Below are positions 1 through 40,743 of a stretch of 40,743 nt of DNA, in pieces. The notes under the pieces are model-generated. The model did no database searches, was not told where the DNA came from, and saw only the letters and a program-made list of their open reading frames with translations. How positions within the stretch are numbered: position 1 is the first letter of the stretch; the number at the start of each line of letters is the position of its first letter. The translations under genes were made by a program, and so were the position numbers. Origin of the DNA: a virus (taxonomy: Duplodnaviria; Caudoviricetes); the IMG/VR virus record IMGVR_UViG_3300018914_000074. The stretch is one strand, 5' to 3'.

Positions 1-1221
1 TCATTTATTTTGTGGGGCAGATCGTGGGGCAAATTTTGAAATCTTGGGGTTGAGCACTTCTAAGCTGTCAGCAGCATCCCGACTCACGAGATCTGATTCG
101 TGCGTATAAATATTTGCTGTGGTCTCCAGGCGCGCGTGCCGAAGCCGCTCTTGAATGGTCTTCAAGTCCTTGCCATTCTCACGAAGCAGAGTGGCTGTTG
201 TATGCCTGAGATCATGAAGACGAATTTTCGGAAGCCCGTTTTTTATCAAAAACTTTCGCCACGTTCCTGTCGCGGTGGACGGGTAATACATAATTCCTTG
301 GCCGCCATGGAAAACATATTGCTTAGAATCGCCTTTCCAATCCTTGCAACGCAGCTTTTCCTTATTCCATTGTTTGCGATACGCCTGAAGCTCTTCCATG
401 TACCAGCGGGGCATAGGGACGAACGCTTCGGATTCTTCAGTTTTCAATTCGCCTTCGATCTTATTTCCTACTTCGTCCAAAGTGATTTGCTTAACAACGT
501 GAATACCGAGACGTTCAAAATCAACCTGAGGCCACTCCACGGCCAGGAATTCGCCGCGTCGGAATCCGCCGAGTAGAACACCGATGAAGTATAGCCGCCA
601 CTGGTCGGGTAGGGCGTATAATGCTGTTATGACCGCTTCCGTCTCGTTGCGGTTAAATGACTTCTTCCGCTGTCGCATTTCACGTTTTTCCTTCTTGTCT
701 GGCGAAGGTCTGTCAACGCCTTCGATCGGATTGGTGGCGATCAACTGCCATTTCTTCGCGGAGTCAAAGATCGACTTTAGCGCTTTGAAAATATTTAGCT
801 TCGTGTTTGTGGCCATCGGTGAACCATCTCGCTTTCGCAATTCCGCGAGAAACGTGACGATGTGCAGCGGTTTAATCTGGTCGAGTCGAGACGCGCCAAA
901 CACAGGGACGATGTACCGGCTGATATAATCCAAGGTGTTTTTCCTCGTATACTCTCCAAGCCGCTGGTCTGCATAACCTGACTTCCACTTCGGCAGGAAT
1001 TGCTCGAGAGTCATCTTCTCAAGCCTTACCACTTCACCGTTTTCAACCTTCTCCGCAAACTTAGCCAGTTCTAGATCAAGCCATTGTTTCTTCTTGCGCT
1101 CGGACTTTGCGACTTCGGGCGGAACTTCAACCGATTGCGAGATGCGTTTTCTTCCGATTGCGGCCGGGTCTCGCGCAACGAGTCGATATTTGTTTCCGCT
1201 CAAATGTTCTATATATGCCAT
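1..1221 (-). CDS. int: Prophage tyrosine integrase
   Basis: Motifs GFRRGE (R), LKT (K), HDLRHT, LRHA, NIYTH (Y); GGGAGG SD before ATG 1221 (the ORF track starts upstream at 1236). Confidence 0.95.
   Translation of the reverse strand: MAYIEHLSGNKYRLVARDPAAIGRKRISQSVEVPPEVAKSERKKKQWLDLELAKFAEKVENGEVVRLEKMTLEQFLPKWKSGYADQRLGEYTRKNTLDYISRYIVPVFGASRLDQIKPLHIVTFLAELRKRDGSPMATNTKLNIFKALKSIFDSAKKWQLIATNPIEGVDRPSPDKKEKREMRQRKKSFNRNETEAVITALYALPDQWRLYFIGVLLGGFRRGEFLAVEWPQVDFERLGIHVVKQITLDEVGNKIEGELKTEESEAFVPMPRWYMEELQAYRKQWNKEKLRCKDWKGDSKQYVFHGGQGIMYYPSTATGTWRKFLIKNGLPKIRLHDLRHTTATLLRENGKDLKTIQERLRHARLETTANIYTHESDLVSRDAADSLEVLNPKISKFAPRSAPQNK
12..31. repeat. Tandem GTGGGGCA repeat (12-19, 24-31), probable integrase arm-type binding sites
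   Basis: Direct repeat with 12-bp period in the 3' end of int, where att arm sites usually lie. Confidence 0.5.
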
Positions 1222-1237
1222 TTTTCTTCCTCCCATA

Positions 1238-1251
1238 AAAACATTTGTTCG
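1238..1251 (-). promoter_or_regulatory. Putative LexA (Cheo/SOS) box upstream of int
   Basis: CGAACAAATGTTTT versus Bacillota consensus CGAACRNRYGTTYG. Confidence 0.5.
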
Positions 1252-1298
1252 GTTTTATTGTATAATAAACGGCCCTCACGGCCGGGAAGCGCGAATTT

Positions 1299-1772
1299 CT
1301 ATTCAAACATCTCAACTACACCAAGTGGTTCGAAGCTTATTGTGAATTTCCCCATCTTTTTGTAAAGACCGTATTTTTCTGTGTACCGTTTGATTGCTTC
1401 CATAAGGAACTCCTCAGTTACCTGGAGTCGTTCGGCGAATTCATACCGGTTCCGTATGCCGGCTTTATGCGCTTCAATTATTGCAGATAGGGGAACAAGT
1501 TTCTCGTAAGCCCACGACCGAGCCAACAGTTCTTGTTTACGATTCTCCAGCTTCGCTTGATCTATGATATTTCCGGATGTTTTGTAATAATGGCCGAGTT
1601 CTTCTGCCAAAATACAAGTTCTTTCCACCCGTGATCTGATTCGTCGTTTATCGAGCAATATTACTTTCTTTGCTTTGGTTTCGACGTATAAACCCTTCAA
1701 GTTGGCGGGTAGATCAGCAGCGTCATAGACGGGAATCGGTGCCTCATGGAGTAGTTTGTCGTAATTGGGCAT
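1299..1772 (-). CDS. immA: ImmA/IrrE-family metallopeptidase (anti-repressor)
   Basis: LAEELGHY zincin-like motif and downstream QELLA; lies between int and repressor. Confidence 0.9.
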   Translation of the reverse strand: MPNYDKLLHEAPIPVYDAADLPANLKGLYVETKAKKVILLDKRRIRSRVERTCILAEELGHYYKTSGNIIDQAKLENRKQELLARSWAYEKLVPLSAIIEAHKAGIRNRYEFAERLQVTEEFLMEAIKRYTEKYGLYKKMGKFTISFEPLGVVEMFE

Positions 1773-1789
1773 AGCTTGTCCTCCGCTGA

Positions 1790-2155
1790 CTATTTAAGGG
1801 CATCCCGTGCAAGTGCAATTTTGACCGCCAGCTTTATTTGGGCAAGCTGTTCTTCAGTCAATTCGCCTTCATGCCCGACTTGATGTGCTGCCAGCGTAAG
1901 GATTTCTTCTTCAGAGAGATCCGATTGCTCCGGAATTTCTTCAATACCGTCCTCGGCCATCCTCTCCAAGTCTTCTACTTTGAGATTTAAGGTTTTGCAG
2001 ATTTTTATCACGTTCTCAACTGCGGATTTTCCTACGCCTCTCTCCAAAATAGACCGAAGCGTTGTATAGGGTATATTGGCGCTTTCAGCAAATGCTTTCT
2101 GACTGGGCCACCCCTTTTCAATAAGGTTTTTTATTATCTCCGTCCGTTTATCCAC
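1790..2155 (-). CDS. XRE-family HTH immunity repressor (CI/ImmR-like)
   Basis: N-terminal HTH (SQKAFAESANIPYTTLRSIL), acidic linker, C-terminal TLAAH motif typical of ImmA-paired repressors. Confidence 0.88.
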   Translation of the reverse strand: MDKRTEIIKNLIEKGWPSQKAFAESANIPYTTLRSILERGVGKSAVENVIKICKTLNLKVEDLERMAEDGIEEIPEQSDLSEEEILTLAAHQVGHEGELTEEQLAQIKLAVKIALARDALK

Positions 2156-2202
2156 TACCTATTCCCCTTCCAAAATATACGGAATTTCGTACACCCAAGA
2201 CA

Positions 2203-2231
2203 AGTATACGCACAAAGTTATTATTTGTAAA
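2203..2231 (-). promoter_or_regulatory. Leftward sigma-A promoter for repressor-immA-int
   Basis: TTTACA-N17-TATACT on minus strand. Confidence 0.75.
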
Positions 2232-2264
2232 CATGCAATTTCGTATTTTATGTATTAATTTCGG

Positions 2265-2293
2265 TTGACATGATACGAAATTGAGTATATTAT
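2265..2293 (+). promoter_or_regulatory. Rightward (lytic early) sigma-A promoter
   Basis: TTGACA-N17-TATTAT with an operator in the spacer. Confidence 0.85.
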
Positions 2294-2336
2294 GGGGTCA
2301 CAATACGAAATTGAGTATTTGGAGGTGTAGGCCAAT

Positions 2337-2609
2337 TTGTTTCGCAACCTAGAGGCGGAAATGGCGAGGAATAGCATAACCAAAGGTCACTTGGCGATGT
2401 GCTTGGGCGTTCGTTACGCAACGATCATCGATAAGACCAAAGGTCGTTCTCCTTTTCATCTGGATGAAGCACTGAAGATCAAACGGGAGTTCTTCCCCGA
2501 TTGTGATTTTGAGTACCTATTCCAGAAAGACGAAGGACAGCCCGAAGATATGGTCGAGGAGCATTACGAGAAGGGCCAAGACAACTACATAAAGGAGGTA
2601 TCCAATTGA
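2337..2609 (+). CDS. Cro-like XRE HTH protein
   Basis: MFRNLEAEMAR...FHLDEALKIKREFF...YLF pattern; first gene divergent from repressor; GGAGGTG SD. Confidence 0.85.
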   Translation: MFRNLEAEMARNSITKGHLAMCLGVRYATIIDKTKGRSPFHLDEALKIKREFFPDCDFEYLFQKDEGQPEDMVEEHYEKGQDNYIKEVSN

Positions 2610-2890
2610 ACACCTCGGATTTTCTCGAGGCGATCAGGATGGATATAAAGCGAGAGCTTAGGCAAGAAATACTCAGCGAGCTCCAGCCGGAAATCGAGCG
2701 CCGCATCTACGCCAACATTTTCACCTTCAAAGAGGCGGCGCAATATCTGAAGGTATCCATCAGCACGCTGCGGCGTATGGTCGCTGCTAATGAGATCCCG
2801 CATTTCAAGCAACGCGAAAATGTCTATTTTCGACAAATCGATTTGGATAGGTCAATTGAAAATCGATTGGTCGGGAGGCTTGCTCAATGA
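2606..2890 (+). CDS. Excisionase-like (HTH_17) DNA-binding protein
   Basis: FTFKEAAQYLKVSISTLRRMV...IPHFK winged-helix pattern. Confidence 0.8.
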   Translation: MNTSDFLEAIRMDIKRELRQEILSELQPEIERRIYANIFTFKEAAQYLKVSISTLRRMVAANEIPHFKQRENVYFRQIDLDRSIENRLVGRLAQ

Positions 2891-3066
2891 AGACGTACAT
2901 CATCCGCTTTAATCACCCCGAACGTGGCACAATCTCCGCGGAGGTCGTGGCCGGCACTGAGGCCGATGCTCGAGAGGACTTCGCGCAACGGCATCCCCAT
3001 TGTGAGATCATCGGCTCGAACGCGAAGCCGCAGCGCTGGGATGCGTATCGGGTGTTAGGGGATTGA
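2887..3066 (+). CDS. Small hypothetical protein (59 aa, MKTYIIRFNHPERG...), not in ORF track
   Basis: GGGAGG SD, ATGA overlap with previous gene, open to TGA 3064-3066. Confidence 0.7.
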   Translation: MKTYIIRFNHPERGTISAEVVAGTEADAREDFAQRHPHCEIIGSNAKPQRWDAYRVLGD

Positions 3067-3148
3067 CTCGGGCGGTTACGCCCGCTTTTATCTGCATTGT
3101 TTTGCTCTATCACGTTTTCAAAGGGTGATATGGAAGGAGGTGAGAGAT

Positions 3149-3364
3149 TTGGAGAATGCACCGGAGAAAACTTTCGAGCAAAGCGTGCTCGATCAGCTCG
3201 TCGAAGACGGTTATGCGGTCCACGCTGACGGAGAGCGCTGGATCTTGACGGAAAAGGGTCAGCGCATGGTGGAGCGGGAATTTCGACGTTACGAGCTGCG
3301 TCCAGGGATGCACATCATGATAGGCATGCACTACGCCGAGAAATTTGGCTTCAAACTGGTTTGA
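3149..3364 (+). CDS. Hypothetical protein (possible winged-helix)
   Basis: AGGAGGTGA SD then TTG 3149; WILTEKG motif. Confidence 0.65.
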   Translation: MENAPEKTFEQSVLDQLVEDGYAVHADGERWILTEKGQRMVEREFRRYELRPGMHIMIGMHYAEKFGFKLV

Positions 3365-3378
3365 TTGGAGGAAGCGGG

Positions 3379-3468
3379 ATGATCGATTGGTTCGGAATTA
3401 TATTCTCGGCATTGCTTGTCGCCGGATCGCTGATCGCGATTCGGAACCGGGAGGCGCGGCGGAAATGA
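3379..3468 (+). CDS. 29-aa single-TM peptide MIDWFGIIFSALLVAGSLIAIRNREARRK, not in ORF track
   Basis: GGAGG SD, hydrophobic core, basic tail, ATGA coupling to next gene. Confidence 0.65.
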   Translation: MIDWFGIIFSALLVAGSLIAIRNREARRK

Positions 3469-3599
3469 CGGACGAGCAGTTGGATCGACTCGGCGAATAT
3501 TTCGTCTACCATCGGGTCCGCGAGCGTTACGGGCTCACCTTCGAGCAATTCGTCGAGAAGTACCGGAGAGGGACGTGGGAGGCGTGGTTGGCAGCATGA
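3465..3599 (+). CDS. Hypothetical protein (44 aa, MTDEQLDRLG...)
   Basis: GGGAGG SD, ATGA overlaps at both ends. Confidence 0.65.
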   Translation: MTDEQLDRLGEYFVYHRVRERYGLTFEQFVEKYRRGTWEAWLAA

Positions 3600-3829
3600 A
3601 ACCCGGGGACCGATTCATCTACAACGAAAAGGGCATGGTCGCGAAAGTCACACTCGTCTCGTACGAGCTTCAAAACGGCAGCTGGCACGCCTTCGAGTTT
3701 CGGGTCGACAAAATCTACGCCTCGGAGCCGCTGAAAGACGGGAACGTTCCGAAGCCGGTCGAGATCGTGAAAGTCGGGTACCGGGATGGATACAAGCATT
3801 ATGCAGGATGGGAGATCGATCGGCTATGA
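3596..3829 (+). CDS. Hypothetical protein
   Basis: GGAGG SD, MKPGDRF start, coupled overlaps. Confidence 0.65.
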   Translation: MKPGDRFIYNEKGMVAKVTLVSYELQNGSWHAFEFRVDKIYASEPLKDGNVPKPVEIVKVGYRDGYKHYAGWEIDRL

Positions 3830-3939
3830 CCCGCCGCCAGCGTACATACGAGAACTTGCTGCAGCTTGCCACAATGGCGCGTAGCTGGCGGACGGAACGG
3901 GTTTATCTCAATCAAATACCATGGGAGGCATTCAAATGA
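3826..3939 (+). CDS. Small hypothetical protein (37 aa, MTRRQRTYENLL...), not in ORF track
   Basis: ATGA overlaps at both ends fill the gap exactly. Confidence 0.55.
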   Translation: MTRRQRTYENLLQLATMARSWRTERVYLNQIPWEAFK

Positions 3940-4211
3940 AAAGCACAGGAGTTGTTCGAAAGGTGGACGAGCTGGGGCGCATCGTTATCCCTATGGAGCT
4001 GCGGCGGACGCTGGGGATCGGCGAGAAAGACCCATTGGAGGTATTCGTAGACGGGGAGCGCATTGTGCTGCGGAAGTACGCTCCGGGCTGCGTCTATTGC
4101 GGGTCGGTGGATGATGGATTGAAGACGCTCTTGGACAAGCTGGTTTGTCGCAAATGTACGGAGCAGATAGCGGAGCAATTGACGACAAGCGGTAACGTAA
4201 AAAGCAAATAA
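3936..4211 (+). CDS. abrB: AbrB/Abh-family transition-state regulator
   Basis: MKSTGVVRKVDELGRIVIPMELRRTLGI signature plus C-terminal CxxC...CxxC. Confidence 0.92.
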   Translation: MKSTGVVRKVDELGRIVIPMELRRTLGIGEKDPLEVFVDGERIVLRKYAPGCVYCGSVDDGLKTLLDKLVCRKCTEQIAEQLTTSGNVKSK

Positions 4212-4310
4212 GCCGCCGGTCCAGGGCGACTTATTGCAAAACGAAAATGTTTATTTGAACCCATTATACACGATATTGGCTGTGCGGAAAAGATCGGAAG
4301 GAGTGCGCCC

Positions 4311-4727
4311 ATGTCCATCGCTTCGTTACATACCAAAGAAGACCAGCAACGGGCGTTAATGATTCTGCTCAAGAGAGCGGATCGGTGCGACTTGGACACT
4401 CCGTCCGGCGTGGCTCGAAAGATTGAACTGCTGTCCGAAGCTCAGGTCATTATCGGTCGATTTGCAGCTAATGCGGTCCGGGATTACAATCGCGTTTATG
4501 CGGAGCGGAAGCGGGTTCATGCGGAAGCTTTTCTCGCAGCGAAGCGGGACAAGGCTCATCATGCGGAGCTTGCTGTCGTCGAGCTGCGGCTGAAAGAGGC
4601 AGAGCTCGAGGCGGAAAAGGTGCGCTGGAATAACGCGTTCGCTTCCAACCTGGAAGTCATCAACAGCTTGAAGTATACGCACAAAGTGCTGATGGCGGAA
4701 ATGCTGAACCCGCAGAACGGATCCTGA
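4311..4727 (+). CDS. Hypothetical coiled-coil protein
   Basis: AAGGAG SD, helical E/K/A-rich sequence. Confidence 0.7.
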   Translation: MSIASLHTKEDQQRALMILLKRADRCDLDTPSGVARKIELLSEAQVIIGRFAANAVRDYNRVYAERKRVHAEAFLAAKRDKAHHAELAVVELRLKEAELEAEKVRWNNAFASNLEVINSLKYTHKVLMAEMLNPQNGS

Positions 4728-4791
4728 TCTCGGGGGAGAGGAGGATGATGCGAGGCATGACGCCCGAATGCAGACCAAATAAAGGTGGGAT

Positions 4792-5667
4792 ATGGGAATG
4801 GCGTGGCTAGAGAGTCATCAAGAGCTGGGCAGGCATCCGAAAACAAAAAAGCTCGCGAGACTTCTCGGCGTTTCTGTTCCTGCAGCCGTTGGCCACCTAC
4901 ATTTCTTGTGGTGGTGGGCTCTCGATTACGCCCAAGACGGCGATCTATCCCGATTCGATAACGAGGATATCGCCGACGCATGCGGATGGGAAGGCGAGGC
5001 ATCCACGATGGTTAGAGGTCTTGTGGACGCCGGATTTATTGAGAGCGATATGCAGATTCACGATTGGGAGGAATACGCGGGACGTCTTGTCGAGAAGCGG
5101 GAGCAAAACAAGGAGCGGAAGCGGAAGTCACGCGCCCGTCACGCGCCCGTCACGGAAGACGGCAACGCCCGTCACGGGGCTACAGTACCTAACCAAACAG
5201 AACCTAACCATATTACTACTGCAACTGCGCCCGCGCACGAACCTGTTTCCGAACCACCACTGGTGACGGATGAATCCGAAGAACCGATCGGCGGCGGGTA
5301 CAAGACGATAAACGACGCTCACACAAAAGTGTTTGGAACGCTCACGATCTCCCCGCTGTTCCATGATTTTTACCGATCGATTTTGAACCGGGGAAACTCA
5401 ACGGAATACGTCATCGAGCTGCTTTACGAAGTTGGTTCACACGCAACAAAGCCGTCGCTGGAGTACATGCAAAAAGTGGACCGAAGTTGGCAGGAGCAAG
5501 GGATAAGATCGCGGGCAGAAGCCAGGTCGAAGAACGAGCAGCGAACGGGAAGCAGGGGCGCCCGCGGCAGTCGACAAGCAGACCAAGCTCAGAAGCTCCG
5601 CGAAATGCAGGAGCAATTCGCAAGGGAGGAGACCAATGCAGAAAGCGGAAGTGGCCCGCCTGTTTGA
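4792..5667 (+). CDS. Phage replication initiator / replisome organiser
   Basis: MAWLESHQEL.RHPK...LWWW...IHDWEEY N-terminus, internal iterons, precedes loader and DnaB. Confidence 0.85.
   Translation: MGMAWLESHQELGRHPKTKKLARLLGVSVPAAVGHLHFLWWWALDYAQDGDLSRFDNEDIADACGWEGEASTMVRGLVDAGFIESDMQIHDWEEYAGRLVEKREQNKERKRKSRARHAPVTEDGNARHGATVPNQTEPNHITTATAPAHEPVSEPPLVTDESEEPIGGGYKTINDAHTKVFGTLTISPLFHDFYRSILNRGNSTEYVIELLYEVGSHATKPSLEYMQKVDRSWQEQGIRSRAEARSKNEQRTGSRGARGSRQADQAQKLREMQEQFAREETNAESGSGPPV
5127..5220 (+). repeat. Probable replication origin: iterons plus A-rich tract
   Basis: CGCCCGTCACG at 5133, 5144, 5166; ACCTAACCA twice (5187, 5202); lambda-like position inside initiator gene. Confidence 0.7.
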
Positions 5668-5971
5668 GCAGGTGACGATGGCCTATCCAAACTTTACAGC
5701 TGACAAGGAGAAAGTGCTGTTCTGGCACCAATACCTGCAGGACATCAGCTTTGATCAAGCTGCCGAGAACCTTCGGCGCCATATAGTGTCAAGCACGTTC
5801 CCGCCAACGATCGCCGATCTGCGGCGGCCGCTTGTGCAGAAAGATCCAGAACAGCACGTAGATTACGCGAAACTTGGTGCGGAAACCAAAGAACGGCTCC
5901 ACGACATGGAACGATGGGCAGCGGAAGCGACACCGCCGCCGTGGAGACGCGGAGGTGTAATCGGTGACTGA
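5636..5971 (+). CDS. Replicative helicase loader/inhibitor (SPP1 G39P-like)
   Basis: AYPNF...W...L.D...FPPTIADL pattern; directly upstream of DnaB. Confidence 0.85.
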   Translation: MQKAEVARLFEQVTMAYPNFTADKEKVLFWHQYLQDISFDQAAENLRRHIVSSTFPPTIADLRRPLVQKDPEQHVDYAKLGAETKERLHDMERWAAEATPPPWRRGGVIGD

Positions 5972-7298
5972 ACTGAACATGTCGAACTTTATCAACCTGG
6001 AAGCGGAGCAGGCCGTGCTCGGAGCAATCCTCCTGAGCCCTGAGGCTCTCGATGTGGCGCTTGAGTGGGTGAAGGTCGAGGATTTCTACAAGGAGGGGCA
6101 TCAAAGCATCCTCCAGGGCATGATCGAGTTATCCGATTCGAACAAACCGATCGACCTGATCACCCTGACTGAGCAGCTGATGAGTGACGGTAAGCTCGCT
6201 GGCATTGGCGGCGTGAAGTACCTTACCGAGCTGGCCGGATCCGTACCGACGGCCGCCAACATCCGCCACTACCTATCGATCGTGAAGAACAAGTCACTCT
6301 CGCGAAAGGCTTTCAGAGCAGCCAAGGCGATGATGGATAACGGCAAAGAGATGGATGACCCGAAGGCATTCATCGCCAGCATGCAGGAGGTCGCGGATTC
6401 ACTCGGAGATGAGCTCCGACCCGAACGTGAATTCGTCGCAACAGGCCAGATACTTCGGGAACATTCGGATCTGCTCGATGTGCGTTATAACAGCAACGGG
6501 GAGGTCGTAGGCGTTAAAACCGCCAGCAGAGACCTTGATCGACTCACATCAGGGAGGCAGAAGCAGGACTTCATCATCATTGCTGCTCGGCCGTCTGTAG
6601 GCAAGACAGCGTTCATGTTGAACGATGCACTCGCCGCGGCCAAGGGGGGCACGACGGTCGGAATATTCAGCCTCGAGATGCCGAGGACGTCGCTTGCAGA
6701 GCGCATGATTGCGGCTCTAGGGGATATCGACGGAATGAAGCTTCGAACGGGTCGACTCGATGCAAACGACTGGGAGCGTTACACGGGCGCAGCGGCAAAG
6801 CTGTCGAACCTCCCGATCTACATCGACGATACTCCAGGACTCTCGGTTCAGCAGATCCGGTCGAAGATGCGAGCCTTCCGCAAGAAGCACGGGGACAACA
6901 TTATTTTCTACATCGACTACCTGCAGCTCATCAACGGCGGCCGCGTGTTCCAGAACCGAAACCTCGAGATCGGCCACATCTCCAGGACGCTCAAGCAGTG
7001 CGCCCGGGACAACAACTGCCCGGTTGTCGCATTGTCGCAGTTAAGCCGGGCCGTGGAGCAGCGTCAGGACAAGCGACCGATGATGTCCGATCTGCGTGAG
7101 TCTGGAGACATCGAACAGGATGCGGACGAGATTGAATTTTTGTATCGGGACGACTATTACAATGCCGAGTCCGAGAAGAAAAACATCGTCGAAGTCATCG
7201 TCGCAAAAGGCCGGAACACAGGAACGGGCGTCGTCGAAGTGGTTTACCTCAAAAACTACAGTAAGTTCGTCGATCTCGACCGGGGACACAGCGCATGA
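5964..7298 (+). CDS. dnaB: Replicative DNA helicase
   Basis: EAEQAVLGAIL, AARPSVGKT, FSLEM, IDYLQL, LSQLSR, DLRESGDIEQDAD. Confidence 0.97.
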   Translation: MTELNMSNFINLEAEQAVLGAILLSPEALDVALEWVKVEDFYKEGHQSILQGMIELSDSNKPIDLITLTEQLMSDGKLAGIGGVKYLTELAGSVPTAANIRHYLSIVKNKSLSRKAFRAAKAMMDNGKEMDDPKAFIASMQEVADSLGDELRPEREFVATGQILREHSDLLDVRYNSNGEVVGVKTASRDLDRLTSGRQKQDFIIIAARPSVGKTAFMLNDALAAAKGGTTVGIFSLEMPRTSLAERMIAALGDIDGMKLRTGRLDANDWERYTGAAAKLSNLPIYIDDTPGLSVQQIRSKMRAFRKKHGDNIIFYIDYLQLINGGRVFQNRNLEIGHISRTLKQCARDNNCPVVALSQLSRAVEQRQDKRPMMSDLRESGDIEQDADEIEFLYRDDYYNAESEKKNIVEVIVAKGRNTGTGVVEVVYLKNYSKFVDLDRGHSA

Positions 7299-7651
7299 GT
7301 GCCGACATAGCTTACATACTTCACGACCCGCGGCCGAACACACCGGACACGAAACGCTGGCGCTGTGCGCTACTCCTGGTTCACCGGCTAGCACCGGATC
7401 CGGAAACAGCTATCGAGCTCGCTTCGCGGCTTTGGACGATGAGAGCGATGGGAACGACCATGGTGCTGGAGCGGGGAGGATTACGGTTCGCATATCTGCC
7501 CGGCCAGTGGGAGAACGAAGCGGATTTCGAGGAGTTCAAGGCCATCTCCTTCCGCGAATTTCGAAACGAGGTCATCCAGCTGCTGTATCAAGTCGAGATG
7601 ACTGCAGATAGACGGGAGGTGCCGGAAGCGTGGAAGGTTTACGCGAGATGA
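7295..7651 (+). CDS. Hypothetical protein
   Basis: ATGA coupling, SD. Confidence 0.7.
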   Translation: MSADIAYILHDPRPNTPDTKRWRCALLLVHRLAPDPETAIELASRLWTMRAMGTTMVLERGGLRFAYLPGQWENEADFEEFKAISFREFRNEVIQLLYQVEMTADRREVPEAWKVYAR

Positions 7652-7941
7652 CCGACGCCGAGCTGTACCGCATTGCCACGAGCCCGGAGAGCCGGCTGGG
7701 GCTCCGCTATGAGGCTGCGCGGGAGTTGCAAGAAAGGAGGGGGGACAGAAGTGGGCAAAGAGCGCAGGCGGAAAATGACCATAGACAATCAGCTAAATCA
7801 ACTAGAACTCAGCTGGAAAAGTTACGAGTGGCTGATCAAAGACCGCCTGATCAAGATCGACGAAATAACTCGCAGCATGATCAAGGAAATGCACCTTTGC
7901 GGGGTCCCCTCCTCAATGATCGCGGAACATCTCCCCCGTAG
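7648..7941 (+). CDS. Small hypothetical protein (MTDAELYRIA...); 3' end uncertain, overlaps next gene
   Basis: ATGA coupling at start; C-terminal half looks off-frame. Confidence 0.45.
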   Translation: MTDAELYRIATSPESRLGLRYEAARELQERRGDRSGQRAQAENDHRQSAKSTRTQLEKLRVADQRPPDQDRRNNSQHDQGNAPLRGPLLNDRGTSPP

Positions 7942-8026
7942 GTTTGAAGATCTCAAACGAAGAGTTGTTGATGAAAATGACAGACGGTTTCACGGGAATC
8001 AGCACAGTAGGATGGTGAACGAATGA
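7751..8026 (+). CDS. Hypothetical protein (start GTG 7751 or ATG 7775)
   Basis: AGGAGG SD; ATGA coupling to next gene. Confidence 0.6.
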   Translation: MGKERRRKMTIDNQLNQLELSWKSYEWLIKDRLIKIDEITRSMIKEMHLCGVPSSMIAEHLPRRFEDLKRRVVDENDRRFHGNQHSRMVNE

Positions 8027-8229
8027 AAACGAGCGAGCGGGTTTTGAAATACATCATCCAGCACCGGGAAATGCACGGATACGCGCCTACGATCCGCGAG
8101 ATCTGCGAAGGTGTTGGGCTGAGATCTTCGTCGACGGTGAATGGGCACCTGCAACGCCTAGAGCAAAAGGGCAGGATCAAACGGAAGCCGGCAAGCCCGC
8201 GGGCGATTGAGGTTATTGCGAATGGGTAG
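8023..8229 (+). CDS. LexA DNA-binding-domain-only protein
   Basis: GYAPTIREICEGVGLRSSSTVNGHLQRLEQKG.I.R...PRAIEV; no peptidase domain. Confidence 0.88.
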   Translation: MKTSERVLKYIIQHREMHGYAPTIREICEGVGLRSSSTVNGHLQRLEQKGRIKRKPASPRAIEVIANG

Positions 8230-8665
8230 ACGGATCGGGTCTTGGACTCCACGTCCCCGCCTTCACGGCCAGAACAAATTCGGCGCCAAGAAAGTTATAG
8301 TAACCACCGATGGCACGATGTTCGAGGTCGATATGCTCAGGCGTCACGGCATCAATGACGTCACCGGCATCAAGTTCGACAGCAAGATGGAGGCCGAGTA
8401 TTATCTGCTGCTCAAGAAGCGGATGGCGGCCGGCGAGATCCAAGACATTGTGCTGCAGCCAGAGTTCATTTTGCAGGACAAGCCTCGGATTAAGTATAAG
8501 GCGGATTTCCAAGTGGTGTATCCCGGCGGTGACTTCGAAGTGATCGACGTCAAGGGACACATCACGAAGGACTTCAGGCTAAAGCAGAAGCTGTTTGCGG
8601 CCGTCTACGAGGACTACAAGCTGACCCTCGTTACCAAGCGGAGCGGGAGATGGATGGAGCGGTGA
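8222..8665 (+). CDS. DUF1064-family PD-(D/E)xK nuclease (putative Holliday junction resolvase)
   Basis: NKFGAKK, FDSKMEAEYY, LQPEF.LQ, YKADF, IDVKG. Confidence 0.85.
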   Translation: MGRRIGSWTPRPRLHGQNKFGAKKVIVTTDGTMFEVDMLRRHGINDVTGIKFDSKMEAEYYLLLKKRMAAGEIQDIVLQPEFILQDKPRIKYKADFQVVYPGGDFEVIDVKGHITKDFRLKQKLFAAVYEDYKLTLVTKRSGRWMER

Positions 8666-8720
8666 ACCGCGTCCGCGCCGTAGCCATGGAGGAAAAGACC
8701 CGAAGCGGGAGCAGAGCGCA

Positions 8721-8978
8721 ATGAAGAAAAGCGAAATCAAGCCGGGTCAAGTGTACCGGAGCCGAAGGAAGGGGCAGTATTACTCGGAACGCCGAGTAGA
8801 ACGGATTGGCGCTCACTTGGCGAGACCAAAGCAAAAAGACAAGGACTGCCTGATGTACATCGTTACGAGCGGGTTCCATTACGGCAGGACGCGAAGGGTG
8901 ACCCGTGCCTCATTTGCCAGATGGGCCAAGGAGATCGTCTTCGAAAGGCAGATGGATTTATTCGATTACCTGAGATAG
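8721..8978 (+). CDS. Hypothetical basic protein
   Basis: GGGAG SD; ends QMDLFDYL, a beta-clamp-binding-like motif. Confidence 0.65.
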   Translation: MKKSEIKPGQVYRSRRKGQYYSERRVERIGAHLARPKQKDKDCLMYIVTSGFHYGRTRRVTRASFARWAKEIVFERQMDLFDYLR

Positions 8979-9027
8979 CTCAAGCGGAAGCGGGACTGGT
9001 AACACAATGAATAGGCGGTGTTCATGA

Positions 9028-9222
9028 ATGAGCAAAGTTCCAGATCGTTTCAAGGAGTTGGAGAATGTACAAGTCTACGCCTCCGACGATCAAGTCGTTA
9101 TCACTGGCATCCCGGACGAAGACGACGAAAGCCACAATTGCGACGTTATGGGGTGCTCGTCGGTGTCGCACGTACTGTATCGGTTCGCTGTATTGCCGCC
9201 ATGGCAGAAAGTAATTCGATGA
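9028..9222 (+). CDS. Hypothetical protein (HNCD..GC...H)
   Basis: SD and ORF. Confidence 0.6.
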   Translation: MSKVPDRFKELENVQVYASDDQVVITGIPDEDDESHNCDVMGCSSVSHVLYRFAVLPPWQKVIR

Positions 9223-9254
9223 ATACGGATTTTTCATGAGAGGGGAGAGATGCG

Positions 9255-9797
9255 ATGGAAGTCGTACAGCCGATCCGGAGCGTCGAGAAGCTTGAACGGA
9301 TGAAAGCGGTGCTGCGAGAGCGATCGGAGCGCGACTGGTTCCTGCTCGTGATGGGAATTAATGTCGGCCTTCGCATCGGCGATCTTCTCAAGCTTCACGT
9401 CCGGGACGTCCGGAATAAATCGCACATCCGCATCATCGAAGGCAAGACGCAGAAGCGCAAACGGTTCCCGATCAACGCGGAGCTGCGCGAAATCATAAAT
9501 CAGTACACGAAGGGCATGAAGGATGACGCTCCGTTGTTCCCGAGCTACCGGACGAAGCAGAACATCGGAAGGGTGCAGGCGTACCGCATCCTGAACTACG
9601 CGGCGGCGGAGGTCGGTCTGATTGAGATCGGGACGCACACGCTGCGGAAGACGTTTGGGTACCATTTCTACAAGCGATACAAGGACGTCGCACTGCTGCA
9701 GGAGATATTCAATCATTCGGCGCCGTCGATTACGATGCGCTATATCGGAATCAACCAAGACATTATTGACGAGGCCGTTGGCGGCTTCCATCTGTGA
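9255..9797 (+). CDS. Short tyrosine recombinase, copy 1 (catalytic domain only)
   Basis: VQPIR, GLRIGD, KTQK, HTLRKTFGYH, FNHS, RYIG. Confidence 0.93.
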   Translation: MEVVQPIRSVEKLERMKAVLRERSERDWFLLVMGINVGLRIGDLLKLHVRDVRNKSHIRIIEGKTQKRKRFPINAELREIINQYTKGMKDDAPLFPSYRTKQNIGRVQAYRILNYAAAEVGLIEIGTHTLRKTFGYHFYKRYKDVALLQEIFNHSAPSITMRYIGINQDIIDEAVGGFHL

Positions 9798-9807
9798 GGT
9801 GAGGGAA

Positions 9808-10287
9808 TTGCCAGAAGCGAGAATTTTAGATGCCTGTTGCGGCAGCCGGATGTTCTGGTTCGACAAGCAGCATCCTGACGCGGTCTACATGGATAATCGG
9901 GAGCTCGACGATGTGCTGTGCGACGGGCGAACGCTCAACGTCAACCCTGACGTGATCGCCGATTTCCGGCGTATGCCTTTTGCGGACGAATCTTTTTATT
10001 TTGTCGTCTTCGACCCGCCGCATCTGCTGAAGGCTGGCGAAGATTCATGGTTGGCCAAGAAATACGGGAAGCTCGGGCCTGACTGGAAGGAAGACATCAA
10101 GCAGGGTTTTCAAGAATGCATGCGGGTGCTGAAGCCGAACGGGACGCTAATCTTCAAGTGGAACGAGGATCAGGTCAGCCTGGGCGAAGTTCTGAGAGCG
10201 ATCGACCGGCGACCGCTCTTCGGTAATCGGAGAAGCAAGACGCATTGGCTCGTCTACATGAAAGACGATCAGAGGAACATTGGGTGA
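9808..10287 (+). CDS. SAM-dependent (probably DNA amino-) methyltransferase
   Basis: ILDACCGSRMFWFDK, VVFDPPH, RVLKPNG; GAGGTGA SD then TTG 9808. Confidence 0.88.
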   Translation: MPEARILDACCGSRMFWFDKQHPDAVYMDNRELDDVLCDGRTLNVNPDVIADFRRMPFADESFYFVVFDPPHLLKAGEDSWLAKKYGKLGPDWKEDIKQGFQECMRVLKPNGTLIFKWNEDQVSLGEVLRAIDRRPLFGNRRSKTHWLVYMKDDQRNIG

Positions 10288-10315
10288 ATATGGAAGGACA
10301 TGGGGAGGGGTATGC

Positions 10316-10633
10316 ATGAACGTTTACGAAATCGGTCCGTACTGGATCGCGGCCAAGTCTGCGGACCATGCTCTCGGGGTTTACGTTGAAGAAACTCACG
10401 AACTTTCGGATTTGGTCATTGGTGAACCCGGCGAAGGGGAAACCGAGGAAGTGACGATATCGATTCGGCAGCTCACTCGAAACCAGGTGGAATCGCCATC
10501 GGTGTACTGCTGCGAAGACGGCGGATGCTCTTTCTGTAAAGACGAGGAGGATGCAGTCCTCATCTCATATCAGGACCTCATCAATAAGCGTGAGGAGAGA
10601 GAATTCCCTTGCGTCATCGCCAAAGAAGAATGA
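10316..10633 (+). CDS. Acidic hypothetical protein with Cys cluster
   Basis: GGGAGGGG SD; CCEDGGCSFC. Confidence 0.65.
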   Translation: MNVYEIGPYWIAAKSADHALGVYVEETHELSDLVIGEPGEGETEEVTISIRQLTRNQVESPSVYCCEDGGCSFCKDEEDAVLISYQDLINKREEREFPCVIAKEE

Positions 10634-10659
10634 ACGCAGGCTGAATATTGTGATACAAA

Positions 10660-10692
10660 GCAAAAACCGCAGGGAACGGCACTCCCCACGGT
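10660..10692 (-). terminator. Intrinsic terminator
   Basis: CCGTGGGGAG-TGCCG-TTCCCTGCGG followed by TTTTTG on minus strand. Confidence 0.7.
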
Positions 10693-11105
10693 CTCTGCCC
10701 CACGTTTGTTTACCTCAACAACCTTGCAGCGAATGGGCCTGAAGAAAGCCGCCGAATATTGGAGCCGTTGGTGTATCGGCCAAGTGACCCGCGTAACTTT
10801 TGAGGTTATCCATCGCACTGAGCGTGCCGTGCCCAGCTTCTTGGGATCGGCCATGACTTAAGCAGCTGTGGCACTGCTATGTTTTGATTCCCCTCATTGC
10901 CCATGGCAGCCGGGTCGCTACTGAGTTCCCTATGTACTGATGGCCGTTTTACGCTCGTCAGCGGAAGGAAGGCGTGGAACCTTCGGTAAAACTTTGCCGC
11001 CTATTTCAGGGATTGTTCAGCCGCGATAGTCCTTCTCAGAGGAACAAGGGGAGAATATAAAGTCGGCTATAAAGATTAACATCCGACCAACTCCTTCCCC
11101 CCTCT
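10660..11105 (-). ncRNA. Candidate large structured ncRNA (family not assigned)
   Basis: No convincing gene in a ~560-bp gap; many stems; intrinsic terminator on minus strand. Confidence 0.55.
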
Positions 11106-11198
11106 TATCGAGGGATACAAGTAAATACGGTCCATCTAAGTAAGAGTTTCACTATCTGAAAGGAAATTCACAATAATATGGCAACGGGAGGAAGAGCT

Positions 11199-11705
11199 GT
11201 GGAGATAACAGAGCTTTACGAAATGCAAAAGGCGCTCGACGCGCGGATTATCGAGGAGAAGGGGCTGCAGGGTCAAGACCTGCTGCCGAACACCGTCCTC
11301 GCCCTGCAGGTCGAGATTGCTGAGCTGGCGAACGAATGGCGTGGCTTTAAACACTGGAGCAACGATAAGGCACCAAGGATCGAGAAAATGCTCGAAGAAT
11401 ACGTGGATTGTCTACACTTCTTTCTCTCGATTGCGCGGCAATTGGGCGTTCCACTATATCAACTGGATATAAATCACCAAGAGATCAAGGAAGACACGAT
11501 CAAAATCTTCATCGATATCATCACGGCAGTCGGCCTGATCGATTACGTTGATTATTCGAACCTCGACGACAACGCTTTTTGGGATGCTTTGGACCAATTT
11601 ATCGCACTTGGTACCCAGCGACTGGGGTTCACTTGGAAGCAGATCGAAGCTGCCTACCTAGCGAAGAACGCAGTGAACCACGACCGGCAGGCGACCGGAT
11701 ACTGA
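11199..11705 (+). CDS. dut: Dimeric (all-alpha) dUTPase
   Basis: Q..LD.RI, EIAELANEWRGFKHWS, LEEYVDCLHF, AY..KN.VNH.RQ..GY. Confidence 0.9.
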   Translation: MEITELYEMQKALDARIIEEKGLQGQDLLPNTVLALQVEIAELANEWRGFKHWSNDKAPRIEKMLEEYVDCLHFFLSIARQLGVPLYQLDINHQEIKEDTIKIFIDIITAVGLIDYVDYSNLDDNAFWDALDQFIALGTQRLGFTWKQIEAAYLAKNAVNHDRQATGY

Positions 11706-11724
11706 TAGGGGAGCGTGAGGCCCA

Positions 11725-12267
11725 GTGAATTATGTTCAACCGATCCGCGATCCGGAGCTCATCACCGACATCAAGAAGTATCTGCGGGAGACGAACGAGC
11801 GAAATTACATCCTGTTCGTCCTTGGCATAAACACGGGCCTCCGGATCTCCGACATCTTGAAGCTCCGCGTGAAGGACGTCAGGGGAACGCACATCAGCAT
11901 GCGGGAGACGAAGACAGGGAAGCAGAAGCGTATCCTGATCAATCCGACGCTGAAGAACGAGCTCAAGGGCTACATAGAGGGCAAGGACGGCGACGAATAC
12001 CTCATCAAGAGCCGCCAGGGCTACAACAAGCCGATCAGCCGCGAAATGGCCTACAAGCTCCTCAACCAAGCCGCCAAGGTCTTCGGCCTCGAAGAGATCG
12101 GCACCCACACCATGAGAAAGACCTTCGGTTACCACCACTATCTGAAATACAAAAACATCGCGCTGCTGATGGACATCTTCAACCACTCCTCCGAACGAAT
12201 CACGCTGCGGTATATCGGCGTTAACCAGGACACGATGGACAACACGTTGAGCCGTTTTAGCCTTTAA
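11725..12267 (+). CDS. Short tyrosine recombinase, copy 2 (catalytic domain only)
   Basis: VQPIRD, GLRISD, KTGK, HTMRKTFGYH, FNHS, RYIG. Confidence 0.93.
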   Translation: MNYVQPIRDPELITDIKKYLRETNERNYILFVLGINTGLRISDILKLRVKDVRGTHISMRETKTGKQKRILINPTLKNELKGYIEGKDGDEYLIKSRQGYNKPISREMAYKLLNQAAKVFGLEEIGTHTMRKTFGYHHYLKYKNIALLMDIFNHSSERITLRYIGVNQDTMDNTLSRFSL

Positions 12268-12381
12268 TTACTCATAATGCGCGACTGTGTAACACGGTTT
12301 TGGACAAGCCCCGGAAACGCTGTAGCGGCAAGGGAAAAACGGCGGTTGGGCAGTTCAACAAAATATAAGATATGAGGAACT
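12266..12381. other. Pair of inverted dif-like tyrosine-recombinase sites
   Basis: AATTACTCATA-N7-ACTGTGTAACA (12266-12294) and AGTTCAACAAA-N8-TATGAGGAACT (12352-12381). Confidence 0.55.
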
Positions 12382-12409
12382 GGAAAGGGAAAACCGGAGG
12401 TGACTCGAG

Positions 12410-13618
12410 CTGGACGAAACCCAAAGACGAAAAGTGTTTCAGCGGGCCAAATCGATGACGACCGAGCGGTTTTGGAGCTGGATGAACTGGCTGCATACCA
12501 GGGCATACGACTTGTCAGGAAGTCATCACCTCGAGGCAATTCGAGAGCATCCATTGGGCGGGGAGCAGATGGCTAAGGAAATCGCCGAAATGGTTGATAC
12601 GGTCCGCGAGAGAACTGGCTTGAAGACGATCACGATCGGAGATACGGAGGACGTAGAATTTCAAACTGTCATGGGAGGGAGAACCGTGGGAACCCCAGTA
12701 CCGAACAGAGCCAATGAGGAGAAGTCCGTAGCTGCTGGACCAGTGACGACGTATAAGCTGCCACCGGAGGAACTCGAGAAGCTGCGCACCGGAACGCAAC
12801 TGACGGAAAGAAGGCCGATCCACACGAGTCCCGACGGCGGCCGAAGCGAACGGAGTAGGCTGATCGAAAACCAAACCAAGAACGAGGTGGACGATATGAG
12901 ACCTAAGAAGACGGGTCCCGATTGCGGACTGACGAAGCGAATTTTCCTAGAGCAGATTGCTGCCGGCGAAACCGTATCGAGCATCGAGCGGGCATGGAAC
13001 ATGAAGAATCAGACGCTGCCGTATTGGGTCAAGGTGTGGGGGCTGAAGGGCGTGACACCGGGTAAGGCGCGCGAGTTGCTGCAGTCGATGCCGGATGAAC
13101 ATGCGCCACCACAGCCCGTCGTTGTAACGGCGGAACAAACGTCTGACATTGTGCACCATGGTCCGACGCCCGATCCGCAGCCGATCGGCGCGCATGTCGG
13201 AGATCCAGCTGAGCCAACGCCGTTAGTGGTCGCCGCGGGCTTGACGGCCATCGATTCGACGATCTCGACGATACTTAACAACGTTGAATGGTTCGAGGCA
13301 GAGCATACAGTGGTCGGACCTTCGGTAAGCCTAAACAGCCGCGGGATGTCGTTCGATGAGGAAGCGACCAGGCAAATGGCGCTGAAAGCGAACGAGCTGC
13401 TGATGATCGGCGCGGCCCCGGGAAAGTTGGTTTTCCAGAAAGGACGAGGGCTGAAGCTTAGAGGCGTCGGTGAATCGACGGTTCGTCTTGAGAACCGGCG
13501 GATCGGGAGCTGGCAGCCGTTCAAGGCGATCGCGAAGAAGCGATATCCGCTGAAATACGATGCGGCGAGCGGGGCGTACTACATCGAGGTCGAGGTGACA
13601 GAACATGCGCGAAATTAA
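12410..13618 (+). CDS. Multi-domain hypothetical protein (probable CTG start; ORF track GTG 12434)
   Basis: GGAGGTGA SD 6 nt before in-frame CTG; internal SD+start signals suggest fused modules. Confidence 0.6.
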   Translation: MDETQRRKVFQRAKSMTTERFWSWMNWLHTRAYDLSGSHHLEAIREHPLGGEQMAKEIAEMVDTVRERTGLKTITIGDTEDVEFQTVMGGRTVGTPVPNRANEEKSVAAGPVTTYKLPPEELEKLRTGTQLTERRPIHTSPDGGRSERSRLIENQTKNEVDDMRPKKTGPDCGLTKRIFLEQIAAGETVSSIERAWNMKNQTLPYWVKVWGLKGVTPGKARELLQSMPDEHAPPQPVVVTAEQTSDIVHHGPTPDPQPIGAHVGDPAEPTPLVVAAGLTAIDSTISTILNNVEWFEAEHTVVGPSVSLNSRGMSFDEEATRQMALKANELLMIGAAPGKLVFQKGRGLKLRGVGESTVRLENRRIGSWQPFKAIAKKRYPLKYDAASGAYYIEVEVTEHARN

Positions 13619-14015
13619 GTTTCGGGGTAAGCGAATCGACGCAGACGTATGGGTTTATGGAGATCTAGTCCATTGTTGCCCAGGGGATTGCTACATCGGC
13701 AAAATTGGTGCGATCGAAGGTCGTAATGTTCGATTTGTCGGGGAAATATGCGACCCAAAAACAGTCGGACAATTAACCGGCCTTAGGGACAAGAACGGAA
13801 AAGAGATTTATGAGGGGGATATACTCGACATCAAGCTGATGGACGGTAACGAAATTTTCAGAGTGGTTTACGACGATAGGCGGGCACGGTTCCACTTGTA
13901 CGACAACGAAGGCGTAGGTTGGTCGTTCGATCACACGAACGAATATGAAGTCATCGGCAACATCTACGAACACCCGCACCTTCTGGAGGGCGGTGGTCCC
14001 CATGAAAAAACCTGA
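13605..14015 (+). CDS. YopX-family protein
   Basis: MREIKFRG, GQLTGLRDKNGKEIYEGDIL, EVIGNIYEHPHLL. Confidence 0.92.
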   Translation: MREIKFRGKRIDADVWVYGDLVHCCPGDCYIGKIGAIEGRNVRFVGEICDPKTVGQLTGLRDKNGKEIYEGDILDIKLMDGNEIFRVVYDDRRARFHLYDNEGVGWSFDHTNEYEVIGNIYEHPHLLEGGGPHEKT

Positions 14016-14130
14016 ATTTCGTGAAGACGGCGATCCGCTGACCGGCTTCGCCTGGGGGCTCGCACTGTCGCTGTTGATGTGGGTCATTTTGGCCGCCGGC
14101 GCCGCGGCAGTGTACCGATTCGTGCTTTGA
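14002..14130 (+). CDS. Small membrane protein (42 aa)
   Basis: GGAGG SD; single hydrophobic helix. Confidence 0.65.
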   Translation: MKKPEFREDGDPLTGFAWGLALSLLMWVILAAGAAAVYRFVL

Positions 14131-14341
14131 CGCTGCGGGCCGTCTTCACCTCGATGTTTTCACGTAGGAAATGCAGAACGCCGACGCTGTTGGAGAGGAT
14201 CGACAGCGTCGTGTCCGTAAAGTCGATAATGACGCCGTACCCGTCGAATACTTTGTTCCCGTCTTCGTCGACGGTGAAGACCATGACCGGCTCGCTGGTG
14301 CGTTTGGCTTTTCCGAAGTCGTCGAGCGTTCTAAGCAGCAT
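14084..14341 (-). CDS. Hypothetical protein on opposite strand with own promoter
   Basis: TGGTATAAT extended -10 (14360-14368) and GGGGTGA SD before ATG 14341. Confidence 0.65.
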   Translation of the reverse strand: MLLRTLDDFGKAKRTSEPVMVFTVDEDGNKVFDGYGVIIDFTDTTLSILSNSVGVLHFLRENIEVKTARSVKARIGTLPRRRRPK

Positions 14342-14383
14342 ATTAATCACCCCAATTGAATTATACCACGGAGGTGAACCGCA

Positions 14384-14788
14384 CTGAATCCTGTCCAGAT
14401 TTACTACGACGTCTGCAAGGAGATCGAGATCCTCGAAATCCGCTTGATGGATCTCGAAGAGCAGCTGAAGGCGGCTCGCGCACTTTGCTTCAATGGTCAG
14501 TTGCCTTCGTCCCCAATGCCGGTTCACGTGCCTTTAGATAAAGCGCTGAAGCAATATGACGAGGTTGTGGCGAAGATCCGAGAGGCTTCGGTGGAGCTGG
14601 AGCGGAAGAAGGGGGTGCGAGCCCAAATCGAGGCGAAAATCCGAGGGCTCGAAGGAATTGAGCACCAGGTGGCCTACAAGAGGGATATCGAGGGCAAAAC
14701 GCTGGCTCAAATTGCTGAGGAGACAGGGTACTCATACGGTTATATCATGAATGTCAGCAGTCGCATCAAAAAAGTGAGAAACGTGTGA
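14384..14788 (+). CDS. ArpU/RinA-like late transcription activator (sigma region-4-like HTH); probable CTG start
   Basis: C-terminal EGKTLAQIAEETGYSYGYI HTH; last large early gene before packaging; GGAGGTGA SD 6 nt before CTG. Confidence 0.78.
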   Translation: MNPVQIYYDVCKEIEILEIRLMDLEEQLKAARALCFNGQLPSSPMPVHVPLDKALKQYDEVVAKIREASVELERKKGVRAQIEAKIRGLEGIEHQVAYKRDIEGKTLAQIAEETGYSYGYIMNVSSRIKKVRNV

Positions 14789-14817
14789 GAGCACGCCTTG
14801 TCAAAACGTGATATATT
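14774..14817 (+). promoter_or_regulatory. Putative late promoter with activator-binding direct repeat
   Basis: GTGAGA at 14774 and 14785 (11-bp period), extended -10 TGaTATATT at 14809-14817. Confidence 0.5.
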
Positions 14818-14848
14818 GGGTTCGTGGAAGTCTGCATAAACGATAACA

Positions 14849-14880
14849 AGAGCTCACCTTCGGGTCGGGCTCTTTTTGTT
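14849..14880 (+). terminator. Hairpin plus U-tract
   Basis: AGAGCTCACC-TTCG-GGTCGGGCTCT-TTTTGTT. Confidence 0.65.
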
Positions 14881-14893
14881 TTGGGGTGAAACC

Positions 14894-15055
14894 ATGGAGA
14901 CCAAATTGAAGGGGCCAAGCCTGATCGCCGCCCTGAACCGATTGAACAAGGGCGACGAGTTGCCGAGCCAGCCAGCGCACTGCCGAGGCTGTATCTGGGG
15001 GAGTTGGGATGGTCTCAAACAATTTTGCCCGTGGCAGAGTTGCAAGAGGAAATAA
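14894..15055 (+). CDS. 53-aa four-cysteine protein (CRGCIW...C....C), not in ORF track
   Basis: GGGGTGA SD; ORF METKLKGPSL...SCKRK. Confidence 0.65.
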   Translation: METKLKGPSLIAALNRLNKGDELPSQPAHCRGCIWGSWDGLKQFCPWQSCKRK

Positions 15056-15092
15056 AAATAGCCGCATCCGAGTTGCAGTCGGAATACGGCTA
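15056..15092 (-). terminator. Terminator downstream of DUF2188 gene
   Basis: TAGCCG...TCCGA/TCGGA...CGGCTA stem then T-run on minus strand. Confidence 0.55.
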
Positions 15093-15144
15093 AGGCGCTG
15101 CAGCGGTACACAGCGGGGTGGTTCCCGGGTACATGGCGACCTCC

Positions 15145-15381
15145 TTACTTCTTGTCTTTCGGTGGATTCGGATCGTTGCCGTAGCTGTTGGCTTTAGCGA
15201 TTTTTCCGTCTTTGTTGTGGACGCGGTGTTCGGTTTGATCAGCTTTTGCTTCAGCACGGCCCCGCTGTTCAGCGTTAGCCTTGGTACGGTGAGTACTGAT
15301 CACCTCGCCGCCTTGTTTGTTTACCCAGCCCTTTCCGTCCTTGTTAGGAACGGTGTGAACAGGCTTTTCCTTATTTGGCAT
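15145..15381 (-). CDS. DUF2188-family protein (moron)
   Basis: VHTVP...GW...T...A...GR...H.KDGKI...SYGNDP.PP; AGGAGG SD and extended -10 TGgTATAAA. Confidence 0.85.
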   Translation of the reverse strand: MPNKEKPVHTVPNKDGKGWVNKQGGEVISTHRTKANAEQRGRAEAKADQTEHRVHNKDGKIAKANSYGNDPNPPKDKK

Positions 15382-15443
15382 GGGACATCCCTCCTTTCTG
15401 TATGTTTATACCAAAAATTAGGACAAAAGTTGCGGTGATTTCT

Positions 15444-15803
15444 TTGCCAAATAAACCAAAGCACCCCTGCAACCACGTCGGCTGCCGGCAGCTGACGACG
15501 GAGCGCTTCTGCGATCAGCACGCCAAGCAGCACCAACAGCAGCAGGATCGGGAGCGAGGCACGGCACATCAGCGGGGGTACAACACACGCTGGCAGAAGG
15601 CACGCAAGACGTTCCTCTCACGGAACCCGCTGTGCCGGCATTGTCAGGACGAGGGATTCTTGACGCCGGCGACGGTCGTCGACCACGTGATCCCGCATCG
15701 AGGGGATCAGGATCTGTTCTGGGATTCGAACAACTGGCAGCCTTTGTGCAAGAGGCATCACGATATCAAGACAGCGAAAGAGGACGGAGGGTTTGGACGA
15801 TGA
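15444..15803 (+). CDS. Terminase-associated HNH endonuclease
   Basis: NPLCRHC, VVDHVIPHRGD..LFWD..NWQPLCKRHHDIKT. Confidence 0.92.
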   Translation: MPNKPKHPCNHVGCRQLTTERFCDQHAKQHQQQQDRERGTAHQRGYNTRWQKARKTFLSRNPLCRHCQDEGFLTPATVVDHVIPHRGDQDLFWDSNNWQPLCKRHHDIKTAKEDGGFGR

Positions 15804-16027
15804 GTTCAAGACAAGTTCGCATTGTACTTGATGCAAGAGGCTTTGGGAAAGTGTTTGTGGATGACATGGACCTCAGTGCACATGTGCAAGCAATCGAGGT
15901 TAGGGCTGTAGCTGGAAGTGAGATGGGCATCCGTCTGCAATTGGTTCCGAAATCGGTGAGCATTGAGGCAGAAATGAAAGAAATTGAACCAACTGAGGAC
16001 GGTTGGCGGCAATTCGTCAGGGCGTAG
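15800..16027 (+). CDS. Hypothetical protein
   Basis: GGAGG SD, ATGA overlap. Confidence 0.6.
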   Translation: MSSRQVRIVLDARGFGKVFVDDMDLSAHVQAIEVRAVAGSEMGIRLQLVPKSVSIEAEMKEIEPTEDGWRQFVRA

Positions 16028-16029
16028 GC

Positions 16030-16135
16030 TGATACCCCCCGGGGGTAGGGGGGCAAAATCCTCGGGACCCCCTTTTGTAAGACCGCGTGTCCAGTTTTGC
16101 GCGAACAAAATTCCTTTTTTGAAATTTCCGGAAAG
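16030..16135. other. Putative cos region
   Basis: Non-coding gap just upstream of terS; near-palindrome TACCCCCCGGGGGTA (16033-16047); GACCGCGTGTCC at 16081-16092. Confidence 0.6.
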
Positions 16136-16146
16136 GAGGCTTGGCT

Positions 16147-16659
16147 ATGGCCGGGCGTAATAAGCAACCGATCAATCTTATTTTGCTTAAAGGCAAATCG
16201 CATCTGACAAAAGAGCAGATCGAGGAACGGACAAAAACGGAAGTGAAGGCGCCAGCCGACGACGTCAAGCCTCCGAAGTACCTGACAAAGACGCTTAAGA
16301 AGGAATTCACGGAAATCGCAAGCGAGCTGCAGCGCATCGACCTGATCACGAATCTGGACGTTGACGCCTTAGCTCGTTTTTTGTTGGCACGGGAACAGTA
16401 CGTCCGGGTCACGAAGGAGCTTCGCTCCATACCTCCGACGATTACGGTGGAGCATCCGGAAACGGGCAAGAAGCTGAAGGTGGCAAACGAGCAGTACGGC
16501 GACATGCTGCTTGCGCAGGACAAACTCTTCAAGCAATGTCGCGCTGCAGCTTCGGACCTCGGCTTGACGATCAGCTCGCGCTGCCGTCTGGTTGTCCCTA
16601 AGAAGCCGGAAGAGAAGAATCCGACCGAGGAAGAGCAGCTCTTCGGTGATGCCTTATGA
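16147..16659 (+). CDS. terS: Terminase small subunit (P27 family)
   Basis: MAGRNKQP...HLTK, PPKYL, DLGLTISSRCRLVVP. Confidence 0.92.
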   Translation: MAGRNKQPINLILLKGKSHLTKEQIEERTKTEVKAPADDVKPPKYLTKTLKKEFTEIASELQRIDLITNLDVDALARFLLAREQYVRVTKELRSIPPTITVEHPETGKKLKVANEQYGDMLLAQDKLFKQCRAAASDLGLTISSRCRLVVPKKPEEKNPTEEEQLFGDAL

Positions 16660-18350
16660 TAGAGCAACTTATTGAGCGAATCGCTCGATACGCTGAGGAC
16701 GTCGTCGACGGAAGGGTTACGGCATGCCGGAAGCACAAACAGGCGTGCCAGCGTTTCCTCGACGACATTGTACGGAGCCAAAGCGAGGAATTCCCGTACG
16801 AGTTCGACATTGAGGAACTCTACCGGTTCTACCGTTGGTCGCGGATGTTCAAACACACAAAGGGAGTACTCGCCGGCCAACCGATCGAGCTAACCGACTT
16901 TCAACTCTTCGTTGTCGGCAATATTTTCTGCTGGAAACGGAAAGGCACCGGTCTCCGACGCTTCCGGAAGGCGTACATTCAGCTTGCACGCAAGAACGCG
17001 AAGTCGCAGTTGCTTGCGTTGATCAGCAGCTACGAGGCTTTCGTATCTCCGGAGCAGTCGGAGGTCTACATCGCGGGATGGGGGCGTGAGCAGTCAGGCA
17101 TCGTGTACAACGAGGTGCTGACACAGATCCAGGCGGTGGAGCTGCTGAAGGGCAAATTCACGGACACATACGGCAGGATCCGGCACGTGAAGAGCGGCAG
17201 CGTCATACAGCCGCTGTCAAAAGAAGCGCGGAAGACCGGCGATGGTAAGAACCCGAGCCTCGCTGTCATCGACGAGTACCATGTACACGAGACGAGCGAA
17301 ATTTATGACGTACTCGTTTCCGGCATGGTGGCGCGCGCGAACCCGCTAATCGTCATCATCACGACGGCTGGCTTCGATATGGCGGCGCCGTGCTTCACTG
17401 AGTATCTATATGTCTCTGAGCTCCTAGATCCTAACTCGCCGAAGGAAAACGACGAGTATTTCGTCATGATCTGCGAGCTTGATAAGGACGATGACATCAA
17501 GGACGAGCGAAACTGGGTTAAGGCGAACCCGATCGTCGCGACATACGAGGAGGGCATGAACTTCCTCCGAGGCGAGCTGCAGGCTGCGCTCGACGTTCCG
17601 GAGAAGATGCGGAACTTCCTGACGAAAAACATGAATTTGTGGGTGGACCAGAAGGACAACGGCTATATGCCGATGGATGCCTGGCGCGCTTGCGGGGTGG
17701 ACAAGCTGCCGGATCTCGCGGTTCGAGAGTGCTATGTGGGCGTCGATCTTTCGAAGAAGATCGACCTGACGAGCATCGGCGGCGTGATTCCGCTCGGCGA
17801 TGGCCGCGTCTACGTGTGGTCTCATAGCTTCATTCCGGAAGACACGCTCGCGGCGAAGCGAAAGACGGATAAAGTGCCATATGACTTGTGGGTTCGGCAG
17901 GGCTGGATCACCGTTACGCCAGGCGCCGTCGTTGATTATCGCTTTATCCAGGAACACATTAAGAAGCGCGAAGCCGAGAACCTCTGGACCATCAAGGAAA
18001 TTTGCTTCGACCCCTACAACGCCTCGCAATTTGCGCAGGAAATGGAGTCGGAGGGGTACGAAATGGTCGAGATTCGACAAGGCGTGAAGACTCTGTCCGA
18101 GCCGACGAAGAATCTACGTGAGCTCGTGCTCTCCGGGCAATTGATTCACGAGAAAAACCCGGTTCTCACCTGGGCGGTGGGGAATGCGGTCATTCGGCAG
18201 GATCATAACGAGAACATCATGCTCGACAAAGATAAGTCAACGGACCGGATCGACCCGATTACGGCACTGATTAACGCGCACGTCCGGGCAATGCTGCTCG
18301 CCGGTGAAGGGCCGTCAGTGTACGAAATGCGCGGATTCTTAACGCTGTAA
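16656..18350 (+). CDS. terL: Terminase large subunit
   Basis: ARKNAKSQ Walker A, VIDEYH Walker B, ITTAG, GVDLS...DLT, RIDP. Confidence 0.96.
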   Translation: MIEQLIERIARYAEDVVDGRVTACRKHKQACQRFLDDIVRSQSEEFPYEFDIEELYRFYRWSRMFKHTKGVLAGQPIELTDFQLFVVGNIFCWKRKGTGLRRFRKAYIQLARKNAKSQLLALISSYEAFVSPEQSEVYIAGWGREQSGIVYNEVLTQIQAVELLKGKFTDTYGRIRHVKSGSVIQPLSKEARKTGDGKNPSLAVIDEYHVHETSEIYDVLVSGMVARANPLIVIITTAGFDMAAPCFTEYLYVSELLDPNSPKENDEYFVMICELDKDDDIKDERNWVKANPIVATYEEGMNFLRGELQAALDVPEKMRNFLTKNMNLWVDQKDNGYMPMDAWRACGVDKLPDLAVRECYVGVDLSKKIDLTSIGGVIPLGDGRVYVWSHSFIPEDTLAAKRKTDKVPYDLWVRQGWITVTPGAVVDYRFIQEHIKKREAENLWTIKEICFDPYNASQFAQEMESEGYEMVEIRQGVKTLSEPTKNLRELVLSGQLIHEKNPVLTWAVGNAVIRQDHNENIMLDKDKSTDRIDPITALINAHVRAMLLAGEGPSVYEMRGFLTL

Positions 18351-18364
18351 GGGGGTGAGGACAG

Positions 18365-19657
18365 CTGAAACTGAAAATTCCATTCACAAACAAGGTTTTG
18401 GAGCTCCGGTCATCTCTTTCGAATCCAGATCAGGCGTTTCGAGAGTGGGCAGCGGGCGGAGAAAACGCGAATTCCGGCGTCAGCGTCAACGAACAGTCGG
18501 CACTTCGCGTAACGGCATACCTAGCTGCCGTCAAAATTATCTCTGAGACGCTGGCATCACTCCCGCTTAATGTCTACCGGAAGCTCGAAACTGGTGGGAA
18601 GGCGCGCGCGACAGAACATCCGGCGTACGAAGTGCTCCATAACCAGGCAAATGACGAAATGACAGCCTACCAGTTCAAGGAGACCATCCAAGGACACATT
18701 TGCAACTGGGGAAACGGGTACGCGGAGATTGAGCGTAACGGCGCGGGAAGGATTGTCGCACTTTGGCCGCTGTTACCGGACCGCACGTGGCCGGAGCGAG
18801 GGCGCGACAATAAGATTTATTACCGAACCGTCGTATCGAAGACGAATCAGCAGGTCATTTTGCCGTTCGATAAAGTGCTGCACATCCCCGGATTCGGCTT
18901 CGACGGGTTGATCGGCTATAACCCGGTGCGCTTGGCACGCGAAGCCCTCGGCATGGCGCTTGCGGCGGAGGAGTTTGGGGCTAGATTCTTCGGAGATGGT
19001 GCGAATGTTGGCGGTATTGTCGAGTACCCGGGTAAGCTCAGTGACACTGCGTACGAACGATATAAGCGCCAGGCAAACGAACAGGCCGCGGGGCTGAAAA
19101 AATCGCATCGACTCTGGGTCCTCGAAGAAGGTTTGAAGTACCACCGCGTCGGGATACCGCCGGAAGAGGCGCAGTTCCTCGAGACACGAAAATTTCAAAT
19201 CGCGGAAATTGCGCGCATGTTCCGGGTGCCGCTGCACATGCTTGCGGAGCTCGACCGGAGCACAAATAACAATATCGAGCACCAATCGATCGAATTTGTC
19301 GTCCATACCATCCGTCCGTGGTTGGTTCGCTGGGAGCAGCAGCTACGGATGAAGCTCTTCACCACCGCGGAAAAGCGCAGTGGTTTTTTTGCGGAGTTTT
19401 TGGTTGATGGATTGCTCCGGGGGGACGCGAAATCGCGTAACGAAGCGCTCCAAATTCAGCGACAGAACGGCATCATCAACGCCGACGAGTGGCGCGAAAT
19501 CGAAAATATGAACCCGCAACCCGGCGGCCAGGGCCAGAAGTACCTCGTGAACTCGGCGATGGTGGCCGTTGACCAGATCGGGCTGGAAGGAGGTGAGGGA
19601 AGCGATGCCAATGGAGAACCAGAAGGAAATCCGCTCGATACTCCTGCCGGAGAGTAG
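18365..19657 (+). CDS. HK97-type portal protein (probable CTG start; ORF track TTG 18398)
   Basis: ISETLASLPL, WGNGYA, VLHIPG, QFLETRKF..AEIARMFRVP, NNIEHQ, LLRGD. Confidence 0.95.
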   Translation: MKLKIPFTNKVLELRSSLSNPDQAFREWAAGGENANSGVSVNEQSALRVTAYLAAVKIISETLASLPLNVYRKLETGGKARATEHPAYEVLHNQANDEMTAYQFKETIQGHICNWGNGYAEIERNGAGRIVALWPLLPDRTWPERGRDNKIYYRTVVSKTNQQVILPFDKVLHIPGFGFDGLIGYNPVRLAREALGMALAAEEFGARFFGDGANVGGIVEYPGKLSDTAYERYKRQANEQAAGLKKSHRLWVLEEGLKYHRVGIPPEEAQFLETRKFQIAEIARMFRVPLHMLAELDRSTNNNIEHQSIEFVVHTIRPWLVRWEQQLRMKLFTTAEKRSGFFAEFLVDGLLRGDAKSRNEALQIQRQNGIINADEWREIENMNPQPGGQGQKYLVNSAMVAVDQIGLEGGEGSDANGEPEGNPLDTPAGE

Positions 19658-20219
19658 ACCGGAGATCCGGAGGATGGACGGCGAGCCGACGAAAATTATC
19701 GGTTACGCAGTGCGCTGGGGACAGTTATCCAACCCGATTTGGGGCATGTTCCAGGAGAGATTTGAAAAGGGCGCATTCACGAACCGGATGAGCGACGTGT
19801 ACGCCAGCTGGCAGCATGACGTCCGCGACACGATCGGCCGGACGCCGAACACGCTTGTGCTCACCGAGGATGATATCGGCCTCCGCTACGAGATTACGCC
19901 GCCGAGCTGGGCGGATAAGTACGTGGAGAGCATCGAGCGCGGCGATGTGAAGGGCTCGTCGTTCATTTTCAGGGCAATAAGGGAGCAATGGGACGAATCG
20001 AACCCGGAAATGCCGATCCGGAGCGTCCTGGAGGCGGAATTGATCGAAGTCAGCCCCGTCACGCGGCCGGCCTACCCGCAATCGACTGTCGGCGTTCGTT
20101 CTGAGCAAGAAGTGTACGAAGCCTTCGCTGCGCAGCGCGCAGCTGGTGATAAAACGGTCCACGAAGCGGACCGTCAGCGGCGTGAAAGAGAGCTGCAGCT
20201 TCGAAAACATCAATTTTAG
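19605..20219 (+). CDS. HK97-family prohead protease
   Basis: GYAV, WQHD, GLRYEI, GSSFIF, EVSPVTRPAYP. Confidence 0.93.
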   Translation: MPMENQKEIRSILLPESRPEIRRMDGEPTKIIGYAVRWGQLSNPIWGMFQERFEKGAFTNRMSDVYASWQHDVRDTIGRTPNTLVLTEDDIGLRYEITPPSWADKYVESIERGDVKGSSFIFRAIREQWDESNPEMPIRSVLEAELIEVSPVTRPAYPQSTVGVRSEQEVYEAFAAQRAAGDKTVHEADRQRRERELQLRKHQF

Positions 20220-20231
20220 GAGGGGAATACC

Positions 20232-21506
20232 TTGCCGAACATTACTGAATTGCAGCAAGAAAGAGCCCAAATCTGGGAGCAAGCGAAAGCGCTGAACGAC
20301 CGCGTCAACGCGGAAAAACGGAGCTTTACGGCGGAAGAGCAACAGCAATGGGACAAGATGAACGCCGACATGGATCGCCTCGGGGCTCAAATCGACCGCG
20401 AAAAGCGGATGGCCGAGACGGCTGCGGAGCTCGAACAGCGCGACGGCTCGCCGGCGGTGCGCCAAGGTGGCGAAGAGCGCCGAGAGGAGGAGAAGCCGGC
20501 GCTCGAGCGTGAGGAATATCGCGCAGCGTACACCTCCTTCCTCAAATACGGTTACTCCGGATTGACATCGGAAGAGCGGTCGATTATCGACGCCGGCAAA
20601 GTGCAGCTGAGCGGACAGGAAGCACGCGCGATGTCATCCGTCACTGGCACGGCTGGCGGCTACACGGTGCCGGTAGGCTTCTACAATCAACTCATTCAAG
20701 CAATGAAGGCTTTCGGCGGCATGCGTCAATCCCGCGCCCGCGTTCTTCGCACGTCGTCTGGTAACGACCTGCCGATTCCGACGACGAACGATACGTCGCG
20801 CAAAGCGAGAATCGTTGGACAGAACACGGCTGCCGGAAATGCGACGGATCCGGTGTTTGGCCAGAAGACGCTGAAGGCGTACAAATATACGTCCGACACG
20901 TTCCTGGTACCGATTGAACTGATCCAGGACAGCGCCTTCGATGTCGAGCAGTTGATTCGCGAATTCATCGCCAGCAGCTTCGGCCGCGGCACGAACGAGC
21001 ACTTCACGGTCGGCACGGGGACGAACGAGCCGCAAGGTGTTGTGACTGGTGCCGCGCAAGGAAAGGTCGGGTCGACGGGCCAATCGACCTCCGTAACGTT
21101 CGACGACCTCTTCGACCTTCAGCACTCCGTCGACGTGGTATACCGGGCGATGGCCGAGTGGATGTTCAACGACAACACACTCAAGGCGATTCGCAAGCTC
21201 AAGGACGGCGATGGGCGCCCGTTGTGGCAGCCTTCGCTCACAGCGTCGGAGCCGGATCTCATCCTCGGCAAGCCGTATGTAATCAATACGGACATGGCTG
21301 ACATGGCAGCGAACGCGAAGCCGATTCTGTTCGGCGACTTCTCGAATTACTTCATCCGTGACGTTATGGATCTTACAATCTTCCGCCTCGGCGAGAAGTA
21401 CATCGAGAGCGGGCAGATTGGATTCATCGCGTACGCCCGCCACGACGGCCTTATGGTCGACGCCGGAACGGGTCCGATCAAGTACTACCAGAATTCCGCA
21501 TCCTAA
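20232..21506 (+). CDS. HK97-fold major capsid protein with N-terminal delta domain
   Basis: GGYTVP, ELIQDS, KLKDGDGRPLWQP, ILGKP, FGDFSNY. Confidence 0.96.
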   Translation: MPNITELQQERAQIWEQAKALNDRVNAEKRSFTAEEQQQWDKMNADMDRLGAQIDREKRMAETAAELEQRDGSPAVRQGGEERREEEKPALEREEYRAAYTSFLKYGYSGLTSEERSIIDAGKVQLSGQEARAMSSVTGTAGGYTVPVGFYNQLIQAMKAFGGMRQSRARVLRTSSGNDLPIPTTNDTSRKARIVGQNTAAGNATDPVFGQKTLKAYKYTSDTFLVPIELIQDSAFDVEQLIREFIASSFGRGTNEHFTVGTGTNEPQGVVTGAAQGKVGSTGQSTSVTFDDLFDLQHSVDVVYRAMAEWMFNDNTLKAIRKLKDGDGRPLWQPSLTASEPDLILGKPYVINTDMADMAANAKPILFGDFSNYFIRDVMDLTIFRLGEKYIESGQIGFIAYARHDGLMVDAGTGPIKYYQNSAS

Positions 21507-21518
21507 TTTGACCTGACT

Positions 21519-21542
21519 AGGGCGCCCGCCGGGGCGCTCTTT
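21519..21542 (+). terminator. Hairpin after capsid gene
   Basis: AGGGCGCCC-GCCG-GGGCGCTCT-TT. Confidence 0.6.
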
Positions 21543-21561
21543 CGGTCTGGAGGTGAAACAT

Positions 21562-22059
21562 TTGCAAAGAGTTAAGGTTCGGATGAACGTAAGCATCGCT
21601 TCAGCGTCGTGGTCGTACGGTCCGAGGCAAGAAGTGGACCTGGAACTCGGACTCGCCGAAGCCTGGCAAGAGGTAGGGCATTGCAAGATTATTGGAGAGC
21701 CTTACGAGGCGGAAGACGAAGCGACGGCAGCCGCTGTGACCGAATTGCCGAAGCCTGACAACTCGTACGACATTGATTCGGGGGAGGTCATCGGCTATTG
21801 CTCGGTGGCCCCTGAAAACGAAGGGGAAGAGCACATGTTTGGTGGTGTGCTGTATTCCTTTGACCACGCTGAAGGCGATGAGCTCTTCTTCAAAAAAGTC
21901 GAATCGAATGCTAGCGATATCACGCTCGAGGCGTTCAGCGAACTTTCGGCAGCCGATCAGAAAGCGCTGCTCGAGAAGCTCGCGATCGAAGGTGACGCCG
22001 GCAACGAGGAGAAGCGGACGGCGCTTTACGCCGCGTACCTTGAAGCAAAGAAGGTGTAA
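21562..22059 (+). CDS. Acidic hypothetical protein between capsid and connector
   Basis: GGAGGTGA SD then TTG 21562. Confidence 0.7.
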   Translation: MQRVKVRMNVSIASASWSYGPRQEVDLELGLAEAWQEVGHCKIIGEPYEAEDEATAAAVTELPKPDNSYDIDSGEVIGYCSVAPENEGEEHMFGGVLYSFDHAEGDELFFKKVESNASDITLEAFSELSAADQKALLEKLAIEGDAGNEEKRTALYAAYLEAKKV

Positions 22060-22062
22060 ACC

Positions 22063-22620
22063 ATGAAGCTCAAGGTGATCACCCCACCGGCCACAGAACC
22101 GGTGGGGCTTCCTGACATTAAGCCGCAGCTGCGGATCGACCTAGACGACGAATCATACGACGCAACGCTGACGCCGCTGATCACCGCCGCGCGCGAATGG
22201 TGCGAGGGCTTCCAAAACCGCGCGTACCTGACGCAGACGCTGGAGCTCGCATTGGACGAATGGCCGCGGGGAGAAATCCGGCTCCCGCGTCCGCCGCTGC
22301 AGTCGGTGACGAGCCTCACGTACACGGACCGCGACGGGAATACAGCGACGTGGGCATCGTCGAACTACATCGTAGACGACTATTCGGAGCCGGCGGAGAT
22401 CGTCCGCGCTTCGGGCGTCTGCTGGCCGACGGCGTGCCTAGTGCCGGCGAATGGTGTCAAGGTCCGCTACGTCGCCGGCCACGCTGCTGCCGGCAGCGTC
22501 CCGGAACGCGTGAAGCAGGCGATCATCCTTTTGGTCGCCGCCTGGTTCGATAATCCCGGCTGCGAGCCGCCGGACGCGGTAAAGTCGTTGCTGAGCCTGG
22601 ATCGGGTGGTGCCTGTATGA
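22063..22620 (+). CDS. Head-tail connector (gp6-like)
   Basis: PPATEPV.L...K..LRID, LPRPPLQSV, VKQAIILLVA.W. Confidence 0.9.
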   Translation: MKLKVITPPATEPVGLPDIKPQLRIDLDDESYDATLTPLITAAREWCEGFQNRAYLTQTLELALDEWPRGEIRLPRPPLQSVTSLTYTDRDGNTATWASSNYIVDDYSEPAEIVRASGVCWPTACLVPANGVKVRYVAGHAAAGSVPERVKQAIILLVAAWFDNPGCEPPDAVKSLLSLDRVVPV

Positions 22621-22961
22621 AGTGCGCGGACGGCATGTTGGCGGGGCGTTTAAGGCACAAGATCGTAATCAAGTCGCCGCCTACGACGCGCAATTCCTAC
22701 GGCGAGCAACCGGCACCGGACGCCGAGTGGACAGTATTTGCTACGGTCTGGGCTTCAAAGGAGCCGCTTTTGGGGCGGGAGTACTTCGCCGCGGAGGCTG
22801 CGCAAAGCCGGGTTGAGGTCAAATTTCGGATTCGGTACCGCGACGGAATCAACAACACGATGCGCATTGTTCATGGAGATGACGAGTACGAGATCCTCTC
22901 CGCGATCGACGTCCAAGGACTGAAGCGCGAAATGCTGGTTTACGTGAAGAGGGTGGACTGA
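22617..22961 (+). CDS. Head closure protein (SPP1 gp16-like)
   Basis: AGRLRHKI.I, WA...L.GREYF.A, FRIRYR. Confidence 0.9.
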   Translation: MKCADGMLAGRLRHKIVIKSPPTTRNSYGEQPAPDAEWTVFATVWASKEPLLGREYFAAEAAQSRVEVKFRIRYRDGINNTMRIVHGDDEYEILSAIDVQGLKREMLVYVKRVD

Positions 22962-23413
22962 TGCCTCGAGGGTGGAAATTCGAAGGCATGCGGGAGCTCG
23001 AGAGCTCGATAAAGAGGCTCGGGAAGGTGCCTCAGTCCGCAGTCACGAAAGCGGCCCGCCAAGGGATGAATATCGCTCTCAAGGCCGCCCGCGAAAAGGC
23101 TCCGGTTGACACTGGAGACCTGAAGGGCGGGATCATCATCAAAGCGGAGCGGAAGACGGTAACCGGTAAAAAGGTTTACGACGTCATGATGGATCCGAAG
23201 AAGAATCCATTGTTCGTGAAGATGTCAGCGGACGGCCAGAAGCGGTACTATTACCCTGCATCGCAGGAATACGGCTTTATGAATGTAGACGGCGGATATA
23301 CCCCCGGGTATCGATTTCTCCGCAATGCGCTGACTGAAAACGCCGAGGCAATCGAACAAAAGATCGTCGGCGTCATGGGTAAGGAGATCGACAAAGCATT
23401 GGCGAAGAGGTGA
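22961..23413 (+). CDS. HK97 gp10-family tail completion protein
   Basis: APVDTGDLK, QEYG, RFLRNA. Confidence 0.88.
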   Translation: MPRGWKFEGMRELESSIKRLGKVPQSAVTKAARQGMNIALKAAREKAPVDTGDLKGGIIIKAERKTVTGKKVYDVMMDPKKNPLFVKMSADGQKRYYYPASQEYGFMNVDGGYTPGYRFLRNALTENAEAIEQKIVGVMGKEIDKALAKR

Positions 23414-23418
23414 TTCCG

Positions 23419-23799
23419 CTGACTTTCGAGGAAGCATTGGTCGCCGAGCTGGAGAGTGTATCCGGATTAAGCGGCAAGGTGTTTCCGTTGAACGCCGCGG
23501 AAGGAACCAAACCGCCATACCTGATCTACATCTCCAGCGACGGCCTGCCGGACAAGACGCTGACCGGCTACACGGAGTCGAAAACGATCCCGCTAGAAAT
23601 CAACATCATCTGCAGGACTTATACCGATCTGAAATCATTAACACCGGCAGTCCTGGCCAAGATTCGCTCCTTTCAAAGACGCACAATCGGGATGGACGGG
23701 CCGTACGTCCAGGACGTCGCTTACGACGAGCCGGTCGAATTGCTCGAGCCCCAGGTCATGTGGTACAGGAGCAACTTCGATTTACGAATCAGCATTTAG
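23419..23799 (+). CDS. Tail terminator (DUF3168-like); probable CTG start
   Basis: KVFPLNA.EGT..PYLIY; synteny. Confidence 0.8.
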   Translation: MTFEEALVAELESVSGLSGKVFPLNAAEGTKPPYLIYISSDGLPDKTLTGYTESKTIPLEINIICRTYTDLKSLTPAVLAKIRSFQRRTIGMDGPYVQDVAYDEPVELLEPQVMWYRSNFDLRISI

Positions 23800-23811
23800 G
23801 GAGGGAAAGCC

Positions 23812-24222
23812 ATGCCGAAAAAGGCACAAGGGACGACGCTCAGCATTGGCGCTAATGTCGTTGCGGACCTGACGTCGATTAGCGGGTTGGAATTGACCGC
23901 GGACACGATTGACGTGACGACTTTGGCCGATACGTATCGCAAATTCCTGCAGGGGTTGAAGGATGCGGGGGAAGTCACGGTTGAGGGCTTTTTAAACGAA
24001 GACGATACGACGGGGCAGATCGCAATCCATAACGCTTACAAGACCGGCGCGGAGTCTACGTTTACGATCACATTTCCCGCGACGGTCGGAGCTGAATGGG
24101 ATTTTAACGCAATCGTTACCGGGGTTACGCTCGGCGGCGCAATCGAGATGGAAGAGGCGCTTAGTTTTGCTGCAACGTTGAAAGTGTCGGGCGAACCGAC
24201 GTTGACGCTGCCGGCGCCGTAA
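23812..24222 (+). CDS. Major tail tube protein
   Basis: ADTIDVTTL, GLKDAGEV, F.ATLKVSGEP. Confidence 0.9.
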   Translation: MPKKAQGTTLSIGANVVADLTSISGLELTADTIDVTTLADTYRKFLQGLKDAGEVTVEGFLNEDDTTGQIAIHNAYKTGAESTFTITFPATVGAEWDFNAIVTGVTLGGAIEMEEALSFAATLKVSGEPTLTLPAP

Positions 24223-24228
24223 TTTTCG

Positions 24229-24262
24229 AACCGGTCAAGGGTAAAGCCCTTGGCCGGTTTTT
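24229..24262 (+). terminator. Intrinsic terminator after tail tube gene
   Basis: AACCGGTCAAGGG-TAAAG-CCCTTGGCCGGTT-TTT. Confidence 0.75.
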
Positions 24263-24280
24263 ACATTGAGGAGGGGTATT

Positions 24281-24667
24281 ATGCAAGACGGGAACGATGT
24301 AGTGCTGATTAAGCTTGACCGGATTCGCGAAATCCGGTTCGGCCACAAAGCCTTGAAAACACTCGGGGCGATCACTGGTAAGGAAATCGACTCGATGATG
24401 AAGATGGATGGCCTCGACCTCGAAGCGGTCGAGAAAATCCTCTATTGCGGTCTTCTGTCGGATGCCAGGGCGCATGGCGAGGAACTACGCCTCGAGGACA
24501 TGGAAGACCTACTGGACTACGCAAACCCGTGGAATGAGTTGATCGAGAAAATGCAACTCGCGTTCGAGCGCGCCTTTGGCACCACGCATGCAGGTGAATC
24601 GAACCCGGGAAACGGACAGGCAAAGCTGAACCGGCAACAGCGGCGCGCTACTGGGAAGAAAGCTTAA
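24281..24667 (+). CDS. Tail assembly chaperone (gpG-like)
   Basis: Position between tube and tape measure; slippery G GGA AAC at 24607-24613. Confidence 0.85.
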   Translation: MQDGNDVVLIKLDRIREIRFGHKALKTLGAITGKEIDSMMKMDGLDLEAVEKILYCGLLSDARAHGEELRLEDMEDLLDYANPWNELIEKMQLAFERAFGTTHAGESNPGNGQAKLNRQQRRATGKKA

Positions 24668-24957
24668 AAGCTGCAATTAGGGTCGGTATCAGCATCCCTG
24701 TTTGTAACGAGATGACCCCCTACGAACTAAGGCTCCACGTTCTGAACTACAAGCAGGAAATGGAGCGGGAAGCAGAGGAGGACATCGTGCTCACATATTT
24801 GGGAGCGTACTGGCAACGGGTGAAGCGGCTTGATCCTCTGAAGAAAATCCTTCAGATGATGAAGCCGAAGCAAACGCAGGCGGACATGCTTGAAGAAATT
24901 AAACGGCTCAATGCCGTGTTCGGAGGCAAAGTCGTGTATCGGGAGAGAGGCGAGTAG
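24607..24957 (+). CDS. Chaperone extension (gpT-like), reached by -1 frameshift
   Basis: -1 frame open from the slippery site through MTPYEL to TAG 24957; no good SD at ATG 24712. Confidence 0.78.
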   Translation, partial: GKRTGKAEPATAARYWEESLKAAIRVGISIPVCNEMTPYELRLHVLNYKQEMEREAEEDIVLTYLGAYWQRVKRLDPLKKILQMMKPKQTQADMLEEIKRLNAVFGGKVVYRERGE

Positions 24958-24999
24958 CCCTCTCCTTTTTGTTTTGCACGGGGAGGAGGTGGAGTTGAG

Positions 25000-27423
25000 T
25001 TGACGGTCGTTAAAAACTTGATGATCCGCGGCGGCGCTGATTTTAGCCCGATGAAAAAATCGATGGACAAGGCGAGCAAGGACATCGGCGACTTTAAAAC
25101 GAGCGTTGCGAAGGGCATGCAAGCGGTAGCAGCAGCTTTGTCCTCCGCGGCCGCACTTGGTCTGGCTGTACTCGTCAAAGATGCCGTTAAGAGCGCCATG
25201 GACGTAGAGGCCGCCATCCAGCAAATTAATCGGATGATGGGGAGCAGCGCGCAGGCGTTCTTGGACTGGGCTCAGGATGGGGCAAAAGCGTTCGGTTTCG
25301 CTCGGGCGGATGCCATCCGTTTCGGTGCAATTTACGCCAATCTCCTGAGCGGGTTCGCCACGGACACAGCGACGACAATGAAATACACGCAGGATCTGCT
25401 CAAAGCTTCTGCTGTCGTTGCGGCGGCGACGGGCCGGCAAATGCAGGACGTTATGGAACGGATCCGTTCCGGTTTGCTTGGCGAGACGGACGCGATCGAG
25501 GATCTTGGCATCAACATCAACGTTGCCATGATCGAGACAACCAAAGCATTCCGGGATCTGGCCAACGGGAGGTCGTGGGAGAATCTCGGATTCAACACGC
25601 AGCAGACCATCCGCTATTTTGCCATTTTGGAGCAAGCCTCCCGGAAATACGGCCTGCAGCTGGCGGAAAACACGAATTCGAGGCAGCTTATGTTCGTGGC
25701 CCAGCTCAAGGACCTGCAGCTCGCACTCGGAAATGCGTTCCTGCCGGTGTATAACGCCGTTCTCCCCGCTTTAACATCGATGACGCAAGCGCTGGCCAAC
25801 GCGATGGACGTGGTGGCTCAGTTCATGCAGACCTTGTTTGGAAAAGCGGCCGTCCAATCCATCGAGGCCACGAAGGAGCAGTCCAGCGCGGTCAATGAGC
25901 TCGGAGAAGCCTACAAGGAAGCCGGCAAGAAGGCGAAAGGCGCTGTTGCTGGGTTCGACGAAATCAACCAGTTGGCAGACGCTGAGGGGGCCGCTGCAGG
26001 GGTCGGCACGGGCACGACTGCATTGGGCAAGGAGATTGCAAAATCGGAGCTGAACCAGGTCGCACAAACGCCTGAATGGATGGAGCAGCTCGCCCAGCAA
26101 GTCAGAGAATTCCTAGAGCCGTTGAGAGATCCGATCAAAAGAGTTACCGAAGCGTTTAAGTCGCTTTGGGAGGCGCTGAAGGGTTTAGCCGATACAGCTC
26201 CGGTCAAGGCATTCTTCAACATGCTTGCCGAAAACAAGCGCCTTGAGATCACGATCGGACTCGAGCTCCTCGCTGGAATATTAGAGGCGGTCGCCAGCGG
26301 ATTGAAAATCGTGACCGGGCTTTTCAATCTCGATTTTAAAACTGCGCTAGAAGGTGCCGAGGGTTACGTCTCGGCAATCTTCGATACGATCAAGGGCGTC
26401 GTCGAGCCGTTCTTCCCGGATGTAGCAGCCAAAATGGAGCAGTTCAAAAAAGGTTTCGGGGCAGCCTGGTCCAACCTGAAAGGCTTGATCGAGGAGAAGG
26501 CCGGCCCGGTAATCGAGGCCGCGAAAAAGAAAATTACGGAGATCAAGGACGAGGTTCTAAAACGATGGGATGCACTGAAGACGGAGTCCGGTGTGAAGTG
26601 GGATGAGTTCAAAGTGTATCTCAGCGAGAAGTGGACCGAGGTGCAGGAATATACGGATTGGGATTCGATTAGGGCTTCGATTATACAGGCTTGGACCAAT
26701 CTCCAGACGGAAACCGGGAGAAAGTGGGACGCCTTCAAGGAGTATCTCAGCCAGAAATGGGCAGCCGTAAAAAATTTCACAGATTGGGGTGCGGTCAAGG
26801 ACGCGGTCCTCAAAAAGTGGGACGAGCTCCGGAGCAGTACCGGCGAGAAGTTTGACGATCTGAAGTCGTTTATCAAAGAAAAATGGGATGCCATTTCGAA
26901 AATCGACCTCAGCTCAGTTGGGGCAGCCGTCCTTGCCGCATGGGGCGCAATTAAGAGCAATACCGCGACCATCTGGTCGGAAATCAGCGGTGCTGTGGTA
27001 AAAAGCATCAACGCCATCGTGGATAGCATTAACAGTATTATCCGAACAGCGAACAAGGCAAGCATCAAGCTGCCCAACGGCACAATTGGGGTGAACATTC
27101 CCGAAATCCCGCGTATCCCGAACATCCCGAAGCTTGCCCGCGGTGGCATCGTGGACGGCGCAACGAATATGGGCAACTACATTGCTGGCGAAGCCGGCGC
27201 TGAAATGATTGTGCCGCTCGAGAACACATCGTTCGTGGACAAACTTGCGTCGGCGTTGGGTACGGCCGTTATGAACGCAATGCAGGTCAGCATGGGCGGC
27301 AACAACGGCGGTAGAGACGGCCCGGTGATCGTTATGGACACGGTGGAAGTGGCGCGGGTACTTTACCCGCATATTGATCGGGAAAGCAGACGCCGCGGCG
27401 GCGCATTAATCCAAACCACGTAA
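25000..27423 (+). CDS. Tape measure protein
   Basis: 807 aa, Ala-rich helical, Trp-periodic repeats, IPKLARGGIV and AGEAGAEMIVPL C-terminal motifs. Confidence 0.93.
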   Translation: MTVVKNLMIRGGADFSPMKKSMDKASKDIGDFKTSVAKGMQAVAAALSSAAALGLAVLVKDAVKSAMDVEAAIQQINRMMGSSAQAFLDWAQDGAKAFGFARADAIRFGAIYANLLSGFATDTATTMKYTQDLLKASAVVAAATGRQMQDVMERIRSGLLGETDAIEDLGININVAMIETTKAFRDLANGRSWENLGFNTQQTIRYFAILEQASRKYGLQLAENTNSRQLMFVAQLKDLQLALGNAFLPVYNAVLPALTSMTQALANAMDVVAQFMQTLFGKAAVQSIEATKEQSSAVNELGEAYKEAGKKAKGAVAGFDEINQLADAEGAAAGVGTGTTALGKEIAKSELNQVAQTPEWMEQLAQQVREFLEPLRDPIKRVTEAFKSLWEALKGLADTAPVKAFFNMLAENKRLEITIGLELLAGILEAVASGLKIVTGLFNLDFKTALEGAEGYVSAIFDTIKGVVEPFFPDVAAKMEQFKKGFGAAWSNLKGLIEEKAGPVIEAAKKKITEIKDEVLKRWDALKTESGVKWDEFKVYLSEKWTEVQEYTDWDSIRASIIQAWTNLQTETGRKWDAFKEYLSQKWAAVKNFTDWGAVKDAVLKKWDELRSSTGEKFDDLKSFIKEKWDAISKIDLSSVGAAVLAAWGAIKSNTATIWSEISGAVVKSINAIVDSINSIIRTANKASIKLPNGTIGVNIPEIPRIPNIPKLARGGIVDGATNMGNYIAGEAGAEMIVPLENTSFVDKLASALGTAVMNAMQVSMGGNNGGRDGPVIVMDTVEVARVLYPHIDRESRRRGGALIQTT

Positions 27424-27439
27424 GGAGGTCGGTAACAAC

Positions 27440-27793
27440 GTGGCGCTCATTACCATCAACGGGGTCGAGTTGCCGACCCCTTCTGAATTCAAAGTAGGCA
27501 TTCAGGATCTCAGCAAAGCGGAGCGGAATACTCGCGGTATGCTTATTATTGAACGGATCCGGGGCGGCGTTCGGAAGATCGAGCTCGGCTGGAACTTCCT
27601 GACCGCGGAGCAGATGAGCCTTATACTGAACGCCGTCTCGCCGGTGCTTTTCTCGGTTACGTACCCCGACCCGATGACGAACGCGAACCGCACAGGGACG
27701 TTTTACGCCGGTGACCGACCTGTTTCGATGATGGATTTCCGCAACGGCGTCCCACGGTACAAGGACGTACGCTTCAGCCTGGTCGAGAGGTGA
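27440..27793 (+). CDS. Distal tail (Dit-like, DUF6711-like) protein
   Basis: INGVELPTPS, VTYPDP, FYAGDR; follows tape measure. Confidence 0.8.
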   Translation: MALITINGVELPTPSEFKVGIQDLSKAERNTRGMLIIERIRGGVRKIELGWNFLTAEQMSLILNAVSPVLFSVTYPDPMTNANRTGTFYAGDRPVSMMDFRNGVPRYKDVRFSLVER

Positions 27794-27797
27794 TTTC

Positions 27798-29363
27798 ATG
27801 TACCCGACGACGAGTAAATTCAAAACGGAAATCTACGGCAACCCTCGGACGGTCGTCGGCAAAGTCACGTTCGACATCTCCGACGTGACGGCGATCGGGG
27901 ACATTACGAGCATCGTGACGACGGCGCAGGCGTCGATCAGCAATAAGGACCAGCTCGCGAACAAGGTGCGAGACGCGTCCGCCAATCTCGCGACCTGGGA
28001 GCGGAACCGATTCCGCCTCGACGGGTCGTTTTCTTTTCCGGACGACACGATCGCGAACAATGGGGAGATGGGCTTCGTCAGCAGCGACATCTGTGACGCG
28101 GGCGGCGTCTTTTCTTCGTACCCGACGATCACGTTCAGCTTCGGCGGTACGCACTCCAGCGCCGGCATCACGATCACGTTCGACCGGTTCAACAACGAGT
28201 ACGCCGTGGACTTCGACATCACGGCGTACAATGGCGCCACAGTAATCCAGACGGTGTCCGTGGTCGGGAATACCGAGGTCATGCCGGATCCGCTTGGCCA
28301 GCTCGCCAATTACAACAAAATCGTGATCACCATCAAGAAATGGTCCGTCGGCTACCGGCGCGCGCGGGTTCTCGAGGTCGACTTCGGCATTGTGCGGACA
28401 TACACCGACGACAGCCTTATCGGCATGAAGCTGATCGAGGAGCTCGATTTGACGTCGGCGCGGCTGCCGTCCCCGGAGTTCGACTTCACGGTCGACAACA
28501 GCGATCGGGCGTTCAACATCCTGAACCCGACTGGCTTTTACAAATACCTGCAGCAGCGGCAGCAGGTCATCGCGGAGCTGGGCCTCGACGTCGGCGCCGG
28601 CGTCATCGAGTGGGTCCCGCTCGGTAACTATTTGCTGTGGGATTGGACCAGCGACGAGGGCTCGCTGACGGCCACATTCACGGCCCGGACGAACCTCGAC
28701 CTGATGGCCGGCTTCGATTACGAGCAGCTGACGCCGAGCTCGAAGACGCTGTACGCGCTGGCCGAGCAGCTCTTCGCCGCGTGCGGCATCGAAAACTACT
28801 CGATCGACCCCGCGCTGCAGTCGATCGCGACGAACAGCATGGCCGAGAAGACGAACTGCCGGGACGCCTTGCAGATGGTCGCCATCGCCGGCTGCGCGAA
28901 CATCTTCGTGACGCGGGGCAACGTGATCACGCTGAAATGCCTGACGCTCGGCGCCGCGGCGGACACGATTTCGCTCGACGACAGCTACGACGAGCCGAAG
29001 ATCGTCCTCGAGCCGACCGTGAGAGCGGCAGCGGTGACGTACTGGACGGATCTGGACACGTCGGCGGTCGTCACGGTGAACTCGTCTACGGCGACGGTCG
29101 GCGACGTGCTGAAGCTCGAGCGGAACACGTTCATCAATTCTTCGGTGCGCGCCACGGCCGTCGGCCAATGGCTGCTTGAGCGACGGGAGTACCGGGCGGA
29201 GTACCGGTCCAACTGGCGCGGCAACCCCGCGCATGAGCTGGGCGACGTGATCGAGATCGAGAACTCGTACGGCGCGAACATGGCGGCGTTCATCACGAAG
29301 AACGACATCCGCTACGCTGGCTATTTGTCGGCGCGGACGGACTCGAAGGGAGCGGTCAACTGA
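27798..29363 (+). CDS. Baseplate hub / Tal-like tail protein
   Basis: Position; WRGNPAHELGD.I.IE C-terminal motif. Confidence 0.78.
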   Translation: MYPTTSKFKTEIYGNPRTVVGKVTFDISDVTAIGDITSIVTTAQASISNKDQLANKVRDASANLATWERNRFRLDGSFSFPDDTIANNGEMGFVSSDICDAGGVFSSYPTITFSFGGTHSSAGITITFDRFNNEYAVDFDITAYNGATVIQTVSVVGNTEVMPDPLGQLANYNKIVITIKKWSVGYRRARVLEVDFGIVRTYTDDSLIGMKLIEELDLTSARLPSPEFDFTVDNSDRAFNILNPTGFYKYLQQRQQVIAELGLDVGAGVIEWVPLGNYLLWDWTSDEGSLTATFTARTNLDLMAGFDYEQLTPSSKTLYALAEQLFAACGIENYSIDPALQSIATNSMAEKTNCRDALQMVAIAGCANIFVTRGNVITLKCLTLGAAADTISLDDSYDEPKIVLEPTVRAAAVTYWTDLDTSAVVTVNSSTATVGDVLKLERNTFINSSVRATAVGQWLLERREYRAEYRSNWRGNPAHELGDVIEIENSYGANMAAFITKNDIRYAGYLSARTDSKGAVN

Positions 29364-31039
29364 TGGAGACATTGCTCAGCCGGGTGTCCGCGAACCGGTA
29401 CGCGCTGTCGTTCGACGGGGTGGATGATTATGTGACTGTGCCGGATTCCCCGGTACTGAGAAATTTTACAAACCAAATCACGATAGAAATGTGGGTAAAG
29501 CCCAATCTAATTTCCGGGAACCAGTCTTTCTTACGGAAAGACAATGCGTTCATCTTGCAAATGGATGCAAGTGGAAGGTTTCGTCCCCATGTTTTCAAGA
29601 ACGGCGGTTACGTTGTTGCGGAATCGCCTGTAGGGACGATATCGCAGGGGACTTTGCAACATATCGCGCTGGTATACGACGGGTCAAATTTAAGAGGGTT
29701 TTTAAACGGGGCAGTAGTTTGCAATGCAGTTACTTCCGGAGATTTGTCCGTCCCGGTCGGCTCTATTTTCATCGGATCTCGCAATGGAACTGGCGAATTT
29801 TTTAAAGGTGTAGTTGACGACGTCCGTATTTGGAACGTCGCTCGCACCGCGTCGGAGATCGCCGACAACATGAACCGGATGCTCGCCGGTAACGAGGCGG
29901 GACTCGTCGGGTACTGGAAGTTCGACGAAGGTGGGTTGAATCCGCTCACGCTCGATTTCGGCGGCAAGGTCGCCGGGAGTACGACCGAAAATCCAAACAT
30001 CTTTCGTGGTGGTCGAGGGGCTTCGCTGTATTCTCCGTCTCAAGGTTCTTTCGGAGACTTCGGTGAGGTTGGGCAAACGCATTACGGGTGGGCTCAGAAC
30101 ATCGACGGCCAAACGTCGATCGCATACAGCACAAATACAAACACGTACATGAACCAGCACATGTTTTCGTGGAACGTCATCGAAGAAATACTCCGCAAAC
30201 GCGGCAACGTGTTCGGCAGCAATGTGCTAGCGGACAGGGTCGCGTGGGCGAAAAATAATATTCAACGTTTTACGGCAGATTGGTACGGGCGAGGAACTGG
30301 ACCTAGTGGGAACCGCGCGAATTTCTCAAATTGGGACGCTGTTACATCTTCGTGGGTGTTACAGACCACTCACACGGGCGGTTCTATTTCGAGGTTGTTT
30401 GCTACTCAAACAACTAATGCCTACCGTATTGTCGATTCTAACGGGTTCATGCACTTCCTCGCCTACGCTGACGCCGCATCCTCGACCGTCGCGTCGACCG
30501 TCTACACCGACTACGTACGCCTGACGGTCGATTTCAAGAACACCGCGATCGACTCCTCGCCGAACGGCAACAACGGCACGATTTATGGTGCAACGTACGT
30601 GACGGACATGCCGGTGCTCTACTATGCGATCGATGTGGAAACGGGCTGGACGGCAAATGACGAGATCAACTTCGAAGACTTCAACCGGCTCGAGACAAAT
30701 ATCAAAACGCTGCGCTCGTACCTTGCGGACATCCAATACGCCATTCCCGCGATCACGACCGTCACGAACCGGACGATGACGTACATCGACTTTCTGTCGT
30801 CGATCAACCGGATCGAGCAGAATCTCGAGACGATCCGGACCAATTTCGCAACGCCTCCGGGCTACCCGGGAGCGGAGACGTGGGCAGCCCGCGACGGCTT
30901 CGACTACACCGATGCAAACCGGCTCGAGACAGATGTGATGTTGCTCTTCGAGACCGCAGGCAAGGTGTACGACAGCTTCGTATATTGCGGCACCTTTGCA
31001 GCTGGATACGAGAGAGGAGGGATACCGTATGCCTTATAA
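29363..31039 (+). CDS. Tail/baseplate adhesin with LamG (ConA-like) domain and inserted domain
   Basis: ALSFDGVDDYV, TIEMWVKP, HIALVYDG, FKGVVDDVRIWNVAR, GLVGYWKFDEG; C-terminal D.NR.E repeats. Confidence 0.8.
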   Translation: METLLSRVSANRYALSFDGVDDYVTVPDSPVLRNFTNQITIEMWVKPNLISGNQSFLRKDNAFILQMDASGRFRPHVFKNGGYVVAESPVGTISQGTLQHIALVYDGSNLRGFLNGAVVCNAVTSGDLSVPVGSIFIGSRNGTGEFFKGVVDDVRIWNVARTASEIADNMNRMLAGNEAGLVGYWKFDEGGLNPLTLDFGGKVAGSTTENPNIFRGGRGASLYSPSQGSFGDFGEVGQTHYGWAQNIDGQTSIAYSTNTNTYMNQHMFSWNVIEEILRKRGNVFGSNVLADRVAWAKNNIQRFTADWYGRGTGPSGNRANFSNWDAVTSSWVLQTTHTGGSISRLFATQTTNAYRIVDSNGFMHFLAYADAASSTVASTVYTDYVRLTVDFKNTAIDSSPNGNNGTIYGATYVTDMPVLYYAIDVETGWTANDEINFEDFNRLETNIKTLRSYLADIQYAIPAITTVTNRTMTYIDFLSSINRIEQNLETIRTNFATPPGYPGAETWAARDGFDYTDANRLETDVMLLFETAGKVYDSFVYCGTFAAGYERGGIPYAL

Positions 31040-31961
31040 TCCAACATCTTGGGTGGATCGGATCGTTCAAGAGCCTCTGCGGTTTAAGGACCAGAACGGA
31101 AATACATGGATTCTGACCCCGGATCCGGGCACCGTGACGCAAGCCGGTACGCCGTTTGCTGCGGCGCTGATGAATAAGATCGAGCAGGGGCTCCAAGCCG
31201 CCGCGTCCACCGCCGACGCCGCGCTGCCGAAAAACGGGAGTCAACCAATGACGGGGAGTTTGCTCTTTCCGGACGGCGGGGAATACAGAGTTGGGATACA
31301 AGGACAAAACCAAAGCGTTGTATTTACGGACGCGGGAGACGTAATTCTCAGAAAACCAGCTGGCCGGGAAGCGTATGTGCAGACCGATTTAGGCGGAGTA
31401 GAAAAGATATGGACCGCAGGCAACGACGGCTCCGGTTCGGGGTTGGACGCCGATTTAGTTCGAGGCATCTCGGGAGATCGGTTCCTGTACGGCGCAAACG
31501 GACGTGGCGGGCAACAAGTAACGGATGCGAACGGTATAACTCGTTCCGGTTTCTTTAACATGGGTTCGCCCTACACGGGGACGCCGACAGGTGGTGGCGG
31601 TTACGTTTATCACAATCAGTACGAAGGTGACGACAATTGGGCGTCGCAAATATTTGTCGACACCAATTCTGTCGTGTATTCAAGAATCAAGAACAACGGC
31701 ACATGGGGAGCATGGAAGGCGGTGGGGGGAATGAAGGTCGTACAGCGTGGCGAGACGACGCTCGCGGCAGTTGGCGGAGACGTCACGGTTACGATACCGA
31801 CTGCCGTCAACATGTCGAAGGCATTCGTAAACATCACATGGCAAGCTAATGAGGAAGCAACAGTCAAAGCGACTCTAACCTCCTCGAATGGATTGCGGTT
31901 AGTTAAAGCGAACACCAACGCAAGCTATACGGTTTCATGGGAAGTTATGGAATCCAATTAA
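31029..31961 (+). CDS. Tail fibre / receptor-binding protein
   Basis: GTPF.A..MNKIEQG, GNDGSGSGLDAD, knob-like YSRIKNNGTWGAW, VQRG. Confidence 0.8.
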   Translation: MPYNPTSWVDRIVQEPLRFKDQNGNTWILTPDPGTVTQAGTPFAAALMNKIEQGLQAAASTADAALPKNGSQPMTGSLLFPDGGEYRVGIQGQNQSVVFTDAGDVILRKPAGREAYVQTDLGGVEKIWTAGNDGSGSGLDADLVRGISGDRFLYGANGRGGQQVTDANGITRSGFFNMGSPYTGTPTGGGGYVYHNQYEGDDNWASQIFVDTNSVVYSRIKNNGTWGAWKAVGGMKVVQRGETTLAAVGGDVTVTIPTAVNMSKAFVNITWQANEEATVKATLTSSNGLRLVKANTNASYTVSWEVMESN

Positions 31962-31976
31962 TAGGAGGGGTATGCA

Positions 31977-32405
31977 ATGCTGAAATACGTACAAGTCAGT
32001 GAAAGCGGCGTCGTGCACACCATTTTCGATTCACCGAATAAACTCATCGAGGTTCCAGCGGAGACGGATTCGCGCGTCCTCGGCACGCATTACGTCGACG
32101 GCGCATTCATCGGTTACAAGATCGCTTTAACGACGGACAAGCCGGAAATCGTCGCCGACGGCGTCGATACGGCGACGATCACGGCGACCGTCACGACGTG
32201 GGACGACCAACCGGCAACGGACTTCGCCGACCCGATCATTTTTGAATTCAACGGCGAAACGCAAGAGGTTGCTCCGGTTGGCGGCGTCGCCGAAATCACG
32301 TTGCAGTCGGAGGAAGCGGAAAGTTTGCAAGTCGTCACCACAAACGGCGGTTACGTCATTCAAAACGGTTCGGTGGAGGTGCTCGCAGATGTCCAACAAA
32401 GATAA
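31977..32405 (+). CDS. Hypothetical tail-associated protein with Ig-like C-terminus
   Basis: I.ADGVDTATITATV pattern. Confidence 0.7.
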   Translation: MLKYVQVSESGVVHTIFDSPNKLIEVPAETDSRVLGTHYVDGAFIGYKIALTTDKPEIVADGVDTATITATVTTWDDQPATDFADPIIFEFNGETQEVAPVGGVAEITLQSEEAESLQVVTTNGGYVIQNGSVEVLADVQQR

Positions 32406-32598
32406 AGCAACGCCGGCACCAGCAGCAGAAAAGAAAGGTTTCCGCTTCGGGGCGGACCCGAAGCGGAAGGCAGTGGGGCAGCGGCGCGAAGAAATCGCTC
32501 AGACCGGCGCCGAGCCGACGCTCGCGGACATTTATGCCGCGCAGCTGGTGATCATCGACCAGAACAATAAGATCCTCTCCAAGCTCAATCGCATGTAG
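32389..32598 (+). CDS. Small hypothetical protein
   Basis: GGAGGTG SD; PTLADIY...coiled C-terminus. Confidence 0.65.
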   Translation: MSNKDKATPAPAAEKKGFRFGADPKRKAVGQRREEIAQTGAEPTLADIYAAQLVIIDQNNKILSKLNRM

Positions 32599-32648
32599 GA
32601 TCACCCGATCAGCTCGGACCGGGCTAAATATATTTGGAGGTGTAGAGC

Positions 32649-33560
32649 ATGCCAGACGAAATACTGGAAGATTACGCCATGAAAGTAACACGCGACCCGG
32701 TGAGCGGCAAGCCTGTGCAGCACACCATTACCACGCTTACGGGGAGTTATGCGCAAGAATACTTTCAAGGGTCTTCCACCAAAACTCACACCTTTAACAA
32801 CAGCATGAGAGGGTTTGTCATTCGTAACAAACACACTAGCAGTCTGTACGTTGTTGTAGGTGCGCAACAGTTCCCCGTTGCCGCAGGTGACGTGTTTACC
32901 GAAATGGTATTCCCCTTTAAACAGATTACCATTGTCGCGTCAGGTCCATATGAGGGGTATTGTTTGGGTGACGAAAAGCCTTTACCCGCACTCATTGCTT
33001 CCGACACATTCGAGAGAGCGGACAATAGTTCTAGTTTAGGCGTTGCCGAGACGGGACAAAGTTACATTATCGGAGTCACGGCGGCGACTTGGGGTGTTAG
33101 TGGCGGGAAAGCTATTCAAAACGTAACTGCCGGGTTGTCGACCGTTGCTGTGATTGACGCATACGCTTTTGACGTAGAAGTGGAATGCGACGTATTAATG
33201 CCGAGCGGGGCGGGTCCGTCGAACTACGGCGGGTTATGTCTTCGGTACATGGACAACAATAGCCACATATTTGTAAGGGGCGATTCCAGAACGTCTATAC
33301 GAGTATACAGCAAAAATTCCGGTGGTTCTTACGATACGGTAAGCGTGTTGCCCTTCACCTTTTCCGACGGTCAGGTCGTAAAAATCAAGGCTAAGACCAT
33401 CGGAAAAGACATTGAAATTTTTGCGAACGGCGTTTCTATTGGTGTTGCTACATTGAGCGAAACGCAATACGACCGAACGAAGCATGGGACGAAGCACGGC
33501 ATGTTCGCAAAATCGCCGCTTATTACGTTCGACAACTTGACAATTAAATTAGCCGAATAG
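32649..33560 (+). CDS. Beta-rich protein with ConA/lectin-like C-terminal domain
   Basis: DTFERAD..SLG.AETGQ, GLCLRY.D, FDNL; visibly lower GC. Confidence 0.6.
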   Translation: MPDEILEDYAMKVTRDPVSGKPVQHTITTLTGSYAQEYFQGSSTKTHTFNNSMRGFVIRNKHTSSLYVVVGAQQFPVAAGDVFTEMVFPFKQITIVASGPYEGYCLGDEKPLPALIASDTFERADNSSSLGVAETGQSYIIGVTAATWGVSGGKAIQNVTAGLSTVAVIDAYAFDVEVECDVLMPSGAGPSNYGGLCLRYMDNNSHIFVRGDSRTSIRVYSKNSGGSYDTVSVLPFTFSDGQVVKIKAKTIGKDIEIFANGVSIGVATLSETQYDRTKHGTKHGMFAKSPLITFDNLTIKLAE

Positions 33561-33568
33561 GGGGCGGA

Positions 33569-34234
33569 GTGTATATGATGACAAGAGGTTGGATTTCGTC
33601 GTCTTATATTACCGAGCCGCTGAAAGGCAAAAGAATAGCCACCATCGGTTCATCCAGTATAGACATCGGGCATACACCTTCCGAAAAAAACTATATCGAA
33701 TTGATAGCGGAGCGGACAGGTATAACTATTCTCGACTACGCTGTATCGGGGTCGACCTTGACAGCATCGACGGAAGACTACGCCGCAGAATCGAGCAACC
33801 AACTCAAAAAAATTGACGACCTCCCCACGTCCAACGTGGACGCGATTCTGTTGCAGCCTGCCGTAAATGATGACAATAATAACCGACCATTAGGAACTTG
33901 GGAAAGCACATCCGTAACAGAGGTTTACGGTGCGCTTCATCTTATGTGTAAGAAACTGTATGATAAGTTCCCGACGCTGCCGAAGGGCGTTATAACCGGG
34001 CAATACTACGGAACGAAAACGGCACAAACGAGCGCATACCAACAGGCTATCAAAGAAGTTTGCAATTATTACAGCATACCTGTGTGTGACCTGCATCACG
34101 AGGGAAACACACCGTATTCTTATCCTGCTTGGCAGACGGTTTACGCTTCTGACGGGTTGCACTTAAATGTTTCAGGGAATGAGGTTTTGTCCCGCAGAGT
34201 CGAGGCATTTATTAGGCAGATGTTCGGGCACTAA
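33569..34234 (+). CDS. SGNH/GDSL-family esterase
   Basis: IGSS (block I), AVSGS, AVND, DGLH. Confidence 0.88.
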   Translation: MYMMTRGWISSSYITEPLKGKRIATIGSSSIDIGHTPSEKNYIELIAERTGITILDYAVSGSTLTASTEDYAAESSNQLKKIDDLPTSNVDAILLQPAVNDDNNNRPLGTWESTSVTEVYGALHLMCKKLYDKFPTLPKGVITGQYYGTKTAQTSAYQQAIKEVCNYYSIPVCDLHHEGNTPYSYPAWQTVYASDGLHLNVSGNEVLSRRVEAFIRQMFGH

Positions 34235-34264
34235 CGAAGTTCGATAGCTCCATAACGAGTCCTT

Positions 34265-34296
34265 GCCTCGGAACCGATCCGGGGCTATTTTATTTT
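34265..34296 (+). terminator. Hairpin plus T-tract before lysis cassette
   Basis: GCCTCGGA-ACCGA-TCCGGGGC-TATTTTATTTT. Confidence 0.55.
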
Positions 34297-34309
34297 CGGG
34301 GGTGCGGAC

Positions 34310-34612
34310 TTGGATACTGCAACACTCACGGCAATCATCTCATTAGCTGCAGCGGGAAGTGGGATTCTCTTGGGTTGGCTTGGCCGCTCCCGAGCCATTC
34401 GCCAAGACACGGTTGCTGAAGCCAGCAAGGATGCCCGGCTGCACACGGATATGGAATACATCAAGCGCGGCATCGACGACGTCCGGATCGAGCAGCGGGC
34501 GCAGGGGCAGAGATTTGAAGCACTGGCGGAGCGGGTAACCCGGGTTGAGGAGTCCACAAAGCAAGCTCATCACCGGCTGAACCGATTAGACGGGCAAGGA
34601 GGAGGACAGTAA
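34310..34612 (+). CDS. XhlA-like lysis accessory protein (N-terminal TM plus coiled coil)
   Basis: EYIKRGIDD, ERVTRVEESTKQAHHRL. Confidence 0.75.
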   Translation: MDTATLTAIISLAAAGSGILLGWLGRSRAIRQDTVAEASKDARLHTDMEYIKRGIDDVRIEQRAQGQRFEALAERVTRVEESTKQAHHRLNRLDGQGGGQ

Positions 34613-34613
34613 A

Positions 34614-35423
34614 ATGCAAACCAGAACGGACAAGCATATCAAGGGGATCGACGTCAGCCGGCACCAGGGCGCGATCGACTGGATGAAGATGCGCGCCGCG
34701 GGCGTCCAGTTCGTCTACATCAAAGCGACCGAGGGTGTGACGTACACGGATCCGAAACTGAAAGAGCACTACGCCGGCGCGCGCCGCGCGGGGCTGAAGA
34801 TCGGCTTCTACCACTACGCGCGCATCTATAACGATCCGCGCAAAGAAGTCGAAAATCTGCTCGCCGCCACGAAGGAACTACAGCATGACCTGCCGTTCGC
34901 GCTCGACATCGAGCGGAACGAGGACGATTTCGAGAAGCATCGCGACAAGTACAATCGGACGTTCATCACGGACTTCTGCCGGCGCTGGCTGCAGCACCTC
35001 GAAAAACTCACCGGTGAGAATCCGATCGTTTACACGTATACCGCGTTCACGAAGACATACCTGGACAAGACGCTGTCGGCGTGGCCGGTCTGGATCGCAC
35101 ATTACGACGTGAAGACGCCAGGCGAGAACGGTGTGTGGGACCGGTGGGCGATTCACCAGTACACGAGCAGCAACGACGGCCTGCCGTACAACGGGCGTCT
35201 CGACGTGAACGTTATGGAGCCGGATTTCCTGAACTGGAACGCAAAGCCGTTACCGGCTATCCAGCGGCGTATTGGCGCCGCCGTGAACGGCCAGCGCGTC
35301 GGAGACGGATACCTGATTAACAACGTGTCTTATCTGCCGGCGCGCGTGATTGCGGAGATGTTCGGAGCCCACGTCGAGTGGGATGATCCGACGGTCGATA
35401 TTACGAAAAAGGAGACGAAGTAG
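34614..35423 (+). CDS. GH25 muramidase endolysin with C-terminal Cu-amine-oxidase-N-like (stalk) domain
   Basis: GIDVSRHQG.IDW, YIKATEG, GFYHY, LDIE, WIAHY, QYTS, DVN; YLPARVIAE.FGA.VEWD. Confidence 0.93.
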   Translation: MQTRTDKHIKGIDVSRHQGAIDWMKMRAAGVQFVYIKATEGVTYTDPKLKEHYAGARRAGLKIGFYHYARIYNDPRKEVENLLAATKELQHDLPFALDIERNEDDFEKHRDKYNRTFITDFCRRWLQHLEKLTGENPIVYTYTAFTKTYLDKTLSAWPVWIAHYDVKTPGENGVWDRWAIHQYTSSNDGLPYNGRLDVNVMEPDFLNWNAKPLPAIQRRIGAAVNGQRVGDGYLINNVSYLPARVIAEMFGAHVEWDDPTVDITKKETK

Positions 35424-35425
35424 CC

Positions 35426-35671
35426 ATGGACTTCCAAGCGTACGATATTGCACTCATCCCGTTGATTGTCGCATTGGTCGGTGTCATCCAAAGGTTCGGC
35501 GTCAGACCGCGTCTACTGCCGGGTGTGGCGCTCCTACTCGGGCTCGCCGGAGGGTTTATCTACGTCGCGCCGAACGACCCGCGTCAGGCTGTTCTCGTCG
35601 GTCTGGTGATGGGCCTGTCAGCGATCGGGGCCTACTCCGGAGTGAAAAATACGGTGAAGAAAAGGGAATAA
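35426..35671 (+). CDS. Holin
   Basis: 81 aa, three hydrophobic segments, GLSAIGAYSG.KN, basic tail. Confidence 0.85.
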   Translation: MDFQAYDIALIPLIVALVGVIQRFGVRPRLLPGVALLLGLAGGFIYVAPNDPRQAVLVGLVMGLSAIGAYSGVKNTVKKRE

Positions 35672-35718
35672 ATAGCCTTTTTAGAGGCAAGCTATACGAA
35701 CCTCCTAGAGAGTCGAAA

Positions 35719-35760
35719 CCCCCGCTGGCCGTATTGGCTGGCGGGGGATTTTTTATTTTT
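35719..35760 (+). terminator. Terminator between convergent lysis and moron genes
   Basis: CCCCCGCTGGCC-GTATT-GGCTGGCGGGGG then T-run. Confidence 0.75.
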
Positions 35761-36424
35761 ATTCGAGGATTATTTCAGTGACAACATCTTCACTCAGGTC
35801 ATTATAGTTCGCATCGTATGCAGGTTCTACAAACAGATTGAGGCTTTTTATATCCAGCACGTTTCCTTTCGCCTCATAGAAATACGTTCCTTTACGGACG
35901 ACTTTGCCTTTGTATTCTCCGCTCATCGTATCGTATGTAAGGCCGGTTATTTGCTCCTTAGTGTCGGTCACGATTTCGCCGCCGGGGTACCAGGTGACCG
36001 TATTGTTAGAAGTGTTTTCAATCGTCATTTCAAGGAGAACTGCATTTACGGGCTCATAATGATCGTCGTACTTGTAAGCCGGATCTAGTGTAACCTTGGA
36101 AATTTTCATTACCATAGGACCGCTTTGTAAGGTTACGTCGACGTTAAATGATTTTGCACTAGAGGCTGGGGACGTTGTCGTCGCATTCTTACCAGTGATC
36201 GTAATCGTGTTCGTCACAGGGTCGAAATTCACTTCCGCGCCAAGTAACTCCGCTGCAGATCGGAGCGGAACGTATGTCACTCCGTCGATCAGTTTTGTTT
36301 CGGCTGCGGATACCTTGCCGTTAACGATGAGCGTGAGTTTGGTGGCTGCGCTTGCGGCAGATGCCGAAACGATTGCCGTTAGCGCTACAAGAGTAACAAT
36401 TCCCCATTTTTTCATAAGATCCAA
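35759..36424 (-). CDS. Secreted protein: signal peptide, stalk domain, DUF4352-like Ig domain (moron)
   Basis: MKKWGIVTLVALTAIVSASAASA, TYVPLRSAAELLGA.V.FD, MTIENTS. Confidence 0.78.
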   Translation of the reverse strand: MDLMKKWGIVTLVALTAIVSASAASAATKLTLIVNGKVSAAETKLIDGVTYVPLRSAAELLGAEVNFDPVTNTITITGKNATTTSPASSAKSFNVDVTLQSGPMVMKISKVTLDPAYKYDDHYEPVNAVLLEMTIENTSNNTVTWYPGGEIVTDTKEQITGLTYDTMSGEYKGKVVRKGTYFYEAKGNVLDIKSLNLFVEPAYDANYNDLSEDVVTEIILE

Positions 36425-36453
36425 TTTCCTCCCCTTTGTAGGTAACCAATGGT

Positions 36454-36482
36454 AGTATACACCTACGGATGGCGACCGGGAA
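36454..36482 (-). promoter_or_regulatory. Putative sigma-A promoter of the moron gene
   Basis: TTCCCG-N17-TATACT. Confidence 0.5.
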
Positions 36483-36658
36483 AGGTTTCATTTTCGGCAT
36501 ATTTCCTCGCCGGCGTTCGTATGCATATAGGGATCATAAAGCGTTGCCTGAACGCGATCAGCGGTGGCAACGCTCAAGACCCTGGAAAACTCGCTGTACG
36601 ACATTTGTCGGACGCCATAAAGCGCCCGTCCGTCAGACGCTCTGTCTTGCGGATTTTT

Positions 36659-36886
36659 TTATGGCCAGAAATCATCCGGGTTTACGTTATATCCCATTCT
36701 CCGCAGAGCTCCGATAATTTTCACCTGCGTCTTCTCCCCAGGTCTGATGTTCTTCCGACCATCGCAAAGGTCCGAGATCCCATCCCGACTGACTCCGCTT
36801 TTCTTTGCTACCAGCTCCTGCGAAAGCTCCGCGTCCGCGTCGATAAATTTACCGAGCCGGGTCCGCGGTTTACCCAATCCGAACAT
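36659..36886 (-). CDS. XRE-family HTH regulator divergent from terminal operon
   Basis: MFGLGKPRTRLGKFID...SQELVAKKSGVSRDGIS.LC...DFW; GGGAGG SD. Confidence 0.85.
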   Translation of the reverse strand: MFGLGKPRTRLGKFIDADAELSQELVAKKSGVSRDGISDLCDGRKNIRPGEKTQVKIIGALRRMGYNVNPDDFWP

Positions 36887-37018
36887 AAGTCCAACCTCCC
36901 CATGCTTTTCTAGCAATAGGGTGGACAACTCTATGAAAAATTATTCAAAAACTCCGAAACATGGACAATCAATTAGTCATACACATGTATCACAACCGTC
37001 AGACGGAGGGTGATGCGA

Positions 37019-37273
37019 ATGTCGGGCAAAGAAAGGGAGAAGATCGAGGCGCGGCTGAGGAAGAACCGCGACGCGGACCTGCGGCAAGCGACGGCCGGAA
37101 TTAGCGCCGGCGAGCTCTCGGAAATGGTCAGGGATGGCTTACGCTACATGCTCGGGATTCGGACGAAGAAAACCATCCAAATTGTAGAGCAGCCGATCGT
37201 CGCACAACAGCCACGGCCAATCCCGGTCGCAGGCAAGTCGGCCGTCTTCCGGCCCAATAATCAATCGAGGTGA
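37019..37273 (+). CDS. Small putative ribbon-helix-helix DNA-binding protein
   Basis: IEARLR...DADL...LSEMVRDGLR strand-helix-helix pattern. Confidence 0.55.
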   Translation: MSGKEREKIEARLRKNRDADLRQATAGISAGELSEMVRDGLRYMLGIRTKKTIQIVEQPIVAQQPRPIPVAGKSAVFRPNNQSR

Positions 37274-37278
37274 GAGCT

Positions 37279-37701
37279 ATGGCACGTACGGAGGTAATCC
37301 CGTTCCGTGAGTTCGTCCGGGGCGAATGGAAGCCGAAGACGACGGTCGAGATCATCGTCGAACACTTCGACCGGAACAAGATCGTTTACCGGGTCGCCGG
37401 CGTCACGGCGACGCTGTGCCTGGCGGGCGCCGACCTGAGCTTCGCGGCCGACGCGGTGTCGGCATTCGCTCCGACGACACAGGATGCGATCGACGCAAAG
37501 GCCGAGGCGATTTACCGGCCGCTGGTTGGGATCGGCAAATGGGTGATCGTGTTCAAAGGGGGATTGGACACGGTGACGAACATGGTTCAGGGAGATATGA
37601 TCTCGGCGCGCAAGAATTTCCTTGGGTATCTGCTGGTTTACGTCATTCTGCTCGGGCTGCCCTGGTGTCTGGAACAGGTCGAGGGGATCTTCGAGGTGTA
37701 A
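37279..37701 (+). CDS. Membrane protein, VirB2/TrbC pilin-like architecture
   Basis: Leader with SFA/AFA motifs followed by two hydrophobic segments. Confidence 0.6.
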   Translation: MARTEVIPFREFVRGEWKPKTTVEIIVEHFDRNKIVYRVAGVTATLCLAGADLSFAADAVSAFAPTTQDAIDAKAEAIYRPLVGIGKWVIVFKGGLDTVTNMVQGDMISARKNFLGYLLVYVILLGLPWCLEQVEGIFEV

Positions 37702-37714
37702 GGAGGGACACGGC

Positions 37715-38401
37715 ATGCCTATGAAGTTTCGTCTCACGTCGCCCTACGGCACCCTCGAAGAGGTCCGCGACGGCCGGGTGCACACCGGCATCGACCTCGC
37801 CATGCCGCGCGGCACGGAGCTGCACAGCGTTGCAGACGGCGTCGTCGAGCGCGTGGTCGACTACGGCGCCGAGAACATCGGAAAGGGCGTCATTCTCCGC
37901 CTGGACGACGGAACGAGGATCGTGTACGGCCACATGGATAAAGTGACCGTCCACGACGGGGAGCGGATCCGCGTCGGCGAGCTGCTCGGCTTCAGCGGGA
38001 ACACTGGCCACTCGACCGGGCCGCACCTGCACTTTGCCATGATGCGGGGTGGAGAGTGGATCGATCCGACGCCGATGGCGGAGACGGTCGACAAGTTTAG
38101 CGGGGGTGGCGTGGGCTCGGCGCTTACCGCACCGATCAGGGGTCTCGCGGAGCGGGCACTCGGCAGCACGGTCGGCGAGGCGAAAGCCGCAGTGAGGGGC
38201 CACATTCAGGAGCAGATCGTTGACTGGCTGGCCGCGACGGGGAACCTTCTCGTCGACGCGATCTACCCGATCACACTGATTGGATGCGGGTTGGGCATCG
38301 TCCTCGGGGTCGTTGGGCTCAAAGATGGGTACCGCTGGAGCGGGATCCTATTCACCGTGTATGTATTGGTCCGATTTTTCGTGAGAGGTGTTGCAGCATG
38401 A
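37715..38401 (+). CDS. M23 (LytM) peptidoglycan peptidase with C-terminal TM helices
   Basis: HTGIDLA, YGHM, GNTGHSTGPHLHF; two C-terminal hydrophobic segments. Confidence 0.9.
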   Translation: MPMKFRLTSPYGTLEEVRDGRVHTGIDLAMPRGTELHSVADGVVERVVDYGAENIGKGVILRLDDGTRIVYGHMDKVTVHDGERIRVGELLGFSGNTGHSTGPHLHFAMMRGGEWIDPTPMAETVDKFSGGGVGSALTAPIRGLAERALGSTVGEAKAAVRGHIQEQIVDWLAATGNLLVDAIYPITLIGCGLGIVLGVVGLKDGYRWSGILFTVYVLVRFFVRGVAA

Positions 38402-40743
38402 AGTCCGTCCCGATCCGCAACGTGCTGCAAGTCGTCCGCCCGGAGTATGCTTTTCTAAGACTCAAACCAAATAATTCGATTCGGAACCAAGCCACGCACA
38501 AAATCGCCCGGGCAATCGCTACGCTATACAAGAACATACTTGAGAACGTGAAGCGGGAGGAGGAGAAGCTCATCAAGGTGCTCGGCCGCGAGTTTTTGCT
38601 CGGTACACGGTACAGCGTGACGGCGCCGGCCAAGGTCAGCTATTACGTCTACATGGAGCGGCAGCGCATCGAGTTCTATTTCATCGTTCCGCGCCAGCAC
38701 CTCAGTTTTCTGCGAGAGAAGATCACAGACGTCTGGACCGGCGTCACGATCGAGGAGGTAGACGCACTGCCGGAGTTCGGCGTAGGCGCGACGAAGCTGC
38801 AGCTGCATTACGAGAAGGAGGACGCCCTCAGCCTGGCGACGGACCGCCGCAACAACGACCTGCTGCTGAGCAACCTGAACGTTGTTGAGCTCCTCGAGGA
38901 GGGTGACAAGGCTGCGGTGTTCTATAACTTCCTGCCCGGCTCCCAGTTCTCCTGGCGCGCCACGTACCGCCATACGATCGACAAGGTGAACCGTCACATG
39001 CCGGTCGACCGTAACAAGGCGGGCCTCGGCTACGCGGCCAAGATGGCGCTTTCGGTGGCCAACACGCTGCTGTCGGAGATGGGCGAGGTGTTCACCGGAA
39101 AGAAAGCAAAAGAGACGCGTACGAACCTACTGGAGGGGCTGATCGAGCGCCTGAACGGCGGCAAGGCTATCAGCGAGTCTACGCAGCGGAAAGCCGGCGC
39201 GACGATCCTGAACACGGAAATCGTGGTCCTCAGCGAGAGTGCCGACGGTCTCCGGCAGCGGAACGCGGCGCGCAGCCTGGCGCAGAGCTTTGACACGATC
39301 TCGGAGGACAACAGGCTCGCGTATAAGCCGTACCGACGTACGTTCCACTTCACGGACTACACGCTGCATGCAGAGCGGAACAAGATCGGAGACCAGGAGG
39401 CGCAGAACTTCATCGCTCTGCCGGGGCGCGAGGTGCTTGAGCGTTTTGCAGGGATTGAGCGGGTGGAGACGCAGGAGACGGAAGTGCCGGAGGATTTGCG
39501 GCATGGCGTCATGTGCATCGGTACGAACACGTACCGCGGCCAGGAGCAGAAGGCGTACCTCTCGACGGACCGGGAATACCGGAACCTGACGCTGGTGCTA
39601 ATCGGTCCGACGCGCGCCGGCAAGTCGACGCTGCTCGGGAACCTCGGCGCGGACGCGATCCGAAACGGTGAGTGCATGATCGTCTTCGACTTCATCTCGA
39701 ACTGCCAGCTCAGCAGCGAGATCGCCGCGCTGTTCCCGCCGGAGAAAGTTCTGAACATCGAGTGCGGGGATCTCCGGAAGCTGCAAGGGCTCGGCTACAA
39801 TGAGATCGGCCGCAGCGCGGATCCACTCCGCCAATACGAGAACGCGAAGATGTCGGCGACGCAGCTGCAGACGCTGGTCAATGCGATCGCGACAAACGAT
39901 GCGCCGCTGACGCCAAAAATGAAGCGTTATCTGCAGGCGGCTGCGCTCGTCGTCTTCATCAACGGTGGGGCTATCCGAGACGTATTCGAGGTGCTGCAGG
40001 ACCACGAGGCGCGCGCCGTAGCAATCAATGCGGCGCCGGCCTCGCAGGCGGAGCTTCTCCGCAAGCATGCCGCGAGTCTCGCCGAGCTCGATGAGACCGA
40101 CAAGAAGGGCGTCGTGACCGGAACGAAGGATTCGCTTATATCCGGCATCATCGACCGCATGAACGAGCTCGAGGCGAACACGTACCTCGAGATGATGCTG
40201 CAGAAAGATACGGCCGGCAATATCGACCTCGTAAAGGAGATCCAGAAGAACCAACTGATCTGCATCCGGATGCCGGAGCGCGCCTACCCGACGGACGCCG
40301 AGAAGGACGTCATCTGCACCTACTGGATGTCGAAGCTCCGACTCGCGCTCCAGATCCGCGACTACCAGATCCCGGACCGCTCGAAGCATACGAAGGTGAA
40401 CATGGTCATCGACGAATTGTACCAGGTGCGCACGACGGAACGGATGCTGAAGGAGAATCTAAGCCGGCTCGCAAAATTCAGCTTGAAGCCGATCATCAGC
40501 TGCCACTATTTGAACCAGATCAACATCATCCGAGACGAGCTCCGGAGTGCCAACGCTTCCTACATGCTGATAAGCGGGTGCGATAAGAAGAACTATGCGG
40601 AGCTGCAGAGTGAGCTGTATCCGTACCAGGAGGAGGACCTGCTCAACCTGCCTCGGTACCATTCCCTCAACCTGATTAAGAACGCCGATGGGTACGCACG
40701 GTTCATCACGAAGCTGCCGAAGCCTGTTCGAAATGCCACCTAG
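38398..40743 (+). CDS. HerA/FtsK-superfamily ATPase, VirD4/TrwB coupling-protein-like
   Basis: Walker A GPTRAGKST, IVFD, Walker B MVIDE, C-terminal DLLNLPRYH; GAGGTG SD and ATGA coupling. Confidence 0.8.
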   Translation: MKSVPIRNVLQVVRPEYAFLRLKPNNSIRNQATHKIARAIATLYKNILENVKREEEKLIKVLGREFLLGTRYSVTAPAKVSYYVYMERQRIEFYFIVPRQHLSFLREKITDVWTGVTIEEVDALPEFGVGATKLQLHYEKEDALSLATDRRNNDLLLSNLNVVELLEEGDKAAVFYNFLPGSQFSWRATYRHTIDKVNRHMPVDRNKAGLGYAAKMALSVANTLLSEMGEVFTGKKAKETRTNLLEGLIERLNGGKAISESTQRKAGATILNTEIVVLSESADGLRQRNAARSLAQSFDTISEDNRLAYKPYRRTFHFTDYTLHAERNKIGDQEAQNFIALPGREVLERFAGIERVETQETEVPEDLRHGVMCIGTNTYRGQEQKAYLSTDREYRNLTLVLIGPTRAGKSTLLGNLGADAIRNGECMIVFDFISNCQLSSEIAALFPPEKVLNIECGDLRKLQGLGYNEIGRSADPLRQYENAKMSATQLQTLVNAIATNDAPLTPKMKRYLQAAALVVFINGGAIRDVFEVLQDHEARAVAINAAPASQAELLRKHAASLAELDETDKKGVVTGTKDSLISGIIDRMNELEANTYLEMMLQKDTAGNIDLVKEIQKNQLICIRMPERAYPTDAEKDVICTYWMSKLRLALQIRDYQIPDRSKHTKVNMVIDELYQVRTTERMLKENLSRLAKFSLKPIISCHYLNQINIIRDELRSANASYMLISGCDKKNYAELQSELYPYQEEDLLNLPRYHSLNLIKNADGYARFITKLPKPVRNAT

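Follow-up and report, generated by a model that had tools for sequence, protein, structure and literature searches.

The DNA analysed here (hereafter the window; 40,743 nucleotides) is the prophage of a temperate tailed phage that encodes an integrase and a repressor as well as replication, head, tail and lysis proteins, residing in a 5.95-Mb genome whose host we infer to be a Paenibacillales-like member of the Bacilli. Within its plus-strand early operon, a gene-free gap separates a 117-aa ORF (10280–10633) from the dUTPase gene. It measures 544–565 bp, with the dUTPase starting at an ATG at 11178 or a GTG near 11199, in agreement with the original prediction, made from the sequence alone, of a gap of ~560 bp in a gene-dense operon. 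That prediction had placed a large, structured minus-strand RNA in the gap, which it could not assign to a family and likened to GOLLD and ROOL. The gene at this position is an expanded copy of a known orphan RNA family, FuFi-1, which lies on the minus strand, antisense to the early operon and 8 kb from the genetic switch.

According to the ORF list and domain searches, the neighbouring genes encode a methyltransferase, an ORF without assignment, dUTPase and small recombinases. The latter are two paralogous 180-aa tyrosine recombinases, 51% identical and consisting of the catalytic domain only (9255–9797 and 11725–12267, plus strand), which bracket a block composed of the methyltransferase, the FuFi-1 RNA and dUTPase; at the homologous locus L228, one such recombinase is found ~850 nt from the FuFi-1 RNA. 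Neither a bracketing inverted repeat nor a target-site duplication was found at the FuFi-1 locus in the window, and the window contains no tRNA genes. The early region also holds a 394-aa ORF without PHROG or Pfam match (12434–13618, plus strand), and the early operon encodes an AbrB/MazE-fold protein (3921–4211, plus strand), next to which no toxin gene was recognised.

The assignment is based on a match to the Rfam family FuFi-1 (RF02986) at 10661–10907 of the minus strand, which scores 83.4 bits against a cut-off of 59.6, covers all model positions (1–175) and carries a ~65-nt insertion, the P5 expansion, relative to the model. It is the only Rfam match above cut-off in the whole window; neither GOLLD nor ROOL was matched. 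We therefore regard membership in the FuFi-1 family as nearly certain, and the comparison with GOLLD and ROOL fails, as does the statement that no family could be assigned, because the RNA is FuFi-1. Like other members, the RNA lies outside 5' UTRs and has no associated protein, shows covariation in P1/P2 and in the three-way junction (10 Bacilli-type sequences; P1 types in 28 sequences), and ends in a Rho-independent terminator. The loops of P4 and of the terminator, complementary in the Rfam consensus letters, can form 7 bp in the window. FuFi-1 was described as a conserved motif with a 3' terminator that is rarely found in 5' UTRs (Weinberg et al. 2017, PMC5737381). The passages of that paper devoted to it mention ribozyme- or riboswitch-like properties, state that self-cleavage was not seen, and single it out, as of 2017, as a widespread RNA whose function is likely sophisticated. 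Among about 8.4 million papers covered by a full-text search, no other names FuFi-1, and searches for later work on its sister motifs yielded nothing usable.

Judged from its homologues, the complete RNA is predicted to be ~460 nt long (~11118 to 10661, minus strand), as opposed to the 175 nt of the FuFi-1 model. The features of the locus are as follows, in the direction of its transcription.

11146–11151, minus strand: −35 box TGAAAC of a predicted ECF (sigma-W-type) promoter (motif; recurs in L003, L229, L228, L242 and L234)
11126–11129, minus strand: predicted −10 box CGTA, 16 nt past the −35 box (motif; start site placed near 11118–11120)
10661–11118, minus strand: predicted full-length FuFi-1 RNA (Rfam match, homologue alignment, folding, promoter position)
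11095–11114, minus strand: 5' hairpin with arm a, CCCTC (11110–11114), and arm b, a G-tract (11095–11104) (pairing tests, stepwise folding)
11091–11096, minus strand: Shine-Dalgarno sequence AAGGAG, 8 nt 5' of the ATG (homologue comparison)
11062–11087, minus strand: start-codon hairpin, GTCGG (11083–11087) with CCGAC (11062–11066) (duplex test, folding)
11017–11082, minus strand: micro-ORF of 21 codons, MLIFIADFIFSPCSSEKDYRG (in-frame starts in homologues)
11044–11055, minus strand: C-tract c inside the micro-ORF, with b or d as partner (pairing tests)
10908–11043, minus strand: variable domain with hairpins, including a recurrent hairpin-UAAAAC module at 10946–10963 (alignment)
10850–10907, minus strand: P1 (10901–10907/10850–10856) and P2 (10874–10878/10861–10865) (Rfam model, covariation)
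10889–10897, minus strand: G-tract d in the P1 loop (pairing tests)
10719–10849, minus strand: three-way junction P3/P4/P5 with linkers AGAA and CUGCA and a P5 expansion of ~65 nt (Rfam model, alignment, covariation)
10824–10830, minus strand: P4 loop ACGGCAC, which kisses the terminator loop GTGCCGT (10676–10682) (pairing and covariation tests)
10705–10714, minus strand: single-stranded conserved motif GGTAAACAAA (Rfam model, alignment)
10661–10695, minus strand: intrinsic terminator hairpin and U tract (Rfam model, terminator call, covariation)

Pattern and DNA searches for homologues yielded 106 loci with a FuFi-1 core, which form 28 clusters at 95%. From 26 of these clusters, after L096 and L113 had been dropped as truncated or leaderless, and with the addition of L003, L229, L211, L266 and L274, we assembled 31 representatives in two groups: 11 Bacilli-type sequences including the window, and 20 to which we refer as Clostridia-type, a label for gut viral contigs that is not taxonomic. 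Individual tests omitted 1–4 rows whose anchors failed, so that n differs between tests. The L234 copy, at the end of a contig, is incomplete, and the candidate L276 was dropped as a coding sequence. The precision of the pattern searches varied, FuFi-1 accounting for 2 of 83, 2 of 11, 3 of 22 distinct and 4 of 8 loci in different searches. RF02986 was matched in 2 of 151 related genomes, the window DNA in none of 11 other genomes of the family, and BLASTN searches with the window region, L228 and L141 returned no match among annotated phages. An exact-pattern scan of genome contigs gave two chance matches and missed G084, a carrier of the pattern, so absence in that scan is uninformative. Estimated full lengths range from ~295 to 475 nt, placing the window copy among the longest. 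In L113, recombination between b and d, two tracts that resemble each other, appears to have removed the whole leader and joined the 5' hairpin directly to the P1 loop.

None of 100 shuffles folds as well as the minus strand from 11118 to 10657 (z −2.68); this compares with z −0.87 for the plus strand and z −1.69 for the narrower span of the original prediction (10655–11110). In the core, 79% of 447 cells are paired over 45 named pairs in 10 Bacilli-type sequences, against 67% after shuffling and 32–47% when the pairing is slid as a control; these values somewhat favour the structure, since it was drawn from the window and the Rfam model. P4 aligned poorly (55%). Across the same sequences, 30 of the 45 pairs are altered on both sides, the kissing loop included. 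The kissing helix between the P4 and terminator loops comprises 4–10 bp in all 28 rows printed, at −11.8 kcal/mol for cognate and −5.8 kcal/mol for permuted loops (n=30), and 26 of 28 rows show an extra 2-bp contact beside P1, the two exceptions being misregistrations by the script.

The original interpretation is supported in part: the RNA is a structured, self-contained large antisense unit of a temperate phage, with a covarying core, a promoter motif of its own and the minus-strand intrinsic terminator that had been called. Its 5' start probably lies ~15 nt upstream of 11105, the limit originally proposed. The individual stems that had been listed fared unevenly. AGCAG/CTGCT is the invariant P2 of FuFi-1; the inner hairpins GAAGG/CCTTC and CGCT/AGCG are changed but still paired in L228, L243 and L215 (by eye), with two of four pairs of the latter altered on both sides; and CTCAG/CTGAG plausibly closes the variable domain, where different sequences form a stem in L003 and L266 (by eye). 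By contrast, TTGTTC/GAACAA, CCTCA/TGAGG and the enclosing stem GTTTTAC/GTAAAAC, whose 5' arm is not conserved, are present in the window but gain no support from the homologue alignments. Two further stems, GCCG-CCCA/TGGG-CGGC and GCAC/GTGC, are contradicted, being incompatible with the covarying stems P3 and P4 and with the kissing loop. Within the variable domain, a tetraloop hairpin followed by UAAA(A)C occurs in the window (10946–10963) and in L228, L004, L013, L020, L048 and L051, sometimes twice; the TAAA(A)C string is present in 15 of 29 representatives, a count made without a chance control. It echoes the GGUAAAC of the core and is possibly a repeated protein-binding module.

Upstream of the model, the homologues have in common a 5' hairpin, a Shine-Dalgarno sequence and a start codon. 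All 27 homologues that could be anchored (29 examined) start in frame, with ATG, TTG or GTG, and have 0–5 extra codons between this start and the conserved block; in the partial copy L234, the ATG is out of frame. The encoded peptides are 12–36 aa long with unrelated C-termini. Changes in the conserved codons are mostly non-synonymous, and codon 5 is TTG in 27 of 30 sequences and never a synonym, so that the constraint looks like one on RNA pairing and initiation and not on the peptide. The GTCGG/CCGAC pairing, one of the stems originally listed, emerges as a conserved start-codon hairpin in the duplex test (p=0.0001, 30 sequences), although a column test on eight sequences gave it no support; it can be extended over the Shine-Dalgarno sequence via U-rich codons. 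An additional pairing of codons 2–5 with the 3' single-stranded motif was not adopted, being weak and inconsistent (p=0.007 and 0.21). We are fairly confident that this leader is part of the FuFi-1 RNA. The term ncRNA used in the original prediction does not fit entirely, as the RNA includes a conserved ribosome site and micro-ORF.

The promoter motif (11151–11126, minus strand) ends 11 nt 5' of the 5' hairpin, the right distance from the 5' end for TGAAAC-N16-CGTA of the sigma-W type. Both elements, TGAAAC and CGTA, are linked in PMC5758882 to sigma-W, which responds to envelope stress and has some basal activity. GAAAC-N16-CGTA is found upstream of 5 of 11 Bacilli-type and 0 of 18 Clostridia-type rows printed, and also in L234, with unrelated spacers and a background of 4.8e-6 per position; these amount to ~4 independent observations, as L228 was found by a promoter-containing pattern and L003 and L229 are close kin. 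Other FuFi-1 copies have sigma-A-like −10 boxes (by eye). The host encodes a SigW-like gene, which at 241.3 bits falls just below the cut-off of 243.1, and its genome contains TGAAAC-N16-CGTA 13 times, compared with 3–11 times at other spacings, a slight enrichment at most. No such motif was found directly upstream of the sigW-like gene, which abuts the preceding gene; one copy lies between the sigW-like gene and the next gene, anti-sigma-like by eye (G000:C26, ~10719, minus strand). A literature search on sigma-W induction by phage returned nothing usable. From these motifs, we consider ECF-driven transcription of the FuFi-1 gene in the window probable. An A/T-rich stretch, TTTCAC...TTCACAATAAT (11145–11177), overlaps the promoter and has weak matches in three other genomes of the order, at L231, L233 and L235 (E 0.0007–0.006); it is possibly a regulator site, a divergent dUTPase promoter or a chance resemblance.

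Four tracts of the RNA offer alternative partners: a and b are the arms of the 5' hairpin, c is the C-tract of the micro-ORF and d the G-tract of the P1 loop, with c complementary to both b and d, and b pairing with a as well. Duplex permutation within groups gave p=0.003 (n=11) and 0.002 (n=19) for b:c, and p=0.013 and 0.005 for c:d. The controls a:c and b:d were not significant within groups, nor was a:d in the Bacilli group, and the test for a:b is circular, its windows having been picked by pairing. These duplex p-values overstate independence, because the three sequence classes of the tracts are explained by only two events on the tree. In anchored columns, b:c is paired in 86 of 100 cases versus 63 when permuted (p=0.037 and 0.006 within groups), and c:d is not significant within groups (p=0.38 and 0.13); MAFFT columns of eight sequences show no excess for b:c and the start hairpin (479 of 500 shuffles as high). 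The b:c pairing was not recovered in L266 and L274, where the script windows are possibly misplaced, and compensations in single sequences are seen in L214, L011, L013 and L234. Stepwise folding of the 5' end of the window proceeds from a:b to a long b:c hairpin in which the Shine-Dalgarno sequence is covered too; the cost of enforcing a:b within the first 85 nt, ~3 kcal/mol, is smaller than what the c:d duplex provides (−13). On these comparisons and folds, the c:d pairing is likely real, and the chances of a true two-state switch in the leader are about even.

The homologues differ in their genomic placement. Clostridia-type copies adjoin cI/Cro. Among the Bacilli-type copies, the one in the window occupies the early region, those of L228, L141 and L229 precede HNH-terminase or methyltransferase genes, and those of L272 and L274, near position 4000, sit backwards inside the head-gene operon, far from regulatory regions. 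Eight of the 11 Bacilli-type copies are antisense to both flanks (window, L229, L228, L215, L214, L141, L272 and L274), with L003, L242 and L243 being ambiguous. No partner protein recurs around nine Bacilli-type loci, except for one small recombinase in two of them, and the adjacent cognate nuclease expected of a type III or AbiF-like RNA antitoxin was not found. The lack of a recurrent partner makes an RNA antitoxin encoded next to its toxin less plausible, and a self-contained mobile unit more so.

Our tentative model, to which we assign somewhat less than even chances, is that of an expanded FuFi-1 gene, inserted backwards in the early operon and driven by a sigma-W-type promoter, whose leader would stabilise and switch a trans-acting core. 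During transcription, a:b would yield to the long b:c leader hairpin, in which the Shine-Dalgarno sequence would be paired to the U-rich codons and the ribosome site closed. Once the core is finished, its G-tract d would capture c, restoring a:b and opening the ribosome site. An initiating ribosome could then shield the 5' end from RNase J1, and a ribosome on codons 10–13 (6–9 in most homologues) would strip c from d; the act of translation would count, the peptide would not. Initiating ribosomes block RNase J1 in B. subtilis, where 5'-end protection is established for hbs, according to the relevant part of PMC5737220. In the most speculative step, the core, its 3' end sealed by the kissing loop, would bind a host or invader protein, conceivably as a decoy or ligand in a lysogen under envelope stress. 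Taken to its full extent, this would make FuFi-1 a ribosome-gated two-state device, whose micro-ORF senses host translation and flips a pseudoknot arming the trans-acting core, and which in this lineage is wired to an envelope-stress sigma factor as a protein-free defence or counter-defence; we consider this extended version unlikely as a whole.

Several other explanations have to be weighed against this model. The leader could be a static 5' stabiliser of hairpin and ribosome site with a fixed c:d pseudoknot, b:c arising incidentally from G/C tracts: homopolymer runs allow pairing in many registers, the MAFFT columns show no b:c excess, and the events on the tree are few. Yet b follows c across all three sequence classes, which a:b and c:d alone would not couple, and the single-sequence compensations speak against it as well, leaving this reading doubtful. 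The RNA might also act in cis, if head-on transcription under stress, or base-pairing to the lytic mRNA, dampened the lytic operon and stabilised lysogeny. This we think unlikely: although most Bacilli-type copies are antisense to both flanks and Clostridia-type copies adjoin cI/cro, interference needs neither invariant loop bases nor a conserved tertiary fold, positions range from the switch to the head operon, and a search of window and genome revealed no further antisense target. The orientation itself says little, as it may only reflect that a terminator in sense would break the operon, requiring such a unit to be inverted to survive.

We attach still less weight to a type I toxin-like mRNA, in which the peptide is the effector, folds block premature translation and the lytic transcript serves as antisense antidote in a stress-triggered abortive defence. 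Metastable hairpins and long-range Shine-Dalgarno pairings resemble those described for type I toxin mRNAs in parts of PMC6733600, Pro8 is encoded by all four codons, and FuFi-1 copies lie antisense within lytic operons. However, no conserved hydrophobic toxin peptide is found; the peptides vary as described above, codon 5 lacks synonymous variation, the most conserved part lies outside the ORF, and a membrane-spanning helix is not apparent by eye. Comparably improbable is a catalytic or ligand-sensing RNA that needs the 5' leader missing from the 175-nt motif. The invariant junction bases, the two pseudoknots and the remarks of its discoverers on ribozyme- or riboswitch-like properties would fit, but self-cleavage is not reported for FuFi-1 in the pertinent passages of PMC5737381, which do not give the construct ends, and there is no downstream gene to regulate. 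Finally, a 94-codon ORF (10570–10854, minus strand) overlaps the core and could be taken for a decayed gene. Its ATG/GTG opens only 6–16 codons in 8 of 10 homologues, it has no PHROG match, and this reading fails because no reading frame is maintained through the core among 11 sequences; together with the strong core covariation, this renders a decayed gene or chance structure extremely improbable.

If the true gene indeed spans 300–475 nt and includes leader-core pairings, assays of the 175-nt motif may have overlooked what the RNA does. For testing, the competition between b:c and c:d supplies exact compensatory mutations, and the predicted sigma-W-type promoter in part of the Bacilli lineage would be the first hint of an inducing condition for FuFi-1, as well as a means of switching the RNA on in a tractable host. 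Together, promoter and competing leader pairings render the function of FuFi-1 more testable.

With GOLLD and ROOL, the RNA shares a large, multi-domain architecture and a Bacillota prophage setting, while differing in that it matches neither family in Rfam and that the window has no tRNA genes. The DUF3800-I, drum and skipping-rope motifs, as portrayed in parts of PMC5737381, are likewise complex conserved RNAs ending in an intrinsic terminator, but they are associated with a nearby protein, whereas the only recurring neighbours of FuFi-1 are cI/Cro. The leader resembles 5'-stabilised Bacillus mRNAs such as hbs, which in the passages of PMC5737220 concerned have a strong Shine-Dalgarno sequence near the 5' end and a possible ribosome block to RNase J1; here, however, a tiny, non-conserved ORF precedes what is apparently the payload, the downstream RNA fold. 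Type I toxin mRNAs such as aapA3 (parts of PMC6733600) also combine alternative hairpins with long-range pairings at the ribosome site; FuFi-1 differs from them in that neither a conserved toxin peptide nor a dedicated antisense gene was seen. The closest comparison remains that with the FuFi-1 family itself, with which the RNA shares P1, P2, the three-way junction, GGUAAACAAA, the 3' terminator and its orphan status. Compared with the family model, it is expanded to ~460 nt by the enlarged P5 and by a 5' part of ~210 nt comprising leader, micro-ORF and variable domain, and it combines candidate leader-core pairings and a predicted sigma-W-type promoter with a position 8 kb from the genetic switch.

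What the first reader, a model, noticed from the sequence alone, without database searches (positions are those of the whole stretch)
36659..40743. Conjugation-like DNA-transfer operon at the end of an intact tailed prophage
Seen: a divergent HTH gene faces a tightly linked operon of an RHH-like protein, a pilin-like membrane protein, an M23 peptidase with C-terminal TMs and a 781-aa P-loop ATPase. Established: a VirD4/TrwB/FtsK-type motor, a wall hydrolase and small membrane proteins are core parts of Gram-positive conjugation systems, and Streptomyces TraB moves dsDNA without a relaxase. Related FtsK-containing modules occur at this position in Bacillus cereus-group phages without a clear function. 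Inference: this could be a minimal virion-independent DNA translocation system, moving the excised circle between cells or into the forespore. No relaxase, second T4SS ATPase or oriT is recognisable in the window.
Basis: partly seen in the sequence, partly recalled or inferred. Interest (0 to 1): 0.85.

Follow-up and report, generated by a model that had tools for sequence, protein, structure and literature searches.

The report
Phage pilin-VirB4 module with mother-cell promoter
This prophage carries a real four-gene set, found almost only in viruses of spore-forming bacteria, that looks like a cut-down piece of bacterial mating machinery, is likely switched on in the mother cell during spore formation, and would most likely move viral DNA into the developing spore; the set is already in print for phages SPP1 and SPO1, but its job is untested.

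Summary
The operon lies inside the prophage (54-bp att repeat; attR about 0.92 kb past the ATPase) and has no relaxase. The ATPase is VirB4-like over its length, not VirD4 or FtsK. It belongs to the family of SPP1 gp32 and SPO1 gp27.4, described in print as a 'DNA translocation operon' that is dispensable in the laboratory. This scan has reported the module before on other DNA. Added here: pilin-like gene, membrane hairpin and ATPase form the fixed core (49 and 48 of 49 loci); M23, ParM and TubZ are optional. Phage hits are almost all from spore-formers, lytic phages included. A mother-cell-type (sigmaE/sigmaK) -10 element precedes the operon in 20 of 30 loci (shuffles 6.6; other genes at chance), although the window's own copy has one mismatch. 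The same host has a sister module with FtsK plus Replic_Relax behind the same promoter motif. Best reading (0.45): it moves phage DNA from mother cell to forespore. Cell-to-cell transfer (0.2) and a pilus or protein-export role (0.25) remain open. No function was shown. Existing SPP1 deletion mutants make the question directly testable.

The parts
36659..36886 (-). Divergent XRE/Cro-type HTH gene (75 aa), likely regulator of the module
   Evidence: Weak HTH_3/HTH_31 hits; a divergent HTH in 28 of 49 related loci; 40% identical to the HTH facing the sister FtsK module on contig C39
36956..36985 (+). Predicted mother-cell-type promoter: ACA (36959-36961), 16 bp, CATACACA (36978-36985, last base off consensus), enclosing a conserved GGACAA box (36961-36970)
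   Evidence: Motif enrichment in relatives. A matrix trained on 17 other loci scores this site 14.2 bits; 99th percentile of 1590 host upstream regions is 7.1. No sigma70-type site on this strand here. No transcript data.
37019..37273 (+). Small basic protein (84 aa), RHH/ParR-like by pattern and position (slot of SPP1 gp31); no ParM partner in this copy
   Evidence: No family hit; small RHH-like genes upstream in 34 of 49 loci, often directly after ParM or TubZ
37279..37701 (+). Pilin-like membrane protein (140 aa): predicted leader ending at conserved Ala56, then a helical hairpin
   Evidence: Present in 49 of 49 loci; alignment; model; leader aligns with SPP1 gp31.1, E 3e-5; Atlas neighbours TrbC/T4SS_pilin at 0.88, a lead only
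37715..38401 (+). M23 peptidase fused to the N-terminus of a conserved two-helix membrane hairpin (slot of SPP1 gp31.2); hairpin is core, M23 is accessory
   Evidence: PF01551 E 1.4e-26; hairpin in 48 of 49 loci; M23 N-fused in 23, C-fused in 2, separate in 3, absent in 16 of 44 loci
38398..40743 (+). VirB4-like two-domain ATPase (781 aa), phrog_5156; family of SPP1 gp32, SPO1 gp27.4 and 0305phi8-36 gp201
   Evidence: phrog_5156 E 2.9e-89; model pLDDT 83; best Foldseek hits are full-length R388 TrwK/VirB4; VIA Z 26.8 VirB4 C-domain, 25.8 TrwB, 17.5 FtsK, and residues 13-781 align to TrwK at Z 19.1, rmsd 10.2
35759..36424 (-). Secreted Cu_amine_oxidN1/DUF4352-like protein; possibly travels with the module, role unclear
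   Evidence: PF07833; a 48% identical homologue follows the sister module on C39; a DUF4352 gene flanks the module in D6E
35719..35757 (+). Intrinsic terminator closing the lysis genes, so the module is unlikely to be read from the late promoter
   Evidence: 13-pair stem with T tail

Best explanation
The operon is a prophage-internal, relaxase-free core of pilin-like protein, membrane hairpin and VirB4-like ATPase that is likely transcribed in the mother cell of a sporulating host and would most likely carry phage DNA across the forespore envelope, so that a phage caught in the doomed mother cell survives inside the spore. Shown: gene content, position inside att sites, fold of the ATPase, fixed core, optional M23/ParM/TubZ, host range, enrichment of a CATANNNT element. 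Inferred: that sigmaK or sigmaE reads the promoter; that the two small proteins form the membrane conduit and anchor the soluble ATPase; that the RHH-like protein marks phage DNA (with ParM or TubZ pushing it to the forespore where they exist); that M23 opens septal or cortex peptidoglycan; that DNA is the cargo and the forespore the destination. For an integrated prophage the module would matter on fresh infection of a sporulating cell or after induction, since the integrated copy is inherited anyway.
For: (1) Host range: 60 of 60 phage records hit by this ATPase, 106 of 107 hit by the SPP1-type and 145 of 146 hit by SPO1 gp27.4 are named for spore-forming genera or are phage D6E; none is from Streptococcus, Lactococcus, Staphylococcus or Enterococcus, which gave 459, 413, 283 and 145 of 3044 terminase hits. 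Records include duplicates. (2) Promoter: CATANNNT within 140 nt of the first gene in 20 of 30 dereplicated loci (shuffle mean 6.6, maximum 9 of 40 rounds); reverse strand 8 of 30; other genes 27 of 178 against 28.2. PMC3789822 (passages) gives this -10 type for sigmaE/sigmaK, with AC or ATA at -35. The phage-trained matrix picks the matching site before the host's dpaA (98.7th percentile) and SPP1 gene 31 (98.5th), while seven SASP/spoVT regions fall at 7-86. In SPP1 a terminator sits just upstream of a sigmaE-like site. (3) DNA as cargo: ParM in 15 and TubZ in 4 of 49 loci; Replic_Relax follows the ATPase in SPO1, CP-51, Tsamsa and 0305phi8-36; one pilin family serves both FtsK-type and VirB4-type modules; the host's FtsK module has the same promoter motif (30.6 bits). 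(4) Dispensable on lawns: PMC6316719, PMC3357382. (5) The host has the sporulation genes searched for, and SPO1 forms virospores (PMC12991052, passages).
Against: No experiment or transcript shows expression, transport or destination. This clade has no relaxase (0 of 62 loci with a weak four-sequence profile; none among 52 downstream proteins by Pfam), no coupling protein and no recognised VirB6/VirB8 channel; in bacterial systems VirB4 mainly assembles pilus and channel (established knowledge). The window's -10 lacks the final T; the strict sigmaK pattern fits only 7 of 30 loci. Only 7 of 14 named phage modules have CATANNNT before the gene taken as first (shuffles 3.0; 5 of 300 reach 7); SPO1, CP-51, SP10, TP-84 and MMB025 do not. 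Host sigmaE genes score only at percentiles 39-91 with the matrix, whose training sites were picked partly for these features. An antisense sigmaE-type promoter faces the operon in 13 of 37 loci and is unexplained. PMC6316719 lists genes 31-32 among early genes. Exceptions by label: Microcystis phage MaeS and, for the sister pilin, two Staphylococcus phages. The genome survey is uninformative: 11 of 11 hit genomes have spoIVA, but so do 324 of 401. Spore-former restriction could also reflect ancestry or envelope type.
Confidence: 0.45

Rival explanations
1. Assembly or export machine, not a DNA pump: the VirB4-like ATPase extracts the two hairpin proteins into a pilus-like or membrane structure, or exports protein, in sporulating cells. 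It could tether virions or DNA to the spore surface, disturb engulfment or cortex formation through M23, or block superinfection.
For: Fold and gene order match a virB2-virB3-virB4-like assembly block; no coupling protein, relaxase or channel in this clade; M23 is fused at either end of the hairpin, as expected for display on one face; a sigmaK-like promoter implies late, post-engulfment timing.
Against: Does not explain the repeated pairing with ParM/TubZ plus RHH (19 of 49 loci), with Replic_Relax in distant members, or the swap with FtsK behind the same pilin family and promoter.
Confidence: 0.25
2. Cell-to-cell, virion-free transfer of phage DNA, here as an escape from starving or sporulating cells to neighbours.
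For: Conjugation-type parts and a wall hydrolase; the archaeal Ced/Ted systems move DNA with only pilin, VirB6-like and VirB4-like proteins and no relaxase (PMC9905601, passages); the 0305phi8-36 version has a relaxase and a reported VirB6-like gene.
Against: Does not predict absence from phages of non-sporulating Firmicutes; no adhesin or large surface protein in the core; M23 absent in 16 of 44 loci although two mature walls would have to be crossed; 33 of 35 plasmid records with the ATPase are typed non-mobilizable.
Confidence: 0.2
3. Intracellular positioning or maintenance of episomal phage DNA (membrane anchoring, segregation at division) with no membrane crossing; or a plasmid-derived remnant, as suggested for Tyroviruses (PMC9703825).
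For: ParM/TubZ linkage; presence on phage-sized plasmids; early-gene placement in SPP1.
Against: 30 of 49 loci have no filament gene but keep the membrane core; Walker A intact in 62 of 62 ATPases and M23 motifs in 26 of 26, so not a remnant; promoter type and M23 are unexplained.
Confidence: 0.1

Closest known systems
SPP1 genes 31, 31.1, 31.2, 32 and GBK2 counterparts (Godinho et al. 2018, PMC6316719; passages read)
   Same: Same order: small DNA-binding-like gene, two small membrane proteins, soluble TrwB/VirB4/FtsK-like ATPase; no relaxase; proposed there as a possible translocon; gene 32 non-essential.
   Different: Here the second membrane protein carries an M23 domain, a divergent HTH faces the operon and the phage is temperate; ATPases about 22-23% identical. 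The paper does not mention spores (0 hits for 'spor').
'DNA translocation operon' of 0305phi8-36 (orf200-207) and SPO1 (27.3-27.9) (Pathria et al. 2012, PMC3357382; parts 1-4 of 6 read)
   Same: Homologous ATPase without TM domain; small membrane proteins; deletion has no plaque phenotype; virion-free spread proposed.
   Different: Those versions add Replic_Relax and ParM (0305phi8-36 also a reported VirB6-like gene); this one has none of them. No mention of spores or sigma factors.
Tyrovirus gp11-gp18 region (PMC9703825, passages) and Tsamsa gp256-263
   Same: RHH, membrane proteins, M23-hairpin fusion and type IV ATPase in the same order.
   Different: Includes ParM and Replic_Relax; interpreted there as plasmid-derived.
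FtsK/SpoIIIE + Replic_Relax module of Gamma-, GBSV1- and BV1-like phages; a copy on host contig C39
   Same: Divergent HTH of the same family, pilin-like gene, same promoter motif; its pilin family is also used by VirB4-type modules of D6E, PBC5 and TP-84.
   Different: Different motor (FtsK family), has a nicking protein, no M23; its pilin is not detectably similar to the window's.
VirB2-VirB3-VirB4 core of type IV secretion (R388 TrwK) and archaeal Ced/Ted (PMC9905601, passages)
   Same: VirB4-like two-domain ATPase; small two-helix membrane proteins; Ced/Ted also lack relaxase.
   Different: No VirB6-like channel, VirB8, coupling protein or oriT recognised; pilin identity not established; phage-borne.

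Membership tests
Gram-positive conjugative T4SS | VirB4-type ATPase | tested here: met
   Foldseek top hits full-length TrwK; VIA Z 26.8, rmsd 3.7, 340 aligned to the VirB4 C-domain; TrwB is within 1 Z unit for that domain
Gram-positive conjugative T4SS | Relaxase (with oriT) in the element | tested here: not met
   Replic_Relax absent from the prophage; no relaxase among 48 plus 14 prophage-region proteins scanned; oriT not searched
Gram-positive conjugative T4SS | Separate membrane-anchored coupling protein (VirD4/TcpA) | tested here: not met
   One ATPase only, without TM segment; one match to its profile in the genome
Gram-positive conjugative T4SS | VirB6/VirB8-like channel subunits | tested here: inconclusive
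   None in the operon or by family scans, but several prophage ORFs are unassigned and were not folded
Gram-positive conjugative T4SS | Peptidoglycan hydrolase | tested here: met
   M23 with intact zinc motifs; activity not assayed
VirB2/TrbC pilin | Sequence or structure match to the pilin families | tested here: inconclusive
   1 of 57 family members hits TrbC at E 0.083; Atlas 0.88; fold search gave only generic hairpins, Z at most 8.3; the D6E protein in the same slot hits T4SS_pilin just below cut-off but does not align with this family
Streptomyces TraB / FtsK translocases | FtsK_SpoIIIE motor domain with membrane anchor | tested here: not met
   No PF01580 hit, no TM; FtsK Z 17.5 over 214 residues against 26.8 over 340 for VirB4
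Streptomyces TraB / FtsK translocases | Cis-acting repeat locus recognised by the motor | not tested
   No search for clt-like repeats was run
SPP1 gp31-32 / SPO1 gp27.4 phage module | Homologous ATPase | tested here: met
   tblastn E 1e-13 to SPO1 27.4 and 2e-7 to 000TH010 gp47, which is 95% identical to SPP1 gp32
SPP1 gp31-32 / SPO1 gp27.4 phage module | Upstream small DNA-binding-like gene and two small membrane proteins in order | tested here: met
   Gene order; gp31.1 leader E 3e-5; gp31.2 hairpin only E 0.044
0305phi8-36/SPO1 full 'DNA translocation operon' | Replic_Relax and ParM in the operon | tested here: not met
   Neither in this copy
sigmaE/sigmaK regulon | -10 CATANNNT with AC or ATA at -35 | tested here: inconclusive
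   Enriched across relatives; window site ACA-16-CATACACA has one mismatch
sigmaE/sigmaK regulon | Mapped start site and sigma dependence | not testable with these tools
   No RNA holder listed
Ced/Ted DNA import systems | Pilin + VirB6-like channel + VirB4-like ATPase with shown DNA transfer | tested here: inconclusive
   ATPase class shared; channel not recognised; transfer not testable here

The most novel reading that the evidence does not exclude
Phages of spore-formers, lytic and temperate, share a dedicated machine, switched on by the host's mother-cell sigma factors, that injects the phage genome across the septum or forespore envelope: intracellular conjugation from mother cell to spore, built from a minimal type IV core with an exchangeable motor (VirB4-like or FtsK). 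It would be the missing active mechanism of virospore formation.
Probability: 0.4. Interest if true: 0.9.

Novelty: new member of a known kind. Interest (0 to 1): 0.58.

Why it matters
How phage genomes get into endospores has long been open; PMC12991052 names 0A boxes and Par-like genes as candidates and points to SPO1 gene 27.9. The module is in model phages of B. subtilis, deletion mutants exist, and they were only tested for plaques. The promoter and host-range evidence says which condition to test. If the module drives spore entry, it defines a phage dormancy route and a minimal type IV translocase. If not, it is still a widespread uncharacterised membrane machine. The gene set itself is not new.

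Tried and rejected
Neighbouring ICE or operon outside attR: rejected. VirD4/FtsK/TraB identity: rejected in favour of VirB4-like. Sequence search of solved structures with the ATPase profile: nothing significant. Pilin-like protein against phage records: no match at E 0.1; fold search uninformative. Atlas search of the second hairpin: best 0.87, unnamed. SpoIIID-box reading of the GGACAA motif: consensus recalled from memory, not found in the library; 9 of 30 loci against shuffle mean 2.9, maximum 8; kept as a lead only, and it may be the HTH operator. A forespore sigmaF reading of the antisense motif was considered by eye and dropped because the spacing did not fit the recalled consensus. Genome-level test of spore-former restriction: underpowered; some of the 11 hits are partial and may be other VirB4/HerA proteins. 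Expression: no RNA holder listed. ATPase-hairpin complex prediction: not obtained because the queue was full, so binding is untested. True host of MaeS: unresolved; its module resembles that of Bacillus phage Basilisk. Tree: M23 forms and ParM/TubZ are scattered, but labels for loci with short downstream flanks are unreliable and no formal test was run. Literature: ten searches gave no paper testing the module or noting a mother-cell promoter; subscription papers and supplements were not seen.


Full report
Observation. The five genes are at the stated place. A 75-aa HTH gene (36659-36886, minus) faces a tight run of four genes: 84 aa (37019-37273), 140 aa (37279-37701), 228 aa (37715-38401) and 781 aa (38398-40743). 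The third has a Pfam M23 domain (E 1.4e-26) with intact zinc motifs and a hydrophobic C-terminal hairpin. The fourth has Walker A and B motifs and no clear TM segment and matches only phrog_5156, of unknown function. The window is a 41.8-kb prophage in a tRNA-Gly gene: a 54-bp repeat lies at -117 and 41668, and head, tail, lysis, replication and integration genes are present. The operon is therefore phage DNA. Only small HTH-type frames separate it from attR.

What the ATPase is. An AlphaFold2 model (pLDDT 83) has two domains. Foldseek ranks full-length R388 TrwK/VirB4 first (E 2e-12, about 890 columns). VIA-align gives Z 26.8 for the VirB4 C-domain, 26.1 for DndH, 25.8 for TrwB, 24.1 for HerA and 17.5 for FtsK, and aligns residues 13-781 to TrwK at Z 19.1 with rmsd 10.2. 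The C-domain alone cannot separate VirB4 from TrwB; the full-length alignment and the lack of a membrane anchor favour VirB4. The N-domain was not folded alone.

Known relatives. The ATPase hits SPO1 gp27.4, SPP1-like gp32, D6E, CP-51, PBC1 and others. PMC6316719 (passages) notes SPP1 gp31.1, gp31.2 and gp32 as a possible translocon and lists gene 32 as non-essential. PMC3357382 (parts 1-4 of 6) names a 'DNA translocation operon' in 0305phi8-36 and SPO1, finds no plaque defect on deletion, and proposes cell-to-cell spread in biofilms; it does not mention spores. PMC9703825 (passages) reads the Tyrovirus copy as plasmid-derived. PMC11526630 (passages) describes the FtsK/Replic_Relax operon of a B. 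cereus-group phage. Eight earlier notes of this scan describe the module on other DNA; two of them already mention sporulation-type promoters, and they led me to the Pathria and Tyrovirus papers.

Conservation. Of 157 loci with a match (own-genome duplicates left out), 132 held a full-length ATPase, forming 66 clusters at 85% identity; the six named distant loci were set aside, leaving 62 representatives including the window. Among the 49 with 3 kb upstream, the pilin-like gene is in 49, the second hairpin in 48 (44 by the first gene calls), an RHH-like gene in 34 and a divergent HTH in 28, ParM in 15 and TubZ in 4. Among 44 with both flanks, M23 is fused N-terminally in 23, C-terminally in 2, a separate downstream gene in 3 and missing in 16. 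Replic_Relax was not found in any of the 62 (weak profile), but follows the ATPase in SPO1, CP-51, Tsamsa and 0305phi8-36. The 140-aa protein has a conserved leader and helical hairpin. Its link to VirB2/TrbC pilins is suggestive only.

Host range. In 50,697 phage records the three ATPase queries hit 60, 107 and 146 records. All are named for Bacillus, Geobacillus, Lysinibacillus, Brevibacillus, Alicyclobacillus, Clostridium or Terrisporobacter, or are D6E, except Microcystis phage MaeS in the last two. The prophage's terminase hit 3044 records led by Streptococcus, Lactococcus and Staphylococcus phages, which shows that such phages are well represented. Many carriers are strictly lytic (recalled for SPO1, SP10, CP-51, PBC1; stated for SPP1 and 0305phi8-36 in the papers read). 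A genome survey agreed but had no power (11 of 11 hits have spoIVA; 324 of 401 genomes do).

Promoter. Upstream of the first gene of the module, CATANNNT occurs in 13 of 25 loci in a first pass (shuffle mean 3.4; controls 16 of 178 against 15.3) and in 20 of 30 in a wider pass (6.6; controls 27 of 178 against 28.2). PMC3789822 (passages) describes this -10 type as shared by the mother-cell factors sigmaE and sigmaK, with ATA or AC at -35; PMC517825 (passages) gives the spacings but its logos are figures I could not see. The strict sigmaK pattern fits 7 of 30 (1.0 expected). The window has ACA-16-CATACACA, one base off. A matrix from 17 other loci, chosen partly for these features, scores the window site above the 99th percentile of 1590 host upstream regions, the host dpaA site at 98.7 and SPP1 gene 31 at 98.5; host sigmaE genes are middling and SASP/spoVT genes low to middling. 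SPP1 has a terminator directly before a sigmaE-like site. Only 7 of 14 named phage modules show the element; SPO1 does not. A second, antisense sigmaE-type promoter sits before the pilin-like gene in 13 of 37 loci (0.1 expected); the window lacks that gap.

Sister module. The genome's single Replic_Relax gene lies in a separate element of about 18 kb, bounded by a repeat at a tRNA-Pro gene on contig C39. It has a homologous divergent HTH, an FtsK_SpoIIIE gene, Replic_Relax, a T4SS_pilin-like gene and a homologue of the window's secreted protein, behind the same promoter motif (30.6 bits). Its pilin family occurs in 60 phage records, with FtsK-type and VirB4-type modules alike; two are labelled Staphylococcus phages, one with FtsK annotated as two pieces. 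A recognised DNA translocase family thus fills the same slot under the same control, which is the best indirect argument that DNA is the cargo.

Mechanism. A phage that enters a sporulating cell usually lands in the mother cell, which will lyse, while the forespore is sealed off (established). SPO1 genomes do end up in spores (PMC12991052, passages). A module that is useless on lawns, confined to phages of spore-formers, likely expressed in the mother cell and linked to partition filaments, nicking proteins and wall hydrolases fits transfer into the forespore best (0.45). Ced/Ted show that pilin, a VirB6-like protein and a VirB4-like ATPase can move DNA without relaxase (PMC9905601, passages), but this clade has no recognised channel. 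A pilus or protein-export role in sporulating cells (0.25), cell-to-cell spread (0.2) and plain positioning (0.1) remain. Binding between ATPase and membrane proteins was not modelled because the queue was full.

Verdict. Real, intact and conserved; a new member of a phage module known in print and seen repeatedly by this scan; not a conjugative T4SS and not TraB. Its interest lies in a sharpened, cheap test of an open question. Interest 0.58.

Noticed in passing
G000:C39:12440-30360 (L173 from 6440): About 18-kb element between direct repeats at tRNA-Pro, satellite-like (a tape-measure-like ORF seen, 12-20 kb part only), carrying the FtsK + Replic_Relax + pilin sister module with the same promoter motif.
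   Followed up: partly
L010 6800-6880 and equivalents in L012, L026, L030, L036, L048, L072, L074: Antisense sigmaE-type promoter followed by a hairpin between the RHH-like and pilin-like genes; in clostridial-type loci (L145, L147, L149) it precedes a small hydrophobic ORF. Could be a timing RNA.
   Followed up: partly
L010 10700-12400, L011, L014, L021, L047, L081; also L173 2905-4297: A membrane protein, AgrB-like protein, about 40-aa peptide and LytTR gene cluster often follows the ATPase in related prophages; a similar agr-like set lies near the C39 element. Possible phage-borne quorum sensing.
   Followed up: no
L001 11622-14500 versus 3000-8700: Contigs on the prophage have word depth 43-45 against about 30 on the flank, and a loose end at the att core resembles a tRNA-Gly 5' part. 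Weak hint of excision or strain mixture; depth is not copy number.
   Followed up: no
window 9255-9797 and 11725-12267: Two separate 180-aa catalytic-domain tyrosine recombinase genes (phrog_216) in the replication region, besides the main integrase.
   Followed up: no
G000 C7, window-equivalent -2300..-300 and 43400-45700: Paralogous low-complexity secreted-protein genes flank the prophage on both sides, the right one followed by a sortase-like ORF (by eye); they share repeats up to 34 bp.
   Followed up: no
window-equivalent 41000-41570 (just beyond the window): Two small divergent HTH-type frames between the ATPase and attR; one hits phage repressor families.
   Followed up: no
L031, L102 downstream of the ATPase: A stand-alone M23 gene is followed by a DndB-family gene in one clade of loci.
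   Followed up: no
BFVD hits: Bacillus phage G has two adjacent structural relatives of the ATPase (gp155, gp156).
   Followed up: no
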